Part shown: positions 1 through 40,871 of the stretch, one piece after another
How positions within the stretch are numbered: position 1 is the first letter of the stretch
Layout of the letters: each line of letters begins with the position of its first letter
Origin: Flavobacteriales bacterium
GTDB lineage: Bacteria; Bacteroidota; Bacteroidia; NS11-12g; UBA955
Length of the DNA: 40,871 nt
Direction: 5' to 3'
Assembly: GCA_947459165.1 (NCBI GenBank)
Contig: CANHCW010000003.1
Span: 1-40,871 of the forward strand
Position numbers and translations under genes: made by a program
Notes under the pieces: generated by a model
The model's input: the letters and a program-made list of their open reading frames with translations, nothing else
Databases searched by the model: none
Told to the model about the DNA's origin: nothing

Positions 1-42
1 GGAGTTTTCAACACCAAACTTTCCTATGAACTGGACTTTTAG
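1..42 (+). CDS. 3' end of an upstream gene (partial), possibly an outer-membrane beta-barrel protein
   Basis: Frame 1 reads GVFNTKLSYELDF* (TAG at 40-42); alternating hydrophobic pattern ending in Phe resembles a beta-signal. Confidence 0.45.
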   Translation, partial: GVFNTKLSYELDF

Positions 43-243
43 TCCTTATTTCCTGAAACGCTATAAAAAATTCTTTCATTTCCCGGGTGTCGATGTTCAC
101 TGTTTTTATCTGCAATTTACAAGTTTGAAGCAAATGAAACGCAAATGTTTCCGAGGGCATTTGTTAATTGTGTTGAATATTTGTATGTTTGCAATGTATT
201 GTATAACAATGTTTATGGTTTTTAAAGTGTTAAATCTTTATTT

Positions 244-251
244 TAGCTTTG
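244..251 (+). promoter_or_regulatory. Bacteroidetes sigma-ABfr -7 element for fic
   Basis: TAGCTTTG matches TAnnTTTG, 26 nt upstream of the ATG; a second match TATGTTTG lies at 184-191. Confidence 0.55.
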
Positions 252-277
252 TTAAATGTGACTAACAAGAATATCAA

Positions 278-1441
278 ATGTCAGAGGCAAAATTTTCACA
301 TTACGATTTGAAGTTGATTGAGCCGACTTTTGGCTCAGCATTAACGGATTTGATCATTGAGTTGGATTATCTCCGTAAAAAAACGCTTGGGGGCTCCACG
401 CACGCAACAGTTTTTTTTCAGTTGAAGCATATCTTTCATACCCTGGAAAGCATTGGATCGGCAAGAATTGAAGGAAACAACACCACCATTGCCGAGTACA
501 TTGAAACCAAACTTACTGAAAGTCACATTGTGCCGCCAAGTATTAGGGAAATACAGAATATTGAAAGGGCAATGGAGTTTATTGAGGAGAATGCAAAAGA
601 CAGTCCAATCAATAGAGCCTTCTTAAGTGAGTTGCATAAAATGATTGTTGACGGATTGTTGCCTCCACCCAAAGGAGAAGGAGATGAAACACCCGGCGAA
701 TACCGAAGAATCAATTTGAAAATCAACAATTCAACACACAAACCACCTGATTGGTTAAAAGTGGATGATTACATGAAAGAGTTGCTGGATTTTGTAAACA
801 GGGTTGACAAACCTAAGTACGATTTACTCAAAGCCGCTATTGCCCATCATCGGTTTGTTTGGATTCACCCGTTTGGAAACGGCAATGGCAGAACAGTTCG
901 TTTGTTTACTTATGCCATGCTTGTTAAAACCGGATTTAATGTGAATGTTGGAAGGATCATAAACCCTTCGGCCATATTTTGCAGTAACAGAAATGATTAT
1001 TACACAAATTTGTCTGAAGCTGATATGGGCACAGAAAAGGGAATTTTGACTTGGGCTGAATATGTATTAAAAGGCCTTAAAGAAGAAATTGAGAAAATTG
1101 ACAAATTGACCGACTACAATTTTTTAAAAAAGGAAATACTGATTCCTACCATAAATTATTCTTTAGAACGGAAATATTTAACTGATATTGAGGCTAAGAT
1201 TTTAAAAAAAGCCATTGAAAGACAGGTAATACAAGCTGCTGATGTTAAAGAGTATTTTGGAGGCAAGGCCGATGCTGAAGTGTCAAGACAAATCAGAAAA
1301 CTCATTGATAAAAACATGCTGGTTCCGGAAAAGCAAGGCTCTCGGAAATACATTTTAAGATTTGATAACAGCTACCTTTTAAGAAGTGTGATCAGATCAT
1401 TGGATGAAAAAGGCTTCCTTCCTGTTCGTGATTTGGAATGA
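278..1441 (+). CDS. Fic family protein (class II AMP-transferase, probable C-terminal wHTH)
   Basis: Canonical Fic motif HPFGNGNGRTVR; N-terminal inhibitory motif SARIEG; visibly AT-richer than neighbours. Confidence 0.93.
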   Translation: MSEAKFSHYDLKLIEPTFGSALTDLIIELDYLRKKTLGGSTHATVFFQLKHIFHTLESIGSARIEGNNTTIAEYIETKLTESHIVPPSIREIQNIERAMEFIEENAKDSPINRAFLSELHKMIVDGLLPPPKGEGDETPGEYRRINLKINNSTHKPPDWLKVDDYMKELLDFVNRVDKPKYDLLKAAIAHHRFVWIHPFGNGNGRTVRLFTYAMLVKTGFNVNVGRIINPSAIFCSNRNDYYTNLSEADMGTEKGILTWAEYVLKGLKEEIEKIDKLTDYNFLKKEILIPTINYSLERKYLTDIEAKILKKAIERQVIQAADVKEYFGGKADAEVSRQIRKLIDKNMLVPEKQGSRKYILRFDNSYLLRSVIRSLDEKGFLPVRDLE

Positions 1442-1482
1442 TGCTTCCAATATCTTCAGACTTGTGTCTTTTCAGGCATCTC

Positions 1483-2112
1483 TCAATGCACCCTGTCTCC
1501 CCTGTACTCCAGACCCGCTATAATCTTGGCTTCGCCGTCTAATATTTCCTGCCAGCGGGATTTTACATAATCTTCGGGCATGTATTCTTTGGCTAAATCG
1601 AGAAACATGCGGTAGTGTCCGGCCTCGGAAACCATAAATTCGTGGTAAAATTCGCGCAGTTCAGCATCGCTGCAATACAAACTAAGCAAACGAAACCGTT
1701 CGCAGCTGCGGGCTTCTATCATGCCGCACAAAAGCAGTTCTTCCACGAGTTGGGCATCGCGGCTGCCTCCTTTTTTCTTCAAATTGGTCAGTTCCGCCAC
1801 ATAATCATCGCGGCGTTTGTGGCTGAGTTGAAAACCTCGTTTGGCCATTTCTTTCAGCACTTTTCTAAAATGTCCCCATTCTTCAGCCACCAAAGGGGTT
1901 ACCTCTGCCACCAGTTTTTCCTTTTCGGGGTATTTTACAATTAAACTGATGCCGCTGCTTGCTGCCTTCTGCTCGCAAAAAGCATGATCGATGAGGATTT
2001 CTCCCAGCGATTTCTCGGCAATGTTCACCCAACGCGGATCTGTTGGCAATTTCAGACCCAGCATCTTCACCGAGCCCGCCGTTTCGGCGTATTCCGGTGC
2101 AGATTGTATCAT
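1483..2112 (-). CDS. miaE: tRNA-(ms2io6A)-hydroxylase MiaE-like, ferritin-like diiron protein
   Basis: DHAFCEQKAA, EEWGH, IEARSCERF, SEAGHY motifs; ATGA overlap with rpiB stop; alternative start at 2064 (MLGLKLPTDP). Confidence 0.85.
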   Translation of the reverse strand: MIQSAPEYAETAGSVKMLGLKLPTDPRWVNIAEKSLGEILIDHAFCEQKAASSGISLIVKYPEKEKLVAEVTPLVAEEWGHFRKVLKEMAKRGFQLSHKRRDDYVAELTNLKKKGGSRDAQLVEELLLCGMIEARSCERFRLLSLYCSDAELREFYHEFMVSEAGHYRMFLDLAKEYMPEDYVKSRWQEILDGEAKIIAGLEYRGDRVH

Positions 2113-2543
2113 ACTCCCTGTTCTATCTTGTTTACACGATTTTCGTGCCGACCTCCCTCAAATTGGGCATCCAGCCAGGCATCCACAATTTTAAACGCTT
2201 TGCTTTTGCTTATAAAGCGGGCCGGTAAACACAACACATTGGCATTGTTATGTTGGCGCGCTAAAGAAGCTATTTCCTCCTCCCAGGCCAACGCTGCGCG
2301 AACGCCCTTGTGCTTGTTGGCGGTAATACAAACGCCATTTCCGCTGCCGCAAATGAGAATTCCCAGCTCGTTTTCGCCACCGCTTACACTCTCAGCCACC
2401 TTGTGGGCAAAATCGGGATAGTCAACGCTGTCGGCCGAATCGGGGCCGAAATCCTGGAGTTCAGCACTCTTTTCAAGCAAGTAAACAATCATTTCATTTT
2501 TGAGTTTAAAACCCGCGTGATCAGAACCGATGGCAATATTCAT
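2109..2543 (-). CDS. rpiB: Ribose-5-phosphate isomerase B
   Basis: GSDHAG, DYPD, ICGSGNG, HNNANVL, FEGGRH motifs. Confidence 0.96.
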   Translation of the reverse strand: MNIAIGSDHAGFKLKNEMIVYLLEKSAELQDFGPDSADSVDYPDFAHKVAESVSGGENELGILICGSGNGVCITANKHKGVRAALAWEEEIASLARQHNNANVLCLPARFISKSKAFKIVDAWLDAQFEGGRHENRVNKIEQGV

Positions 2544-2619
2544 ATTTTTAATTGCCCAAAATTAAATCCGGCTTCGCAATTCTATTAATGACTTGATGAA
2601 TTGTGGAAAAAAGCCAGTA

Positions 2620-3471
2620 TTACTCTTCGCCAACCAGCTCCTCTACCGCCTTGCGACTTTCCACCCGGCGTGCAATGAAAATACTGAGTATGTACAACAG
2701 AATGAGAGGGAATGCGAGTAAAAACTGACTGAAAATATCGGGGGATGGAGTGGCCACAGCAGCAATAATAAAAATAACCACCAATGCAATTCTCCACCGT
2801 TTAATGAGTGCGGAGGAGGTTATCATGCCCAATCTGGCCAGAATAAAAATCAACACGGGCATTTCGAAAACCAGTCCGGTGGCCAGCGACATGAAAGTCA
2901 CAAAACCCGTAACACTGGTAATGGTAATCACATTGCGTATTTTATTACTTAAACTATAGGAAAGCAGGAAATTACTGGCTATGGGTACAAGAAAATAATA
3001 TGAAAATAAAACCCCCGCGAAAAATAATAGCGACACAACACCCAAGCTTCTTCGGGTTTTATTGATCTCTTTTGCACTCAAAGCAGGCTTAATAAACAAC
3101 CAGATTTGGTTAACGATGTATGGGAATGTAACAACGATACTCAGGATAAATGAAATTTTAAAGGCCGCTACAAACTGCCCCTGAATTTGCTGGCTTTGCA
3201 TATCCAAAGCAGGAGGGTTCCAACAAGTGATGTCTGTACCCGTAAAATACCTACCCATTTTACAGAAAAACTTATACCCCCAGAAATTCGGCTTGTAAGG
3301 GGCTAAAATGATGTTTTCAAAAATGTAGGGAACATAAAAAAAACCCGCAATCATCACCACCAAAATCATCAGGGAAATCCTCACAAGGCGTTTTCGCAGT
3401 TCATCTATGTGATCGAAAAACCCCATATTTTTCTCGTAAGGATAATCAGGGCCTGTTTGGTCTAATGCCAT
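2620..3471 (-). CDS. tatC: Twin-arginine translocase subunit TatC
   Basis: MGFFDHIDELRKRL, QIWLFIKPAL, FEMPV, TPSPD; multiple TM helices; TATCTTTG -7 element at 3479-3486 on the minus strand. Confidence 0.95.
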   Translation of the reverse strand: MALDQTGPDYPYEKNMGFFDHIDELRKRLVRISLMILVVMIAGFFYVPYIFENIILAPYKPNFWGYKFFCKMGRYFTGTDITCWNPPALDMQSQQIQGQFVAAFKISFILSIVVTFPYIVNQIWLFIKPALSAKEINKTRRSLGVVSLLFFAGVLFSYYFLVPIASNFLLSYSLSNKIRNVITITSVTGFVTFMSLATGLVFEMPVLIFILARLGMITSSALIKRWRIALVVIFIIAAVATPSPDIFSQFLLAFPLILLYILSIFIARRVESRKAVEELVGEE

Positions 3472-3532
3472 CTGAGTGCAAAGATAAAATGAAGAGAAGC
3501 TTATTTAACCCGTATGGTTGAAAAAGAAAAGC

Positions 3533-4279
3533 TTACTGCATTACCATACCACCGCAAACATTGATAGTTTGCCCTGTGATGTAGGTGCTGAGATCGGAGG
3601 CCAAAAACAGGCAGGCATTGGCCACATCGTCGGTGGTTCCTCCCCGCTTCAATGGAATGGTGTCAATCCATCCCTTTTTTACATCTTCATTCAGGGCCTC
3701 GGTCATTTCAGTTTCAATAAATCCGGGAGCAATGGCGTTGCAGCGAACACTGCGGCTGCCCAATTCCTTGGCTACCGATTTGGTAAAGCCGATCATGCCT
3801 GCTTTCGATGCTGCGTAGTTGGCCTGCCCGGCATTTCCGGTCAATCCCACAATGCTGGTCATGTTAATAATACTGCCTGCCCTGTTGCCTAAGAAATGTT
3901 TCAAAAATGCCTTGGTGAGGTTAAAGGCGCTTTTCAGGTTGGTGTTCATCACATCGTCCCACTGTTCCTCGGTCATTCTCATCAACAATGTATCGCGGGT
4001 AATTCCGGCATTGTTTATCAAAATATCCACCTTGCCAAAATCGGCAATGACTGCATTCGCCAATTCTTCCGATGCTTTAAAATCGGCGGCATTGCTTTGA
4101 TAACCCTTCACCTTCACGCCATATTTTTCATTCAATTCCGTTTCAAAAGCCCTTGCCTTTTCAACCGACGAGGCGAAGGTGAACGCCACATTGCAACCAT
4201 TTTTGGCAAATACTTCGGCAATGCCCTTGCCAATTCCACGAGATGCGCCCGTAATCAGCGCTGTTTTTCCTGAAAGCAT
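3533..4279 (-). CDS. fabG: 3-oxoacyl-ACP reductase
   Basis: TGASRGIG, NNAGITRD, YAASK, IAPGFI SDR motifs. Confidence 0.95.
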   Translation of the reverse strand: MLSGKTALITGASRGIGKGIAEVFAKNGCNVAFTFASSVEKARAFETELNEKYGVKVKGYQSNAADFKASEELANAVIADFGKVDILINNAGITRDTLLMRMTEEQWDDVMNTNLKSAFNLTKAFLKHFLGNRAGSIINMTSIVGLTGNAGQANYAASKAGMIGFTKSVAKELGSRSVRCNAIAPGFIETEMTEALNEDVKKGWIDTIPLKRGGTTDDVANACLFLASDLSTYITGQTINVCGGMVMQ

Positions 4280-4381
4280 GGGGCGAAGATAAACAATACG
4301 AATTAATGACTGATGGCAAAGTACGCTTCAGCTTGCCCACAGCCGCTTGTGCTTCGAATTGCATGCCTTAAATTCGCAGTC

Positions 4382-6475
4382 ATGCCCGGTTTTCTCGATA
4401 CCCCCGTTGAGTTCCTCAAAGGCGTAGGACCGCAAAGGGCCGACGCACTGAAAACCGAACTGGGCATTCAAAGCATTGGCGATTTGCTCATGCATTATCC
4501 GGCAAGGCACGAAGACCGTTCCCGCATTTATAAAATTGCCGAATTAGGCAAAGCCGATGCGGGTGTTCAAGTTTCAGGTGTCATTACCCATATCGATTTA
4601 ATTGGCGCGGGGCCCGGAAGGCGCTTTGTGGCCAATATCAAAGACGAAACAGGCAATTTACAACTGGTTTGGTTTCAGGGAATTCCCTGGGTGGCCAAAT
4701 CCGTTAAACCCGGAGACCGCTATCTGGCCTTTGGTCGTTTAAACGACTACAAAGGCCGAATCAGCATGGCTCATCCTGAGTTGGAAAGCAACGCACAGGC
4801 AATCGCACCCAAGGGCTTGGTTCCAGTTTATCCGCTTACCGATGGCATGCGCCGCAAAAAGCTGGAAAACCGCTTCATGGTTCAAATGGTTCAAACCATT
4901 TTCAACGATCCCCGCTTCGATGTTCCCGAAAACCTGCCCCCTGCCCTACTCAAAGAATTTCAGCTTTTAGACAGAAAAACAGCCCTCAGGCAATTGCATT
5001 CGCCCTCCGATTTAAAAAGTCTGGAAAAAGCCCAGCACCGCCTCAAATTCGAGGAATTGTTTTATCTGCAACTCCGTCATCTTCAGTTAAAAACAAACCG
5101 CAACCGCACCATAAAAGGCCTGGTTTTTAGTGAAGTAGGAGATCATTTCAATACATTTTATAAGGAATTCCTGCCCTTTGAACTCACAGATGCACAAAAG
5201 AATGTCCTGCGCGAAATAAGGGCAGACATGCGCACCGGACGACAAATGAACAGGCTGTTGCAAGGCGATGTAGGCAGCGGCAAAACCATTGTGGCGCTGC
5301 TGAGTATGCTGCTGGCGGTTGATAATGGATATCAGGCCTGCGTTATGGCTCCTACCGAAATTCTGGCGGCACAGCATCACCTTAGCCTTAGCGAAATGCT
5401 TGAAGGCATGAACATTAAACCGGTGCTGCTTACAGGCAGCACCACAAAAAAAACAAGGAAAGCCATTCTCGAAAACCTAAAAAGTGGCGAAATTCCATTT
5501 CTCATTGGAACGCACGCCCTCATTGAACAGGATGTGGAGTTCAAGAATCTGGGCCTCGTAGTGATTGATGAACAGCACCGTTTCGGGGTGGCGCAAAGAG
5601 CTCGGTTGGCTTCAAAATCATCCACGCCTCCCCACATTCTGGTGATGACAGCAACACCCATTCCCCGCACACTGGCCATGACCGTTTACGGCGATTTGGA
5701 TGTTAGTGTGATTGATCGTTTGCCCGGAGGCAGAAAACCCATAATTACCGCTGCACGACACCATAGTACCCGCCCTTTGATAATGGATTTTCTGAAAAAG
5801 GAAATTGCAGCAGGACGGCAGGTTTACTATGTATTTCCACTCATCGAAGACAGTGACAAACTGGAGTTGCAAAGTCTTATGTCGGGTTACGACATGGTAA
5901 CAGAATTTCTTCCCACACCTGATTTTAAATACAGCATTGTGCATGGCCGCCTCAAACCCGATGAAAAGGAGAACGAAATGCACAAATTCCGCAATGGCTT
6001 AACCGATATAATGATTGCCACAACCGTGATTGAAGTGGGAGTGAATGTTCCCAATGCCACAGTGATGGTGATTGAAAATGCAGAAAGATTCGGGTTGGCA
6101 CAACTGCATCAGTTGCGCGGCAGGGTTGGGCGCGGCGGCAACCAAAGTTATTGTGTGCTGGTAGCAGGAGGCAAACTCAGCGAAAATGGGAAAAAACGCC
6201 TGGATACGATGGTGAGAACAACAGACGGGTTTGAAATCAGCAAGGTAGATTTGGAACTTCGCGGCCCGGGCGAAATGGATGGAACCCGTCAAAGCGGACT
6301 GCTGGAATTGAAACTGGCCGATATTCGATACGATGAAAACCTGCTTGTGCTGGCCCGCAACAAAGCCGAAGATTTACTGAACGACGATCCCCTGCTTATG
6401 AAACCTGAACATTTCGGGGTCCGGCAGGAATTGGCTAAAACCCCGCACAGAACGGTGTGGAGTAAAATTGCCTGA
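4382..6475 (+). CDS. recG: ATP-dependent DNA helicase RecG
   Basis: LKGVGP, GDVGSGKT, DEQHRFGV, MTATPIPRT, QLRGRVGRG; start placed at ATG 4382 after TAAATTCG (ORF track opens at 4313). Confidence 0.96.
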   Translation: MPGFLDTPVEFLKGVGPQRADALKTELGIQSIGDLLMHYPARHEDRSRIYKIAELGKADAGVQVSGVITHIDLIGAGPGRRFVANIKDETGNLQLVWFQGIPWVAKSVKPGDRYLAFGRLNDYKGRISMAHPELESNAQAIAPKGLVPVYPLTDGMRRKKLENRFMVQMVQTIFNDPRFDVPENLPPALLKEFQLLDRKTALRQLHSPSDLKSLEKAQHRLKFEELFYLQLRHLQLKTNRNRTIKGLVFSEVGDHFNTFYKEFLPFELTDAQKNVLREIRADMRTGRQMNRLLQGDVGSGKTIVALLSMLLAVDNGYQACVMAPTEILAAQHHLSLSEMLEGMNIKPVLLTGSTTKKTRKAILENLKSGEIPFLIGTHALIEQDVEFKNLGLVVIDEQHRFGVAQRARLASKSSTPPHILVMTATPIPRTLAMTVYGDLDVSVIDRLPGGRKPIITAARHHSTRPLIMDFLKKEIAAGRQVYYVFPLIEDSDKLELQSLMSGYDMVTEFLPTPDFKYSIVHGRLKPDEKENEMHKFRNGLTDIMIATTVIEVGVNVPNATVMVIENAERFGLAQLHQLRGRVGRGGNQSYCVLVAGGKLSENGKKRLDTMVRTTDGFEISKVDLELRGPGEMDGTRQSGLLELKLADIRYDENLLVLARNKAEDLLNDDPLLMKPEHFGVRQELAKTPHRTVWSKIA

Positions 6476-6599
6476 AGAATTATTTGATCTGATCGGTTCA
6501 GTTCAAAAATGTAAATGTTGCTATTTTATCTAAATTTTTACCTAATTATGTCGATACTTTGCGAAATTTTATATTATTGCACCTCAATATCTACAAGTT

Positions 6600-7517
6600 A
6601 TGTCAAAAGCACTTATTCTAAGCGGGGGCTCCATAAAGGGCGCATGGCAAGCCGGTGCTGTGAAGGCTATATTCGACAAGGGGCTAACTTTCGATGCCAT
6701 TCATGGCGTAAGCGTGGGCAGTTTGAACGGAAGTTTTATTTGCCAGGAGGCGGCAAAACAAAATCTGCCGCTTGAAACACTTGACTGGGGTCAACTGGGA
6801 GCCGCACTTGTGCAGTTCTGGAAAAACAACATCAAAGAGCCGAATAACATTGCTAAAGAGAGAAAATGGCATCAAACACTGATTTCGGTTTTGCGAAACA
6901 GATACAACGGCCTGGTTGATACCACACCCTTGCAGGAACTTGTTAAGCGCACCATCAATCCGGCCGTATTACAGCAATCACCCATCAAACTGACTGTAGG
7001 TGCAGTTAATTTGGCTAGCGGCAACAACGAGTTTCCCGGCCCGGGCGACCCCAATTTCATTGATTACCTGATTGCAAGCACAGCCATACCCATTATTATG
7101 CCGGTTCAATACATTGCAGGCAATAAAAACAGAGCCTACTTAGACGGAGGAATCCGGGATGTAGCTCCTATCGGAAAAGCTATAGATGCAGGCGCCGACG
7201 ACATTGTATGTGTGTTATGTCAAAGTCGCGAAACCACATCCAATTTCGATCCAGGAAATTTGATGAGTCTGGCCGACCGAGTGATGGAAATTGTGGTGAA
7301 CGAAATTGTAAACAACGATATCCAACGGGCACAGGAAATAAACAAGCAACTGGCTGCAGGTGGCAACATGGTAGGTAAAAAAGAGGTGAAAATTACGGTT
7401 ATCCGACCCAGACAACCTATCGGGCTGGATCTTTCCAATTTCAACTCAGGCCAAATTGAAGATACGATCAATTCCGGATACGATACGGCCAATTCCATAT
7501 TAGATGAGCAGTCATGA
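6600..7517 (+). CDS. Patatin-like phospholipase
   Basis: Gly-rich LSGGSIKG, nucleophile elbow GVSVG, ASTAIP, catalytic DGG; no signal peptide. Confidence 0.92.
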   Translation: MSKALILSGGSIKGAWQAGAVKAIFDKGLTFDAIHGVSVGSLNGSFICQEAAKQNLPLETLDWGQLGAALVQFWKNNIKEPNNIAKERKWHQTLISVLRNRYNGLVDTTPLQELVKRTINPAVLQQSPIKLTVGAVNLASGNNEFPGPGDPNFIDYLIASTAIPIIMPVQYIAGNKNRAYLDGGIRDVAPIGKAIDAGADDIVCVLCQSRETTSNFDPGNLMSLADRVMEIVVNEIVNNDIQRAQEINKQLAAGGNMVGKKEVKITVIRPRQPIGLDLSNFNSGQIEDTINSGYDTANSILDEQS

Positions 7518-8212
7518 GTAAAGACATAGATAAAAGAACCTACCGCAGAATCAGAACTGCCATCGGAATCATTGGCTTTATTCTTCCCCTGTCTCTTATC
7601 ATTGGTACTGAGGTTGCCTTTTTTCAAACAGACAAAAAGCCCTCAATCAGCCATTATTATTACTCCAATTTCCGCGAAATATTCACGGGATCTTTGTGCG
7701 CTGTTGGTCTGTTCATGCTGCTTTACAGGGGTTATGGCAATGCCAAATGGTGGAAAAACGACAAATTGCTTACCAACATTGCCGGATTAATGGCTTTCAT
7801 CGTGGCGTTTATACCCACAGAACCTAAAAGTGGAGACACACATTTGTACAGCTTAATTCCCAACTACCACCAAAATATGAACTGGATTCACCTAGGCAGT
7901 GCCTCCATTTTGTTCATCTCCTTTTCAATACTCTCTATTTTTGCTTTTACCGAAGGTTCCAAAATGGAAACTTCACCCGGAATGCTTCACGAAAATAAGA
8001 TTTACCGTTTTTGCGGTTTGGGCATAGTAGCAAGCATTCTGGTAATCTTTATTTTTATGAAAAATAATCGTTTGGAAAAAATGGTGCCGCATATGACTTT
8101 GTATATGGAAACTCTGGCCCTGTTTTTCTTCGCTACTTCGTGGCTGATTAAAGGAAGAGGCTTGGGAGACAAAGGGAAACTGGGCAGAATGATTTATTCC
8201 GAAAACAATTAA
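7514..8212 (+). CDS. Uncharacterised multi-pass membrane protein (~6 TM; DUF998/Frag1-DRAM-like fold suspected)
   Basis: About six hydrophobic segments, SISHYYYS loop motif after TM1, intramembrane His (WIHL) and Glu (YMETL); ATGA overlap with patatin stop. Family call is a recollection, not a search result. Confidence 0.7.
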   Translation: MSKDIDKRTYRRIRTAIGIIGFILPLSLIIGTEVAFFQTDKKPSISHYYYSNFREIFTGSLCAVGLFMLLYRGYGNAKWWKNDKLLTNIAGLMAFIVAFIPTEPKSGDTHLYSLIPNYHQNMNWIHLGSASILFISFSILSIFAFTEGSKMETSPGMLHENKIYRFCGLGIVASILVIFIFMKNNRLEKMVPHMTLYMETLALFFFATSWLIKGRGLGDKGKLGRMIYSENN

Positions 8213-8216
8213 ATAA

Positions 8217-8675
8217 ATGGAATGGCTGAATAGTATACGAGACCTGGCAGACATCATTGCGCGATTAACCGATTACAGCCGGGGGAACAAGGCAGTTCGG
8301 GCTCAACTGGTTAGAGAGTTAAAAATAAACCTGAAGGCATTTGAAGTGCAGCGAAGAAGGGCCAACACAGACTACGATCTGCTCTTAAACCAACTTTCAA
8401 ATAAGGTGATTCGCAAACAGTTTGATAGTGGCTACAGTTTTAGCCGGGTAAAAAACGGAACCATACAAGCCTACCATATTCACGACTTAAGGAATAGAAA
8501 ATACATTGGTAGAGACTGCAGGTGGATGTTTGAACATATTGATTTAAAGATTGTAGAGCTGCATCTTATGCGTGAATCGTTGGGCAGCTTAAACCATATT
8601 CAAGGGGTAAACATGGCTTTACAGTTTTCAAATCTCTACCACCGTATTCGCGTGCTTGCTGACTTTATTTGTTGA
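8217..8675 (+). CDS. Hypothetical protein (basic, predicted helical)
   Basis: 152-aa ORF starting 4 nt after the TM gene stop, same strand; no recognisable motif. Confidence 0.7.
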   Translation: MEWLNSIRDLADIIARLTDYSRGNKAVRAQLVRELKINLKAFEVQRRRANTDYDLLLNQLSNKVIRKQFDSGYSFSRVKNGTIQAYHIHDLRNRKYIGRDCRWMFEHIDLKIVELHLMRESLGSLNHIQGVNMALQFSNLYHRIRVLADFIC

Positions 8676-8805
8676 TGTAAGGCAGATATTTCCGGGTTTC
8701 AATCCAGTCTGTTTTACTCATTTGCGGCTGTAATTCTTAGACGATCAAACCGGCTTTTTCATCGATACATTTGAATAAGGTATTTTCTCTTTAAAAAACA
8801 TAATA

Positions 8806-8813
8806 TACCTTCG
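8806..8813 (+). promoter_or_regulatory. -7 promoter element for the riboswitch-containing transcript
   Basis: TACCTTCG, identical to the element upstream of the 33.3-kb ATPase; implies a TSS near 8818, exactly where P1 starts. Confidence 0.55.
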
Positions 8814-8817
8814 AACC

Positions 8818-8912
8818 ATCATCAAGATTACGCCAAGTGCGCCAACCGAGTTCGACTTACCACGGTGGCAAAATGATGAGGACAAATCCGTCAAAACCCA
8901 AATACAAAGTCG
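8818..8912 (+). ncRNA. SAM-I/IV-like riboswitch aptamer (variant)
   Basis: P1 UCAUC(8819-23)/GAUGA(8875-79); J1/2 AAGA; P3 GCC-AA-CCG(8841-48)/CGG-U-GGC(8863-69); P5 GGA-CAAA-UCC(8880-89); pseudoknot CGACUU(8853-58)/AAGUCG(8907-12). Confidence 0.7.
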
Positions 8913-8951
8913 TGATTTTGATTTGATACAATGATTGTAATTTTTGACATG

Positions 8952-9003
8952 ACGGCATTCGACTTAGTCGCCATAAAAAGGGATTGAAGTCGATTGCCGT
9001 TTT
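8952..9003 (+). terminator. Terminator-like hairpin of the riboswitch expression platform
   Basis: ACGGCATTCGACTT (8952-65) pairs 13/14 with AAGTCGATTGCCGT (8987-9000), followed by a short T run. Confidence 0.55.
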
Positions 9004-9025
9004 ATCCCTAATTTCACGGCTGTAA

Positions 9026-9766
9026 ATGAGCAGGTTGTTTTTTGAACTGGGCAGGTACATTCTGTTTATGCGCAGTATGTTTTTCAAGCCGGAACGATTC
9101 AGGGTATTTTTGGAAAGAACCATTCACGAAATGAACAACATCGGGGTGGGTTCTTTGGGAATTGTAACCATTATTTCGGTGTTTGTGGGTGCTGTAACCA
9201 CCCTACAAACCGCATATCAGCTTGTTTCACCCCTGATTCCTCTGAAAGTCATCGGCACCATTGTTTCCGACAGCTCACTGCTTGAATTTGCACCTACCAT
9301 CACCTGCCTGGTACTTGCCGGCAAAGTGGGCGCAAACATTGCTTCAGAAGTGGGCAACATGAGGGTAACCGAACAAATTGATGCGCTGGAAGTGATGGGC
9401 ATTAACAGCAGCGGCTTTTTGGGTTTGCCCAAAATCATTGCCGGGGTAATTATGATTCCCATGCTAATTATCATTGCCAACTTTTTAATGATAGGCGGCG
9501 GAATTCTGGCGGCAAGACTCACCGACCTAATGCCACCCAATGAATTCATTCAGGGAGCCAGAGAAACTTTCAAATTGTTTACTGTTTCAGTATCTATGAC
9601 CAAAGCGCTGGTATTTGCTTTCATTATAACAAGTATGAGCACATACGAAGGTTACTATACTGAAGGCGGTGCACTGGAAGTAGGAGAAGCCGGAACACGC
9701 GCCGTAACCCGTGCCTGTGTGCTGATTCTTTTTTCCGATTTCATCATTGCCAAACTAATGCTGTAA
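9026..9766 (+). CDS. mlaE: MlaE family ABC transporter permease
   Basis: EFAPTITCLVLAGKVGANIASEVGNMRVTEQIDALEVMG and GGALEVGEAGT signatures. Confidence 0.92.
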   Translation: MSRLFFELGRYILFMRSMFFKPERFRVFLERTIHEMNNIGVGSLGIVTIISVFVGAVTTLQTAYQLVSPLIPLKVIGTIVSDSSLLEFAPTITCLVLAGKVGANIASEVGNMRVTEQIDALEVMGINSSGFLGLPKIIAGVIMIPMLIIIANFLMIGGGILAARLTDLMPPNEFIQGARETFKLFTVSVSMTKALVFAFIITSMSTYEGYYTEGGALEVGEAGTRAVTRACVLILFSDFIIAKLML

Positions 9767-9769
9767 ACA

Positions 9770-10504
9770 ATGATTGAACTGGTAAATCTCAACAAAACTT
9801 TCAGAGACAAACAGGTGTTGTTTGACATCAACGCAAGGTTTGAACCCGGATTAACCAACCTGGTAATTGGTGCCAGTGGCGGGGGCAAATCGGTATTGTT
9901 GAAATGTATGGTTGGCCTGATTAAACCCGAAAGCGGAAGCATCAATTACGACGGGCGCGATTTTGTGCATTTGCCTTATGAGCAGGTGCGTGAAATCAGG
10001 CGAGAAATTGGCATGCTCTTTCAGGGAACGGCCTTATTTGATTCTCTCACGGTGGAAGAGAATGTGGAATTCCCTTTAAAAATGTTCAGTAAAATGGCTC
10101 CTTCGGAACGAAAAGACAGGGTGAATTTCTGCCTCAGCAAAGTGGGATTGGAAAATGCCAACAGCAAATTTCCTGCTGAAATTTCAGGAGGGATGAAAAA
10201 ACGGGTAGGTATTGCACGCGCCATTGCACTGGAAACCAAATACCTTTTCTGCGACGAACCCAACAGCGGACTTGACCCTATAACCAGCCGCAGGATTGAC
10301 GAATTGCTGCACGATATTACCCGCGAATTCAATATCACCACCATCATCAACAGCCATGATATGAAAACGGTTTATGACATTGGCGAATCCATCACTTTCA
10401 TCTATCAGGGTAAAATATGGTGGCAGGGTCATCGCAAACAAATTGACGAAACGCGCAAACACAACCCCGAACTGGATGCCTTTATATCGGCGAGTCAGTT
10501 TTGA
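9770..10504 (+). CDS. mlaF: MlaF family ABC transporter ATP-binding protein
   Basis: Walker A GASGGGKS, signature ISGGMKKRV, Walker B FCDEP; directly after mlaE. Confidence 0.9.
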   Translation: MIELVNLNKTFRDKQVLFDINARFEPGLTNLVIGASGGGKSVLLKCMVGLIKPESGSINYDGRDFVHLPYEQVREIRREIGMLFQGTALFDSLTVEENVEFPLKMFSKMAPSERKDRVNFCLSKVGLENANSKFPAEISGGMKKRVGIARAIALETKYLFCDEPNSGLDPITSRRIDELLHDITREFNITTIINSHDMKTVYDIGESITFIYQGKIWWQGHRKQIDETRKHNPELDAFISASQF

Positions 10505-10593
10505 TTACTTATTCATAAGGTTTTTGTACAATTTCACCATCCCGTAAATCACGGCGGCAATAATTACAAAACCCATTATCAATGGCAGGTATT

Positions 10594-12309
10594 TCATTTT
10601 TTTACTTTTTGTTTCTGAACGCGTTTTAAATGAAGTCGGTTTGAAGGATCATTGCCCAGCCCTGTTATCCCGTTTTGGTAAAGTCTGATGCTTTGATCGT
10701 AATACAGCACAATCACAGGGCAATCGGGAATGAGCAGACTGTCGGCTCTAACCATCAATTGCTGCCTTACTTCACCTGTTGTGGAGAATGACTGTTGATA
10801 GAGTTTATCGAACGCAGTATTGCTGTAATGCGTGTAGTTTGGACCGCCAGGGCTGAAATTGTCACTGTAAAAACAGGCGAGGTAATTTTCGGCGTCAGGA
10901 ACATCGGCAATCCATGAGCCCCTGAAAATGCCCAGTTTGCCCTTGTTTCTGAGTTGTCTTAACATACCACCGGTTTGCACTTCAATGTTTACCTTCACCC
11001 CTATTGCCGCCCAGCATTTTTTAATAAAAACCGCCATATCCAGGTAATCAGCGGTGGTTGATAATTTAAGCGGATTCAAGCCCTTTCCATCCGCGAAGCC
11101 CGCTTTTTTCAACTCCTCTGCGGCCAAAGCCAGATTAAATTGATAGCCACTTTCGGCCTGTCCAAGCAACACTGGCGGCGTAAAGCCATTTTCACCAGCA
11201 TCGCCCAATCCATTTCGAAGGTAACGAATGATTCCCCTTCTGTCGGTGGCATAACTCAGTGCTTTTCTGAGATGAAGATTTTTATAAATATTGACTTTTC
11301 CTTCCAGCGAATCACCCAGCCAAAAACCGAGGTATTCAGTATTGAGAAACGGTTTACGAAGCAAGTTAAATCGGCCTTTGTATTTAGGCTGAAGATAGCC
11401 GTCGTTGTTCAGCAGTTCATCTTTAAAACTACTTTCCACCCCATTAAAAAAATCAAAATCGCCGGAAACAAATTTCATAAAAGCGGTTTGCTTATTTTTA
11501 ATAAAATCCACATTCACGGCTTCCAGATAAGGTAGACGATTGCCTTTGCTGTCAGATTCAAAATAATCGGGGGTTCTGCGCAACACCAGTTTCACATCTT
11601 CTTCCCACAGTTTTACGAAGAATGGGCCTGTACCCGTTGGCTTTCGCCCAAAATCAGGCGTTTTTTCCGCACTGCCCTCAGGAATTACCGAACAATATAC
11701 AGTTCCGAGCAATGCGAGCATGGTTGGATCGGGTTTGGTGAGAGTGAGAATAAAAGTGCTGTCGTTGGGTGCTTGAAAAGGTTGCATCCCGGGATTCACT
11801 TTTACAAAGCTGTCTGAAGCAATTTTACCCGAAAAAATCCAGGCAGAAGGAGATGCTGTTTTCACATCGCTGATTCGCCTGAGACTATAAGCCACATCAT
11901 TGGCTGTGAGCAACCTGCCCATGGACTGATTTTTATCATGCGAATGAAACCGAACCCCGGACCTTAAAAAGAACTTATACACAGTTGCATTTTCATTCAC
12001 AACCCACCTGTAAGCCAATGATGGCATGGGTTTCAGGGCGCTATCGAGCTCAATTAGACTATTAAACACCTGCTGGGCTATCCAAATCTCAGATTGCGAT
12101 TTGATGAAAGCAGGGTCAATCGTACCAACGGTCGCATCTTCGTTGTAACGAAAAATAAGTGCATCTGATATTTTATCCACATTTTTACAACCAGTAATCC
12201 CAAATTCGGTGTAGATAAGTGCTGCAATCGTTATGAATAAAGGAAGCAGCAGACCAATAATTTTGCCCTTCCCAACAAAGCCAATATGAAGGTTAAATAC
12301 TTTGGACAT
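10594..12309 (-). CDS. ABC transporter substrate-binding protein, family 5 (OppA/DppA-like), probable lipoprotein
   Basis: IDPA, PSLAYRW, LTANDVAYS, PTGTGPF, W..DVPDAENYL; possible lipobox ITGC; start codon uncertain (overlaps divergent gene). Confidence 0.88.
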   Translation of the reverse strand: MSKVFNLHIGFVGKGKIIGLLLPLFITIAALIYTEFGITGCKNVDKISDALIFRYNEDATVGTIDPAFIKSQSEIWIAQQVFNSLIELDSALKPMPSLAYRWVVNENATVYKFFLRSGVRFHSHDKNQSMGRLLTANDVAYSLRRISDVKTASPSAWIFSGKIASDSFVKVNPGMQPFQAPNDSTFILTLTKPDPTMLALLGTVYCSVIPEGSAEKTPDFGRKPTGTGPFFVKLWEEDVKLVLRRTPDYFESDSKGNRLPYLEAVNVDFIKNKQTAFMKFVSGDFDFFNGVESSFKDELLNNDGYLQPKYKGRFNLLRKPFLNTEYLGFWLGDSLEGKVNIYKNLHLRKALSYATDRRGIIRYLRNGLGDAGENGFTPPVLLGQAESGYQFNLALAAEELKKAGFADGKGLNPLKLSTTADYLDMAVFIKKCWAAIGVKVNIEVQTGGMLRQLRNKGKLGIFRGSWIADVPDAENYLACFYSDNFSPGGPNYTHYSNTAFDKLYQQSFSTTGEVRQQLMVRADSLLIPDCPVIVLYYDQSIRLYQNGITGLGNDPSNRLHLKRVQKQKVKK

Positions 12310-12966
12310 TCGTGTTTTGAGGTGATAAGCGGTGACAAAGCTATGCTATTCGATCCGTTCATCAGCAGCAATCCTCTTGCTGAAGGCATCGATGTGGACA
12401 AAATACAACCCGATTACATGCTCATCAGTCATGGACACGAGGACCACACCGCAGACGCTGTTCGCATTGCCAGGCAAAGTGGCTGCAAGTGCATTGGCAT
12501 TTGGGAAATCCACAGCTGGCTGCAATCGAACGGAATTGAAAATACCCACCCGATGAATATTGGCGGAAGTCACTCATTTGAATTCGGCACCGTTAAGATG
12601 GTAAGTGCAGTGCACAGCAGTTCTTTCCCGGATGGCAGTTATGCAGGAAACCCCGCCGGCTTTGTTATACAAAACAGCGATGATTGCTTTTACTATGCAG
12701 GGGATACAGCCCTGCATACCGACATGCAGCTTATTTCAAGAAAATTTAAACTGAAATGTGCATTTCTGCCCATCGGAAACAACTTTACCATGGACATTTA
12801 CGATGCCATTGATGCAGCCAGGATGGTGGGAACAACCACGGTCATCGGAATGCACTTTGACACTTTCGGCCCCATTGAAATCAATCACGAAGAAGCGCAC
12901 AGGGCATTTAAAACTGCGGGCATCCACCTGCATCTGATGAAAATTGGAGATACCATTGACATTTAA
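12286..12966 (+). CDS. Metal-dependent hydrolase, metallo-beta-lactamase fold (UPF0173)
   Basis: GHSCF, SHGHEDH, AVHSS, AGDT, LPIG, GMHFDTF; TAATTTTG -7 element at 12258-12265. Confidence 0.92.
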
Positions 12967-12971
12967 AAAGT

Positions 12972-13805
12972 ATGAAAACAGGAAATAAAACCAACGGAGG
13001 AAAAATTATTGCCCTCGCCAATCAAAAGGGTGGCGTGGGTAAAACCACCTCTGCCATTAATCTTGCCGCCAGCCTCGGTGTGCTCGAGTACAAAACCTTG
13101 CTGGTCGATGCCGATCCCCAGGCCAATTCAAGTTCAGGCATTGGCTTTGATCCCAAAAATATTAAACTTGGATTGTATGAATGCCTTGTACAGGATATCA
13201 ATCCCAAGGATGTGATTCTCACTTCGGAAGTTCCCTATCTGGATCTCATGCCCAGTAACATTGACCTGGTGGGTGCAGAAATTGAATTGTTGAACATGCC
13301 CAACAGAGAAAGAATGATGGAAGGAGTTTTGAGGCCGCTTCGCAATGATTATGATTTTATCATAATCGACTGCTCGCCCTCGCTGGGTTTGATAACCACC
13401 AATGCCCTGGTTGCCGCTGACAGCGTGGTTATTCCTGTACAATGCGAATATTTCGCCCTGGAAGGTTTGGGAAAATTGCTGAATACCATCAAAATTATAC
13501 AGAGCCATTTGAACCGTCAGCTTGAAATAGAAGGTATTTTACTCACCATGTACGATGGACGAATGAGATTGTGCAATCAGGTGGTTGAAGATGTAAAAAC
13601 CCATTTTCAGGATATAGTATTCGAAACCATCATTCAGCGAACAGTGAAGTTGGGCGAAGCTCCCAGTTTTGGTGTTCCGGTACTCTTCCACTCAGCCGAC
13701 AGCAAGGGTAGCACCAATTACCTCAATCTGGCCAACGAGTTATTGATTAAAAACGGCCTTATTTCACCCCAGGAAACCATCGTAGAAGAAGTCAGCGCAT
13801 CATGA
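12972..13805 (+). CDS. parA: Chromosome partitioning ATPase ParA/Soj
   Basis: [36 protein letters not shown]. Confidence 0.96.
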
Positions 13806-14698
13806 ACAACATAAAGAAAAAAGGCGGTTTGGGCCGTGGCTTAAGCGCATTGCTGGAAACAGCCGATACCGACATTACCTCGAAAGAAGTTAGACCCATT
13901 GGTTCGGTTTCTCAAATACCCGTCAGTCAACTGGAAGCCAATCCATTTCAACCCCGCACTGAATTTGATCAGACAGCACTGGAAGAACTGGCAACATCGA
14001 TAAAAGTACACGGAGTGATACAGCCCATTACAGTGCGCAAAATGGGTTATGATAAATACCAGATTATCAGCGGCGAAAGAAGAACCCGTGCTGCTATATT
14101 GGCGGGCATTGAAAGAATACCGGCCTATGTAAGGGTGGCCAACGATCAGGATATGCTGGAAATGGCACTGATTGAGAACATTCAGCGCAGTGACCTGAAC
14201 GCCATTGAGGTTGCCATGAGTTACAAAAGACTTCTGGAAGAATGCAGTATCAATCAGGATGAGTTGGGAGAACGAGTGGGAAAAGATCGCAGTACCGTAA
14301 ACAATTATTTGCGTTTGCTGAAACTGCCCGATCAGATACAAGCGGGTATACAAACAGGTAAAATCAGCATGGGGCATGCGCGAGCCATGATTAATATGGA
14401 AGATCCGGTTGACCAGATGAGCCTTTTCAACCAGATTATTGAAGAGAATTTGAATGTAAGAATGGTTGAAGCCCTGGTGAAAGAGAAGAAAAACGGGAAC
14501 ACCGGTATTACCTCCCCATTAAGACCTTTGGGAACCGACTGGGATCCGGATATTGACCGCATTACCGAGGAATTTTACAAACGACTGAAAGCATCTGTAC
14601 ACCTGAAAAATGGCAACCGTGGAAAGGGTAAAATCATCATTTCTTACAAAAACCGCGAAGATTTGGAACGCATTTTGAACCTGGTTGGCAGGTCCTGA
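13802..14698 (+). CDS. parB: Chromosome partitioning protein ParB/Spo0J
   Basis: [42 protein letters not shown]. Confidence 0.96.
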
Positions 14699-14704
14699 TA
14701 CAAT

Positions 14705-15220
14705 ATGCGTTTGCCTGTACTTGGTTTATTCTGCTTGATGCTGTTTGGGGCAAACGCGCAAACAGATAGTCTTGCATTACCCAAACAGCCCATAAATCTG
14801 TTCTCCTGGAAAGATCCGCACTCACCTACCAAGGCCAGTATTTACAGTGCTGTCATTCCCGGATTGGGTCAGTTGTACAATCAAAAGTACTGGAAAGTGC
14901 CGCTGGTGTATGCAACTTTGGGTACTGCCACCTGGTTGATGTTAGACCAGCGTGCGCAAATGAAAAAATTAAACCTGCAGTTTGAAAAAGCTTACGCTTT
15001 AAATAAAGATACCAGCATTGACATTAACCTCATATCACAGCGGGATAATCACAGGCGAATGCGTGATTTCGGAATACTTGCCATTTCGGCCATTTATGTT
15101 TTGCAAATTGCCGATGCTGCTGTGGATGCCCATTTTTTCAAGTTCGATATCAACCAAAGTTTGTCTGCACGCATTTCTCCTTCTAACTCAAGACTGCTAA
15201 CCGTTAACTATCGCTTTTGA
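14705..15220 (+). CDS. DUF5683 family protein
   Basis: Signal peptide, KASIYSAVIPGLGQLYNQKYWKVP, DAAVDAH; usual position after parB in Bacteroidetes. Confidence 0.85.
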   Translation: MRLPVLGLFCLMLFGANAQTDSLALPKQPINLFSWKDPHSPTKASIYSAVIPGLGQLYNQKYWKVPLVYATLGTATWLMLDQRAQMKKLNLQFEKAYALNKDTSIDINLISQRDNHRRMRDFGILAISAIYVLQIADAAVDAHFFKFDINQSLSARISPSNSRLLTVNYRF

Positions 15221-15534
15221 TGAACAGGATTGAACAACTTGAGATTTTTTTATTGGAAACGCCCAATGATGCCTTTTTAAATTATGCACTGGCCACCGAA
15301 TATGTGAGTATGGGCGATGATGAAAAAGCAGAATTCATTTTTAGGGATTTGCTTGAGAAAAACCCGGATTATGTAGCAACTTATTATCATTTGGGCAAAT
15401 TGCTGGAGAGAAAACAGCAAAAATTCGAAGCCATGGATATTTACAGGATAGGTATAGAAAAGGCCAAGGCAAAGGGCGAACAACACAGCTTAAGCGAGCT
15501 GCAAAGCGCACTGCTTGAACTGGAATACGAATAA
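15220..15534 (+). CDS. Small tetratricopeptide-repeat protein
   Basis: PNDAFLNYALATEY and PDYVATYYHLGKL TPR pattern; TGATG overlap with DUF5683. Confidence 0.88.
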   Translation: MNRIEQLEIFLLETPNDAFLNYALATEYVSMGDDEKAEFIFRDLLEKNPDYVATYYHLGKLLERKQQKFEAMDIYRIGIEKAKAKGEQHSLSELQSALLELEYE

Positions 15535-15539
15535 ATAAA

Positions 15540-16574
15540 TTACTTACCGAAAATAAGCATACCTGCTCCTGTGAGCAGCATATTCACTATGGCTAAGGGA
15601 ATCATACTCTTCCAGCCCAAATGCATGAGCTGATCATAGCGGAAGCGGGGTAAGGTCCAGCGAATCCACATGAAGGCAAAAATGAAGAGGCTGATTTTGG
15701 CGAAGATGGTCACAATTTGCAGTGTGGCCAACAAATTCTGGCTTTCAATGAGGTGCATGCCCGGAAAATTGTATCCGCCAAAGTAAACGCAGGTCATAAC
15801 CGCACTGCTGATGAACATATTGATGTACTCGGCAAACAGGTAAAATCCAAGTTTCATGCTTGAATATTCAGTATGGTATCCACCAATAAGTTCGCTTTCA
15901 CACTCGGGCAAATCGAAGGGGGCTCTATTGCATTCGGCCAACGCACAAGTAAAGAAAATGATGAAGCCCAGTGGCTGGTAAATGATGTTCCATTGCATTC
16001 CTCCCCAACCGCTTTGCTGATCCACGATGGTTCTTAGGCTTAAACTTCCACTCATCATGATTACAGCAATCAATGCCAAACCCATGCTGAGTTCGTAACT
16101 GATCATTTGGCTGCTGGCCCTGATGGCTCCGTAAAGTGAGTATTTGTTGTTGGATGCCCAGCCGCCAATCATGATGCCGTAAACACCTACGCTTACAATG
16201 CCCATTATGTATAAAATTCCAATATCCACATCGGCAACCTGCAATTCAATTTTGCGACCGAACAGCTCAAGATGACTGCCCCAGGGAATAACGGCACTGG
16301 TGATGCAGGCGGTTATCATAGCCAAACCCGGGCCAATAATGAACAACCATTTTTCTGAACTACGGGGAATCAGTTCTTCCTTAAAGAACATTTTCCCTGC
16401 ATCGGCCAGGGGTTGCAAAATTCCATAAATACCGGCTCGGTTGGGTCCCAGACGATCCTGCAAAAATGCGGCTACTTTTCTTTCTCCATAGGTAAGATAA
16501 GTGGCAATGCCCAGGGTAATGGCCGTGAGTATGAGAATGAGAATACTTTTTTCAAACAGCAGTGCTAAATCCAT
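15540..16574 (-). CDS. nuoH: NADH-quinone oxidoreductase subunit H
   Basis: ERKVAAFLQDRLGPNRAG, SNNKYS, AECNRAPFDLPECESEL, RFRYDQLM. Confidence 0.97.
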   Translation of the reverse strand: MDLALLFEKSILILILTAITLGIATYLTYGERKVAAFLQDRLGPNRAGIYGILQPLADAGKMFFKEELIPRSSEKWLFIIGPGLAMITACITSAVIPWGSHLELFGRKIELQVADVDIGILYIMGIVSVGVYGIMIGGWASNNKYSLYGAIRASSQMISYELSMGLALIAVIMMSGSLSLRTIVDQQSGWGGMQWNIIYQPLGFIIFFTCALAECNRAPFDLPECESELIGGYHTEYSSMKLGFYLFAEYINMFISSAVMTCVYFGGYNFPGMHLIESQNLLATLQIVTIFAKISLFIFAFMWIRWTLPRFRYDQLMHLGWKSMIPLAIVNMLLTGAGMLIFGK

Positions 16575-16575
16575 A

Positions 16576-17544
16576 TTATGCTTTATTCAAAAGGGGTGTA
16601 TGTTCAGGAATGGGATCTTCGTATTTGTTGGCGCTGATAACCGAATGTCTATCGATGTGGCGCGGACCTTCAAATACCCAGTCACTCTTTTGCTTTTTGT
16701 TGAAACGGCAGTCGTTGCAAATAAACTCTTTTACTTCACCGTATTGATCCTTGCGGGCAGTGATACGGGCAATTTCATCGCCAATCATCCATGCCACGGC
16801 CTTGCCGCTGCATTTGCTGCATTCGCAATGCACATCCATGGGTTTGGTGTACCATACGCGACTTTTGAAACGGAAGGTTCTGTCGGTAAGGGCACCAACT
16901 GGACAAACATCGATTACATTTCCGATAAAGTCATTGTCCAGTGAATTTTGAATGTAGGTACTGATTTCAGCGGCATCGCCCCGTTTGAGTACGCCATGTT
17001 CCCTTGCATTGGTCAGCTGATCTGCTGTATAAACGCAGCGATAGCAAAGAATGCAGCGGGTCATGTGCAGCTTGATGTATTCGCCAATATCAATTTGATC
17101 GAAGGTGCGGCGCTTGAATTCGTAGCGGGTTTTCTCCAATCCATGTTCGAAAGCCAGGTCCTGCAAATGACATTCTCCGGCCTGATCGCATATCGGACAA
17201 TCCAGCGGATGATTGATAAGTAAAAACTCCACCACACCTTTTCTTGCATCAAGTACTTTCTCGCTGCTTTTGTTTTTCACTTCCATGCCATCGGCCACCG
17301 GAGTGCTGCAGCTGGCCACCAGTTTAGGCATTGGGCGGGGATCTTTTTCACTGCCCTTGCTTACCTCAACCAAACAGGTGCGACATTTGCCGCCACTGCC
17401 TTTTAAACTGCTGTAATAGCACATGGCAGGAGGCACAACTTCCCCGCCAATCTCTCTGGCGGCATTTAAAATCGTTGTTCCCGGTGCTACTTCCACCAAT
17501 TTGCCATCGATGGTTACCTTTATTTTTTCGGTCTGTTCAGACAT
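16576..17544 (-). CDS. nuoG: NADH-quinone oxidoreductase subunit G, short form (Fe-S domain only)
   Basis: CRTCLVEV, NHPLDCPICDQAGEC, RCILCYRC, CPVGAL; 322 aa, no C-terminal molybdopterin-like domain. Confidence 0.92.
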   Translation of the reverse strand: MSEQTEKIKVTIDGKLVEVAPGTTILNAAREIGGEVVPPAMCYYSSLKGSGGKCRTCLVEVSKGSEKDPRPMPKLVASCSTPVADGMEVKNKSSEKVLDARKGVVEFLLINHPLDCPICDQAGECHLQDLAFEHGLEKTRYEFKRRTFDQIDIGEYIKLHMTRCILCYRCVYTADQLTNAREHGVLKRGDAAEISTYIQNSLDNDFIGNVIDVCPVGALTDRTFRFKSRVWYTKPMDVHCECSKCSGKAVAWMIGDEIARITARKDQYGEVKEFICNDCRFNKKQKSDWVFEGPRHIDRHSVISANKYEDPIPEHTPLLNKA

Positions 17545-17556
17545 TGTTCAATTCAA

Positions 17557-18909
17557 TTATGCCGTTGCGGTTTCAAAAGTTTTTTCGGTTACCAGCCCGT
17601 AATTTCTTTCCATACAGGCCTTGGGTTCATTGACATGCCATTCAAACTCCTCGCGGAAATGACGAATGGCGGCAGCAACCGGCCATGCAGCCGCATCTCC
17701 CAATGGACAAATGGTATTGCCTTCAATTTTACGCTGTATATCCCACAGGAGATTGATATCTTCCATTTTTCCATGACCGTATTCAAGGCGGTGCAATACC
17801 TTTTCCATCCAGCCGGTTCCTTCACGACAGGGACTGCATTGTCCGCAACTTTCATGGTGATAAAAACGGGTAAAATTCCAGGTATTGCGAACGATACACT
17901 GGTCTTCATCATACACAATGAATCCGCCGGAACCCAACATGCTACCTGTGGCAAAACCACCGTCGGCTAAACTTTCGTAAGTCATCAACCGATCTTCACC
18001 TGCTGCAGTTTTGCAAACCAGGTAATGAGGTAAAATGGGCACCGATGAACCTCCGGGAACGCAGGCCTTAAGTCGTTTACCGTTTTTAATTCCACCGCAG
18101 TAGGTATCGGAATAAATGAATTCTTCTACGGTGATATTCATTTCAATTTCATACACCCCGGGTTTGTTGATGTTGCCACCCGCAGAGATGAGTTTGGTAC
18201 CCGTGCTTCTGCCAATTCCTATTTTGGCATATTCTTCACCACCGTCATTTACAATAGGAACAACCGCAGCAATGGTTTCAACATTGTTCACCACGGTCGG
18301 TCTTTGCCACAATCCCTTTACAGCAGGAAATGGCGGTTTGATGCGAGGATTTCCTCTTTTGCCTTCCAAGCTTTCAATCAGGGCAGTTTCTTCGCCACAG
18401 ATATAAGCTCCGGCACCCGGTGTTACCGACAAATCCAAATCGAAACCCGTGCCCAGAATATTTTTACCCAGCCAGCCGTTTGCATAGGCTTCTGCTATGG
18501 CTTTTTCCAGAATGCGGAGAACATACATGTATTCGCCACGGATATAAATATAAGATTGGTTGGCTCCCAGTGCGAAAGAAGAAACAATCATTCCTTCAAT
18601 CAGCAAATGCGGGATTTTCTCCATCAGGTAACGATCCTTGAAAGTTCCTGGTTCGCTTTCATCAGCATTACAAAGCAAATGCCTGGGAACACCTTCGGGC
18701 TTGGCCAAAAAACTCCACTTCATACCGGTAGGAAAGCCGGCTCCGCCTCTTCCCCTCAATCCTGATTTCTTGACTTCTTCCACCACCTCATCAGGACTCA
18801 TTGTTTTGAGGGCTTTTTCAACGCTGCGATAACCACCGTTTTTGCGGTACACATCGTAACCGGCAATGCCTTCAACATTAACCTTATCTAAAAGCAGTTT
18901 GCGCGTCAT
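17557..18909 (-). CDS. nuoF: NADH-quinone oxidoreductase subunit F
   Basis: GRGGAGFPTGMKW, NADESEPGT, GAYICGEETAL, ESCGQCSPCREG. Confidence 0.97.
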   Translation of the reverse strand: MTRKLLLDKVNVEGIAGYDVYRKNGGYRSVEKALKTMSPDEVVEEVKKSGLRGRGGAGFPTGMKWSFLAKPEGVPRHLLCNADESEPGTFKDRYLMEKIPHLLIEGMIVSSFALGANQSYIYIRGEYMYVLRILEKAIAEAYANGWLGKNILGTGFDLDLSVTPGAGAYICGEETALIESLEGKRGNPRIKPPFPAVKGLWQRPTVVNNVETIAAVVPIVNDGGEEYAKIGIGRSTGTKLISAGGNINKPGVYEIEMNITVEEFIYSDTYCGGIKNGKRLKACVPGGSSVPILPHYLVCKTAAGEDRLMTYESLADGGFATGSMLGSGGFIVYDEDQCIVRNTWNFTRFYHHESCGQCSPCREGTGWMEKVLHRLEYGHGKMEDINLLWDIQRKIEGNTICPLGDAAAWPVAAAIRHFREEFEWHVNEPKACMERNYGLVTEKTFETATA

Positions 18910-19460
18910 GATTTTGCTGAATTAAGGTTTGTCTCCTGCCCCATGTAATTGGCCACGGGGTTTTTACGATACGCTTCAATCAACTCATCAACCTTGGCCT
19001 CGGTGAGGTGTTCGTGGTATTTTTCACCGGCCTGTAACATGGGAGCATATCCGCATGCACCGAGACATTCAACGGTTTTCAGCGTAAAAATGCCGTCTGC
19101 CGTTGTTTCTCCATCTTGAATGCCCAATTTATCTTCTATGTACTTTACAATTTTTTCGGCACCTTCAATCATACAAGGTCCAGTGCGGCACACTTCCAGT
19201 TTCACTTTGCCCACGGGCTTGGTATCGTACATGCTGTAAAAAGTTGCTACCTCATACACTTCTATGGGTTGAATATGCAACAATCGGGCTACATAATCCA
19301 TAACCGGTACGCTAAGCCATCCAAATTCGGCCTGCGCAATGTGCAACACCCTTATCAGGGCGCTTTTTTGTTTGCCTTCGGGAAACTGACCGATTACTCG
19401 GTTCACCTCCTTCAGGAGTTCGTCGCTAAAACTGACTTGACTATGGGTTGTTTCAGACAT
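18906..19460 (-). CDS. nuoE: NADH-quinone oxidoreductase subunit E
   Basis: VATFYSMY, CRTGPC, ECLGAC 2Fe-2S motifs. Confidence 0.96.
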   Translation of the reverse strand: MSETTHSQVSFSDELLKEVNRVIGQFPEGKQKSALIRVLHIAQAEFGWLSVPVMDYVARLLHIQPIEVYEVATFYSMYDTKPVGKVKLEVCRTGPCMIEGAEKIVKYIEDKLGIQDGETTADGIFTLKTVECLGACGYAPMLQAGEKYHEHLTEAKVDELIEAYRKNPVANYMGQETNLNSAKS

Positions 19461-19473
19461 CTTTCAACTGTAA

Positions 19474-20697
19474 TTAAGCGTCGAGTTCTCCTGCAATTAC
19501 ATTCATACTGCTCATGGTAAGAATGGCATCACTCAGTAGAGAACCCTGAATCATTTCGGGGTAGGCCTGATAATAAATAAAACAAGGTCTGCGGAAATGC
19601 AGACGATACGGGGTTCTGCCTCCATCGCTAACCAAATAAAAGCCCAGTTCGCCGTTGGCCCCTTCCACACTGTGATACACTTCGCCAACCGGAATCGGGG
19701 TTTCGCCCATCACAATTTTAAAATGATAAATCAGGGCTTCCATGCTGTTGTACACATCCTGCTTTTCGGGCAGATAGTAGCCCGGAACATTAGCGTGGTG
19801 TAATCCTTCAGGCATGCCATCAAGCGCCTGCCTAATGATGTTCAGACTTTGCTGTATTTCTTCCTGACGAACCATAAAACGGTCGTAGGTATCGCCATCT
19901 TTTCCGATGGGAATATCAAATTCAAAATCGCCATAGCTGCTGTACGGATTCATAACTCGAATGTCATAATCAACGCCTGCAGCGCGCAAATTGGGACCGG
20001 TAAAACCATAACTGATAGCTCTTTCGGGCGAAATGGGACCTGCGCCTATAACCCTGTCCATAAAAATACGGTTGCGGGTAAGCAGACTGTCGAACTCCCC
20101 GAATTTGGCAGGAAACTCCTCCAGAAACTTGTTGAGTTTGCGCATGAATTCCGGAGAAAACTCCCTTTCAAAGCCGCCGATGCGACCGATGTTCGTGGTT
20201 AGCCTGGCTCCGCAAATCTCTTCAAACAGTTCATAAATTTTCTCCCTTTCCTGAAACACATAGGTAAACCCTGTAAGGGCACCGGTATCAACACCAATTA
20301 CCGAGTTACATACAAGATGATCGGCAATCCGCGCCAATTCCATAATAATCACCCGCATGTAATCCACTTTTTTAGGGACTTCAATTCCGGCCAGTTTCTC
20401 AACTGTCATTTCCCAACCCATATTATTAATGGGCGAAGAGCAATAATTCAGTCGGTCGGTGATGGGAGTAATCTGATTGTACGGTCTGCGTTCAGCCAAT
20501 TTTTCAAAAGCGCGGTGAATGTAACCCACCGTTGGTTCGCTGTGCAGTATGCGTTCGCCGTCAACTTTCAGTACATTCTGAAAAATACCGTGGGTGGCAG
20601 GGTGAGTTGGCCCAAGATTGAGGGTGGCTATTTCACCGTCAATCGTTTCGGTACTCACATAATTGTCGAAATTTTTATTCTGCGGCAGGTTGTTCAT
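19474..20697 (-). CDS. nuoD: NADH-quinone oxidoreductase subunit D
   Basis: LNLGPTHPATHG, GYIHRAFEK, GELGFY, terminal GELDA. Confidence 0.96.
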   Translation of the reverse strand: MNNLPQNKNFDNYVSTETIDGEIATLNLGPTHPATHGIFQNVLKVDGERILHSEPTVGYIHRAFEKLAERRPYNQITPITDRLNYCSSPINNMGWEMTVEKLAGIEVPKKVDYMRVIIMELARIADHLVCNSVIGVDTGALTGFTYVFQEREKIYELFEEICGARLTTNIGRIGGFEREFSPEFMRKLNKFLEEFPAKFGEFDSLLTRNRIFMDRVIGAGPISPERAISYGFTGPNLRAAGVDYDIRVMNPYSSYGDFEFDIPIGKDGDTYDRFMVRQEEIQQSLNIIRQALDGMPEGLHHANVPGYYLPEKQDVYNSMEALIYHFKIVMGETPIPVGEVYHSVEGANGELGFYLVSDGGRTPYRLHFRRPCFIYYQAYPEMIQGSLLSDAILTMSSMNVIAGELDA

Positions 20698-21200
20698 CTT
20701 CCAAAATATCTGTCGTCCTTGTCTTCGCGGGTTTCATCTTCCAGCGCGTATTCTTTTCTCAGCGGATGGTAATCCATCTCATCCATATTCAAAATGCGGC
20801 GCAAATCGGGATGCCCCTGAAATTGAATTCCATAAAAATCAAAGGTTTCCCTTTCCATCCAGTTGGCTGAAGCATACACTCCAGTCAAGGTGGGAACCTG
20901 CGGATTGTCGATTGAACAGAATGCTTTCACCCGCAATCTGTAATTATTCATCCAAGAATGAAAATGATAAACCACACCCAATTCCTTACCTTTATTGTCG
21001 GGGTAGTGAACTCCGCACAGGTCTGTCAGAAAGTTCATGGTCAACCGATCATGATCTCTTAACCATTCAGCCACTTCGGCTGCCTTCTCTGCACTCACCT
21101 CCACTGTCAGCATTCCATATTGTTCCTCGCTGCCGAGAACATCATCACCGAACTTCGATTTTAGTTCAGCCAGCGCGAATTCATTGTTTATTTCAGCCAT
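20694..21200 (-). CDS. nuoC: NADH-quinone oxidoreductase subunit C
   Basis: ANWMERETFDFYGIQFQGHPDLRRIL, HPLRKEY; start placed at ATG 21200, 4 nt after the nuoB stop. Confidence 0.95.
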   Translation of the reverse strand: MAEINNEFALAELKSKFGDDVLGSEEQYGMLTVEVSAEKAAEVAEWLRDHDRLTMNFLTDLCGVHYPDNKGKELGVVYHFHSWMNNYRLRVKAFCSIDNPQVPTLTGVYASANWMERETFDFYGIQFQGHPDLRRILNMDEMDYHPLRKEYALEDETREDKDDRYFGR

Positions 21201-21204
21201 TGAA

Positions 21205-21747
21205 TCAGGAAGTTTGAATGTTATAACTCTCCAGCATTTTCTTGTATTCGTCGCTATTTCTGCGTCGAAGACTTTCATTTCGTGCCAATTCCTGAATTTT
21301 CATCACGCCCTCGATAATTTGCTCGGGGCGAGGAGGACAACCGGGAACATATACATCCACGGGAATGATTCTGTCGATTCCCTGAAGAACCGAATAGGTA
21401 TCAAAAATACCTCCGCTGCTTGCACAGGCACCCACCGAAAGTACCCATTTGGGTTCTGCCATCTGGTCGTAAACCTGTTTCAAAACCGGACCCATTTTTT
21501 TGGCAATGGTACCCATCACCATCAGCAAATCGGCCTGCCTGGGCGAAAAACTCAATCGTTCGGAACCAAAACGAGCCAAATCATAATTGGAACCCATTGT
21601 GGCCATGAATTCAATTCCGCAACAAGAGGTGGCAAAAGGCAAAGGCCACAAAGAGTTTGCCCGGGCCATTCCAATTACTTTATCTACTGAGGTAGCGAAA
21701 AACCCCTGACCTTCAATCCCTTCGGGAGCATCGACCATTTTTACCAT
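21205..21747 (-). CDS. nuoB: NADH-quinone oxidoreductase subunit B
   Basis: [30 protein letters not shown]. Confidence 0.97.
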
Positions 21748-21775
21748 TTTATCAATCTTTTAAAAGTTGAACTGT

Positions 21776-22141
21776 TTATTTTTCCCATTCAAAGGCGCCC
21801 TTGCGCCATACATAAATGAAACCTGAGAGAAAGAGAGCTACGAATGAAACTACTGCCAAGAAACCCTCTACGCCCATTTCTTTGAAATTAACAGCGTAAG
21901 GGTAAAAAAAGATTACTTCCACATCGAACAACACAAACAGAATGGCGGTAAGAAAGTATTTCACAGAAACGGGAAACCTCGCGTTACCCTGACTTTCTAT
22001 ACCGCACTCAAAATTTTCTTCTTTCTGTACTGTTTTGCGTTTTGGACCCAACAAATGCGACAGACCCAAGGCCAGCGCTACGAAACCCACGGCAACTGCC
22101 GTTTGAATCAGAATGGGCAGATAACTTGAAGAATTGCTCAT
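21776..22141 (-). CDS. nuoA: NADH-quinone oxidoreductase subunit A
   Basis: FECG, LFVLFDVE, KGAFEW; three TM helices; TAAATTTG -7 element upstream. Confidence 0.96.
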   Translation of the reverse strand: MSNSSSYLPILIQTAVAVGFVALALGLSHLLGPKRKTVQKEENFECGIESQGNARFPVSVKYFLTAILFVLFDVEVIFFYPYAVNFKEMGVEGFLAVVSFVALFLSGFIYVWRKGAFEWEK

Positions 22142-22270
22142 TTACGCCACAAATTTAAGGATGCAACACTCCATTTTAATGTCAAACAATCCACATTTTA
22201 CATTGATTTTTTCCCAAACCGCTTGTTTCTGTATCTTCTTTGCCATTACTTGCGTAGAATCTATTAAAAT

Positions 22271-23047
22271 ATGAAAAAATATTACTTTTTATCGGGCATG
22301 GCCTTTGTAGGTCTTGCCGTAGTGTTAATGTCCAGTTCAAGCGGCCGCCCCGATGACCGCACCGGTGCCCCGGGTGCAGTTGGAAATTGCGGATCCTGTC
22401 ATTCAGGCGGATTACAACTTACCACTGTTACCATTGGTGTTACTGAAAAAGGTCAGACAACGCCCGTTACCAAATATCAACCCGGCAAAACCTATACCGT
22501 AGGTTTGCTCATCGGTGGTCTTTCTACCACCAAAGGCTTTCAGTCCACTGTACTCGATGCATCGAACAACAAAACCGGAACAACTTCCAATGCCTCAGCC
22601 GGTGCGAAAATTATTTCTACAAACGGCCGAGATATCGCAAGCCACAGCACGCCCAGCAGCACCGGAATCTGGTCTTACGACTGGACAGCACCTGCAAATC
22701 CAACCGGCAATGTTACCATTTATACTGCGGGAATGGCTGCCAATGGAAATGGCGGTGACAATGGCGATAAAGGCGCAACCGGAAACATCACCCTGACACT
22801 CGATAACAGTTCTGCCACTTCAGGTATTTCAGTTGATCTAAGTGTTTACCCCAACCCTTGTAGCAATGAGTTAATATTGCCTGCAAACACAACCTCAGCC
22901 AATGTTTACTCTGCCGATGGTAAGCTGCAGAACCCAATCATTTCTGAAAACAAAATCAATGTTTCGGGCTTGTCTGCGGGATTCTATTATGTGAAAGGAC
23001 AAACCTCAGCCGGTCAGACTTTCACCTCGAAAATTCAGAAAATCTAA
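22271..23047 (+). CDS. Secreted Reeler-like (choice-of-anchor V) protein with CxxCH motif and T9SS type A CTD
   Basis: Signal peptide; TGAPG..NCGSCH; YQPGKTYTV, GFQ, WSYDWTAP, AANGNG Reeler-like core; CTD VYPNP...LSAGFYYVK...KIQKI. Confidence 0.85.
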   Translation: MKKYYFLSGMAFVGLAVVLMSSSSGRPDDRTGAPGAVGNCGSCHSGGLQLTTVTIGVTEKGQTTPVTKYQPGKTYTVGLLIGGLSTTKGFQSTVLDASNNKTGTTSNASAGAKIISTNGRDIASHSTPSSTGIWSYDWTAPANPTGNVTIYTAGMAANGNGGDNGDKGATGNITLTLDNSSATSGISVDLSVYPNPCSNELILPANTTSANVYSADGKLQNPIISENKINVSGLSAGFYYVKGQTSAGQTFTSKIQKI

Positions 23048-23066
23048 ACTGCTCATTCACTCCAAG

Positions 23067-23094
23067 AAAAGCCGCTGCCTCAGCGGCTTTTTTT
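23067..23094. terminator. Bidirectional intrinsic terminator
   Basis: AAAAGCCGCTG-CCT-CAGCGGCTTTTTTT between the convergent Reeler and mltG genes. Confidence 0.85.
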
Positions 23095-24103
23095 ATTTGA
23101 TTCCACGGTCATTCATCCATTTGTGAAACGCTGCTGCATTCACTTTGTGCTCTTCATAAGTTTTTGCAAAACTGTGATACCCGCTTCCGTCGGCTTTGGC
23201 ACAGAAATACAAAAAATCGTGTGTTTTGTAGTTAAGCACCGCCTCTACACTTTCCTTGTTGGGAATGCAAAGCGGACCGGGAGGAAGTCCTGTGTGAATA
23301 TAGGTATTGTAAGGACTATTGATTTTTAAATCGGCTTCCAGCACCCTGCCGGCTCGTCCCCGGGCAAAAACAACCGTGGGATCGGCCTGCAACAGCATTC
23401 CTTTTCTCAAACGGTTCATGTAAACCCCGGCGATGTTCTCGTACTCTGCGGTTTTGTTGCTTTCTTTGGTTACAATGCTGGCGAGTGTAATCACCTCCTT
23501 GCAGGTTAAATTTTGAATTACCGACCGCTGTATTCTCTTTGGATTCCAGAATTTTTCATATTCTTTTTCCATTCGCTTTAGCAACTCAGGTAACTCTGTG
23601 GAAACATACATGTTGTAAGTATTCGGAATAAAAAGCGCAGGCCAAGTTGTATCATTGAAACCATAAGATTTGAGTTGAGTTCCTGTTTTCAGCATAAAAA
23701 GAAAACTATCTGCATCTACTTCAATTTTGGTTGCAAGCACCCTCGACAAACTTTCGGCATCCATGCTTCCTAAAATCACCACATTCACCGTTTGCTTTCT
23801 ATTTTCAATTAACAAATCGGTTACAGTTTTGACATTGGCACCTGCCGGTATATCAATAATGCAGGGCCTAACTTGACTATACCCCCTCCATTTCAGCCAC
23901 CGCAGAAACCGATCTTTGTATTTCAGGCCGGCTTGTTTCTCCATTTCTGCGGCAAGCTTTTCCAGATTCCAGCTCTTTCTAACCCTCATTTTAATCGTTT
24001 TTTCATTGCTGAACGACCGGAAAAAAAGCTGAATGGAAACAATCCCAAAAATTGCCAAAACAACGGCAGCAATAACCGAGGCTATGAGCCATTTTTTATT
24101 CAT
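23093..24103 (-). CDS. mltG: Endolytic transglycosylase MltG
   Basis: N-terminal TM, LASIVTKE, NRLRKGMLLQADPT, SPYNTY, GLPPGP; start placed at ATG 24103. Confidence 0.94.
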   Translation of the reverse strand: MNKKWLIASVIAAVVLAIFGIVSIQLFFRSFSNEKTIKMRVRKSWNLEKLAAEMEKQAGLKYKDRFLRWLKWRGYSQVRPCIIDIPAGANVKTVTDLLIENRKQTVNVVILGSMDAESLSRVLATKIEVDADSFLFMLKTGTQLKSYGFNDTTWPALFIPNTYNMYVSTELPELLKRMEKEYEKFWNPKRIQRSVIQNLTCKEVITLASIVTKESNKTAEYENIAGVYMNRLRKGMLLQADPTVVFARGRAGRVLEADLKINSPYNTYIHTGLPPGPLCIPNKESVEAVLNYKTHDFLYFCAKADGSGYHSFAKTYEEHKVNAAAFHKWMNDRGIK

Positions 24104-24180
24104 CGGCTGCAAAAATCCGTAAAAATGAGACTGTGATAAAGGTTTTTTTGCACAAGCAACTGCAATATTACCTTTGCTAT

Positions 24181-24918
24181 GTGAAGTTAGCACTAATCGG
24201 TTACGGTAAAATGGGCAGAGAGATTGAACGCCTTGCCCACCAAAAAGGACATGAAATTACCGGGCGTTTTGGAAGCGCAAATATGCCAAGCACTGAAACA
24301 TTGAAGCTGGCTGATGTCGCCATTGAATTTACCCGCCCTGAACTTGCACCAAAACACATTGCCCTTTGCCAACAGGCAGGCATTCCGGTAGTGGTAGGAA
24401 CAACTGGTTGGTACGCCCATTTCGATGAAATCAGCGCATTGTTCAAGCACAATGGAGCCCTGTTTACAGCCACCAATTTTTCAATTGGGGTGAATTTGAC
24501 CTACTTCATTAACAGAATGCTTGCAAAAATGATGCAAACCGCCGATTACGCTGCCGGCATTACTGAAATTCACCACACCAAAAAACTCGATGCTCCCAGC
24601 GGAACAGCCATCACCTTGGCCGAGGGAATCATTCAAAACCATACCCATTTCAGCTCCTGGGGTTTAAGCAATGAGGAAAAACAATCTTTCGGTCCCGTTT
24701 TACCTGTTCAGGCCATTCGCCAAGATGAAGTGCCAGGAACCCACAGCATTTTGTGGAATAATGAAATTGACAGCATTGAAATTAAACACACCGCACACAA
24801 TAGAACCGGCTTCGCTTTGGGTGCATTAACAGCTGCAGAGTGGATAATTGGAAAATCGGGCGTTTATGGTATGCAGGACTTGCTTAATTTTGAAGCATTG
24901 TTTTCCAAAACCACCTAA
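24181..24918 (+). CDS. dapB: 4-hydroxy-tetrahydrodipicolinate reductase
   Basis: GYGKMG, VVGTTG, NFSIGV, EIHHTKKLDAPSGTA; GTG start 4 nt after TACCTTTG. Confidence 0.95.
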   Translation: MKLALIGYGKMGREIERLAHQKGHEITGRFGSANMPSTETLKLADVAIEFTRPELAPKHIALCQQAGIPVVVGTTGWYAHFDEISALFKHNGALFTATNFSIGVNLTYFINRMLAKMMQTADYAAGITEIHHTKKLDAPSGTAITLAEGIIQNHTHFSSWGLSNEEKQSFGPVLPVQAIRQDEVPGTHSILWNNEIDSIEIKHTAHNRTGFALGALTAAEWIIGKSGVYGMQDLLNFEALFSKTT

Positions 24919-24924
24919 TTCAAA

Positions 24925-26493
24925 ATGGAATCGTACGCACTCGGCATTTTTCTGAGCATTTGGCTCACCACTTTTCTATTGAGCCGCTTGGGCTTGTATC
25001 TGCTCTTTCAAAAAGCCGGACAAACCGCCTGGGTTGCATTCATTCCCATCATAAGCTGGTGGTTCTGGATTAAACTCGTTGGCCGCCCATGGTGGTACAT
25101 GATTGGCATGATGATTCCTGCTGCCAACATTCTGTTTAGCTTTAATATCACGCTTGATTTGTTGCGCAGTTACGGTCAGTTTAAATTCTGGCAACATTTG
25201 CTCGGAATGTTGTTTACCTACTTTTATCTGCCCTGGATTGGTTTCAAAAAAGAAGTAAAATTCCTGGGGCAGGGCGGAAATCCGGACTGGCGAAAGAAGA
25301 ATATTCCACCGCACGGTGGGAGTCGTGAATGGGCAGATGCACTGCTATACGCAGGTTACATAGCCGGTGGTATTCGCGCACTGTATTTCGATTTGTATGT
25401 CATTCCCACACCTAGTATGGAAAGCAACATGAAAGTGGGCGACTACCTGGTGGTTTCCAGGGTGAAAATAGGAATGCGCATTCCCATGACACCACTTACC
25501 GTTCCCGTTATTGCTCACAAAGAATTAATGGGAATGAAAGCTTTTAGCGATCTGGTTCGACTGCCGTACATGCGTTTACCAGGGTGGCACACCATTAAAA
25601 ACAACGATGTACTGGTGTTCAACTGGCCCGCCGATCCTCCCGACCCCAATACAGGAAATGAATTCCCTCCCGACAAAAAAGAAAATTATGTAAAGCGCTG
25701 TGTAGGCGTGCCCGGCGATTCGCTGAAAGTAGTAAAAGGCCAGGTTTTTATTCGCAAAAAAGGCGAAAACTGGAAGGCCCTAACACCGGTAAGCAAACAG
25801 CAATCGAAATACCTGCTCACCATGAAAAGTCCCATTACCCAGGATTTCCTGTTTGAAAACGATCTGGGCGATTTCAGGCCGCATCCCCGCGCCATGGAAA
25901 TCATGAAGGCAGCACAAAAATCAGGAGTTCCCCAAATTCCTTATTTGGTTCACACCTACAAAAGCAATGCGGCATTGATAAACAAAGATCCCCGCGTGGT
26001 GAGCATCATTGAAGAACCTTTCGACAACGAACGCGATCAAAGCCTGTTTCCGGATACGGCCAACAACACTTCGTTGAAGCATTCATGGGACATCAACAAT
26101 TACGGCCCCATTTATCTGCCGCAACGAGGCGAAACCATCAAACTGGATATCAAAACATGGGATTACTACAAACTAGCCGTGAACAAATACGAAGAAGCAG
26201 GCATTACATGGAACGGCAGTAATTTTATTCAGGATGGAAAACCCGTGAGTGACTACACCTTCCGCTTTGGCTATTTTTGGATGATGGGCGACAACCGCTA
26301 CAACAGTCTTGACAGCCGCATGTGGGGCTATGTTCCCGAAGATCACATTGTGGGAAAACCCCTGTTCACCTTCTTCAGCTTGATCAAAGTGATTAAAATA
26401 GACGAAGTGGGAACTCCGCTAATCCACGACGGAAACTACATGTACGAAACCAAAGGAGTGCGCTGGAATAAAATTTTTAGAGGTATTGAATAA
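24925..26493 (+). CDS. lepB: Signal peptidase I with N-terminal DUF5684-like membrane domain
   Basis: IPTPSME (Ser), YVKRC (Lys), MGDNRYNSLDSR; N-terminus LFQKAG..WVAFIPI..RPWW. Confidence 0.93.
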   Translation: MESYALGIFLSIWLTTFLLSRLGLYLLFQKAGQTAWVAFIPIISWWFWIKLVGRPWWYMIGMMIPAANILFSFNITLDLLRSYGQFKFWQHLLGMLFTYFYLPWIGFKKEVKFLGQGGNPDWRKKNIPPHGGSREWADALLYAGYIAGGIRALYFDLYVIPTPSMESNMKVGDYLVVSRVKIGMRIPMTPLTVPVIAHKELMGMKAFSDLVRLPYMRLPGWHTIKNNDVLVFNWPADPPDPNTGNEFPPDKKENYVKRCVGVPGDSLKVVKGQVFIRKKGENWKALTPVSKQQSKYLLTMKSPITQDFLFENDLGDFRPHPRAMEIMKAAQKSGVPQIPYLVHTYKSNAALINKDPRVVSIIEEPFDNERDQSLFPDTANNTSLKHSWDINNYGPIYLPQRGETIKLDIKTWDYYKLAVNKYEEAGITWNGSNFIQDGKPVSDYTFRFGYFWMMGDNRYNSLDSRMWGYVPEDHIVGKPLFTFFSLIKVIKIDEVGTPLIHDGNYMYETKGVRWNKIFRGIE

Positions 26494-26725
26494 GTTGCAA
26501 ATGATTGCATTCCTATTCAACAATCACATCAATTATCCATATTTAAGATTCGGCTGATTTAAAATAGAAAACAAGGCAATTCCTTTTTAGGCCTTGAATA
26601 TCTTCAGCAAGAGGCGCCGGAAATAAAGAAAAAACTAAAGCAGCAACTTATTCAGGAGCTCACAGATAAGCTCTAATGACCGTTAATGTAAATTGTTCTG
26701 CTTCCTAGTTAACCCAGTTACAATT

Positions 26726-26857
26726 AAACCACCCTTCGGCAAGCTCAAAAGGACATTACGACTACTTAACAATTAATCCAATAAACAATTACACAGTTGC
26801 ACTAACAAACCACCCCTCGGCAAACTCAGGATGACATTACGACTACTCAACAATTAA
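26726..26857 (+). repeat. Two 51-bp direct repeats with a REP-like core
   Basis: 26726-26776 and 26807-26857 match at 45/51 positions; core CCCYTCGGCAARCTCAGGATGAC. Confidence 0.85.
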
Positions 26858-26932
26858 ACCATTAAACCATTCACTATTAAACCATTCCACCATTAAACTA
26901 TTTCACAATTAAACCATTCACTATTAAACCAT
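26853..26932 (+). repeat. Degenerate 7-8 bp tandem repeat (ATTAAACC-type, 10 units)
   Basis: ATTAAACC ATTAAACC ATTCACT ATTAAACC ATTCCACC ATTAAACT ATTTCACA ATTAAACC ATTCACT ATTAAACC. Confidence 0.9.
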
Positions 26933-26938
26933 CCCCCC

Positions 26939-28159
26939 TCACAAAAACATCCCAGCCATCAAATCGATATCGTGGTAACGAATTCCGAATTTATCGGACA
27001 GAGCCTTGTTGGTTAGGCTGCCTTTAAACAGGTATGAACCTTTTCTGATTCCGGGCTTCAACTTCAGATAATCAGCAAAACCACCCATCGAGGCCATTTC
27101 ATCCAGCATGGGAGTAAACACATTGCTCAGTGCGTAACTGGCCGTGCGACTAACACGGCTGGCAATATTGGGAACGCAGTAGTGAATCACATCGTGTTTG
27201 TGTATCACCGGTTTTTCATGGTTGGTGAGTTCGCTGGTTTCAAAATTTCCGCCGCGGTCAATTGCCACATCAATAATCACGCTGTTGGGACGCATGTTTA
27301 TGACCATTTGTTCGGTCACCACCACCGGACTTCTTGCTCCCTTTCCGGAGAGTGCCCCAATCACCACATCGGCACTTTCAAGCGCCCCTGCCAAAACCCT
27401 TGGGTGTATGGTGCTGGTGTATAAATGAAATCCAAAGTTTTTCTGAATACGACGCAGCCGGTACATGTTGTTATCAAACACTTTAACATTTGCCCCCAAA
27501 CCCAAGGCGGCTTTGGTGGCAAACTCTCCCACTGCTCCGGCTCCGATCACCACCACCTGCGTTGGCGGCACTCCCGCAAAACCTCCCAGCAATTCGCCTT
27601 TACCTATGTGGGTATTGTTCAAATATTCTGCTGCAATTAAAATGGATGCGGTGCCTGCTATTTCACTCATCGCCCGAATGATGGGCCTTGTACCCGAATC
27701 GTCTTCCAAAAATTCATAAGCCATTGCATTGATCCGCTTATCCATCATCATTTTTAGCAGGACTTCATCCAGCTGATTGATTTGAAGCGCGGAAATCAAC
27801 AGCTGTCCGGGGTGCATCATTTCAATCTCTTTGCGCGTTGGCGGATCAATCTTCAGCACAATGTCTGCATCGTAAATTTCTTTGGGGTTGTAAACAATCT
27901 TCGCACCACATTCACTGTACTGCGTGTCAGCGAAATTGGCGTTTCGGCCGGCTCCGCTTTCCAACATAATGTTGTGGCCATTCGAGGTAAAATAATGTAC
28001 TGCCGATGGAGTAAGTGGAACCCGATTTTCCTGAAAGGTAATCTCCTTTGGAATGCCAATGTTCAAGCTGTGATTCCGACTGTCTTTTCGCAGCGTCTGA
28101 GCCAGTGTTTCGGCCTGAGCCTGTGGATTTGAAATTTCTCCCATCAACTTTTTAGACAT
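26939..28159 (-). CDS. ald: Alanine dehydrogenase-like protein (AlaDH/PNT family)
   Basis: IGIPKE..QENRV, MSEIAG, GAGAVG, DVAIDRGG, HYCVPNI; N-terminal extension; Gln at the apparent catalytic His position. Confidence 0.85.
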   Translation of the reverse strand: MSKKLMGEISNPQAQAETLAQTLRKDSRNHSLNIGIPKEITFQENRVPLTPSAVHYFTSNGHNIMLESGAGRNANFADTQYSECGAKIVYNPKEIYDADIVLKIDPPTRKEIEMMHPGQLLISALQINQLDEVLLKMMMDKRINAMAYEFLEDDSGTRPIIRAMSEIAGTASILIAAEYLNNTHIGKGELLGGFAGVPPTQVVVIGAGAVGEFATKAALGLGANVKVFDNNMYRLRRIQKNFGFHLYTSTIHPRVLAGALESADVVIGALSGKGARSPVVVTEQMVINMRPNSVIIDVAIDRGGNFETSELTNHEKPVIHKHDVIHYCVPNIASRVSRTASYALSNVFTPMLDEMASMGGFADYLKLKPGIRKGSYLFKGSLTNKALSDKFGIRYHDIDLMAGMFL

Positions 28160-28353
28160 TTTTTAGCGGTGTTGTATCCATTATACAGGTGCTTCATTAA
28201 ACAATGCAATACCAACGGATAACAATGTTTATGCAGGTTTTACAAATATACAAAATTTTGAGCTATACCCATTCGTTATTCTGGTACATTTTTTGCAACT
28301 TGAAAGGCAAAGATCTATATTTGTAAGAAGCAGAATATTTACCAACAAGGCAT

Positions 28354-29577
28354 TTGATTAAAAAAACAGGCATATTGATTTTCATCATCCAGGGCATTGC
28401 CTCCCTGATGGCACAGGCCCCATTGGGTCCTTCCATGGAAACCAATATCAGCAAAATAGACAGCCTTACCCATTTGCTATACCAAGATGTGCCCTCTCAC
28501 ATCGCACAAGCCGATACTTCCGGTGTATTCAATTTGGAACAATCCATTTTTGAACGGGAAATGAGCACTTTGGGAAGTACCATTGCCTTCCCTTTTAACG
28601 ATCAGGTGCAGCTGCATGTAAAATACCTCATGGCTCAAACCCAGGGTTTTTACAACGAGCTTCACAAGCGTATGCACCTCTACTTCCCCATTTACGAACA
28701 AGTACTCGATAAATTCTCGCTTCCACAGGAACTCAAATATGTAAGCATCATCGAAAGCCACCTCAATCCCAACGCCGTTTCCTGGTGCGGCGCAACCGGC
28801 TTGTGGCAGTTTATGCCCTACACAGGCCGCGGCATGGGTATGCGCATCGATTATTCCATTGATGAAAGAAAAAGTATAGTGCGCAGCACTGAAAAAGCCT
28901 GCGAATATTTCCGCAACAGCTACACACTTTTTGGCGACTGGCTTTTGGCCATCGCATCTTACAATTGTGGTGCAGGCAATGTGCAGCGGGCAATCAACCT
29001 GGCCGGAGGGTCTAAAGATTTCTGGAAAATCCGCTACTATCTTCCCAAAGAAACCCAAAATTATGTTCCCAAGTTCATCGCTGCCGCTTATGTATTAAAC
29101 TTCACCAAATACAGCCACAGTATTGAACACAACGAGAAAAGCTTTGTACTCGTTCCTACTTCCGTCGATAGTTCTTTAAGCCTTTCATACCTTGCCAAAT
29201 TCCTGGGTGTGGGTGAAGATGAAGTTATCTGCTACAACCGAGAATACCTTACCAAATCAACTCCCGCCAATGCTTCTCATACCGTTCTGCTGCCTTACAT
29301 GCTCAGCATGCAGTTTGTTGAAAACAAAGACAGTGCGTACGCTTTTGCGAGAAAAATAAAGGCCGAGGAAGACGCCAAAAAGCCCACGCTGGTTCAAAAA
29401 TGGGTTCCATCTTATCACTATGTAACAAAAGGACAAACCCTTTACACCATTGCTGTAAAATATGGAGTAACCGTTTATCAGCTCAAAGCCTGGAACGGGC
29501 TCAAATCCAATGTAGCGCCACTTGGCCGAAACCTGGTTATCTACAGGTTACAATGGGTTAATACCAAACAAGGTTAA
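28354..29577 (+). CDS. mltD: Lytic transglycosylase (SLT) with C-terminal LysM, MltD-like
   Basis: IIES, GATGLWQFMP, ASYNCGAG, LPKETQNYVPK; LysM HYVTKGQTLYTIA. Confidence 0.9.
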   Translation: MIKKTGILIFIIQGIASLMAQAPLGPSMETNISKIDSLTHLLYQDVPSHIAQADTSGVFNLEQSIFEREMSTLGSTIAFPFNDQVQLHVKYLMAQTQGFYNELHKRMHLYFPIYEQVLDKFSLPQELKYVSIIESHLNPNAVSWCGATGLWQFMPYTGRGMGMRIDYSIDERKSIVRSTEKACEYFRNSYTLFGDWLLAIASYNCGAGNVQRAINLAGGSKDFWKIRYYLPKETQNYVPKFIAAAYVLNFTKYSHSIEHNEKSFVLVPTSVDSSLSLSYLAKFLGVGEDEVICYNREYLTKSTPANASHTVLLPYMLSMQFVENKDSAYAFARKIKAEEDAKKPTLVQKWVPSYHYVTKGQTLYTIAVKYGVTVYQLKAWNGLKSNVAPLGRNLVIYRLQWVNTKQG

Positions 29578-29653
29578 TTTTCTGAATCACAATTTTCCAA
29601 CATTTACAAAAATGTGTCTTTCAAATGCCATTTTAATAGGCATTTTTGCAAAC

Positions 29654-30715
29654 ATGTTCAGTCGCACGGCCTTTTATTCACTTTGCTTTTCTTTGGTTTT
29701 ATTCGCCTGTACCAGGCACACCCCTCCCTCACAAACCGCCGAAGGTTCACCCGGTGAAGTGCTCGTGGTGTGTAACGAAAAATTAACCGATACGGTACAA
29801 TCCATTTTCACAAATCAATATCGCCATTACAACAACATTTTACTCAAAGCCGAACAGGCAGAAAAACGGGAATTCGAACCTTCATTTTACTTTTGGGTTG
29901 AAAGAGCACAGGCATGGGAAGGTTCAGAAAAACTCAATCCGCTGCTGATTGTAGCCGAACTTCAGGGGAAAACCGCAGGTCGATTCAGCAGCGACCTCAA
30001 TACTGCTAAACCTGAACAGAGTGAAAAACTCAAAAATGCCAAAATCACCGTTTACCGCAATGTTTGGGCACTCAAACAAACTGTAATCCGGCTTGAACTG
30101 CAGGAAGCCCAACTTAGTACCGATATCACCGCCAAAATAGAGGCCATTTTAAACTCGGCCGAAAAACAACAAGGGCTGCCGGGCAATCTGGCTCCCAATG
30201 CTTACACAGATAGTGTTTCAAACCTCATTCGGGGCAATTATGGCTTCACATTTCGATTCCCTCCGCAGTTTCGACTCACTTTCAGCAACAAAGAAGTCGT
30301 GTGGCTTTCCCAGGAAACACAAAAGTTCTATCGCCACCTTTTCATTAACATATTCAGCGATTCCCTGCTTCCCAAAACCCGTGAGGAAGCCGCAGCAAAC
30401 CGAAACCTGTTCGCCGAAAAATACCTGAAAAATACCGAAGGCACCAAGGTAAAAGTCAGTGAAAGCAGCCTATTCCCCCTCTCGTTTGAAAGCGCTATGA
30501 CTGTAGGTAAGCAACAAATTGCAGTATTACGGGGCTGGTACAGCGAAGAAGGAACATACCGCCGAGGCCCATTTGTGCGCTATTTCTTTCACGACAAACC
30601 CAACGCCCGCGTAATCGCCATCGACGGATTTTTGTATGCCCCCGATATGAACCGTTTGAGTTTCTACCGCACCTTCGACCTAATTGCCGAAAGTTTTCAG
30701 CTCAGTTCCCAGTGA
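29654..30715 (+). CDS. DUF4837 family lipoprotein
   Basis: Lipobox LFAC, GSPGEVLVV, NVWA..Q, RGW, GPF, DGFLYAP; start placed at ATG 29654. Confidence 0.8.
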   Translation: MFSRTAFYSLCFSLVLFACTRHTPPSQTAEGSPGEVLVVCNEKLTDTVQSIFTNQYRHYNNILLKAEQAEKREFEPSFYFWVERAQAWEGSEKLNPLLIVAELQGKTAGRFSSDLNTAKPEQSEKLKNAKITVYRNVWALKQTVIRLELQEAQLSTDITAKIEAILNSAEKQQGLPGNLAPNAYTDSVSNLIRGNYGFTFRFPPQFRLTFSNKEVVWLSQETQKFYRHLFINIFSDSLLPKTREEAAANRNLFAEKYLKNTEGTKVKVSESSLFPLSFESAMTVGKQQIAVLRGWYSEEGTYRRGPFVRYFFHDKPNARVIAIDGFLYAPDMNRLSFYRTFDLIAESFQLSSQ

Positions 30716-31272
30716 AAAACATTGTCATTTTTGCCTCGGGCAGCGGCACCAATGCCCTCAACCTCATCCGGTATTTTGCAAATCATTCTGCAGCAAGGGT
30801 GGTGGCTGTTTTTTGCAACAACCCGGCGGCCGGCGTTATTCTAAAAGCACAAGCAGAAAATATCCCCGTGGTTTTATTCAGCAACGAAGAACTTACATCG
30901 GGAAACTCGGTGGATGAAGAACTTCAGCGTTATCAACCCGATGTTACTGTATTGGCCGGATTTCTTCGTTTGTTCCCAGCCCGGCTGCTCGCTGTTTGCA
31001 ACAACAATGTCATCAACATTCACCCTGCTTTGTTGCCCAAATACGGGGGCAAAGGCATGTATGGAGACAGGGTTCACCGCGCTGTAATTGAAAATAAAGA
31101 AACCGAGCATGGTGTTACCGTTCACCGCGTAAATGAAGAGTACGACAAAGGAGAAATCCTCCTCCAAAAAAGTATCCCCGTATTACATTCCGACACCCCG
31201 GAATCTCTGGCCAGAAGAATTCATGCGCTGGAATATGAAATACTGCCAATGGCCGTTGAAATGGTTCTGTAA
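30712..31272 (+). CDS. purN: Phosphoribosylglycinamide formyltransferase
   Basis: FASGSGTN, LAGF, INIHPALLPKYGG, GVTVH, YDKG. Confidence 0.96.
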   Translation: MKNIVIFASGSGTNALNLIRYFANHSAARVVAVFCNNPAAGVILKAQAENIPVVLFSNEELTSGNSVDEELQRYQPDVTVLAGFLRLFPARLLAVCNNNVINIHPALLPKYGGKGMYGDRVHRAVIENKETEHGVTVHRVNEEYDKGEILLQKSIPVLHSDTPESLARRIHALEYEILPMAVEMVL

Positions 31273-31273
31273 T

Positions 31274-31894
31274 ATGATCAAAACCTGCTTTTTTTTAGCA
31301 ATTACAATGCTATGTGCCTGTCATTCAGCGCCAGAAAATAAAACAGCTAAAAACAATCCTCCCCACAAAACGCAACCACAGGTTTCTAACAATCAAAAGT
31401 CAAATGCAGTGCTAAATCTTCGGCGGTACATGGATAGTCTGCATTTAAAAGAAGGGCATATCAACCTTGTAGTGGATAAATCGGATAGAAAACTCAGTGT
31501 TTACCACAAACAAACATTGCTAAAAGCTTATCCGGTTGTGCTGGGATTGGAAGGCAATGAAGACAAACTCATGCAGGGCGACAGAAAAACACCCGAAGGA
31601 GTTTTTCACATCAGCAGCAAGTACAACCATGCCAAATGGAGTCGGTTCATGTTGCTCAACTATCCTACTGCCGAATCCTGGAAAAAGCACAGACAGGCAA
31701 AAAAAGAGGGGCTCATTCCACAAAATGCCGACATTGGTAACGCAATTGGTATACACGGTGTTCCGGAAGACGACAATTCACTGATTGACGAGGGAATTCA
31801 GTGGACACTGGGTTGCGTGTCACTCAAAAACAGGGATGTAAACGAGTTGTACGCCTGCATTAACGAGAATACGGCCATTCTCATCAGGAAGTAA
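31274..31894 (+). CDS. L,D-transpeptidase (YkuD family) lipoprotein
   Basis: Lipobox LCAC, VDKSDRKL, GDRKTPEG, IGIHG...TLGCV; start placed at ATG 31274. Confidence 0.9.
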   Translation: MIKTCFFLAITMLCACHSAPENKTAKNNPPHKTQPQVSNNQKSNAVLNLRRYMDSLHLKEGHINLVVDKSDRKLSVYHKQTLLKAYPVVLGLEGNEDKLMQGDRKTPEGVFHISSKYNHAKWSRFMLLNYPTAESWKKHRQAKKEGLIPQNADIGNAIGIHGVPEDDNSLIDEGIQWTLGCVSLKNRDVNELYACINENTAILIRK

Positions 31895-31949
31895 CCGAGG
31901 GTGCAAAACCCGTGGATACCTATTGCCGCGCATGCCCTTTATTCGCTGT

Positions 31950-33095
31950 ATGAAAATTGAAACCAAGGTACTGCATGCCGGCATAGAACCCGATCCTACA
32001 ACCGGAGCCATCATGACTCCCATTTTTCAAACCAGCACCTATGTGCAGGCAGCGCCCGGTGATCACAAGGGCTATGAATACGCCCGAACACAGAATCCCA
32101 CCCGCGATGTGCTGCAAAAAAATCTGGCTTCACTCGAAAACATGAATTTCGGACTGTGTTTCAGCACCGGCATGGGCGCCGTTGATGCCTGTGTAAAACT
32201 GCTGCAACCCGGCGATGAAGTGGTAAGCACCAACGACTTGTATGGTGGAACTTACCGTTTGTTTACCAAAATTTTTGAACCCTATGGCATCCGTTTTCAT
32301 TTTGTCGACATGACCCGCCCCGAGCAGGTGGAAGCCGCCGTCAATTCCAAAACCAAAATGATCTGGGCCGAAACCCCCACCAATCCCCTGCTGCGCATTA
32401 TTGATATTGAACGCATGTCGCAGATTGCCAAAAAAGCCGGCGCACTGCTGGTTGTTGACAATACTTTCGCCAGCCCCTACCTGCAAAACCCAGCCGATTT
32501 GGGCGCAGACATCGTGATGCACAGCGCTACAAAATATATCAACGGACACAGCGATGTGGTGCTGGGCGCACTGTGTGTAAATGATGAATCCCTGCGCGAC
32601 CGACTGGCTTTCATTCAAAACAGCTGCGGTGCCACGCCCGGTCCTCAGGATTGTTTTCTGGTTTTGCGCGGAATTAAAACCCTGCACATTCGCATGCAAA
32701 GACATTGCGAAAATGGAAAAACCATTGCGCACTGGTTGAAAAACCATCCCAAAGTGGGCGAAGTGCACTGGCCCGGGTTCGAAGATCATCCCGGCTACGC
32801 CATCGCCGCCAAACAAATGCGTGGCTTTGGAGGCATGATTTCTTTCACACTCAAAAACGATTCCATGGATGCCGCCAATGCCTTTCTCAAAAATACACAC
32901 CTGTTCTCCCTGGCCGAAAGCCTGGGTGGAGTGGAAAGTCTCGTCGGACACCCGGCCAGCATGACCCATGCCAGCATTCCCAAAGCGCAAAGAGAAGCCT
33001 CAGGATTGAAAGACTCCCTCATTCGCCTCAGTGTGGGCATTGAACATATCGACGATTTAATTGCCGATTTGGAAAATGCCTTGTCTGCTGTTTAA
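31950..33095 (+). CDS. Cystathionine gamma-synthase/gamma-lyase (Cys/Met PLP enzyme)
   Basis: YARTQNPT, ETPTNP, VDNTF, HSATKY, SLGGVESL, RLSVG. Confidence 0.93.
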   Translation: MKIETKVLHAGIEPDPTTGAIMTPIFQTSTYVQAAPGDHKGYEYARTQNPTRDVLQKNLASLENMNFGLCFSTGMGAVDACVKLLQPGDEVVSTNDLYGGTYRLFTKIFEPYGIRFHFVDMTRPEQVEAAVNSKTKMIWAETPTNPLLRIIDIERMSQIAKKAGALLVVDNTFASPYLQNPADLGADIVMHSATKYINGHSDVVLGALCVNDESLRDRLAFIQNSCGATPGPQDCFLVLRGIKTLHIRMQRHCENGKTIAHWLKNHPKVGEVHWPGFEDHPGYAIAAKQMRGFGGMISFTLKNDSMDAANAFLKNTHLFSLAESLGGVESLVGHPASMTHASIPKAQREASGLKDSLIRLSVGIEHIDDLIADLENALSAV

Positions 33096-33158
33096 TGTTG
33101 TTATACTTTTTCCTACAACACACCAAACAAAACCATTTCTCAAAACCCGGATAAATAT

Positions 33159-33250
33159 AAATTTAGTCAGTCTATTGACTATTTTTATACAAATTTGGTC
33201 AGTCTATTGACTATTTTTACATAAATTTGGTCAGTCTATTGACCATTTTA
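33159..33250. repeat. Three tandem 32-bp units each with a palindrome RGTCA-GTCTAT-TGACY (putative operators)
   Basis: Units start at 33159, 33191, 33223 (AAATTTRGTCAGTCTATTGACYATTTT); -7 element TACCTTCG follows at 33263-33270. Confidence 0.92.
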
Positions 33251-33274
33251 ATGTTTTTTTCATACCTTCGTGGT

Positions 33275-34405
33275 GTGTTTCATCGCAAAATGCTCGACAT
33301 ACTGGAAGACAATCTGAACAGGCAAAAGGTAACCCTATTGCTCGGGGCTCGCCGTGTAGGCAAAACCGAACTGCTTCAGACCTTATTCAGAAAAAAGAAA
33401 AAAACGGGCTTGTGGCTCAACGGAGAAGACCAGGATACACTGACCTTGCTGGACAACCGCAGTCTGGCCAATTACAAAAAATTGCTTGAAGGGTACAACC
33501 TGCTCATTATTGATGAAGCGCAATTCATACCTGACATTGCCCTCAAGGCCAAGCTGATGATTGACAACATTCAGCCTCTGCATATCATTCTAACCGGCTC
33601 CTCGGCCTTCGATATCGAAAAAATGGGAAATCCGCTGGTAGGTCGAAGCATCACTCACCACATGTTTCCACTGGCACAAATGGAATGGAAACAGAAGGAA
33701 AATGCCATTGAAACCCGTCAGCACTTGGAAGATAGGCTCATTCTGGGCAGTTACCCTGAAATCAGTCAGTTAACAACCACCACTCAAAAAGTTGAATACC
33801 TGCGGGAATTGGTACACACCTATCTGCTGAAGGATATTCTCATGTTTGAGCAAATTAACAATTCACAAAAACTGCGCGACCTACTGGTGCTGCTGGCATA
33901 TCAGGTGGGCAGCGAAGTATCCATGCACGAACTGGGGCGGCAGCTGGGGCTGAGTAAAAACACGGTTGAACGCTATCTTGATTTGCTGAGTAAGGTTTTT
34001 GTTATTTACAGCCGCACCGGTTACAGCGGCAATCTTCGCAAGGAAGTGGCAAAAGGCCGTAAATGGTATTTTGTTGATAACGGCATCCGTAACGCAATCA
34101 TCAACAATTTCAAACCACTGGCATTGAGAACTGATACGGGGGCGCTTTGGGAGCAATACATGCTTTCGGAAAGAATTAAATACCTCAGTTATACAAACCG
34201 ATATCTGGTAGATAGTTTTTTCTGGCGAACCTACGATCAGCAGGAAATTGACCTCATTGAAATGGAAAATACCCGGCTTTCGGCCTTCGAATTCAAATGG
34301 AAAGAAGACAAGGCAAAAACTCCCGTTGCTTTTGCCAAAGCCTACCCCGATGCACCATTCCAACTAATCAATCAATTCAACTACCTCGAATGGATTGGGG
34401 CTTAA
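33275..34405 (+). CDS. AAA_14 ATPase with HTH and DUF4143 (PD-(D/E)xK-like) C-terminus
   Basis: Walker A GARRVGKT, Walker B IIDEAQ, TGSS, LVGR, GSYPE, HTH ELGRQLGLSKNTVERYL, DNG, EIDLIE...FEFKW; GTG 33275 or ATG 33290 start. Confidence 0.92.
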   Translation: MFHRKMLDILEDNLNRQKVTLLLGARRVGKTELLQTLFRKKKKTGLWLNGEDQDTLTLLDNRSLANYKKLLEGYNLLIIDEAQFIPDIALKAKLMIDNIQPLHIILTGSSAFDIEKMGNPLVGRSITHHMFPLAQMEWKQKENAIETRQHLEDRLILGSYPEISQLTTTTQKVEYLRELVHTYLLKDILMFEQINNSQKLRDLLVLLAYQVGSEVSMHELGRQLGLSKNTVERYLDLLSKVFVIYSRTGYSGNLRKEVAKGRKWYFVDNGIRNAIINNFKPLALRTDTGALWEQYMLSERIKYLSYTNRYLVDSFFWRTYDQQEIDLIEMENTRLSAFEFKWKEDKAKTPVAFAKAYPDAPFQLINQFNYLEWIGA

Positions 34406-34468
34406 ATTCAACACAATTATCCATGTAATTTCTAAATCTAACTTGGAAATTACATGGATAAATTCAAC
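34403..34468. repeat. 16-bp perfect inverted repeat flanked by 10-bp direct repeats
   Basis: TTATCCATGTAATTTC (34417-32) / GAAATTACATGGATAA (34446-61); TAAATTCAAC at 34403-12 and 34459-68. Confidence 0.85.
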
Positions 34469-34490
34469 TTAAAACACAGAATCTGAACGC

Positions 34491-35276
34491 ATGAACCACA
34501 CCGAACTGCACAGCCTGCTGGAAGAAAAGGTTCAGCAATTCAACAACACGGCATTCATAGAACCCGACCCCATTTCAGTTCCACACCGTTTCACCCAAAA
34601 ACAGGATATTGAAATTGCCGGACTCTTTGCGGCTTTGCTGGCCTGGGGAAACCGCACCACCATCATCAACAGCTGCAACAGGCTCATGAAACTGATGGAT
34701 GAAGCGCCTTACGATTTCATTAAAAACCACAGCGAAAATGAGAGACAACGCTTTGAAAAATGGGTGCACAGAACCTTTCAATTCCCAGACTTGCTCTACT
34801 TTCTTGAGTTTTTGCAATTTCATTACACCCGCCACCCTTCTTTGGAGACAGCCTTTTCCGCCGGACTGAGACCCTCAGACCGCAGCATTGAAAAAGCCCT
34901 CATTCATTTTCACAGCTACTTTTTTTCTCTGCCACATTTGCAAAGAACCGAGAAGCACCTGCAAAGCCCGGCCAGAAAAAGCGCCTGCAAACGACTCAAT
35001 TTGTACCTGCGCTGGATGGTTCGCCGCGATGAGCAGGGTGTTGACTTTGGACTCTGGCAAAACATACACCCACGGCAGTTAATTTGTCCGCTGGATGTGC
35101 ATGTACACAGAACAGCAGTGAAACTAAAACTCATTTCAAGGCCCCAGCCCGACTGGCTGTGCGCCACCCTGCTCACTAAAAAACTTCGTTCTTTTGATTC
35201 CGAAGACCCTGTGAAATACGATTATGCTTTATTCGGTTTGGGCTTGGAACAAAGTGGAAAAACGGTGAGCAAATGA
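34491..35276 (+). CDS. TIGR02757 / DUF2400 family protein
   Basis: DPISVPH, LAWGNR, SACKRLNLYLRWMVR, PLDVHV, DPVKYDYALFG. Confidence 0.9.
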   Translation: MNHTELHSLLEEKVQQFNNTAFIEPDPISVPHRFTQKQDIEIAGLFAALLAWGNRTTIINSCNRLMKLMDEAPYDFIKNHSENERQRFEKWVHRTFQFPDLLYFLEFLQFHYTRHPSLETAFSAGLRPSDRSIEKALIHFHSYFFSLPHLQRTEKHLQSPARKSACKRLNLYLRWMVRRDEQGVDFGLWQNIHPRQLICPLDVHVHRTAVKLKLISRPQPDWLCATLLTKKLRSFDSEDPVKYDYALFGLGLEQSGKTVSK

Positions 35277-35352
35277 CGAATTGGCATACATTTACAAATT
35301 CTTAACTTTGGAACATCGTTTGAATAACTGAAATACATAAAATTAAGATAAC

Positions 35353-35670
35353 ATGGCAATCGAATTTACAAGCAGCAACTGGAACGAAACGGTTCTGCAA
35401 TCGGACAAACCAGTATTGGTTGATTTTTGGGCAGAATGGTGCGGACCTTGCAGAATGATAGGCCCCATCGTTGAAGAAATTCACAAAGAGTATGACGGCA
35501 AGGCCATTGTTGGCAAGCTGAATGTTGACCATAACCCCGATATTTCTGCTCAGTACGGAATTCGCGGCATTCCCACCATTCTTGTTTTCAAGGGTGGACA
35601 ATTGGTAGACAAGGTTGTTGGCGCAGTTGCCAAAAACACCTTAACCCAAAAGCTTGATTCACAGCTTTAA
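35353..35670 (+). CDS. trxA: Thioredoxin
   Basis: VDFWAEWCGPC, GIPT. Confidence 0.97.
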   Translation: MAIEFTSSNWNETVLQSDKPVLVDFWAEWCGPCRMIGPIVEEIHKEYDGKAIVGKLNVDHNPDISAQYGIRGIPTILVFKGGQLVDKVVGAVAKNTLTQKLDSQL

Positions 35671-35729
35671 TATCAATTTTATTCCAAAACAAACCATAAT
35701 TGCCGGCCACATCAGTCGGCAATTTTAAT

Positions 35730-36638
35730 ATGCTGATAGAGGAAATCCAGTCGTACAACAATCTGGAACTGCTGGCAAAACAGGTGGTTGAAGGGTTTAT
35801 TACGGGCTTACACAAGAGTCCGTTTCATGGATTTTCTGTTGAATTCGCCGAGCACCGGCCTTACAATCCTGGCGAAAGCACCCGAAATATTGACTGGAAA
35901 CTGTTTGCACGCACCGACAAGGTTTTCGTAAATCGCTACGAAGAGGAAACCAACCTTCGTTGCCGCATTTTACTCGATCTGTCGTCTAGCATGTACTTTC
36001 CTGAAAAAACACTGGCCAAACTCAAGTTTTCTGTCCTTGCAGCTGCCTCGATCTGTTCCCTCCTGCAAAAGCAGCGAGATGCGTTTGGAATCAACACCTT
36101 TGACTCAGATTTACAAACCCAGACACCAATCAGAAGCAGTTTGGCACATTTTGGTGAAGTGATGCGCATTCTTCAGGCATTGTGGGATACCAAAACAAAT
36201 TCCGAAAGCAAAAAACAAACGAATATAGCCCGTGCTCTCGAACATACGGCACTGAGCAGTCATCGCAGAAGTCTTGTGGTTATTTTAAGCGATATGTTTG
36301 AAAACGGTGACGATGAGGAATCCATCTGGCGGAGTTTGCAGCACCTGCGTTTTCTTAAAAACGAAGTTGTTCTTTTTCACATTACCCACAAGCCGGCCGA
36401 ATCAGAGCTCGACTTTGATGACAGACCACTCAAATTCATTGATGTTGAAAGCGGTGAGCAACTGATAGTCAACCCATCTGAGGTAAGAGAGCAATTTCTC
36501 AGGGAATCAACCGAATTGGACAACAGGGTGAAACAGCGCTGTCTTCAGTATGGTATTGATTTTTACCCCATTGATGTGAGCAAAGACCTGCATCAGGTGT
36601 TGACTCCTTTCTATATCAAGCGAATGAAAATGGGTTGA
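35730..36638 (+). CDS. DUF58 domain protein (vWA-like)
   Basis: GLHKSPFHGFSVEFAEHRPY, IDWK, YEEETN, MIDAS-like DLSSSM. Confidence 0.92.
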   Translation: MLIEEIQSYNNLELLAKQVVEGFITGLHKSPFHGFSVEFAEHRPYNPGESTRNIDWKLFARTDKVFVNRYEEETNLRCRILLDLSSSMYFPEKTLAKLKFSVLAAASICSLLQKQRDAFGINTFDSDLQTQTPIRSSLAHFGEVMRILQALWDTKTNSESKKQTNIARALEHTALSSHRRSLVVILSDMFENGDDEESIWRSLQHLRFLKNEVVLFHITHKPAESELDFDDRPLKFIDVESGEQLIVNPSEVREQFLRESTELDNRVKQRCLQYGIDFYPIDVSKDLHQVLTPFYIKRMKMG

Positions 36639-36640
36639 AC

Positions 36641-37978
36641 TCAGTTTCTATCGAATGCGAGGCGCATAGGATTCAAAGGACCGGCAAAGCCATTGTCCCA
36701 GCTTAGAGTTCCATTCACCCAAACTTTATCAATACTGTTTGAAAATGTTGTTCCTTCCAATGGACTCCAGCCGCACTTGAAATAGATATTGCTTTTATCA
36801 ACTGTATAAGGCGTATTGGGTTTTACAAGCACCAAATCGGCGTAATAACCCTCATCAATGTAACCCCGCTTGTGAACCTGGAAACAGTCTGCCGGAGCAT
36901 GACACATTTTACGCACCATTTCCTGAATGGAAATCCTGCCCTCTTTCACATATTCAAGCATCATTTGCAAACTGTGCTGCACCAAAGGCAAGCCGGCAGG
37001 ACTTTTGGGATACAGGTTCATCTTTTCGTCCCAAGTATGCGGAGCATGATCAGTGGCAATAATATCAATGCGGTCATCGAGCAGTGCTTTCCACAACTCT
37101 TCTCTGTTCGATGCTTCTTTAATAGACGGATTACATTTAATCAGATTTCCCAGTCTCGGATAATCGGCTGATGTAAAATGCAGGTGGTGCACGCACACTT
37201 CACTTGTAATTCTTTTCTCTTTCAAAGGAATATCATTGCGGAACAAGTGTGTTTCTATTGCGCTTGTGATATGCAGAATATGCAGACGGCTGTTGTATTT
37301 CAAAGCCAAATCCCGAGCAAACGATGAACTGAGATAACAAGCCTGATCATCGCGAATGATGGCATGCTGTTCCGGCGTAATGGAATCACCATATCGGGCA
37401 ATCCACTCGGCACTTCTCGATTTAACGCGGCTCTCACATTCGCAGTGGGTGGCAATCAGCAAGGGAATTTCGCCAAAAATGGTTTCAAGCATTTTTTCAT
37501 CGTCAACCAACATATCACCGGTACTGCTACCCATAAAAATCTTTACTCCACAAGTGTTTCGGGGGTCAACACGGCGTAGTTCATCCAGATTGTGATTGGT
37601 GGTACCCATAAAAAAGGAATAATTCACCGCACTTCTTTGCGCCGCTATATCCATTTTCTCTTCCAGCAATTCCACCGTAATGGTTTGAGGGTTTACATTG
37701 GGCATTTCCATATAGGAAGTGACACCTCCGGCCAAAGCAGCCCTACTTTCAGTGGCAATTTCCGCCTTGTGTGTCAATCCCGGTTCGCGAAAATGAACCT
37801 GATCATCAATAACTCCGGGCAAAAGCCATTGCCCCTCCGCTTCAATGCTTTTAGCCGCCGAATTCGATATCCCTGACCGTTCAACCCTGCTGATAAAATT
37901 ACCTTCAATTTCTACATCTGCCTGATATACTTCACCTTTGTTAACTACCGTTGCGTTTCTGATGATAAAATGATTCAT
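36641..37978 (-). CDS. pyrC: Dihydroorotase
   Basis: PGVIDDQVHFREPG, MEMPN, KIFMGSSTG, ATDHAPH. Confidence 0.93.
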   Translation of the reverse strand: MNHFIIRNATVVNKGEVYQADVEIEGNFISRVERSGISNSAAKSIEAEGQWLLPGVIDDQVHFREPGLTHKAEIATESRAALAGGVTSYMEMPNVNPQTITVELLEEKMDIAAQRSAVNYSFFMGTTNHNLDELRRVDPRNTCGVKIFMGSSTGDMLVDDEKMLETIFGEIPLLIATHCECESRVKSRSAEWIARYGDSITPEQHAIIRDDQACYLSSSFARDLALKYNSRLHILHITSAIETHLFRNDIPLKEKRITSEVCVHHLHFTSADYPRLGNLIKCNPSIKEASNREELWKALLDDRIDIIATDHAPHTWDEKMNLYPKSPAGLPLVQHSLQMMLEYVKEGRISIQEMVRKMCHAPADCFQVHKRGYIDEGYYADLVLVKPNTPYTVDKSNIYFKCGWSPLEGTTFSNSIDKVWVNGTLSWDNGFAGPLNPMRLAFDRN

Positions 37979-38135
37979 TTTCTGTTTTTACAAAATTACC
38001 ATTACAATTGAACATTCAACAATCTCACCATTTTCAGGGATATTTTCAATATTGATGTCAATTTAAATTGCCAATCCGAAATGACAAATCCTTCAGTCAT
38101 CCTATTGTTTTGGTAAATTATTGAATTAAAGCTAT

Positions 38136-38546
38136 ATGAGCAAGAATGAGAATGAGTTGGCGCACACCGTCATTGGCCTGGCAATTGAAGTTCACAGAAT
38201 TCTGGGACCCGGATTTCACAAAGCTGTATATAAGGAATGTTTGAAACATGAATTTTCTGAGAGTGGATTAAAAGCCAGTTTTGATATTCATGTTCCAATT
38301 GCTTATAAAGACAAGACTATCGAGTCTGCTCACTACATCGATTGTATTGTAGAAGACCGCCTGCTGCTTAAGTTTGAAACCGTTGAACAAATTCCCGAAG
38401 TTACGGTCAACGCGATAGTCAAAACACTAAGGCAAGGGCAATTTAAACTGGGTTTAATTATCAACTTCCACTCTCCCCTGCTGAAAAACGGCATTCGTAG
38501 AATTAACAACAGAACCGGAGAAAACGAAGCCAACGACAGCCATTAA
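38136..38546 (+). CDS. GxxExxY family protein, degenerate
   Basis: IGLAIEVHRILGPG, VPIAYK, LGLIINF, NGIRRI; signature reads GFHKAVY and the usual VELK reads LKFE. Confidence 0.85.
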   Translation: MSKNENELAHTVIGLAIEVHRILGPGFHKAVYKECLKHEFSESGLKASFDIHVPIAYKDKTIESAHYIDCIVEDRLLLKFETVEQIPEVTVNAIVKTLRQGQFKLGLIINFHSPLLKNGIRRINNRTGENEANDSH

Positions 38547-38574
38547 GAGGTTGTTATTTGCTTAGTTTTGCTCA

Positions 38575-39018
38575 ATGACCGGACCATTCAATTTAAGAGT
38601 TTACGCCATTTACATTGAGGACGGCGCTGTTCTTTTAAGCGCCGAAACAACAGAAAATTTATCATTCACAAAGTTTCCCGGCGGCGGAATTGAGCCTGGC
38701 GAGGGCATTACAGATGCTTTGAAAAGAGAGATTGCAGAAGAACTAAAAGTCGAACTAACCGAATTCAAGTTTTACTTCGTGAATGAATTTCATCAGCCCA
38801 GCGCATTTCAACCCGGACAGCAAATAATTTCATTTTATTATTTGGTTAATTTCTCTGCGAAACCTGCATTAAAAGTATTTACAGAAACCCGATGGGATAA
38901 AGACTTTGAGGTAAATTTTTATTTCAGGAAACTGGACGACTTGCACACAGATGAGTTGACATTTCCCATAGACAAAGTGGTAATTGAGAAGCTCAAACAG
39001 GATTATCTAAGCAAATGA
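38575..39018 (+). CDS. NUDIX hydrolase
   Basis: Nudix box GGGIEPGEGITDALKREIAEEL; 16-bp convergent overlap with the next gene. Confidence 0.92.
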   Translation: MTGPFNLRVYAIYIEDGAVLLSAETTENLSFTKFPGGGIEPGEGITDALKREIAEELKVELTEFKFYFVNEFHQPSAFQPGQQIISFYYLVNFSAKPALKVFTETRWDKDFEVNFYFRKLDDLHTDELTFPIDKVVIEKLKQDYLSK

Positions 39019-40871
39019 AACGAACCATACATGCTACGGCGCACATTGTCGCAACCAATCCATGTGGCCAGGTAAACATAGGCGCCCTCCGGTGCATCTA
39101 CGCCGTTAATTTTGCCATCCCAATTGATATTCGGACTATTCAAATCAGCCAGTTTTTCGCCCCAGCGGTTGTACAATTTCACATTGTAAAATGAGTTCAA
39201 GGCAGGAAACTTGTTCATGGGATAAAAATCGTTGATTCCATTTCCGTCCGGTGTAAATGCATTGGGCATAAACAATAGAGATGGATACAGATCGCCCCTT
39301 TTTTCTATTCTTATTGTATCGCTTCCCTTACAGCCTTCATTATCGGTAACCATTACCCAAAAAGTTCCGGGATCATCGGCCAACCAAGTCTGATTGCGCC
39401 CGCCTGTATTCCAAATATAGGAACGGTATCCTGGACCCGCATTCAGTGTAGGGTGAACTGAAAGACATAACAAGGTATCATTACCCAGATTGATTCTTGG
39501 GTTGGGGAACAGAAATACATTCAGCGAATCGGATTCAGGACAGCCGAATCGATTCACCACTGAAATTCTCACTTTTCCGGGTTTATTCAATCTAAAAGAG
39601 AAAGCGGGAACTTCGGAATTCCAAACAACCGATTGAAAATCATTTCTGGGAGCCAACAACACTGTATCTATTCGTTCACAAAAGCGTAAATCGGGACCTA
39701 GGGAAAGGGTTGAAGGATGATTCTTCAATTCGAATGTATCGCGAGTGCTACACAATCCACTGGTTACTCTTACAAAGTAAATTCCAGGAGTCGTAAGGTT
39801 AACCTGGGGTGTTGTAGCGCCGTTGCTCCATAAGGTTGAAGTGGCTCCAGGATTTTGGTTGTCGAAAGTAACAGCCACACCGGGACAAACCGTGGTATCG
39901 CGAATATTGACAAAAATTGGAGAAAACCGGTTGATGGTGGCGGTATCCTTGGAAATACAACCGTTGATGGTTGTGCCGGTAACAATGTAATTCCCGGAAG
40001 TGTTCACAGTAATTGTCCTGGAAGTAGCACCGGTACTCCAGTTGTAGGAAGCCAGTCCGGCTGTGGCCGATAAGGTTCTTGTGAAAGCTTCATCACTGCA
40101 ATAAAGGGTGTCCCCAAATGCCCTTACTTTGGTTCTGTCCACATCGAGTCGCATTGTATCGCGCCATTTGCAAATATTCACAGTTACCTCTACCCAATAT
40201 AGACCCGGATTGGAAACAGTAATAGATTTGCTCGATTGACCTGTGCTCCACAAGTAGGCATCTCCGCTGATATCGCAGGTAAGATTGAGGCTTCTTCCTT
40301 CGCAAATGGTTGTATCACTTTTCAGATTGGGCTTTTTGGGTTCAAGAATTTCAATTTCCTGTGTAAAGGTATCCGAGCATTTGCTTCGCCAGGCAATCAA
40401 ACGAACTTTGTATTTTCCTGCTGCCGGGAAATTGTAGGTTGGCTGTGCCAGGTTGGATGTATCGGAATTGATTCCACTTACACCAAAATCCCACTGATAT
40501 CGCTGCCCCCCAAAACTGGTGTTTCTAAACTGCAGGGTGTAACCGCATACCAAGGTTGGGGCAAAGTATGAAGCCACCACATCAATAACACAATTCTGAA
40601 CATTGAACTGATAATCGCGCCGTGTTTCTGAAATCAAAACGCCACGGCGAAACTCCCTAACGCGAATTCCAACAACAAACTGTCCGGCCCGCGTTGGCGT
40701 GAGGGTAAGAAATCCCGATTTAGGATCAATGCTCAGGGCAGGGTTTCCGTCAATGGGGTTGTTTTGGTTGTACCCACCTGCCCAAGTTATTTGGGAGAAA
40801 GGCGGATTTTCCAAAAAACCATTACCAAAAGTATTATCGGGACGCGGGTCGTTTTGATTTCCTCCGGTATA
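39003..40871 (-). CDS. Large secreted PKD/Ig-repeat protein with T9SS type B (gliding-motility-associated) CTD, 5'-partial
   Basis: Frame is open to the window edge; PKD YQWDFG, repeated YxWSTG / DTTxC modules, CTD MPNAFTPDGNGIND...YNRWG...WDG...GAYVY...LLR. Confidence 0.92.
   Translation of the reverse strand, partial: YTGGNQNDPRPDNTFGNGFLENPPFSQITWAGGYNQNNPIDGNPALSIDPKSGFLTLTPTRAGQFVVGIRVREFRRGVLISETRRDYQFNVQNCVIDVVASYFAPTLVCGYTLQFRNTSFGGQRYQWDFGVSGINSDTSNLAQPTYNFPAAGKYKVRLIAWRSKCSDTFTQEIEILEPKKPNLKSDTTICEGRSLNLTCDISGDAYLWSTGQSSKSITVSNPGLYWVEVTVNICKWRDTMRLDVDRTKVRAFGDTLYCSDEAFTRTLSATAGLASYNWSTGATSRTITVNTSGNYIVTGTTINGCISKDTATINRFSPIFVNIRDTTVCPGVAVTFDNQNPGATSTLWSNGATTPQVNLTTPGIYFVRVTSGLCSTRDTFELKNHPSTLSLGPDLRFCERIDTVLLAPRNDFQSVVWNSEVPAFSFRLNKPGKVRISVVNRFGCPESDSLNVFLFPNPRINLGNDTLLCLSVHPTLNAGPGYRSYIWNTGGRNQTWLADDPGTFWVMVTDNEGCKGSDTIRIEKRGDLYPSLLFMPNAFTPDGNGINDFYPMNKFPALNSFYNVKLYNRWGEKLADLNSPNINWDGKINGVDAPEGAYVYLATWIGCDNVRRSMYGSFHLLR

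Follow-up and report, generated by a model that had tools for sequence, protein, structure and literature searches.

In the stretch of DNA analysed here (the window, 40,871 nucleotides of a Flavobacteriales genome), a SAM-I/IV riboswitch aptamer stands between recG and a pair of genes for an Mla-type ABC transporter, at the right end of an insertion. The source is a metagenome-assembled genome (MAG) of 2.28 Mb, 85% complete and in 242 contigs. The features are listed below, all on the plus strand.

4313..6475 (+): recG, the native left neighbour (Pfam RecG_wedge, DEAD, Helicase_C and RecG_dom3_C; C-terminus and stop context match same-genus genomes)
6476..~8993 (+): strain-specific insertion of ~2.5 kb, with three genes followed by the aptamer and the greater part of the hairpin
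6600-7517 (+): patatin-like gene, in the insertion
7514-8212 (+): ORF without a family, 232 aa, in the insertion
8217-8675 (+): ORF without a family, 152 aa, in the insertion
8806..8813 (+): TACCTTCG, candidate Bacteroidota-type -7 promoter box for the riboswitch transcript, in register with TAATTTCG/TATATTTG of the closest aptamers
8814..8908 (+): SAM-I/IV aptamer (P1, weak P2, P3, P5), an RF01725 match with helices backed by covariation in 78 relatives
8819-8823 with 8875-8879 (+): P1, from the cmscan alignment, AUC/GAU present
J1/2 (+): AAGA, aligned to the RF01725 consensus
8828-8840 (+): P2, short, of the right length and position for the family
8841-8851 with 8859-8869 (+): P3 with the CAACC/GGUG internal loop, aligned to the RF01725 consensus
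8881-8883 with 8890-8892 (+): P5, three pairs plus an A.C, directly after the 3' strand of P1
8907..8912 (+): 3' tail AAGUCG, pseudoknot partner of L3 CGACUU (8853-8858), six Watson-Crick pairs
8951..9005 (+): 20-bp imperfect hairpin (8951-9001) followed by UUUAU, a probable intrinsic terminator on the evidence of folding and shuffles
9009..9016 (+): TAATTTCA, a -7-like box kept from what is probably mlaE's native promoter region (CTAATTTTACCGCT kept in 10/11 same-genus genomes)
9026..9766 (+): mlaE, permease (Pfam PF02405, 216 bits; 78-83% DNA identity to same-genus orthologues)
9770..10504 (+): ABC ATPase, MlaF-like by position (Pfam ABC_tran)

An earlier note on this DNA had placed the aptamer upstream of mlaE and an ABC ATPase, and Pfam agrees on both genes (PF02405 for MlaE, ABC_tran for the ATPase). 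The ATPase falls below every NCBIfam cut-off (MetN, 167 against 499.7; MlaF, 143 against 441). Near the window start, a Fic/DOC-family protein unrelated to the riboswitch is encoded at 278-1441.

What kind of aptamer is this? A cmscan of all 40,871 bases on both strands returned SAM-I/IV (RF01725) at 8814-8908 (+) as the sole Rfam match (46.2 bits against a gathering score of 41.1; E=1.5e-4; model positions 1-99 of 99). This Infernal comparison with Rfam, which the earlier note had proposed, bears out its call of a SAM-I/IV-type aptamer: the match is full-length and above the gathering score, and the listed structural elements are all present. A search of the whole genome brings up no second RF01725 copy (E=2.1e-6 for this one), and 14 control genomes gave no match.

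The note went further and described a minimal variant, and here the family comparison disagrees. A motif-pattern search of one-genome-per-species contigs gave 115 matching stretches, of which 80 loci (81 aptamers) were examined; these 81 aptamers and 13 from related genomes were reduced to an alignment of 78 unique sequences, among the matches listed. The window RNA keeps all 31 invariant and all 9 nearly invariant columns of this alignment, in which about 30 columns were fixed by the search pattern, and by its sequence it is a canonical RF01725 member rather than a minimal variant. The RF01725 consensus itself reads gcCAACC...GGUGgc, lacks P4 and has a simple P2 hairpin. P4 is absent from the window aptamer just as it is from the model, so that its absence is not unusual, and the GCCAACC/GGUGGC that had been taken for a compensatory change is identical to the family consensus. 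Likewise, P5 has three pairs plus an A.C in 53 of the 78 relatives. When P1, P2, P3 and P5 are modelled on the 78 sequences, 91.5% of cells are paired, against 23-54% with the partners slid, and the covariation score of the alignment was reached by none of 500 shuffles; the test of covariation among homologues that had been suggested thus supports the helices.

The pseudoknot between L3 and the 3' tail that the note had described is also borne out, with six Watson-Crick pairs between CGACUU and AAGUCG. A complementarity of 6 bp was equalled by four of 200 shuffled tails. A crude family-wide test gave no separation (mean 3.58 bp against 3.27 bp in shuffles), because most members have a 4-bp pseudoknot only. 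The 6-bp pseudoknot of the window is stronger than those of its nearest relatives, a point against regarding the switch as an orphan.

The sole allele-specific oddity of the window aptamer, judged from its alignment, is the weakness of P2. The helix had been called vestigial; its short length is the family norm, 13-15 nt in 69 of the 78 unique relatives (among the matches listed), but its weak pairing is specific to the window allele. In the class, P2 is a hairpin of about 4-5 bp; in the window allele the 5' arm has UUAC in place of GCAC, which yields U.C, U.G, A-U and C-G, without the outer two pairs of the RF01725 P2. In isolation this P2 folds with a dG of 0, against a family median of -3.8 kcal/mol, a value of 0 being found in 3/78 sequences. 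P1 with four of five pairs occurs in 7/78 relatives and a weak P2 in 3/78, and one such aptamer precedes metK, which argues against reading these defects as the mark of an orphan. The window aptamer may well still bind SAM.

With RF01725 the window RNA shares the P1-P2-P3 junction, J1/2, the P3 internal loop, the lack of P4, P5, the L3-tail pseudoknot and, as far as length and position go, an unbranched P2. A crystal structure of a SAM-I/IV aptamer was reportedly described by Trausch and colleagues in 2014. The window aptamer departs from the class in its setting, on a strain-specific insertion ahead of mlaEF and not at a Met/SAM gene. The P4 of SAM-I and its kink-turn P2 with pseudoknot are missing from the window aptamer, as are the split P2a/P2b and first pseudoknot of SAM-IV. 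In the description of the class by Weinberg et al. 2010 (PMC2864571), SAM-I/IV RNAs were introduced, under the name 'SAM-I-IV-variant', as variants of SAM-I and SAM-IV without the P2 internal loop. The structural comparison in Zhang et al. 2019 (PMC6890682) gives SAM-IV no P4 and a pseudoknot linked to P5, and SAM-I/IV a P2 that is not separated; the ligand-binding core of SAM-IV (RF00634) and SAM-I (RF00162), clan CL00012, as treated there, is common to the window aptamer.

How did this aptamer come to lie before mlaE? In a BLAST search with window positions 8217-9766, homology to same-genus genomes begins at query position 777-788, that is, window 8993-9004, in 11/11 of them, ~30 nt before the mlaE ATG. 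In eight of these 11 genomes recG is followed after ~55 nt by mlaE; two carry a divergent gene upstream of mlaE, and one has another arrangement. Together, the start of same-genus homology and the adjacency of recG and mlaE identify 6476 to ~8993 as a strain-specific insertion, with the riboswitch at its right end. The insertion starts immediately 3' of the recG stop codon and is missing from 11/11 same-genus genomes, none of which has an RF01725 match (0/11, in a search with stricter filters). A DNA match to 6476-9025 was sought in 190 other genomes of the order and found only for ~80 nt of the aptamer, in other genera. GC content is 0.38-0.43 inside the insertion and 0.45-0.51 in the flanks, and no terminal direct or inverted repeats were found to bound it. 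A metagenome contig of 2,298 bp (L161) runs from the patatin gene through the mlaE start with the same arrangement and 99.35% identity, and the junction is therefore not an artefact of assembly.

The cargo of the insertion gives few clues. By tblastn, its three proteins match nothing at the 93 riboswitch loci. Eight of 400 other genomes of the class, in other families, encode homologues of the 152-aa protein (32-40% identity), with no patatin, 232-aa protein or aptamer near them. The patatin-like protein has weak PADLOC/CBASS phospholipase-effector matches (E ~4e-5 to 4e-6, best 4e-6) far below the cut-offs; the insertion proteins have no other PADLOC match, no PHROG match and no informative Atlas match. 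As an observation in its own right, 6600-8675 may be a defence-type island.

The closest aptamers, 80-83% identical over ~80 nt, come from a single further genus within the family (G028, G134, G135), and five metagenome loci (L157-L160, L162) are further close relatives. The similarity extends into the promoter region, where their TAATTTCG/TATATTTG aligns with TACCTTCG of the window. The Bacteroidota -7 promoter consensus is TAnnTTTG, and we regard TACCTTCG at 8806-8813 as the putative promoter box of the riboswitch transcript. The sister-genus aptamers have the same P1 and P3 as the window and a homologous promoter region, but their P2 is intact (GCAC/GUGC), the linker from P5 to the pseudoknot strand is ~6 nt shorter than in the window, and the aptamer tail overlaps the start codon of a ~95-aa gene without known function, which implies translational control there; the window has a long hairpin in place of that arrangement, and the query used did not find that gene in the genome of the window. 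A relic of the small 'REGD...GIVGVHAQG' gene after the aptamer was considered and rejected (local alignment of 8913-8994 scoring 18 against 16.1 +/- 2.1 when shuffled, p=0.24). In the same genome, metK has an upstream spacer of 53 nt and no riboswitch at E<=1. No SAM-I (RF00162) was found in this genome (85% complete), and no SAM-II either, the latter a weak blank given that the search matched no control genome. These results suggest a lineage otherwise without SAM riboswitches. The same aptamer subtype had 0 matches in viral contigs.

L161 offers a second allele, differing from the window at 15 of 2,298 positions. Five differences fall in the three insertion genes (three synonymous, one T->S, one inside a stop codon) and one, synonymous, at the mlaE start, making six coding differences; six lie in 8676-8813, three in the aptamer (8821, 8828, 8829) and none in 8909-9025. 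In the window allele, GC->UU in the P2 5' arm replaces G-C and C-G with U.C and U.G, at a helix whose outermost pair is kept in 76/78. In the L161 allele, A->U creates a U.U at the centre of P1, a pair kept in 77/78 relatives. With the sister-genus aptamers as outgroup to set the derived state of each change, both pair-breaking changes are derived and uncompensated, and neither allele has both helices intact. Both alleles nevertheless score ~46 bits (46.1 for L161), above the gathering score, contrary to what an orphan would suggest. Differences are denser across 8676-8908 (9 in 233 nt) than in coding sequence (6 in 1948; Fisher p=4e-6) or in 8909-9025 (0 in 117; p=0.03). Eleven of the 15 fall within the 170 nt of 8660-8829, from the end of the 152-aa gene to P2 (binomial p=4e-10), and this cluster may reflect recombination of a patch, as opposed to neutral decay, or a hypervariable spot.

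Downstream of the aptamer, the hairpin at 8951-9001 begins ~40 nt after the pseudoknot tail and ends 25 nt before the mlaE ATG. Its dG is -26.6 kcal/mol (z=-5.8), and none of 200 shuffles was as stable. In the full leader, the stem has a pair probability of 0.99-1.0 whether the aptamer is enforced or free, and the thermodynamic models yield no competing anti-terminator in the MFE, centroid or ensemble. In these models, then, neither a mutually exclusive terminator and anti-terminator nor a structure that sequesters the start site is coupled to the aptamer; kinetic switching may still occur. A consensus terminator scan missed the hairpin because its loop and bulges exceed the scan's rules, and a sigma-70 promoter scan gave nothing useful, Bacteroidota promoters being outside its scope. 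No copy of the hairpin exists elsewhere in its own genome, and the idea that it is a repeat or a mobile element was rejected on this single copy and on the lack of terminal repeats at the insertion. A homologous expression platform (8909-8993 type) is absent from 93 loci and 6 metagenome loci, the same-species contig excepted. An 18-codon ORF lies within the platform (8932-8988).

The promoter of mlaE itself appears to have survived in part. In 10/11 congeners, CTAATTTTACCGCT lies directly upstream of the ATG; the window form is CTAATTTCACGGCT (9008-9021). In two congeners the gene upstream of mlaE is divergent, and their mlaE promoter must sit in the short spacer; the -7 box of mlaE itself probably lies in the CTAATTTTACCGCT segment. 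The insertion has replaced the stretch where a -33 element would be expected, and mlaEF may on that account now depend partly on upstream transcription, a point against the orphan reading. A metatranscriptome search found only two runs, with a 0.05 share of query words, and one contig of 192 nt (99.5% identical, depth 2.4) that spans 8840-9031, from the aptamer through the hairpin to the mlaE start codon; the X2 metatranscriptome contigs (90-95% identical, from relatives) were left out. The contig is a weak hint of read-through, as such contigs have neither strand nor ends and DNA carry-over is possible.

Is the neighbourhood of mlaE a recurrent home for SAM-I/IV aptamers? The earlier note had proposed listing the genes downstream of homologues, and by tblastn MlaE is found at 0/93 other SAM-I/IV loci, among the matches listed. 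A literature search likewise found no relevant work joining a SAM riboswitch and MlaE. In a context scan of 90 ORFs (for each of 81 aptamers, the first two with 75 aa or more that start no further than 700 nt beyond it), metK-like genes stand at 17/81 aptamers and Cys/Met PLP enzymes at 2/81, or 19/81 with a Met/SAM context (80 of the 115 matches). Most other contexts are genes without a Pfam or PHROG family, several of them recurrent: a 7-member group (mostly ~260 aa), families of ~240-270 aa (4 loci) and ~110 aa (4), and two of ~90 aa (3 each). Among the matches listed, contexts other than Met are the rule for SAM-I/IV aptamers in this clade.

Some of these contexts show structure of their own. 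In a complete genome of the same order (G051, contig C1) five near-identical SAM-I/IV aptamers (L007, L010, L012, L013, L014) each precede by 55 nt a small ORF (86-126 aa) and then an ORF of ~150-170 aa, as if a cassette had multiplied. Seven other loci (L055, L062, L070, L082, L083, L088, L091) have a common terminator, GGGCGGUAU...AUACUGCCC plus a U-run, 130-210 nt after the aptamer. The next gene is thioredoxin-like in five of the seven (four by Pfam), with other genes in L082 and L088. Between the aptamer and that terminator lies a small ORF, intact (L043, L072) or degenerate. The seven shared-terminator loci look like further orphaned switches. In the metK leaders L004, L005, L009 and L011, a GGTCTCGTG-like element with a T-run is seen by eye ~120-150 nt beyond the aptamer. 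Its complementarity to the aptamer 5' CACGAGACC (J1/2 to the P2 5' arm) suggests a long-range expression platform in those leaders.

What, then, is the SAM-I/IV aptamer doing upstream of mlaEF? On balance we favour a horizontally acquired stray, a hitch-hiking cassette whose transcript ends at the hairpin, over an evolved SAM control of lipid transport. The switch stands before mlaEF only because it arrived on foreign DNA, and is for that reason probably a stray and not a new control. We propose that a canonical SAM-I/IV aptamer entered the species inside the ~2.5-kb horizontally acquired insertion between recG and mlaE. The riboswitch transcript would start from its own promoter-like box and end mostly at ~9003, upstream of mlaE, and mlaE would still have the -7-like box that belongs to its native, conserved promoter. 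The switch would then be a detached promoter-aptamer-terminator cassette without its original cargo gene, and any effect on mlaEF would be incidental read-through. Among the three explanations offered in the earlier note (SAM-linked control, shifted ligand specificity and an orphan switch), the orphan fits best, with the amendment that the switch was not stranded by gene loss in place but came with the insertion. The link between aptamer and mlaE is not conserved in relatives, being seen in 0/11 congeners and at 0/93 loci. The stray reading is also favoured by the lack of other SAM riboswitches in this genome, by closest aptamers that belong to another genus and another gene, by a hairpin that forms in every model, by the separate pair-breaking changes of the two alleles and by the density of differences across 8676-8908.

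The main rival, possible but unlikely, is that the acquired riboswitch now attenuates transcription of mlaEF in a SAM-OFF manner. In the presence of SAM, the aptamer and pseudoknot would retain their strands and the 8951-9001 hairpin would terminate; without SAM, the tail or the aptamer 3' half would pair with the hairpin left arm and polymerase would read into mlaE. The order of promoter box, aptamer, U-run hairpin and ATG is the classical layout of a transcriptional riboswitch, and a U-run hairpin between aptamer and first ORF is also present in 15/80 relatives, among the matches listed. The left arm (8958-8966) contains an exact second copy of the L3 9-mer UUCGACUUA, and the right arm a further AAGUCG, repeats that would allow a partner-swap switch and so run counter to the orphan; the chance of such a 9-mer repeat, estimated by hand, is ~0.08. 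A duplex of the aptamer 3' half with the left arm, which would also count against the orphan, is possible at -17.7 kcal/mol. To these can be added the absence of allele differences across 8909-9025, the replaced -33 part of the native mlaE promoter, and the RNA-library contig that bridges 8840-9031. Against attenuation, every thermodynamic model gives the terminator a probability of 0.99 or more, and the pairing of tail with left arm comprises 6 bp only; by our estimate rather than by computation, 6-mer complementarities as short as these are what chance would produce. A helix-breaking change is present in each allele, the SAM-I/IV-MlaE link is found at 0/93 other loci and the switch in 0/11 congeners, and mlaE has retained its -7-like box. 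RNA-library contigs may contain DNA and show neither strand nor transcript ends, and that one low-depth metatranscriptome contig is the sole positive support for SAM-linked control of mlaEF.

A broader version of this regulatory idea, which we think quite unlikely, is that a promoter plus SAM-I/IV cassette is mobile among freshwater Bacteroidota and was recently wired before mlaEF, with SAM gating read-through into the Mla-type operon. If true, a SAM-gated mlaEF would be regulatory rewiring by riboswitch transfer caught in the act.

We consider it improbable that the element is a stand-alone RNA of ~185 nt (~8818 to 9003) that acts in trans, titrates SAM or controls the 18-codon ORF at 8932-8988. 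SAM riboswitch-derived sRNAs of Listeria act in trans, and SreA and SreB are orphan or trans-acting SAM riboswitch elements; the window element resembles them in its make-up, an aptamer and then a terminator, from which a short independent RNA can arise. Its promoter-like box and its strong terminator enclose no gene, and several relatives resemble aptamer-plus-terminator units with degenerate or no ORFs. Unlike SreA and SreB, however, the window element has no evidence of a trans target; neither target nor conservation was found, the platform is without a homologue in 93 loci, and local alignment (p=0.24) does not link the 18-codon ORF to the small gene found in the closest relatives.

The shifted ligand specificity suggested by the earlier note, here a variant aptamer for SAH or another analogue serving a non-Met regulon, is very improbable: it draws on a non-Met gene context and a weak P2 and nothing else, but the core positions do not deviate, the aptamer agrees with the Rfam core and with each of the 31 invariant and 9 nearly invariant columns, and the P2 change is missing from the sister allele L161. 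Chance resemblance or an assembly artefact, conceivable in a fragmented MAG of 242 contigs, can be dismissed almost entirely in view of the genome-search E-value (2e-6, with 0/14 control genomes matching) and of the right junction, which is also seen in an independent metagenome contig and in the RNA-library contig.

Finally, what would the stray cassette that we favour mean for the biology of riboswitches? As an ordinary member of RF01725, the window aptamer teaches little that is new about riboswitch structure. It is of value as a natural, dated case of a promoter-aptamer-hairpin cassette moved horizontally into an unrelated locus, and its near-identical alleles with different helix-breaking changes bear on the spread, capture and decay of riboswitches. 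The locus also carries a caution, in that adjacency alone is no basis for linking a ligand to a gene. Beyond this locus, the family-less genes that follow most SAM-I/IV aptamers of the subtype in Bacteroidota MAGs could point to unexplored SAM-linked biology.

Follow-up and report, generated by a model that had tools for sequence, protein, structure and literature searches.

A SAM-I/IV aptamer and an exceptionally stable hairpin upstream of an MlaE-family permease gene in a Flavobacteriales bacterium: a possible orphan riboswitch unit

The window analysed here, a stretch of 40,871 nucleotides from a Flavobacteriales bacterium (contig CANHCW010000003.1), carries a SAM-I/IV aptamer and, behind it, the most stable local hairpin of the whole stretch, both located in front of an MlaE-family permease gene and for the most part within a recent insertion specific to this species. 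This arrangement is read here, tentatively, as an orphan riboswitch transcript of about 185 nt with a largely ligand-independent terminator, mlaEF being expressed from a promoter of their own. Transcription would start at about 8818-8822, pass through the aptamer and run into the hairpin at 8951-9001, and most transcripts would stop near 9003-9008 or bear a strong 3' structure. The product would be a noncoding, SAM-binding RNA of about 185-190 nt, which would make the locus an orphan riboswitch unit. The mlaEF genes would be transcribed mainly from a proximal promoter (-7 box at 9009-9016), as probably also in relatives that lack the riboswitch. Because the short U tail may permit some read-through, SAM would at most modulate mlaEF and would not gate them. 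The elements of this region are the following:

8806..8813, + strand: -7-type promoter box TACCTTCG, directly 5' of the aptamer
8814..8908, + strand: SAM-I/IV aptamer (Rfam RF01725, 46.2 bits against a gathering score of 41.1)
8851..8859, + strand: element A, the P3-loop 9-mer TTCGACTTA, whose core (8853-8858) pairs with B
8907..8912, + strand: element B (AAGTCG), pseudoknot 3' strand, 14 nt past P4
8911..8927, + strand: anti-aptamer element CGUGAUUUUGAUUUGAU, complementary to P1-5'/J1-2/P2-5' (8818-8832)
8951..9001, + strand: hairpin with A' (8958-8966) and B' (8987-8993), then UU(U)AUCCCU; putative terminator, -25.9 kcal/mol alone
9009..9016, + strand: -7-type box TAATTTCA, putative proximal promoter of mlaE, 17 nt upstream of its ATG and 5 nt past the T run

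The Rfam scan returned SAM-I/IV as the sole family in the window, and the SAM aptamer claimed in the first-pass annotation was confirmed by this match above the gathering score. The copy of RF01725 is unique in the genome (2.28 Mb, 85% complete). According to the cmscan alignment and the prefix folds, P1 (8819-23:8875-79, 5 bp), P2 (8829-31:8837-39), P3 (8841-44:8866-69 plus 8846-48:8863-65, 4+3 bp) and P4 (8881-83:8890-92, 3 bp) were all present together with the conserved junction sequence, which is the four-helix arrangement of the SAM-I/IV class. P2 is weakened to 3 bp, including one G.U, and has one pair fewer than the copies in the metagenome contig L170 and in the closest relatives' aptamers (L082 type). 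The core motifs AUCAAGA, CCAACCGAG, ACGGUGG, GAUGAGGAC and GUCAAAA were identical to those of 80 metagenome copies (80 of at least 121 stretches), and it is solely from this conserved core that we infer SAM binding by the predicted aptamer. RF01725 corresponds to the 'SAM-I-IV-variant' of Weinberg et al. 2010 (PMC2864571), and the P1-P4 layout, which the 80 metagenome copies also have, the conserved core and a P2 without internal loop agree with this class.

The aptamer class is thus already known, whereas its context is atypical. In place of the methionine/SAM gene that usually follows members of the class, the permease gene mlaE and an ABC ATPase gene are located downstream. The best NCBIfam match of the ATPase was MetN, which scored 167 bits (cut-off 499.7) and was one of 176 generic ABC matches; no function is read from it. 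Unlike other SAM-I/IV copies, the window haplotype has a weakened P2, the pseudoknot strand lies 14 nt past P4, a distance that is about 5-10 nt where the pairing is clear, and a hairpin with a copy of the P3 loop replaces the usual anti-P1 element plus sequestor hairpin. Upstream of the aptamer, TACCTTCG at 8806-8813 is presumably a Bacteroidota -7 box, the consensus of which is TAnnTTTG. In the SAM-I/IV copies of relatives this position is taken by TATATTTG, TACATTTG or TAATTTTG, and the exact TACCTTCG or TAACTTCG occupies the box position in many metagenome copies.

The pairing of A with B as a pseudoknot had been proposed from the letters alone, and comparison with other members of the class bears it out. 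CGACUU (8853-58) and AAGUCG (8907-12) form six Watson-Crick pairs, which is the P3-loop:3'-tail contact of the class. In the closest aptamers (L082 type, 81-84% identity to 8817-8896), the tail strand CAAAGT is the aligned counterpart of B. The contact is of the same type as PK-2 of SAM-IV, in which the P3 loop is joined to the 3' end (PMC6890682). Loop and tail covary clearly in L148 (AAACACG/CGTGTTT, 7 bp), L115 (GGAAC/GTTCC) and L100 (AACA/TGTT). Across 56 distinct pairs, the loop/tail helix score had a mean of 3.49 for cognate and 3.39 for non-cognate combinations, and 47 of 2000 permutations reached the observed value, which suggests a modest family-wide pairing signal.

The region behind the aptamer contains the repeats on which the first-pass annotation had built a strand-swap platform. 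The pair TTCGACTT (8851-8858 and 8958-8965), the AAGTCG pair (B at 8907-8912, B' at 8987-8992), CCGTCA (8888-8893), TGACGG (8950-8955) and TAATTTCA (9009-9016) were all found as it had placed them, and direct reading extended the first identity to the 9 nt of TTCGACTTA, element A at 8851-8859 being equal to A' at 8958-8966. This was also the longest run common to the P3 loop (8849-8861) and 8913-9025, a length that mononucleotide shuffling matched 11 times in 5000. When 63 distinct SAM-I/IV loci were compared, with the window and L170 counted as one entry, the window type had a P3-loop copy of 9 nt and the other 62 had copies of 3-7 nt. A chance origin of the 9-nt copy is unlikely; it speaks against the orphan-unit reading, which gives the copy in the 5' arm of the hairpin no function. 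By a rough estimate, the 6-nt complementarity CCGTCA:TGACGG is unremarkable. The platform was also considered as a duplicate of the 3' half of the aptamer, and this was rejected: the local alignment score of 25 (reached by 8 of 1000 shuffles) was driven by the 9-mer, and the alignment entered sequence homologous to the mlaE leader of relatives.

The hairpin formed by A' and B' is real and exceptionally stable. The segment 8950-9004 folded at -26.2 kcal/mol and ranked first among 27,212 windows of 55 nt on both strands of the 40.9 kb (mean -8.9, s.d. 3.9), and the hairpin was present in the minimum-energy and centroid folds. It had been described as a 14-bp stem followed by a T run; the arms 8952-8965 and 8987-9000 were found, with 13 Watson-Crick pairs and one U.U mismatch instead of 14 bp. 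The T run spans 9000-9003. Since T9000, and in the minimum-energy fold also T9001, pairs inside the stem, only 2-3 U follow it (UUUAUCCCU), in line with the earlier caveat that the U-tract is short. A simple terminator scan of 8400-9300 returned no sites and did not call the hairpin. Given this and the tail of 2-3 U, termination may be inefficient. The one canonical-looking intrinsic terminator of the window is located at 23064-23094 and has a 14-pair stem, a T7 run and an A tract upstream, in contrast to 9000-9003. In the platform of the relative L117, UUUU alone is found where L083 has UUUUUU.

No second copy of the hairpin was detected in its own genome, where the search gave only 16-19-nt matches (E >= 0.06), and a repeat element was ruled out on this basis. 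Likewise, no homologue of 8909-8993 was found in the same-genus genomes, the own genome or the genome contigs. A 12-codon ORF starting from the ATG at 8949 was noticed by eye and was discarded as a gene for want of support.

The first-pass annotation had warned that mlaE could have its own promoter, and comparison strongly supports this caveat. The motif TAnnTT[TC][AG], counted up to 45 nt upstream of the start of the tblastn match, occurred in 63 of 79 loci of mlaE relatives in any upstream context, against 7.4% of random 48-nt windows from the same loci, the genomes being related and the counts therefore non-independent. In the closest relatives, TAATTTTA is located at -18 or -17, matching TAATTTCA at -17 in the window. 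As TAATTTCA differs from TAnnTTTG at two positions, the proximal promoter of the window is possibly weaker than those of the relatives.

The stretch was present in 20 sequencing runs from 12 studies, mainly of freshwater DNA. One metatranscriptome (RNA-library run X20) contained a 192-nt contig with one mismatch and a depth of 2.4, which covers 8840-9031 and reaches 28 nt beyond the T run. This contig falls below the 31-letter rule for bridging the T run and might reflect DNA carry-over; if derived from RNA, it is compatible with some read-through. Two other X20 contigs over mlaE were about 87% identical and hence came from other organisms, and the absence of same-strain X20 cover over the body of mlaE is no evidence in either direction. 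Contig 10 of run X13 matched 8768-8896 at about 89%, with the remainder unlike the window, which hints at a related aptamer elsewhere.

Comparison with relatives placed the riboswitch in a species-specific insertion of about 2.5 kb. The genes and segments concerned are the following:

4313..6475: recG (NCBIfam RecG, 868 bits, cut-off 711)
6476..8993, + strand: species-specific insertion between recG and mlaE
6600..7517: patatin-like phospholipase (E=3.7e-24 in Pfam; weak PADLOC match to 'Effector, phospholipase', E=4.4e-6)
7514..8212 and 8217..8675: two ORFs without family, inside the insertion
9026..9766, + strand: MlaE-family permease (Pfam MlaE E=5e-64; NCBIfam matches below curated cut-offs)
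9770..10504, + strand: ABC ATPase (Pfam ABC_tran E=3.8e-31; NCBIfam matches below curated cut-offs)

Among 10 aligned relatives, seven (L001-L006 and L008) had the recG 3' end of the window and about 55 nt from its stop codon to mlaE, and L007, L016 and L018 had different DNA upstream of mlaE. The segment from 6476 to about 8993 stands in place of about 22 nt of the relatives' recG-mlaE spacer. Homology to the relatives resumes at about 8994, within the 3' arm of the hairpin, and the lower 3' strand (8995-9000) is the homologue of their spacer; the riboswitch and most of the hairpin are located at the right end of the insertion. A blastn search with 6500-9025 gave no match in 11 same-genus genomes, and the ORF at 8217-8675 had no match in 190 other genomes of the order, being found only in its own genome among the 191 searched. 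No convincing repeats were detected at the ends of the insertion. A recombination tract extending into mlaE was considered and rejected, as identity to the relatives was flat (about 0.67-0.84 per 60-nt bin). The phospholipase and the two family-less ORFs (6600-8675) may represent a small defence-type or variable island.

The association of the riboswitch with mlaE was seen in this species only. Seven of 61 genomes, the window's own included, have a SAM-I/IV match, and none of the 11 same-genus genomes does. No SAM-I/IV at gathering score preceded mlaE in the 40 scanned of 80 mlaE-relative loci, the other 40 being mostly from Chitinophaga. Other copies of the family precede metK (L085, NCBIfam 536 bits; L088, L089 and L091, by-eye reading of the N-terminus) or small ORFs, never mlaE, and some of the relatives' copies precede a 93-aa ORF without Pfam family. 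In four contigs (L098:1001-1200, L129, L150 and L167), a SAM-I/IV aptamer is located about 85 nt upstream of a same-strand tRNA-Cys(GCA) gene, which could be a case of a riboswitch before a tRNA gene. The genome G051, from a sister family, has five SAM-I/IV copies (L087, L090, L092, L093 and L094) located 54-55 nt before small ORFs starting with MKSxIKLSFK.LE.

The platforms of other family members are built on an anti-P1/J1-2 element and not on the pseudoknot strand. The element at 8911-8927 of the window resembles these anti-P1/J1-2 sequences, most metagenome copies having UUCUUGAUG and the metK leaders GGUCUCGUG. The metK leaders L084, L085, L088, L089 and L091 share the conserved GGGUCUCGUG, with a U run behind it, at a distance of about 90-180 nt from the aptamer; this sequence is complementary to the J1/2-P2 5' strand CACGAGACC and is overlapped by a GUGUUUU/AAAACAC hairpin. 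In L083:10-160 and L117, the arm adjacent to the U-tract pairs with the P3 strands of the aptamer in the minimum-energy fold, and if this arm is a terminator, the logic would be SAM-ON, even though the ORF downstream in L083 and L117 is homologous to that of the L082 type, in which the pseudoknot strand abuts the AUG.

The coupling between aptamer and hairpin was evaluated by nearest-neighbour folding of 8814-9001, with prefix and constrained folds, in a model that ignores pseudoknots, ligand, Mg2+ and polymerase kinetics. The minimum (-52.6 kcal/mol) contained the aptamer and the hairpin side by side, and the bound-like state, with the aptamer forced and the pseudoknot strands blocked, had -43.2 kcal/mol and retained the hairpin. 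Forcing B:A' gave -30.5 kcal/mol, 22.1 above the minimum, with a direct-path barrier to the full hairpin of 3.8 kcal/mol; forcing CCGUCA:UGACGG gave -43.5 kcal/mol, 9.1 above the minimum, with a barrier of 0.9. The two helices cross each other, so that they could not be combined in one nested structure. The ligand-gated antiterminator of the first-pass annotation did not survive this analysis: both 6-bp complementarities exist, but they appear 9.1 or 22.1 kcal/mol too costly, and no antiterminator able to compete with the terminator was found in the energy model. In prefixes 8958-8992, the unconstrained fold kept 8950-8959 paired in CCGUCA:UGACGG and AAU:AUU, and under the bound-like constraint this strand was free; the upper stem nucleated regardless, and the lower stem took over by prefix 9000.

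The strongest alternative to the aptamer was the anti-aptamer helix 8818-32:8911-27 (11+4 bp, duplex -12.5 kcal/mol), which was the minimum-energy fold at prefix 8930 and coexisted with the hairpin (-50.7 vs -52.6 kcal/mol). A long-range helix that pairs P2 (8828-39) with 9015-25 was also seen when the full length was folded to minimum energy; it was set aside, being worth only about 2 kcal/mol and lost in haplotype L170. In this model, it looks as if the hairpin formed in every state, with the aptamer folded or not, and a kinetic effect at the weak U tail is possible.

Such a kinetic effect is what a SAM-OFF attenuator of mlaEF would depend on, a rival reading that is doubtful but has to be taken seriously. 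In the presence of SAM, B would be held in the pseudoknot with P4 folded and A':B' would terminate transcription; without SAM, B:A' or CCGUCA:UGACGG would delay the hairpin past the short U run. The topology fits this scheme, and the loop copy A' is non-random by both counts given above. Since 8950-8959 is held in the unconstrained minimum and free in the bound-like state up to prefix 8992, the two states would differ in the lower-stem strand at the moment of decision. The weak U tail would make termination sensitive to small delays, and partial read-through would fit the X20 contig, which extends to 9031. Against it stand the cost of both antiterminators, the low barriers of 0.9 and 3.8 kcal/mol and the crossing of the two helices; the upper stem nucleates freely and would serve as a toehold displacing CCGUCA:UGACGG. 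The family couples via anti-P1/J1-2, and the corresponding element of the window (8911-8927) never touches the hairpin. Moreover, mlaE has a conserved proximal promoter box, its association with the riboswitch is limited to one species and, to our knowledge, SAM and the Mla system have no known functional link. The attenuator is kept alive mainly by the non-random 9-nt loop copy and the weakness of the U tail.

Classic examples of SAM-I terminators and antiterminators come from Bacillus. The window shares with the SAM-I (S-box) OFF platforms, as PMC10853860 describes them for SAM-I variants, the order of aptamer, hairpin, U run and ORF, and a terminator 5' arm that complements a 3' strand of the aptamer. 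Unlike the window, these platforms switch via the 3' side of P1, and an antiterminator of comparable strength covers the left shoulder of the terminator (PMC10853860). The candidate strands of the window form 6-bp helices that fall 9-22 kcal/mol short, and its U run has 3-4 nt.

Another explanation, which we consider unlikely, is that the locus is a decaying relic, the aptamer having arrived with the inserted DNA after loss of its original downstream ORF, with no useful SAM binding and with a hairpin and repeats that have no present regulatory role. The case comprises one species and two nearly identical haplotypes, the second being the metagenome contig L170, which has the same locus with 99.05% identity over 7842-9109. 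L170 was the only other copy of the locus type among the metagenome matches listed (80 of at least 121 stretches), and a scan of genome contigs for the locus type gave three L082-type copies only. In the P2 5' strand, the GC of L170 and the L082 type is replaced by UU in the window (G>U and C>U), and P1 of L170 has A>U where the window and the L082-type outgroup have A. With the outgroup showing A, G and C, each haplotype would thus carry a different derived, stem-damaging change, in P1 or P2, as expected for a relic. The scores point in the same direction, the window copy being the lowest of 14 copies in the 61 genomes searched, with 46.2 bits (46.1 for L170) against 48.5-60.8 for the relatives' copies. 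Homology to the nearest (L082-type) aptamers ends at 8896, the 93-aa ORF downstream of them was not found in the 85%-complete genome of the window with that query, and the neighbouring genes of the island have no detectable relatives.

However, both haplotypes remain above the Rfam gathering score and the promoter box is intact. Among the 12 differences between the window and L170, 11 are located within 8660-8829, whereas 8830-9084 is identical, the switching helices included. Debris would also be an unlikely account of the most stable hairpin of the 40.9 kb, located beside a significant 9-nt copy. The clustering of 11 of the 12 differences found in 1268 aligned nt within 170 nt resembles a recombination patch ending inside the P2 loop.

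It also seems improbable that the locus is a switch based on the pseudoknot and not on P1. In such a switch, the 9-nt repeat in the 5' arm of the terminator would act as a decoy P3 loop, and element B would pick either the aptamer loop (SAM, termination) or the decoy (no SAM, read-through). A DNA-level element, in which the inverted repeat on the right-hand border of the insertion would be a recombination or attachment site and not an RNA structure, is hardly credible: the 3' arm of the hairpin does straddle the point where homology resumes (about 8994), but the left junction has no matching repeat, the genome holds no further copy and the insertion encodes no recombinase.

The orphan-unit reading has a counterpart among known regulators. 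The Listeria RNAs SreA and SreB are riboswitch-derived small RNAs located upstream of the genes that they normally regulate and have demonstrated targets in trans. The window would resemble them in having a SAM aptamer, its own promoter, a terminator and a short stable transcript, predicted here from sequence alone.

If the pseudoknot-decoy switch were true, an Mla-type operon would be governed by methyl-donor status in a freshwater Bacteroidota lineage. A strand swap, if real, would give the SAM-I clan a platform of unusual design and would connect SAM with outer-membrane lipid transport, which would be unexpected. If the orphan-unit reading holds, the locus would be a snapshot of riboswitch turnover, in which a known aptamer moved together with a small variable island to a position before an unrelated housekeeping operon that retains a promoter of its own, and it would be a caution against inferring regulons from adjacency only.

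Follow-up and report, generated by a model that had tools for sequence, protein, structure and literature searches.

A phased palindromic array as the putative private operator of an AAA_14-DUF4143 ATPase-nuclease gene

Three contiguous 32-bp palindromic units stand directly before a gene for an ATPase-nuclease in the window, the whole 40,871-nucleotide stretch of DNA that was analysed. Judged from sequence comparison, the array is probably a private operator lattice of the protein encoded just downstream. A gene paired with a private upstream address is the rule across this very common family.

Results

Array architecture and genome uniqueness

The array and its palindromes were located as follows.

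33155..33249, no strand: tandem array of three 32-bp units, each made of two inverted 16-bp half-sites
33165..33180, no strand: palindrome 1, AGTCA-GTCTAT-TGACT
33197..33212, no strand: palindrome 2, GGTCA-GTCTAT-TGACT
33229..33244, no strand: palindrome 3 (promoter-proximal), GGTCA-GTCTAT-TGACC, its centre 26 bp before the -7 box

The array (period 32, 3.0 copies, 92% matches, score 162) was the top-scoring Tandem Repeats Finder array of the whole window. The 14-mer GTCAGTCTATTGAC occurred exactly at 33166, 33198 and 33230, and at least three matches to it at two or fewer mismatches were found in 0 of 100 dinucleotide shuffles. The common form of the three palindromes was RGTCA-N6-TGACY; the repeat finder, the exact 14-mers and the palindromes confirmed the three near-identical units at a 32-bp period that a sequence-only reading had described. 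The 32-bp unit was doubly palindromic, comprising 16-bp half-sites (RTWAATTymGTCArTn) in alternating orientation, six of which were contained in the window array. Both independent metagenome assemblies covering the locus had three units, one of them with a 1-nt deletion at 33254.

Within the 2,284,343-base assembly the only exact copies of the 14-mer were the three of the window array, and ten further matches were found at two mismatches, compared with nine for a reversed control pattern. The looser form GTCA-N6-TGAC occurred 18 times genome-wide, including the three in the window array; three other such sites with AT-rich flanks, chosen by eye, were all inside long ORFs. The array motif being unique in the genome, a global transcription-factor site standing before unrelated genes, the alternative that the sequence-only reading had named, was ruled out. 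A CRISPR array was also rejected, since the units were contiguous, no spacers were present and the Rfam search gave no match except a chance one (bicoid_3, E 0.24).

Start codon and promoter register

33239..33241, + strand: TTG within the last half-site, inferred -33 element, 21 nt before the -7 box (20 nt in orthologues)
33263..33270, + strand: -7 box-like TACCTTCG, an imperfect TAnnTTTG that ends 4 nt before the start codon
33275..34405, + strand: CDS of 376 aa, AAA_14 ATPase with winged HTH and DUF4143 PD-(D/E)xK tail (Pfam, PADLOC, AF2)

The mechanical ORF start at TTG 33227 was rejected in favour of GTG 33275, because the N-terminus MF(H/D/K)RK was conserved and a 73%-identical homologue had an ATG at the same position. 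Orthologues carried a perfect TAACTTTG at the place equivalent to the -7 box, and a perfect TAnnTTTG had the same 4-nt distance to the start codon in 13 of the 66 family entries having such a box. Placed by the Bacteroidota -33/-7 promoter consensus, the TTG at 33239..33241 presumably occupies the -33 position. The register of the proximal half-site and the orthologue -7 boxes agreed with the earlier proposal that the third unit covers that position. Transcription would start just before or at GTG 33275, giving a leaderless or near-leaderless mRNA. A sigma-70 promoter scan, which does not model Bacteroidota promoters, returned sites no more common than in shuffles.

The array stood in fixed register with the promoter. 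Among 33 loci, the centre of the proximal palindrome was 15–18 bp (10 loci), 24–27 bp (16 loci), 45 bp (three loci) or 58–59 bp (four loci) from the -7 box, with the window at 26 bp. Contigs from two metatranscriptome sets covered 32922–33113 and 33015–33165, from the tail of the upstream gene as far as the first unit; neither set had a contig for the ATPase gene, and such contigs can show neither transcript ends nor silence. The gene sat among housekeeping genes, outside any defence island.

Domains and fold of the protein

33344..33367, + strand: Walker A, GARRVGKT (G24–T31); G24, G29 and K30 invariant in 76 sequences
33953..33994, + strand: winged-HTH recognition helix, residues 227–240, SKNTVERYLDLLSK; helix 228–240 in the AF2 model, then a beta-hairpin
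34151..34297, + strand: PD-(D/E)xK residues E293, E324, D326, E339 and K341, by conservation in 76 sequences

Pfam placed AAA_14 (PF13173) at residues 17–137 (82.4 bits, gathering cut-off 27) and DUF4143 (PF13635) at residues 186–342 (128.8 bits, cut-off 28.1). HTH_11, at residues 209–249, scored below its cut-off (20.5 vs. 25), as did HTH_24. The AF2 model (pLDDT 93.7) contained a winged HTH built from helices 197–209, 217–224 and 228–240 followed by strands 244–250 and 262–266. Walker B (IIDE, 77–81) had D80 and E81 invariant in the 76 sequences, and with Walker A completed the motif set of a P-loop NTPase. In the tail, E324 and D326 were invariant and E293, E339 and K341 at least 90% conserved in the same sequences, as in a PD-(D/E)xK domain. 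Together, these results bore out the order of AAA_14 ATPase, internal HTH and PD-(D/E)xK-like tail first read from the translation. DUF4143 is placed in the PD-(D/E)xK superfamily, its function listed as ‘Unknown’, in the accessible portion of PMC3424549.

The PADLOC HMM PDLC04789 (PDC-S01) matched residues 1–374 of 376 (E 3.4e-147); the window protein therefore belongs to the same family as PDC-S01 (AAA_14 plus DUF4143, COG1373). The fold was AAA+/STAND-like with a winged helix. The best structural matches were two archaeal ‘Walker-type’ ATPases, PABY2304 (2qen, Z 16.9) and SSO1545 (2fna, Z 16.3), over model residues 1–277 (ATPase, helical part and winged helix), with 255–256 aligned residues, 19% identity and a Foldseek E of 9e-9. 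Both belong to Pfam ATPase_2, unlike the window protein. Matches in the structure search spanned model residues 1–290 and so barely included the C-terminal part. A PDB sequence search with the window protein gave 0 matches. No trigger or sensor domain was found in the 376 residues by Pfam or in the AF2 model. The dimer prediction (two copies, alignment A3) scored 0.00 against a mark of 0.42, a result with no bearing either way.

Conservation of the upstream address

This genome contained nine DUF4143 genes, and all nine had their own distinct repeat or palindrome upstream. Six had a Tandem Repeats Finder array directly upstream, with differing units and periods of 22–33 bp, and the remaining three had palindromes; the array of one paralogue (C25) reached 7–8 units. 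Genome-wide there were 32 merged arrays of period 15–60, seven of them directly before these ATPase genes. One further element was found downstream of the window gene.

34417..34464, no strand: orphan 47-nt palindromic element, a copy of the presumptive operator of the paralogue on contig C29

Its one other genome copy by blastn, C29:16417-16463, was 91.5% identical and stood directly before the -7 box of that paralogue.

Orthologues (76–78% identity) occupied the same locus in same-genus genomes, and two or three GTCA-N6-TGAC units at 32 bp were present at all five orthologue loci with enough upstream DNA. The 73%-identical copy, from another family and another genomic context, had four; unit number, which the sequence-only reading suggested could tune expression, varied by species (2, 3 or 4). 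The gene was not found in four of the 11 other same-genus genomes searched and was deleted at the conserved locus in two. Losses at the conserved locus were plain deletions that left the array behind, and synteny was stable within the genus.

Related loci were gathered with a narrower alignment (A2), the broad one (A1) being too divergent. Upstream regions were periodic (best-lag self-match of at least 26 of 40) in 69 of 94 de-duplicated subfamily members from many phyla, while the other 25 were below this threshold. The best lag among the periodic regions was 32 in 60 cases, 33 in five, 31 in one, 34 in one and 14 in two. Among controls, at least 26 of 40 was reached by 0/74 in-gene and 1/72 downstream regions, and at least 32 of 40 by 0/72 downstream regions.

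A 14-pair dyad scan was too strict and missed the window's own array, and the sites that an automatic 4-mer-arm finder placed, in 44 of 101 entries, shifted in register; GTCA anchoring was used instead. Among the 158 half-sites from 44 loci, the conserved bases outside this imposed anchor were A at -13 (157 half-sites) and -12 (145) and T at -15 (131) and -2 (134). The N6 spacer was present in 79 of 80 palindromes. Other subfamilies mostly had a single palindrome abutting the start codon. No neighbour gene was conserved, the biggest cluster of flanking ORFs covering only 3/73 loci, in accord with the initial remark that no separate regulator is encoded nearby. The family was also found on plasmids (464 records) and with up to 16 paralogues per genome.

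Co-variation of recognition helix and half-site

At least two AT-flanked GTCA half-sites were found upstream of all 44 proteins with an SKNT helix but of only seven of the 54 without it, and the helices of those seven were near variants such as NKIT, SKIT and AKNT. With the HTH columns left out of the tree (quick LG+G4, the stars deserving less trust), the SKNT-GTCA association gave eight independent pairs on starred branches, 6.7 going the same way and 0 the opposite way (median p 0.016). Other helices went with other cores: SKTT with AAAATCGCCA, DQKT with CCGGAAT, and GNTTTLaHY with TACTCA (4/4 genes, four genomes). The co-variation of SRNT with TTCA was not significant (three pairs, median p 1), a test confounded because AATTCA contains TTCA. 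The check that the sequence-only reading had proposed, for gene-specific palindromic arrays that stand before homologues and paralogues and change along with the HTH helix, came out in its favour.

Discussion

A model for the private operator

The arrays, their conservation across the family, their uniqueness, their promoter register and their co-variation with the helix support the proposal that the protein binds its own array. So do the lack of a conserved neighbour that might provide a different binder and the AAA+/STAND-like fold with its winged helix; SSO1545, a near match of that fold, is also the predicted likeness of the AAA+ domain in IniR, a mycobacterial regulator that binds a promoter. 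The binding itself, a dimer and hexamer stoichiometry, a role for ATP and repression in preference to activation are predictions of a model, and a nuclease target or a part in defence would be inference as well. In this model the two 16-bp half-sites (RTWAATTymGTCArTn) of a 32-bp unit would lie face to face and be read by one protomer each, the recognition helix (SKNTVERY) contacting GTCA and the wing probably reading the conserved AATT. One protomer per half-site would therefore mean one dimer per palindrome. Dimers 32 bp apart, or three helical turns, would lie on the same face of the DNA with their AAA+ domains able to touch, and three units would hold six protomers. The promoter-proximal unit would lie over the -33 element of a promoter of the Bacteroidota -33/-7 type, predicted to fire an mRNA at GTG 33275. 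Occupancy would therefore shut off the gene's own transcription, and a potentially harmful nuclease would be held low and self-limited. Paralogues within one cell would be insulated from each other by their different helix and half-site pairs.

Alternative readings

A bolder reading, offered tentatively, is that AAA_14-DUF4143 (PDC-S01) proteins form a vast natural library of ‘self-addressed’ ATPase-nucleases, each with its private lattice address upstream and a simple code of helix and half-site to read it, in which a lattice-templated, ATP-driven STAND-like oligomer or filament may be the working state that sets dose and arms or parks the nuclease. Avs/AVAST proteins share with the window protein a STAND-like NTPase core and a nuclease effector (Avs5, Z 11.8–12.6; Avs4, Z 10.6). 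However, Avs proteins are large, and their C-terminal sensor repeats bind phage proteins, whereas the winged HTH is the only evident ligand-reading part of the window protein. Fold similarity to STAND proteins was Z 10.6–14.2, with no NB-ARC or NACHT match in Pfam; the 376 residues contained no repeat domain.

It is rather unlikely that the protein binds the lattice mainly as an assembly or activation platform and not for repression. Oligomers formed on the array in an ATP-dependent way would then activate the promoter in a class-II-like manner, or would store or arm the nuclease until release by a trigger. A site centred near -38 could fit an activator equally well, and the registers of 15–18 and 24–27 bp differ by about one helical turn, which suits face-specific contact with RNA polymerase. 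The 7–8 units of the C25 array exceed what repression needs, and the fold resembles proteins that switch as oligomers or filaments (NLRs and Avs, Z 11–14; the DNA filaments of MuB and TnsC, Z about 12). A phased binding-site array before the binder's own gene serves as operator and assembly platform in the iteron/Rep and ParR-parC systems. In contrast to the window protein, Rep and ParR are small DNA-binding proteins that lack ATPase and nuclease domains, and their direct repeats have a period of 11 or 22 bp; Pfam gave no match to a Rep or ParR family. MalT (a fold match, 8bob), IniR and the NtrC type are oligomerising ATPases, switched by nucleotide, whose DNA-binding domain acts on arrays of promoter sites, and NtrC dimers sit on tandem dyads about three turns apart. 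SSO1545-like AAA+ ATPases can activate: mycobacterial IniR, with an AAA+ domain predicted by Phyre2 to be SSO1545-like, binds the iniBAC promoter and induces iniBAC, according to the accessible portion of PMC5760070. These three types, however, have sensor domains, respond to ligands and control other genes, whereas the window protein is sensorless, has a nuclease and seems to act on its own promoter alone; Sigma54_activat had no match in the Pfam scan. Three observations speak against a platform: the proximal half-site extends over the -33 position, where repressors classically bind; the single palindrome abutting the start codon in most other subfamilies looks like simple occlusion; and the protein is without a trigger or sensor domain.

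We consider it very improbable that the repeats are not read by this protein and act instead as RNA or DNA structure, for example to terminate or insulate the upstream Cys/Met-metabolism gene, or as the site of some other host factor. Because the units are palindromic, the array would also fold as RNA, and it did so far better than shuffles (z -7.25); unit 3 had a weak terminator-like score, and the upstream gene, on the same strand, ends just 60 bp ahead of the array. Yet the motif tracks the recognition helix of the ATPase and not the upstream gene, occurs nowhere else in the genome, moves with the gene into other genomic contexts and has no other gene conserved near it, and hairpins need neither the AATT conservation nor an exact 32-bp period.

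Equally hard to credit is a selfish gene-plus-site cassette whose array serves as an iteron-like origin or in recombination or mobility, and whose protein resembles an initiator or a transposition or homing protein. The fold is similar to Orc1/Cdc6, DnaA, MuB and TnsC, the nuclease motif is intact, and the gene is patchy within its genus and frequent on plasmids. Orc1/Cdc6, matched in its DNA-bound form (Z 12.3 at rmsd 9.1), is an AAA+ protein with a winged helix that binds repeated sites, often beside its own gene, and the layout recalls the ORB elements by archaeal orc1/cdc6 genes and the iterons by rep genes. Orc1/Cdc6 differs, however, in having no nuclease domain, the window lattice, with half-sites that alternate at a fixed 32 bp, is unlike the ORB layout, and the Cdc6/ORC Pfam families gave no match at E up to 0.01. 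Nine copies of the family on a 2.3-Mb chromosome make origins unlikely; with no second, inverted array downstream, transposon ends were ruled out; losses by plain deletion amid stable synteny do not suggest mobility; and a site in the occupied allele is the reverse of homing logic.

Meaning for the PDC-S01 family

PDC-S01, an ATPase fused to a PD-(D/E)xK domain, is reported as the fourth most common prokaryotic defence candidate, with about 39,000 detected copies, and is an unvalidated one in the accessible portion of PMC12988326. In rumen genomes no single defence locus was more frequent (PMC13356809). One representative, challenged in E. coli B with T7, T5 and T4, did not belong to the four candidates that protected, in the accessible portion of the report (bioRxiv 10.1101/2024.09.26.614923). 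As far as its accessible text goes, the literature on DUF4143, PF13635, COG1373, PDC-S01 and SSO1545/PABY2304 does not mention upstream arrays or sequence-specific DNA binding.

The conserved cis element and the readable protein-DNA code give the PDC-S01 family its first concrete and testable molecular property, predicted sequence-specific binding to its own promoter. The outcome of heterologous defence assays may hinge on whether the native upstream array was cloned along with the gene. Different addresses would explain how up to 16 paralogues coexist in one genome without cross-talk, and the family would offer a natural set of orthogonal repressor-operator pairs. If the reading as a self-addressed library were true, the array would be more than an operator, these proteins would represent a new class of effector gated by DNA sequence and not conventional phage-sensing defence genes, and the family would hold thousands of orthogonal protein-operator pairs.

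The Array and Its Gene

A tandem array with a period of 32 and 3.0 copies (92% matches) lies at 33155-33249 and was the top-scoring tandem array of the window in TRF. The palindromes of its units read AGTCA-N6-TGACT, GGTCA-N6-TGACT and GGTCA-N6-TGACC in AT-rich flanks, as in the sequence-only reading, which had described three RGTCA-N6-TGACY units at a 32-bp period. The exact core GTCAGTCTATTGAC occurs at 33166, 33198 and 33230; with up to two mismatches, three matches were found in 0 of 100 shuffles. Across the assembly (2.28 Mb, 242 contigs, 85% complete; the window is one whole contig, C3), these three were the only exact copies. At two mismatches there were 10 matches genome-wide and 9 to a reversed control pattern. 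GTCA-N6-TGAC occurred 18 times, three of them in the array, and three further sites (chosen by eye for AT-rich flanks) were within long ORFs. Because the core is unique to the array and these other sites lie inside ORFs, the motif is not a genome-wide transcription-factor site, the alternative that the earlier reading had raised against itself. The full three-unit array was present in two independent DNA assemblies. Twelve studies contributed freshwater, lake and river metagenome runs that contain the window stretch, and five of the runs may be where this DNA came from.

Features around the array:
31923-33095: Cys/Met-metabolism PLP enzyme, upstream neighbor
33155-33249: tandem array
33263-33270: -7 box-like TACCTTCG, ending 4 nt before the start codon
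33275-34405 (+): AAA_14, winged HTH and DUF4143 gene
34417-34464: 47-nt palindromic element
34491-35276: DUF2400, downstream neighbor

The true start of the ORF ending at 34405 is GTG 33275 (N-terminus MFHRKMLDIL). Orthologues likewise begin MFDRK from a GTG in this position, where a 73%-identical homologue carries ATG. The orthologues have a perfect TAACTTTG box, compared with the box-like TACCTTCG of the window. Given the -33/-7 promoter consensus of Bacteroidota, its spacing and its box-to-transcription-start distance, the window mRNA should be leaderless or nearly so. A perfect TAnnTTTG was found at most 45 nt from the start in 66 of 100 family entries, with a box-to-start gap of 4 nt in 13 and of 15-27 nt in 41 of the 66. 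These gaps imply that part of the family in Bacteroidota would have leaderless mRNAs and others leaders of 15-27 nt. The -7 box is also 4 nt before the start codon in orthologues, in the paralogues on contigs C25 and C152, and in others.

The genes flanking the ATPase are housekeeping, and the farther neighbors are DUF58/VWA, amidohydrolase, YkuD, formyltransferase and DUF4837. The 34417-34464 element, which follows the stop codon of the ATPase gene and precedes DUF2400, is missing from orthologous loci, where the two genes abut. Its sole other genomic copy (C29:16417-16463, 91.5% identical) immediately precedes the C29 paralogue's -7 box and is the presumptive operator of that gene, in the same style as the operators of loci L141, L143 and L163. 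The window element would be an orphan operator, which could place DUF2400 under a paralogue's control or be a relic.

A second window array at 26849-26932 has periods 8 and 15 (unit ATTAAACCATTCACT, 4.7 copies). Arrays at C16:24262-24352, C65:1860-2069 and C69:6897-6997 look like short AT-rich repeats of this sort, as judged without unit comparison. On C134, arrays of a 27-bp unit with palindrome GACGGATAATCATCCGTC occupy 4520-4676 (5.9 copies) and 5497-5623 (4.7 copies), and C160:1-208, at a contig end, holds a 48-bp variant of that unit. One of the C134/C160 arrays precedes a small AHSA1-domain gene; none of them is related to the ATPase family.

The Protein

Domain matches of the protein:
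Residues 17-137: AAA_14, 82.4 bits
Residues 186-342: DUF4143, 128.8 bits
Residues 209-249: HTH, score under the cut-off

Among 76 aligned family members, Walker A residues G24, G29 and K30, Walker B residues D80 and E81, R124, recognition-helix residues T230 and Y234, and nuclease residues E293, E324, D326, E339 and K341 were invariant or nearly so. A confident AlphaFold2 model (pLDDT 93.7, pTM 0.91) comprised an alpha/beta ATPase, a helical part, a three-helix winged HTH (helices 197-209, 217-224 and 228-240, then a beta-hairpin) and a mixed alpha/beta C-terminal domain. The nearest structures to residues 1-277 were the archaeal ATPases PABY2304 (Z 16.9) and SSO1545 (Z 16.3); structural neighbors of the same residues included STAND proteins (NLRs, Avs; Z 11-14), the MuB and TnsC DNA filaments (Z about 12) and DNA-bound Orc1/Cdc6 (Z 12.3). 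The C-terminal domain is a predicted nuclease, an assignment that rests on the conserved motif and on superfamily membership, the structure matches spanning residues 1-277. PMC3424549 lists DUF4143 in the PD-(D/E)XK superfamily with function 'Unknown'.

The model for PDC-S01, a PADLOC phage-defence candidate, matched the protein end to end (E 3.4e-147). PDC-S01 is reported to be a fusion of an ATPase with a PD-(D/E)xK domain and to rank fourth among the commonest defence candidates in prokaryotes, awaiting validation (PMC12988326); in rumen genomes no single locus was more frequent (PMC13356809). A representative assayed in E. coli B against T7, T5 and T4 was not one of the four protective candidates (bioRxiv 10.1101/2024.09.26.614923). 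IniR is a precedent for promoter action by such an ATPase: its AAA+ domain is predicted by Phyre2 to resemble SSO1545, and it binds the iniBAC promoter by ChIP-seq (PMC5760070).

Paralogues in the Genome

The genome contained nine AAA_14+DUF4143 genes. Six had a TRF array immediately upstream, every unit being different, and the remaining three (C47, C83 and C29) had upstream palindromes.

Elements upstream of the nine paralogues (array criterion, TRF score of at least 60)
C3: period 32 bp, 3 copies
C25: period 32 bp, about 7-8 copies
C152: period 32 bp, 2.5 copies
C95: period 33 bp, 2.9 copies
C1: period 23 bp, 3 copies
C100: period 22 bp, 3.5 copies
C47: TGCACAT-N4-ATGTGCA plus extra half-sites
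C83: TTGTAAT-N7-ATTACAA
C29: 41-nt palindrome, with just 99 nt between gene and contig end

A related ATPase_2 (archaeal ATPase) gene at C144:4660-5808 had an array directly upstream (4572-4643, period 30, 2 copies), so the upstream-array trait may extend beyond DUF4143. Genome-wide there were 32 merged arrays with a period of 15-60, and seven of them were directly upstream of these ATPase genes. In another genome, a tandem paralogue pair on one contig (L038, G014:C276) had its own differing upstream element before each gene, one being a 33-bp array of 2.2 copies.

Orthologues, Loss and Spread

An orthologue at 76-78% identity was found in seven of the 11 other genomes of the genus. Its position after the Cys/Met gene was seen in all five loci with enough upstream DNA and was search-confirmed in four. 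GTCA-N6-TGAC units at 32 bp were present in 5/5 loci with at least 300 nt of upstream DNA (three units in three loci, two units in two); two more loci, cut by contig ends, were outside this count. The 73%-identical copy, from a genome of another family and in another context, had four CAGTCAG-N4-CTGACTG units, and a 48%-identical homologue had two GTCA units.

In two of the same-genus genomes that lack the gene, the locus bears the marks of a deletion and not of absence. Two intact array units and the last ~30 nt of the ORF remain between the Cys/Met PLP gene and DUF2400 in G005 (L047), and a decayed remnant is left in G008 (L048). The ATPase ORF was lost by internal deletion at both loci, and in G005 the array outlives the gene. 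In G011 the neighboring genes are separated by 16 bp. The shared locus, the deletion remnants and the copy in another family and context mean that the module was already present in the ancestor of the genus, can be dispensed with, and travels from genome to genome with gene and array together.

Six loci (L094-L098 and L102), from genomes labeled Bacteroides, Phocaeicola and Prevotella, shared the same 54.2%-identical match, the same match coordinates and near-identical upstream DNA; the 170 nt printed were the same in five, with one base different in L095. An equally identical match (54.2%) also occurred on small plasmids of Bacteroides finegoldii (12.4 kb) and Phocaeicola massiliensis (33 kb). 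These identities suggest recent horizontal spread in gut Bacteroidales. The family was present in 464 of 72,556 plasmid records and was rare in phage records (16 of 50,697). L079:801-1931 has an in-frame stop at codon 184 and is likely a pseudogene, with TTCA..TGAA-type sites still upstream.

Wider Family Survey

A scan with a narrower protein alignment, using one genome per species, gave 80 loci at 44-67% identity, from which L123 was dropped as truncated. The 80 loci were mostly from Bacteroidota, and also from Ignavibacteria, CPR bacteria, Omnitrophota, Planctomycetia, Proteobacteria and Verrucomicrobia. A TRF array was found in the 300 nt upstream of 27/79 loci, with period 32 in 24 and periods 31, 33 and 21 in one each. 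An exact 7-mer on either strand occurred at least three times in 160 nt in 38/78 upstream regions, 0/79 in-gene regions, 5/77 downstream regions and 0/78 shuffles.

Best-lag self-match reached at least 32/40 in 23/74 upstream, 0/74 in-gene and 0/72 downstream regions, and the lag was 32 in 21 of the 23. At a threshold of at least 26/40 the counts were 69/94, 0/74 and 1/72, the 94 regions being scan loci, orthologues and paralogues with duplicates removed. The lag was 32 in 60 of the 69, 33 in five, 31 and 34 in one each, and 14 in two.

Of 41 Bacteroidota genomes sampled, 23 carried DUF4143, the highest number in one genome being 16 copies. From other subfamilies, 30 loci were fetched and 23 were evaluable; in the other seven the ORF, the start or sufficient upstream sequence was missing. 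At most 120 nt from the start, 17/23 had an inverted repeat with nine or more arm pairs, compared with 1/23 in-gene, and tandem periodicity was found in 5/23 compared with 0/23 in the control. Eight distant plasmid homologues (22-44% identity) were also read. Moraxella, Treponema and Azotobacter plasmids had long palindromes abutting the start codon, Salipiger a 22-bp array of 3.6 copies, Trichlorobacter a single GTCA-N6-TGAC, and Rhizobium and Acinetobacter short repeated motifs; the upstream DNA read for Thermus had no clear element. On the strength of the elements in other subfamilies and in these distant homologues, a cognate element before the gene is a trait of the whole family, and the 32-bp lattice its form in the window's subfamily.

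Half-Sites and Recognition Helix

Set side by side, the units are doubly palindromic, an AATTnnGTCA-N6-TGACnnAATT dyad alternating with an AT-rich dyad such as GAATTAACGTTAATTC, so that the lattice consists of successive 16-bp half-sites whose orientation alternates. Alignment of 158 half-sites from 44 loci, in which GTCA..TGAC alone was imposed, gave the consensus R-T-W-A-A-T-T-y-m-G-T-C-A-r-T-n toward the dyad. Outside the imposed core, conservation was highest for A at -13 (157/158) and also marked for A at -12 (145/158), T at -2 (134/158) and T at -15 (131/158). The N6 spacer was kept in 79 of 80 palindromes, and the six window half-sites matched the consensus (e.g., ATAAATTTGGTCAGTC, ATTAAAATGGTCAATA). 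The two conserved blocks, separated by six bases, would suit a recognition helix placed in the major groove, with a wing in the adjoining AT-rich minor groove.

The window recognition helix starts S227-K-N-T. In the 200 nt upstream, two or more AT-flanked GTCA half-sites were found for 44/44 SKNT proteins compared with 7/54 non-SKNT proteins (101 entries, three with under 150 nt of upstream DNA left out). The seven were near variants such as NKIT, NKGT, SKIT, AKNT, SKNS, SSKT and SRNTI. On a quick LG+G4 tree with the HTH columns omitted, the SKNT state changed 17 times. Across eight independent pairs on starred branches, GTCA changed the same way in 6.7, the opposite way in 0 and was unchanged in 1.3 (sign test, median p 0.016, range 0.008-0.125). 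Other helices came with other cores. A formal test of SRNT/TTCA co-variation was uninformative because AATTCA itself contains TTCA.

Recognition helix and upstream core or site
SKTT: AAAATCGCCA
SKGT: GGCC
DNQT: TTGCGAATATATTCGCAA
DKGT: ATCGCCAA
DKAT (C25): TTTCGGAG..CCCCGAAA
DQKT (two genomes): CCGGAAT..ATTCCGG
GNTTTLaHY (four genes of four genomes): TACTCA/TGAGTA

Promoter Register and Partner Genes

A -7-type box was present in 33 SKNT loci, in which the spacing between the proximal palindrome center and the box fell into four classes: 15-18 bp (10 loci), 24-27 bp (16), 45 bp (three) and 58-59 bp (four). The window distance is 26. The first two classes are about one helical turn apart, and adding one unit to the 24-27 bp class gives the last. 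Both in the window and in its orthologues, the last ATTGAC half-site has its TTG 20-21 nt upstream of the -7 box, the position expected for a -33 element and where the sequence-only reading had placed the third unit. There was no recurring family of flanking ORFs, the largest cluster covering 3 of 73 loci, and therefore no second protein is available as binder.

Interpretation

The data are most simply read as the protein binding its own lattice and repressing itself. Dimers would sit on each palindrome through the winged HTH, neighboring dimers being three helical turns apart on the same DNA face, and occupation of the promoter-proximal unit would block the -33 element. Self-binding would account for the uniqueness of the motif, the paralogue-specific motifs, the conservation of period and register, the helix co-variation and the absence of partner genes. 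That the protein binds its array had been proposed from the sequence, where no separate regulator was seen nearby, with gene-specific arrays before paralogues and homologues and their co-variation with the helix as the test; this comparative test supports the proposal.

The array could instead be an assembly or activation platform, a role with which the long arrays, the STAND-like and filament-like fold neighbors and the face-of-helix register agree. A role as RNA hairpin or terminator would agree with the folding of the array (z -7.25) and with the weakly terminator-like unit 3, but would leave the helix co-variation and the AATT conservation unexplained. An origin, iteron or mobility site fits poorly with nine copies per chromosome, no downstream array and deletions that leave the array behind.

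Within the available portions of the literature on DUF4143, PF13635, COG1373 and PDC-S01, no mention of upstream arrays or specific DNA binding was found. As far as these searches show, the protein family is known but uncharacterized, and the cognate lattice and helix/half-site code are undescribed. Under self-binding, the window would hold an autoregulated DNA-binding protein with its operator array, the protein here being a predicted ATPase-nuclease.
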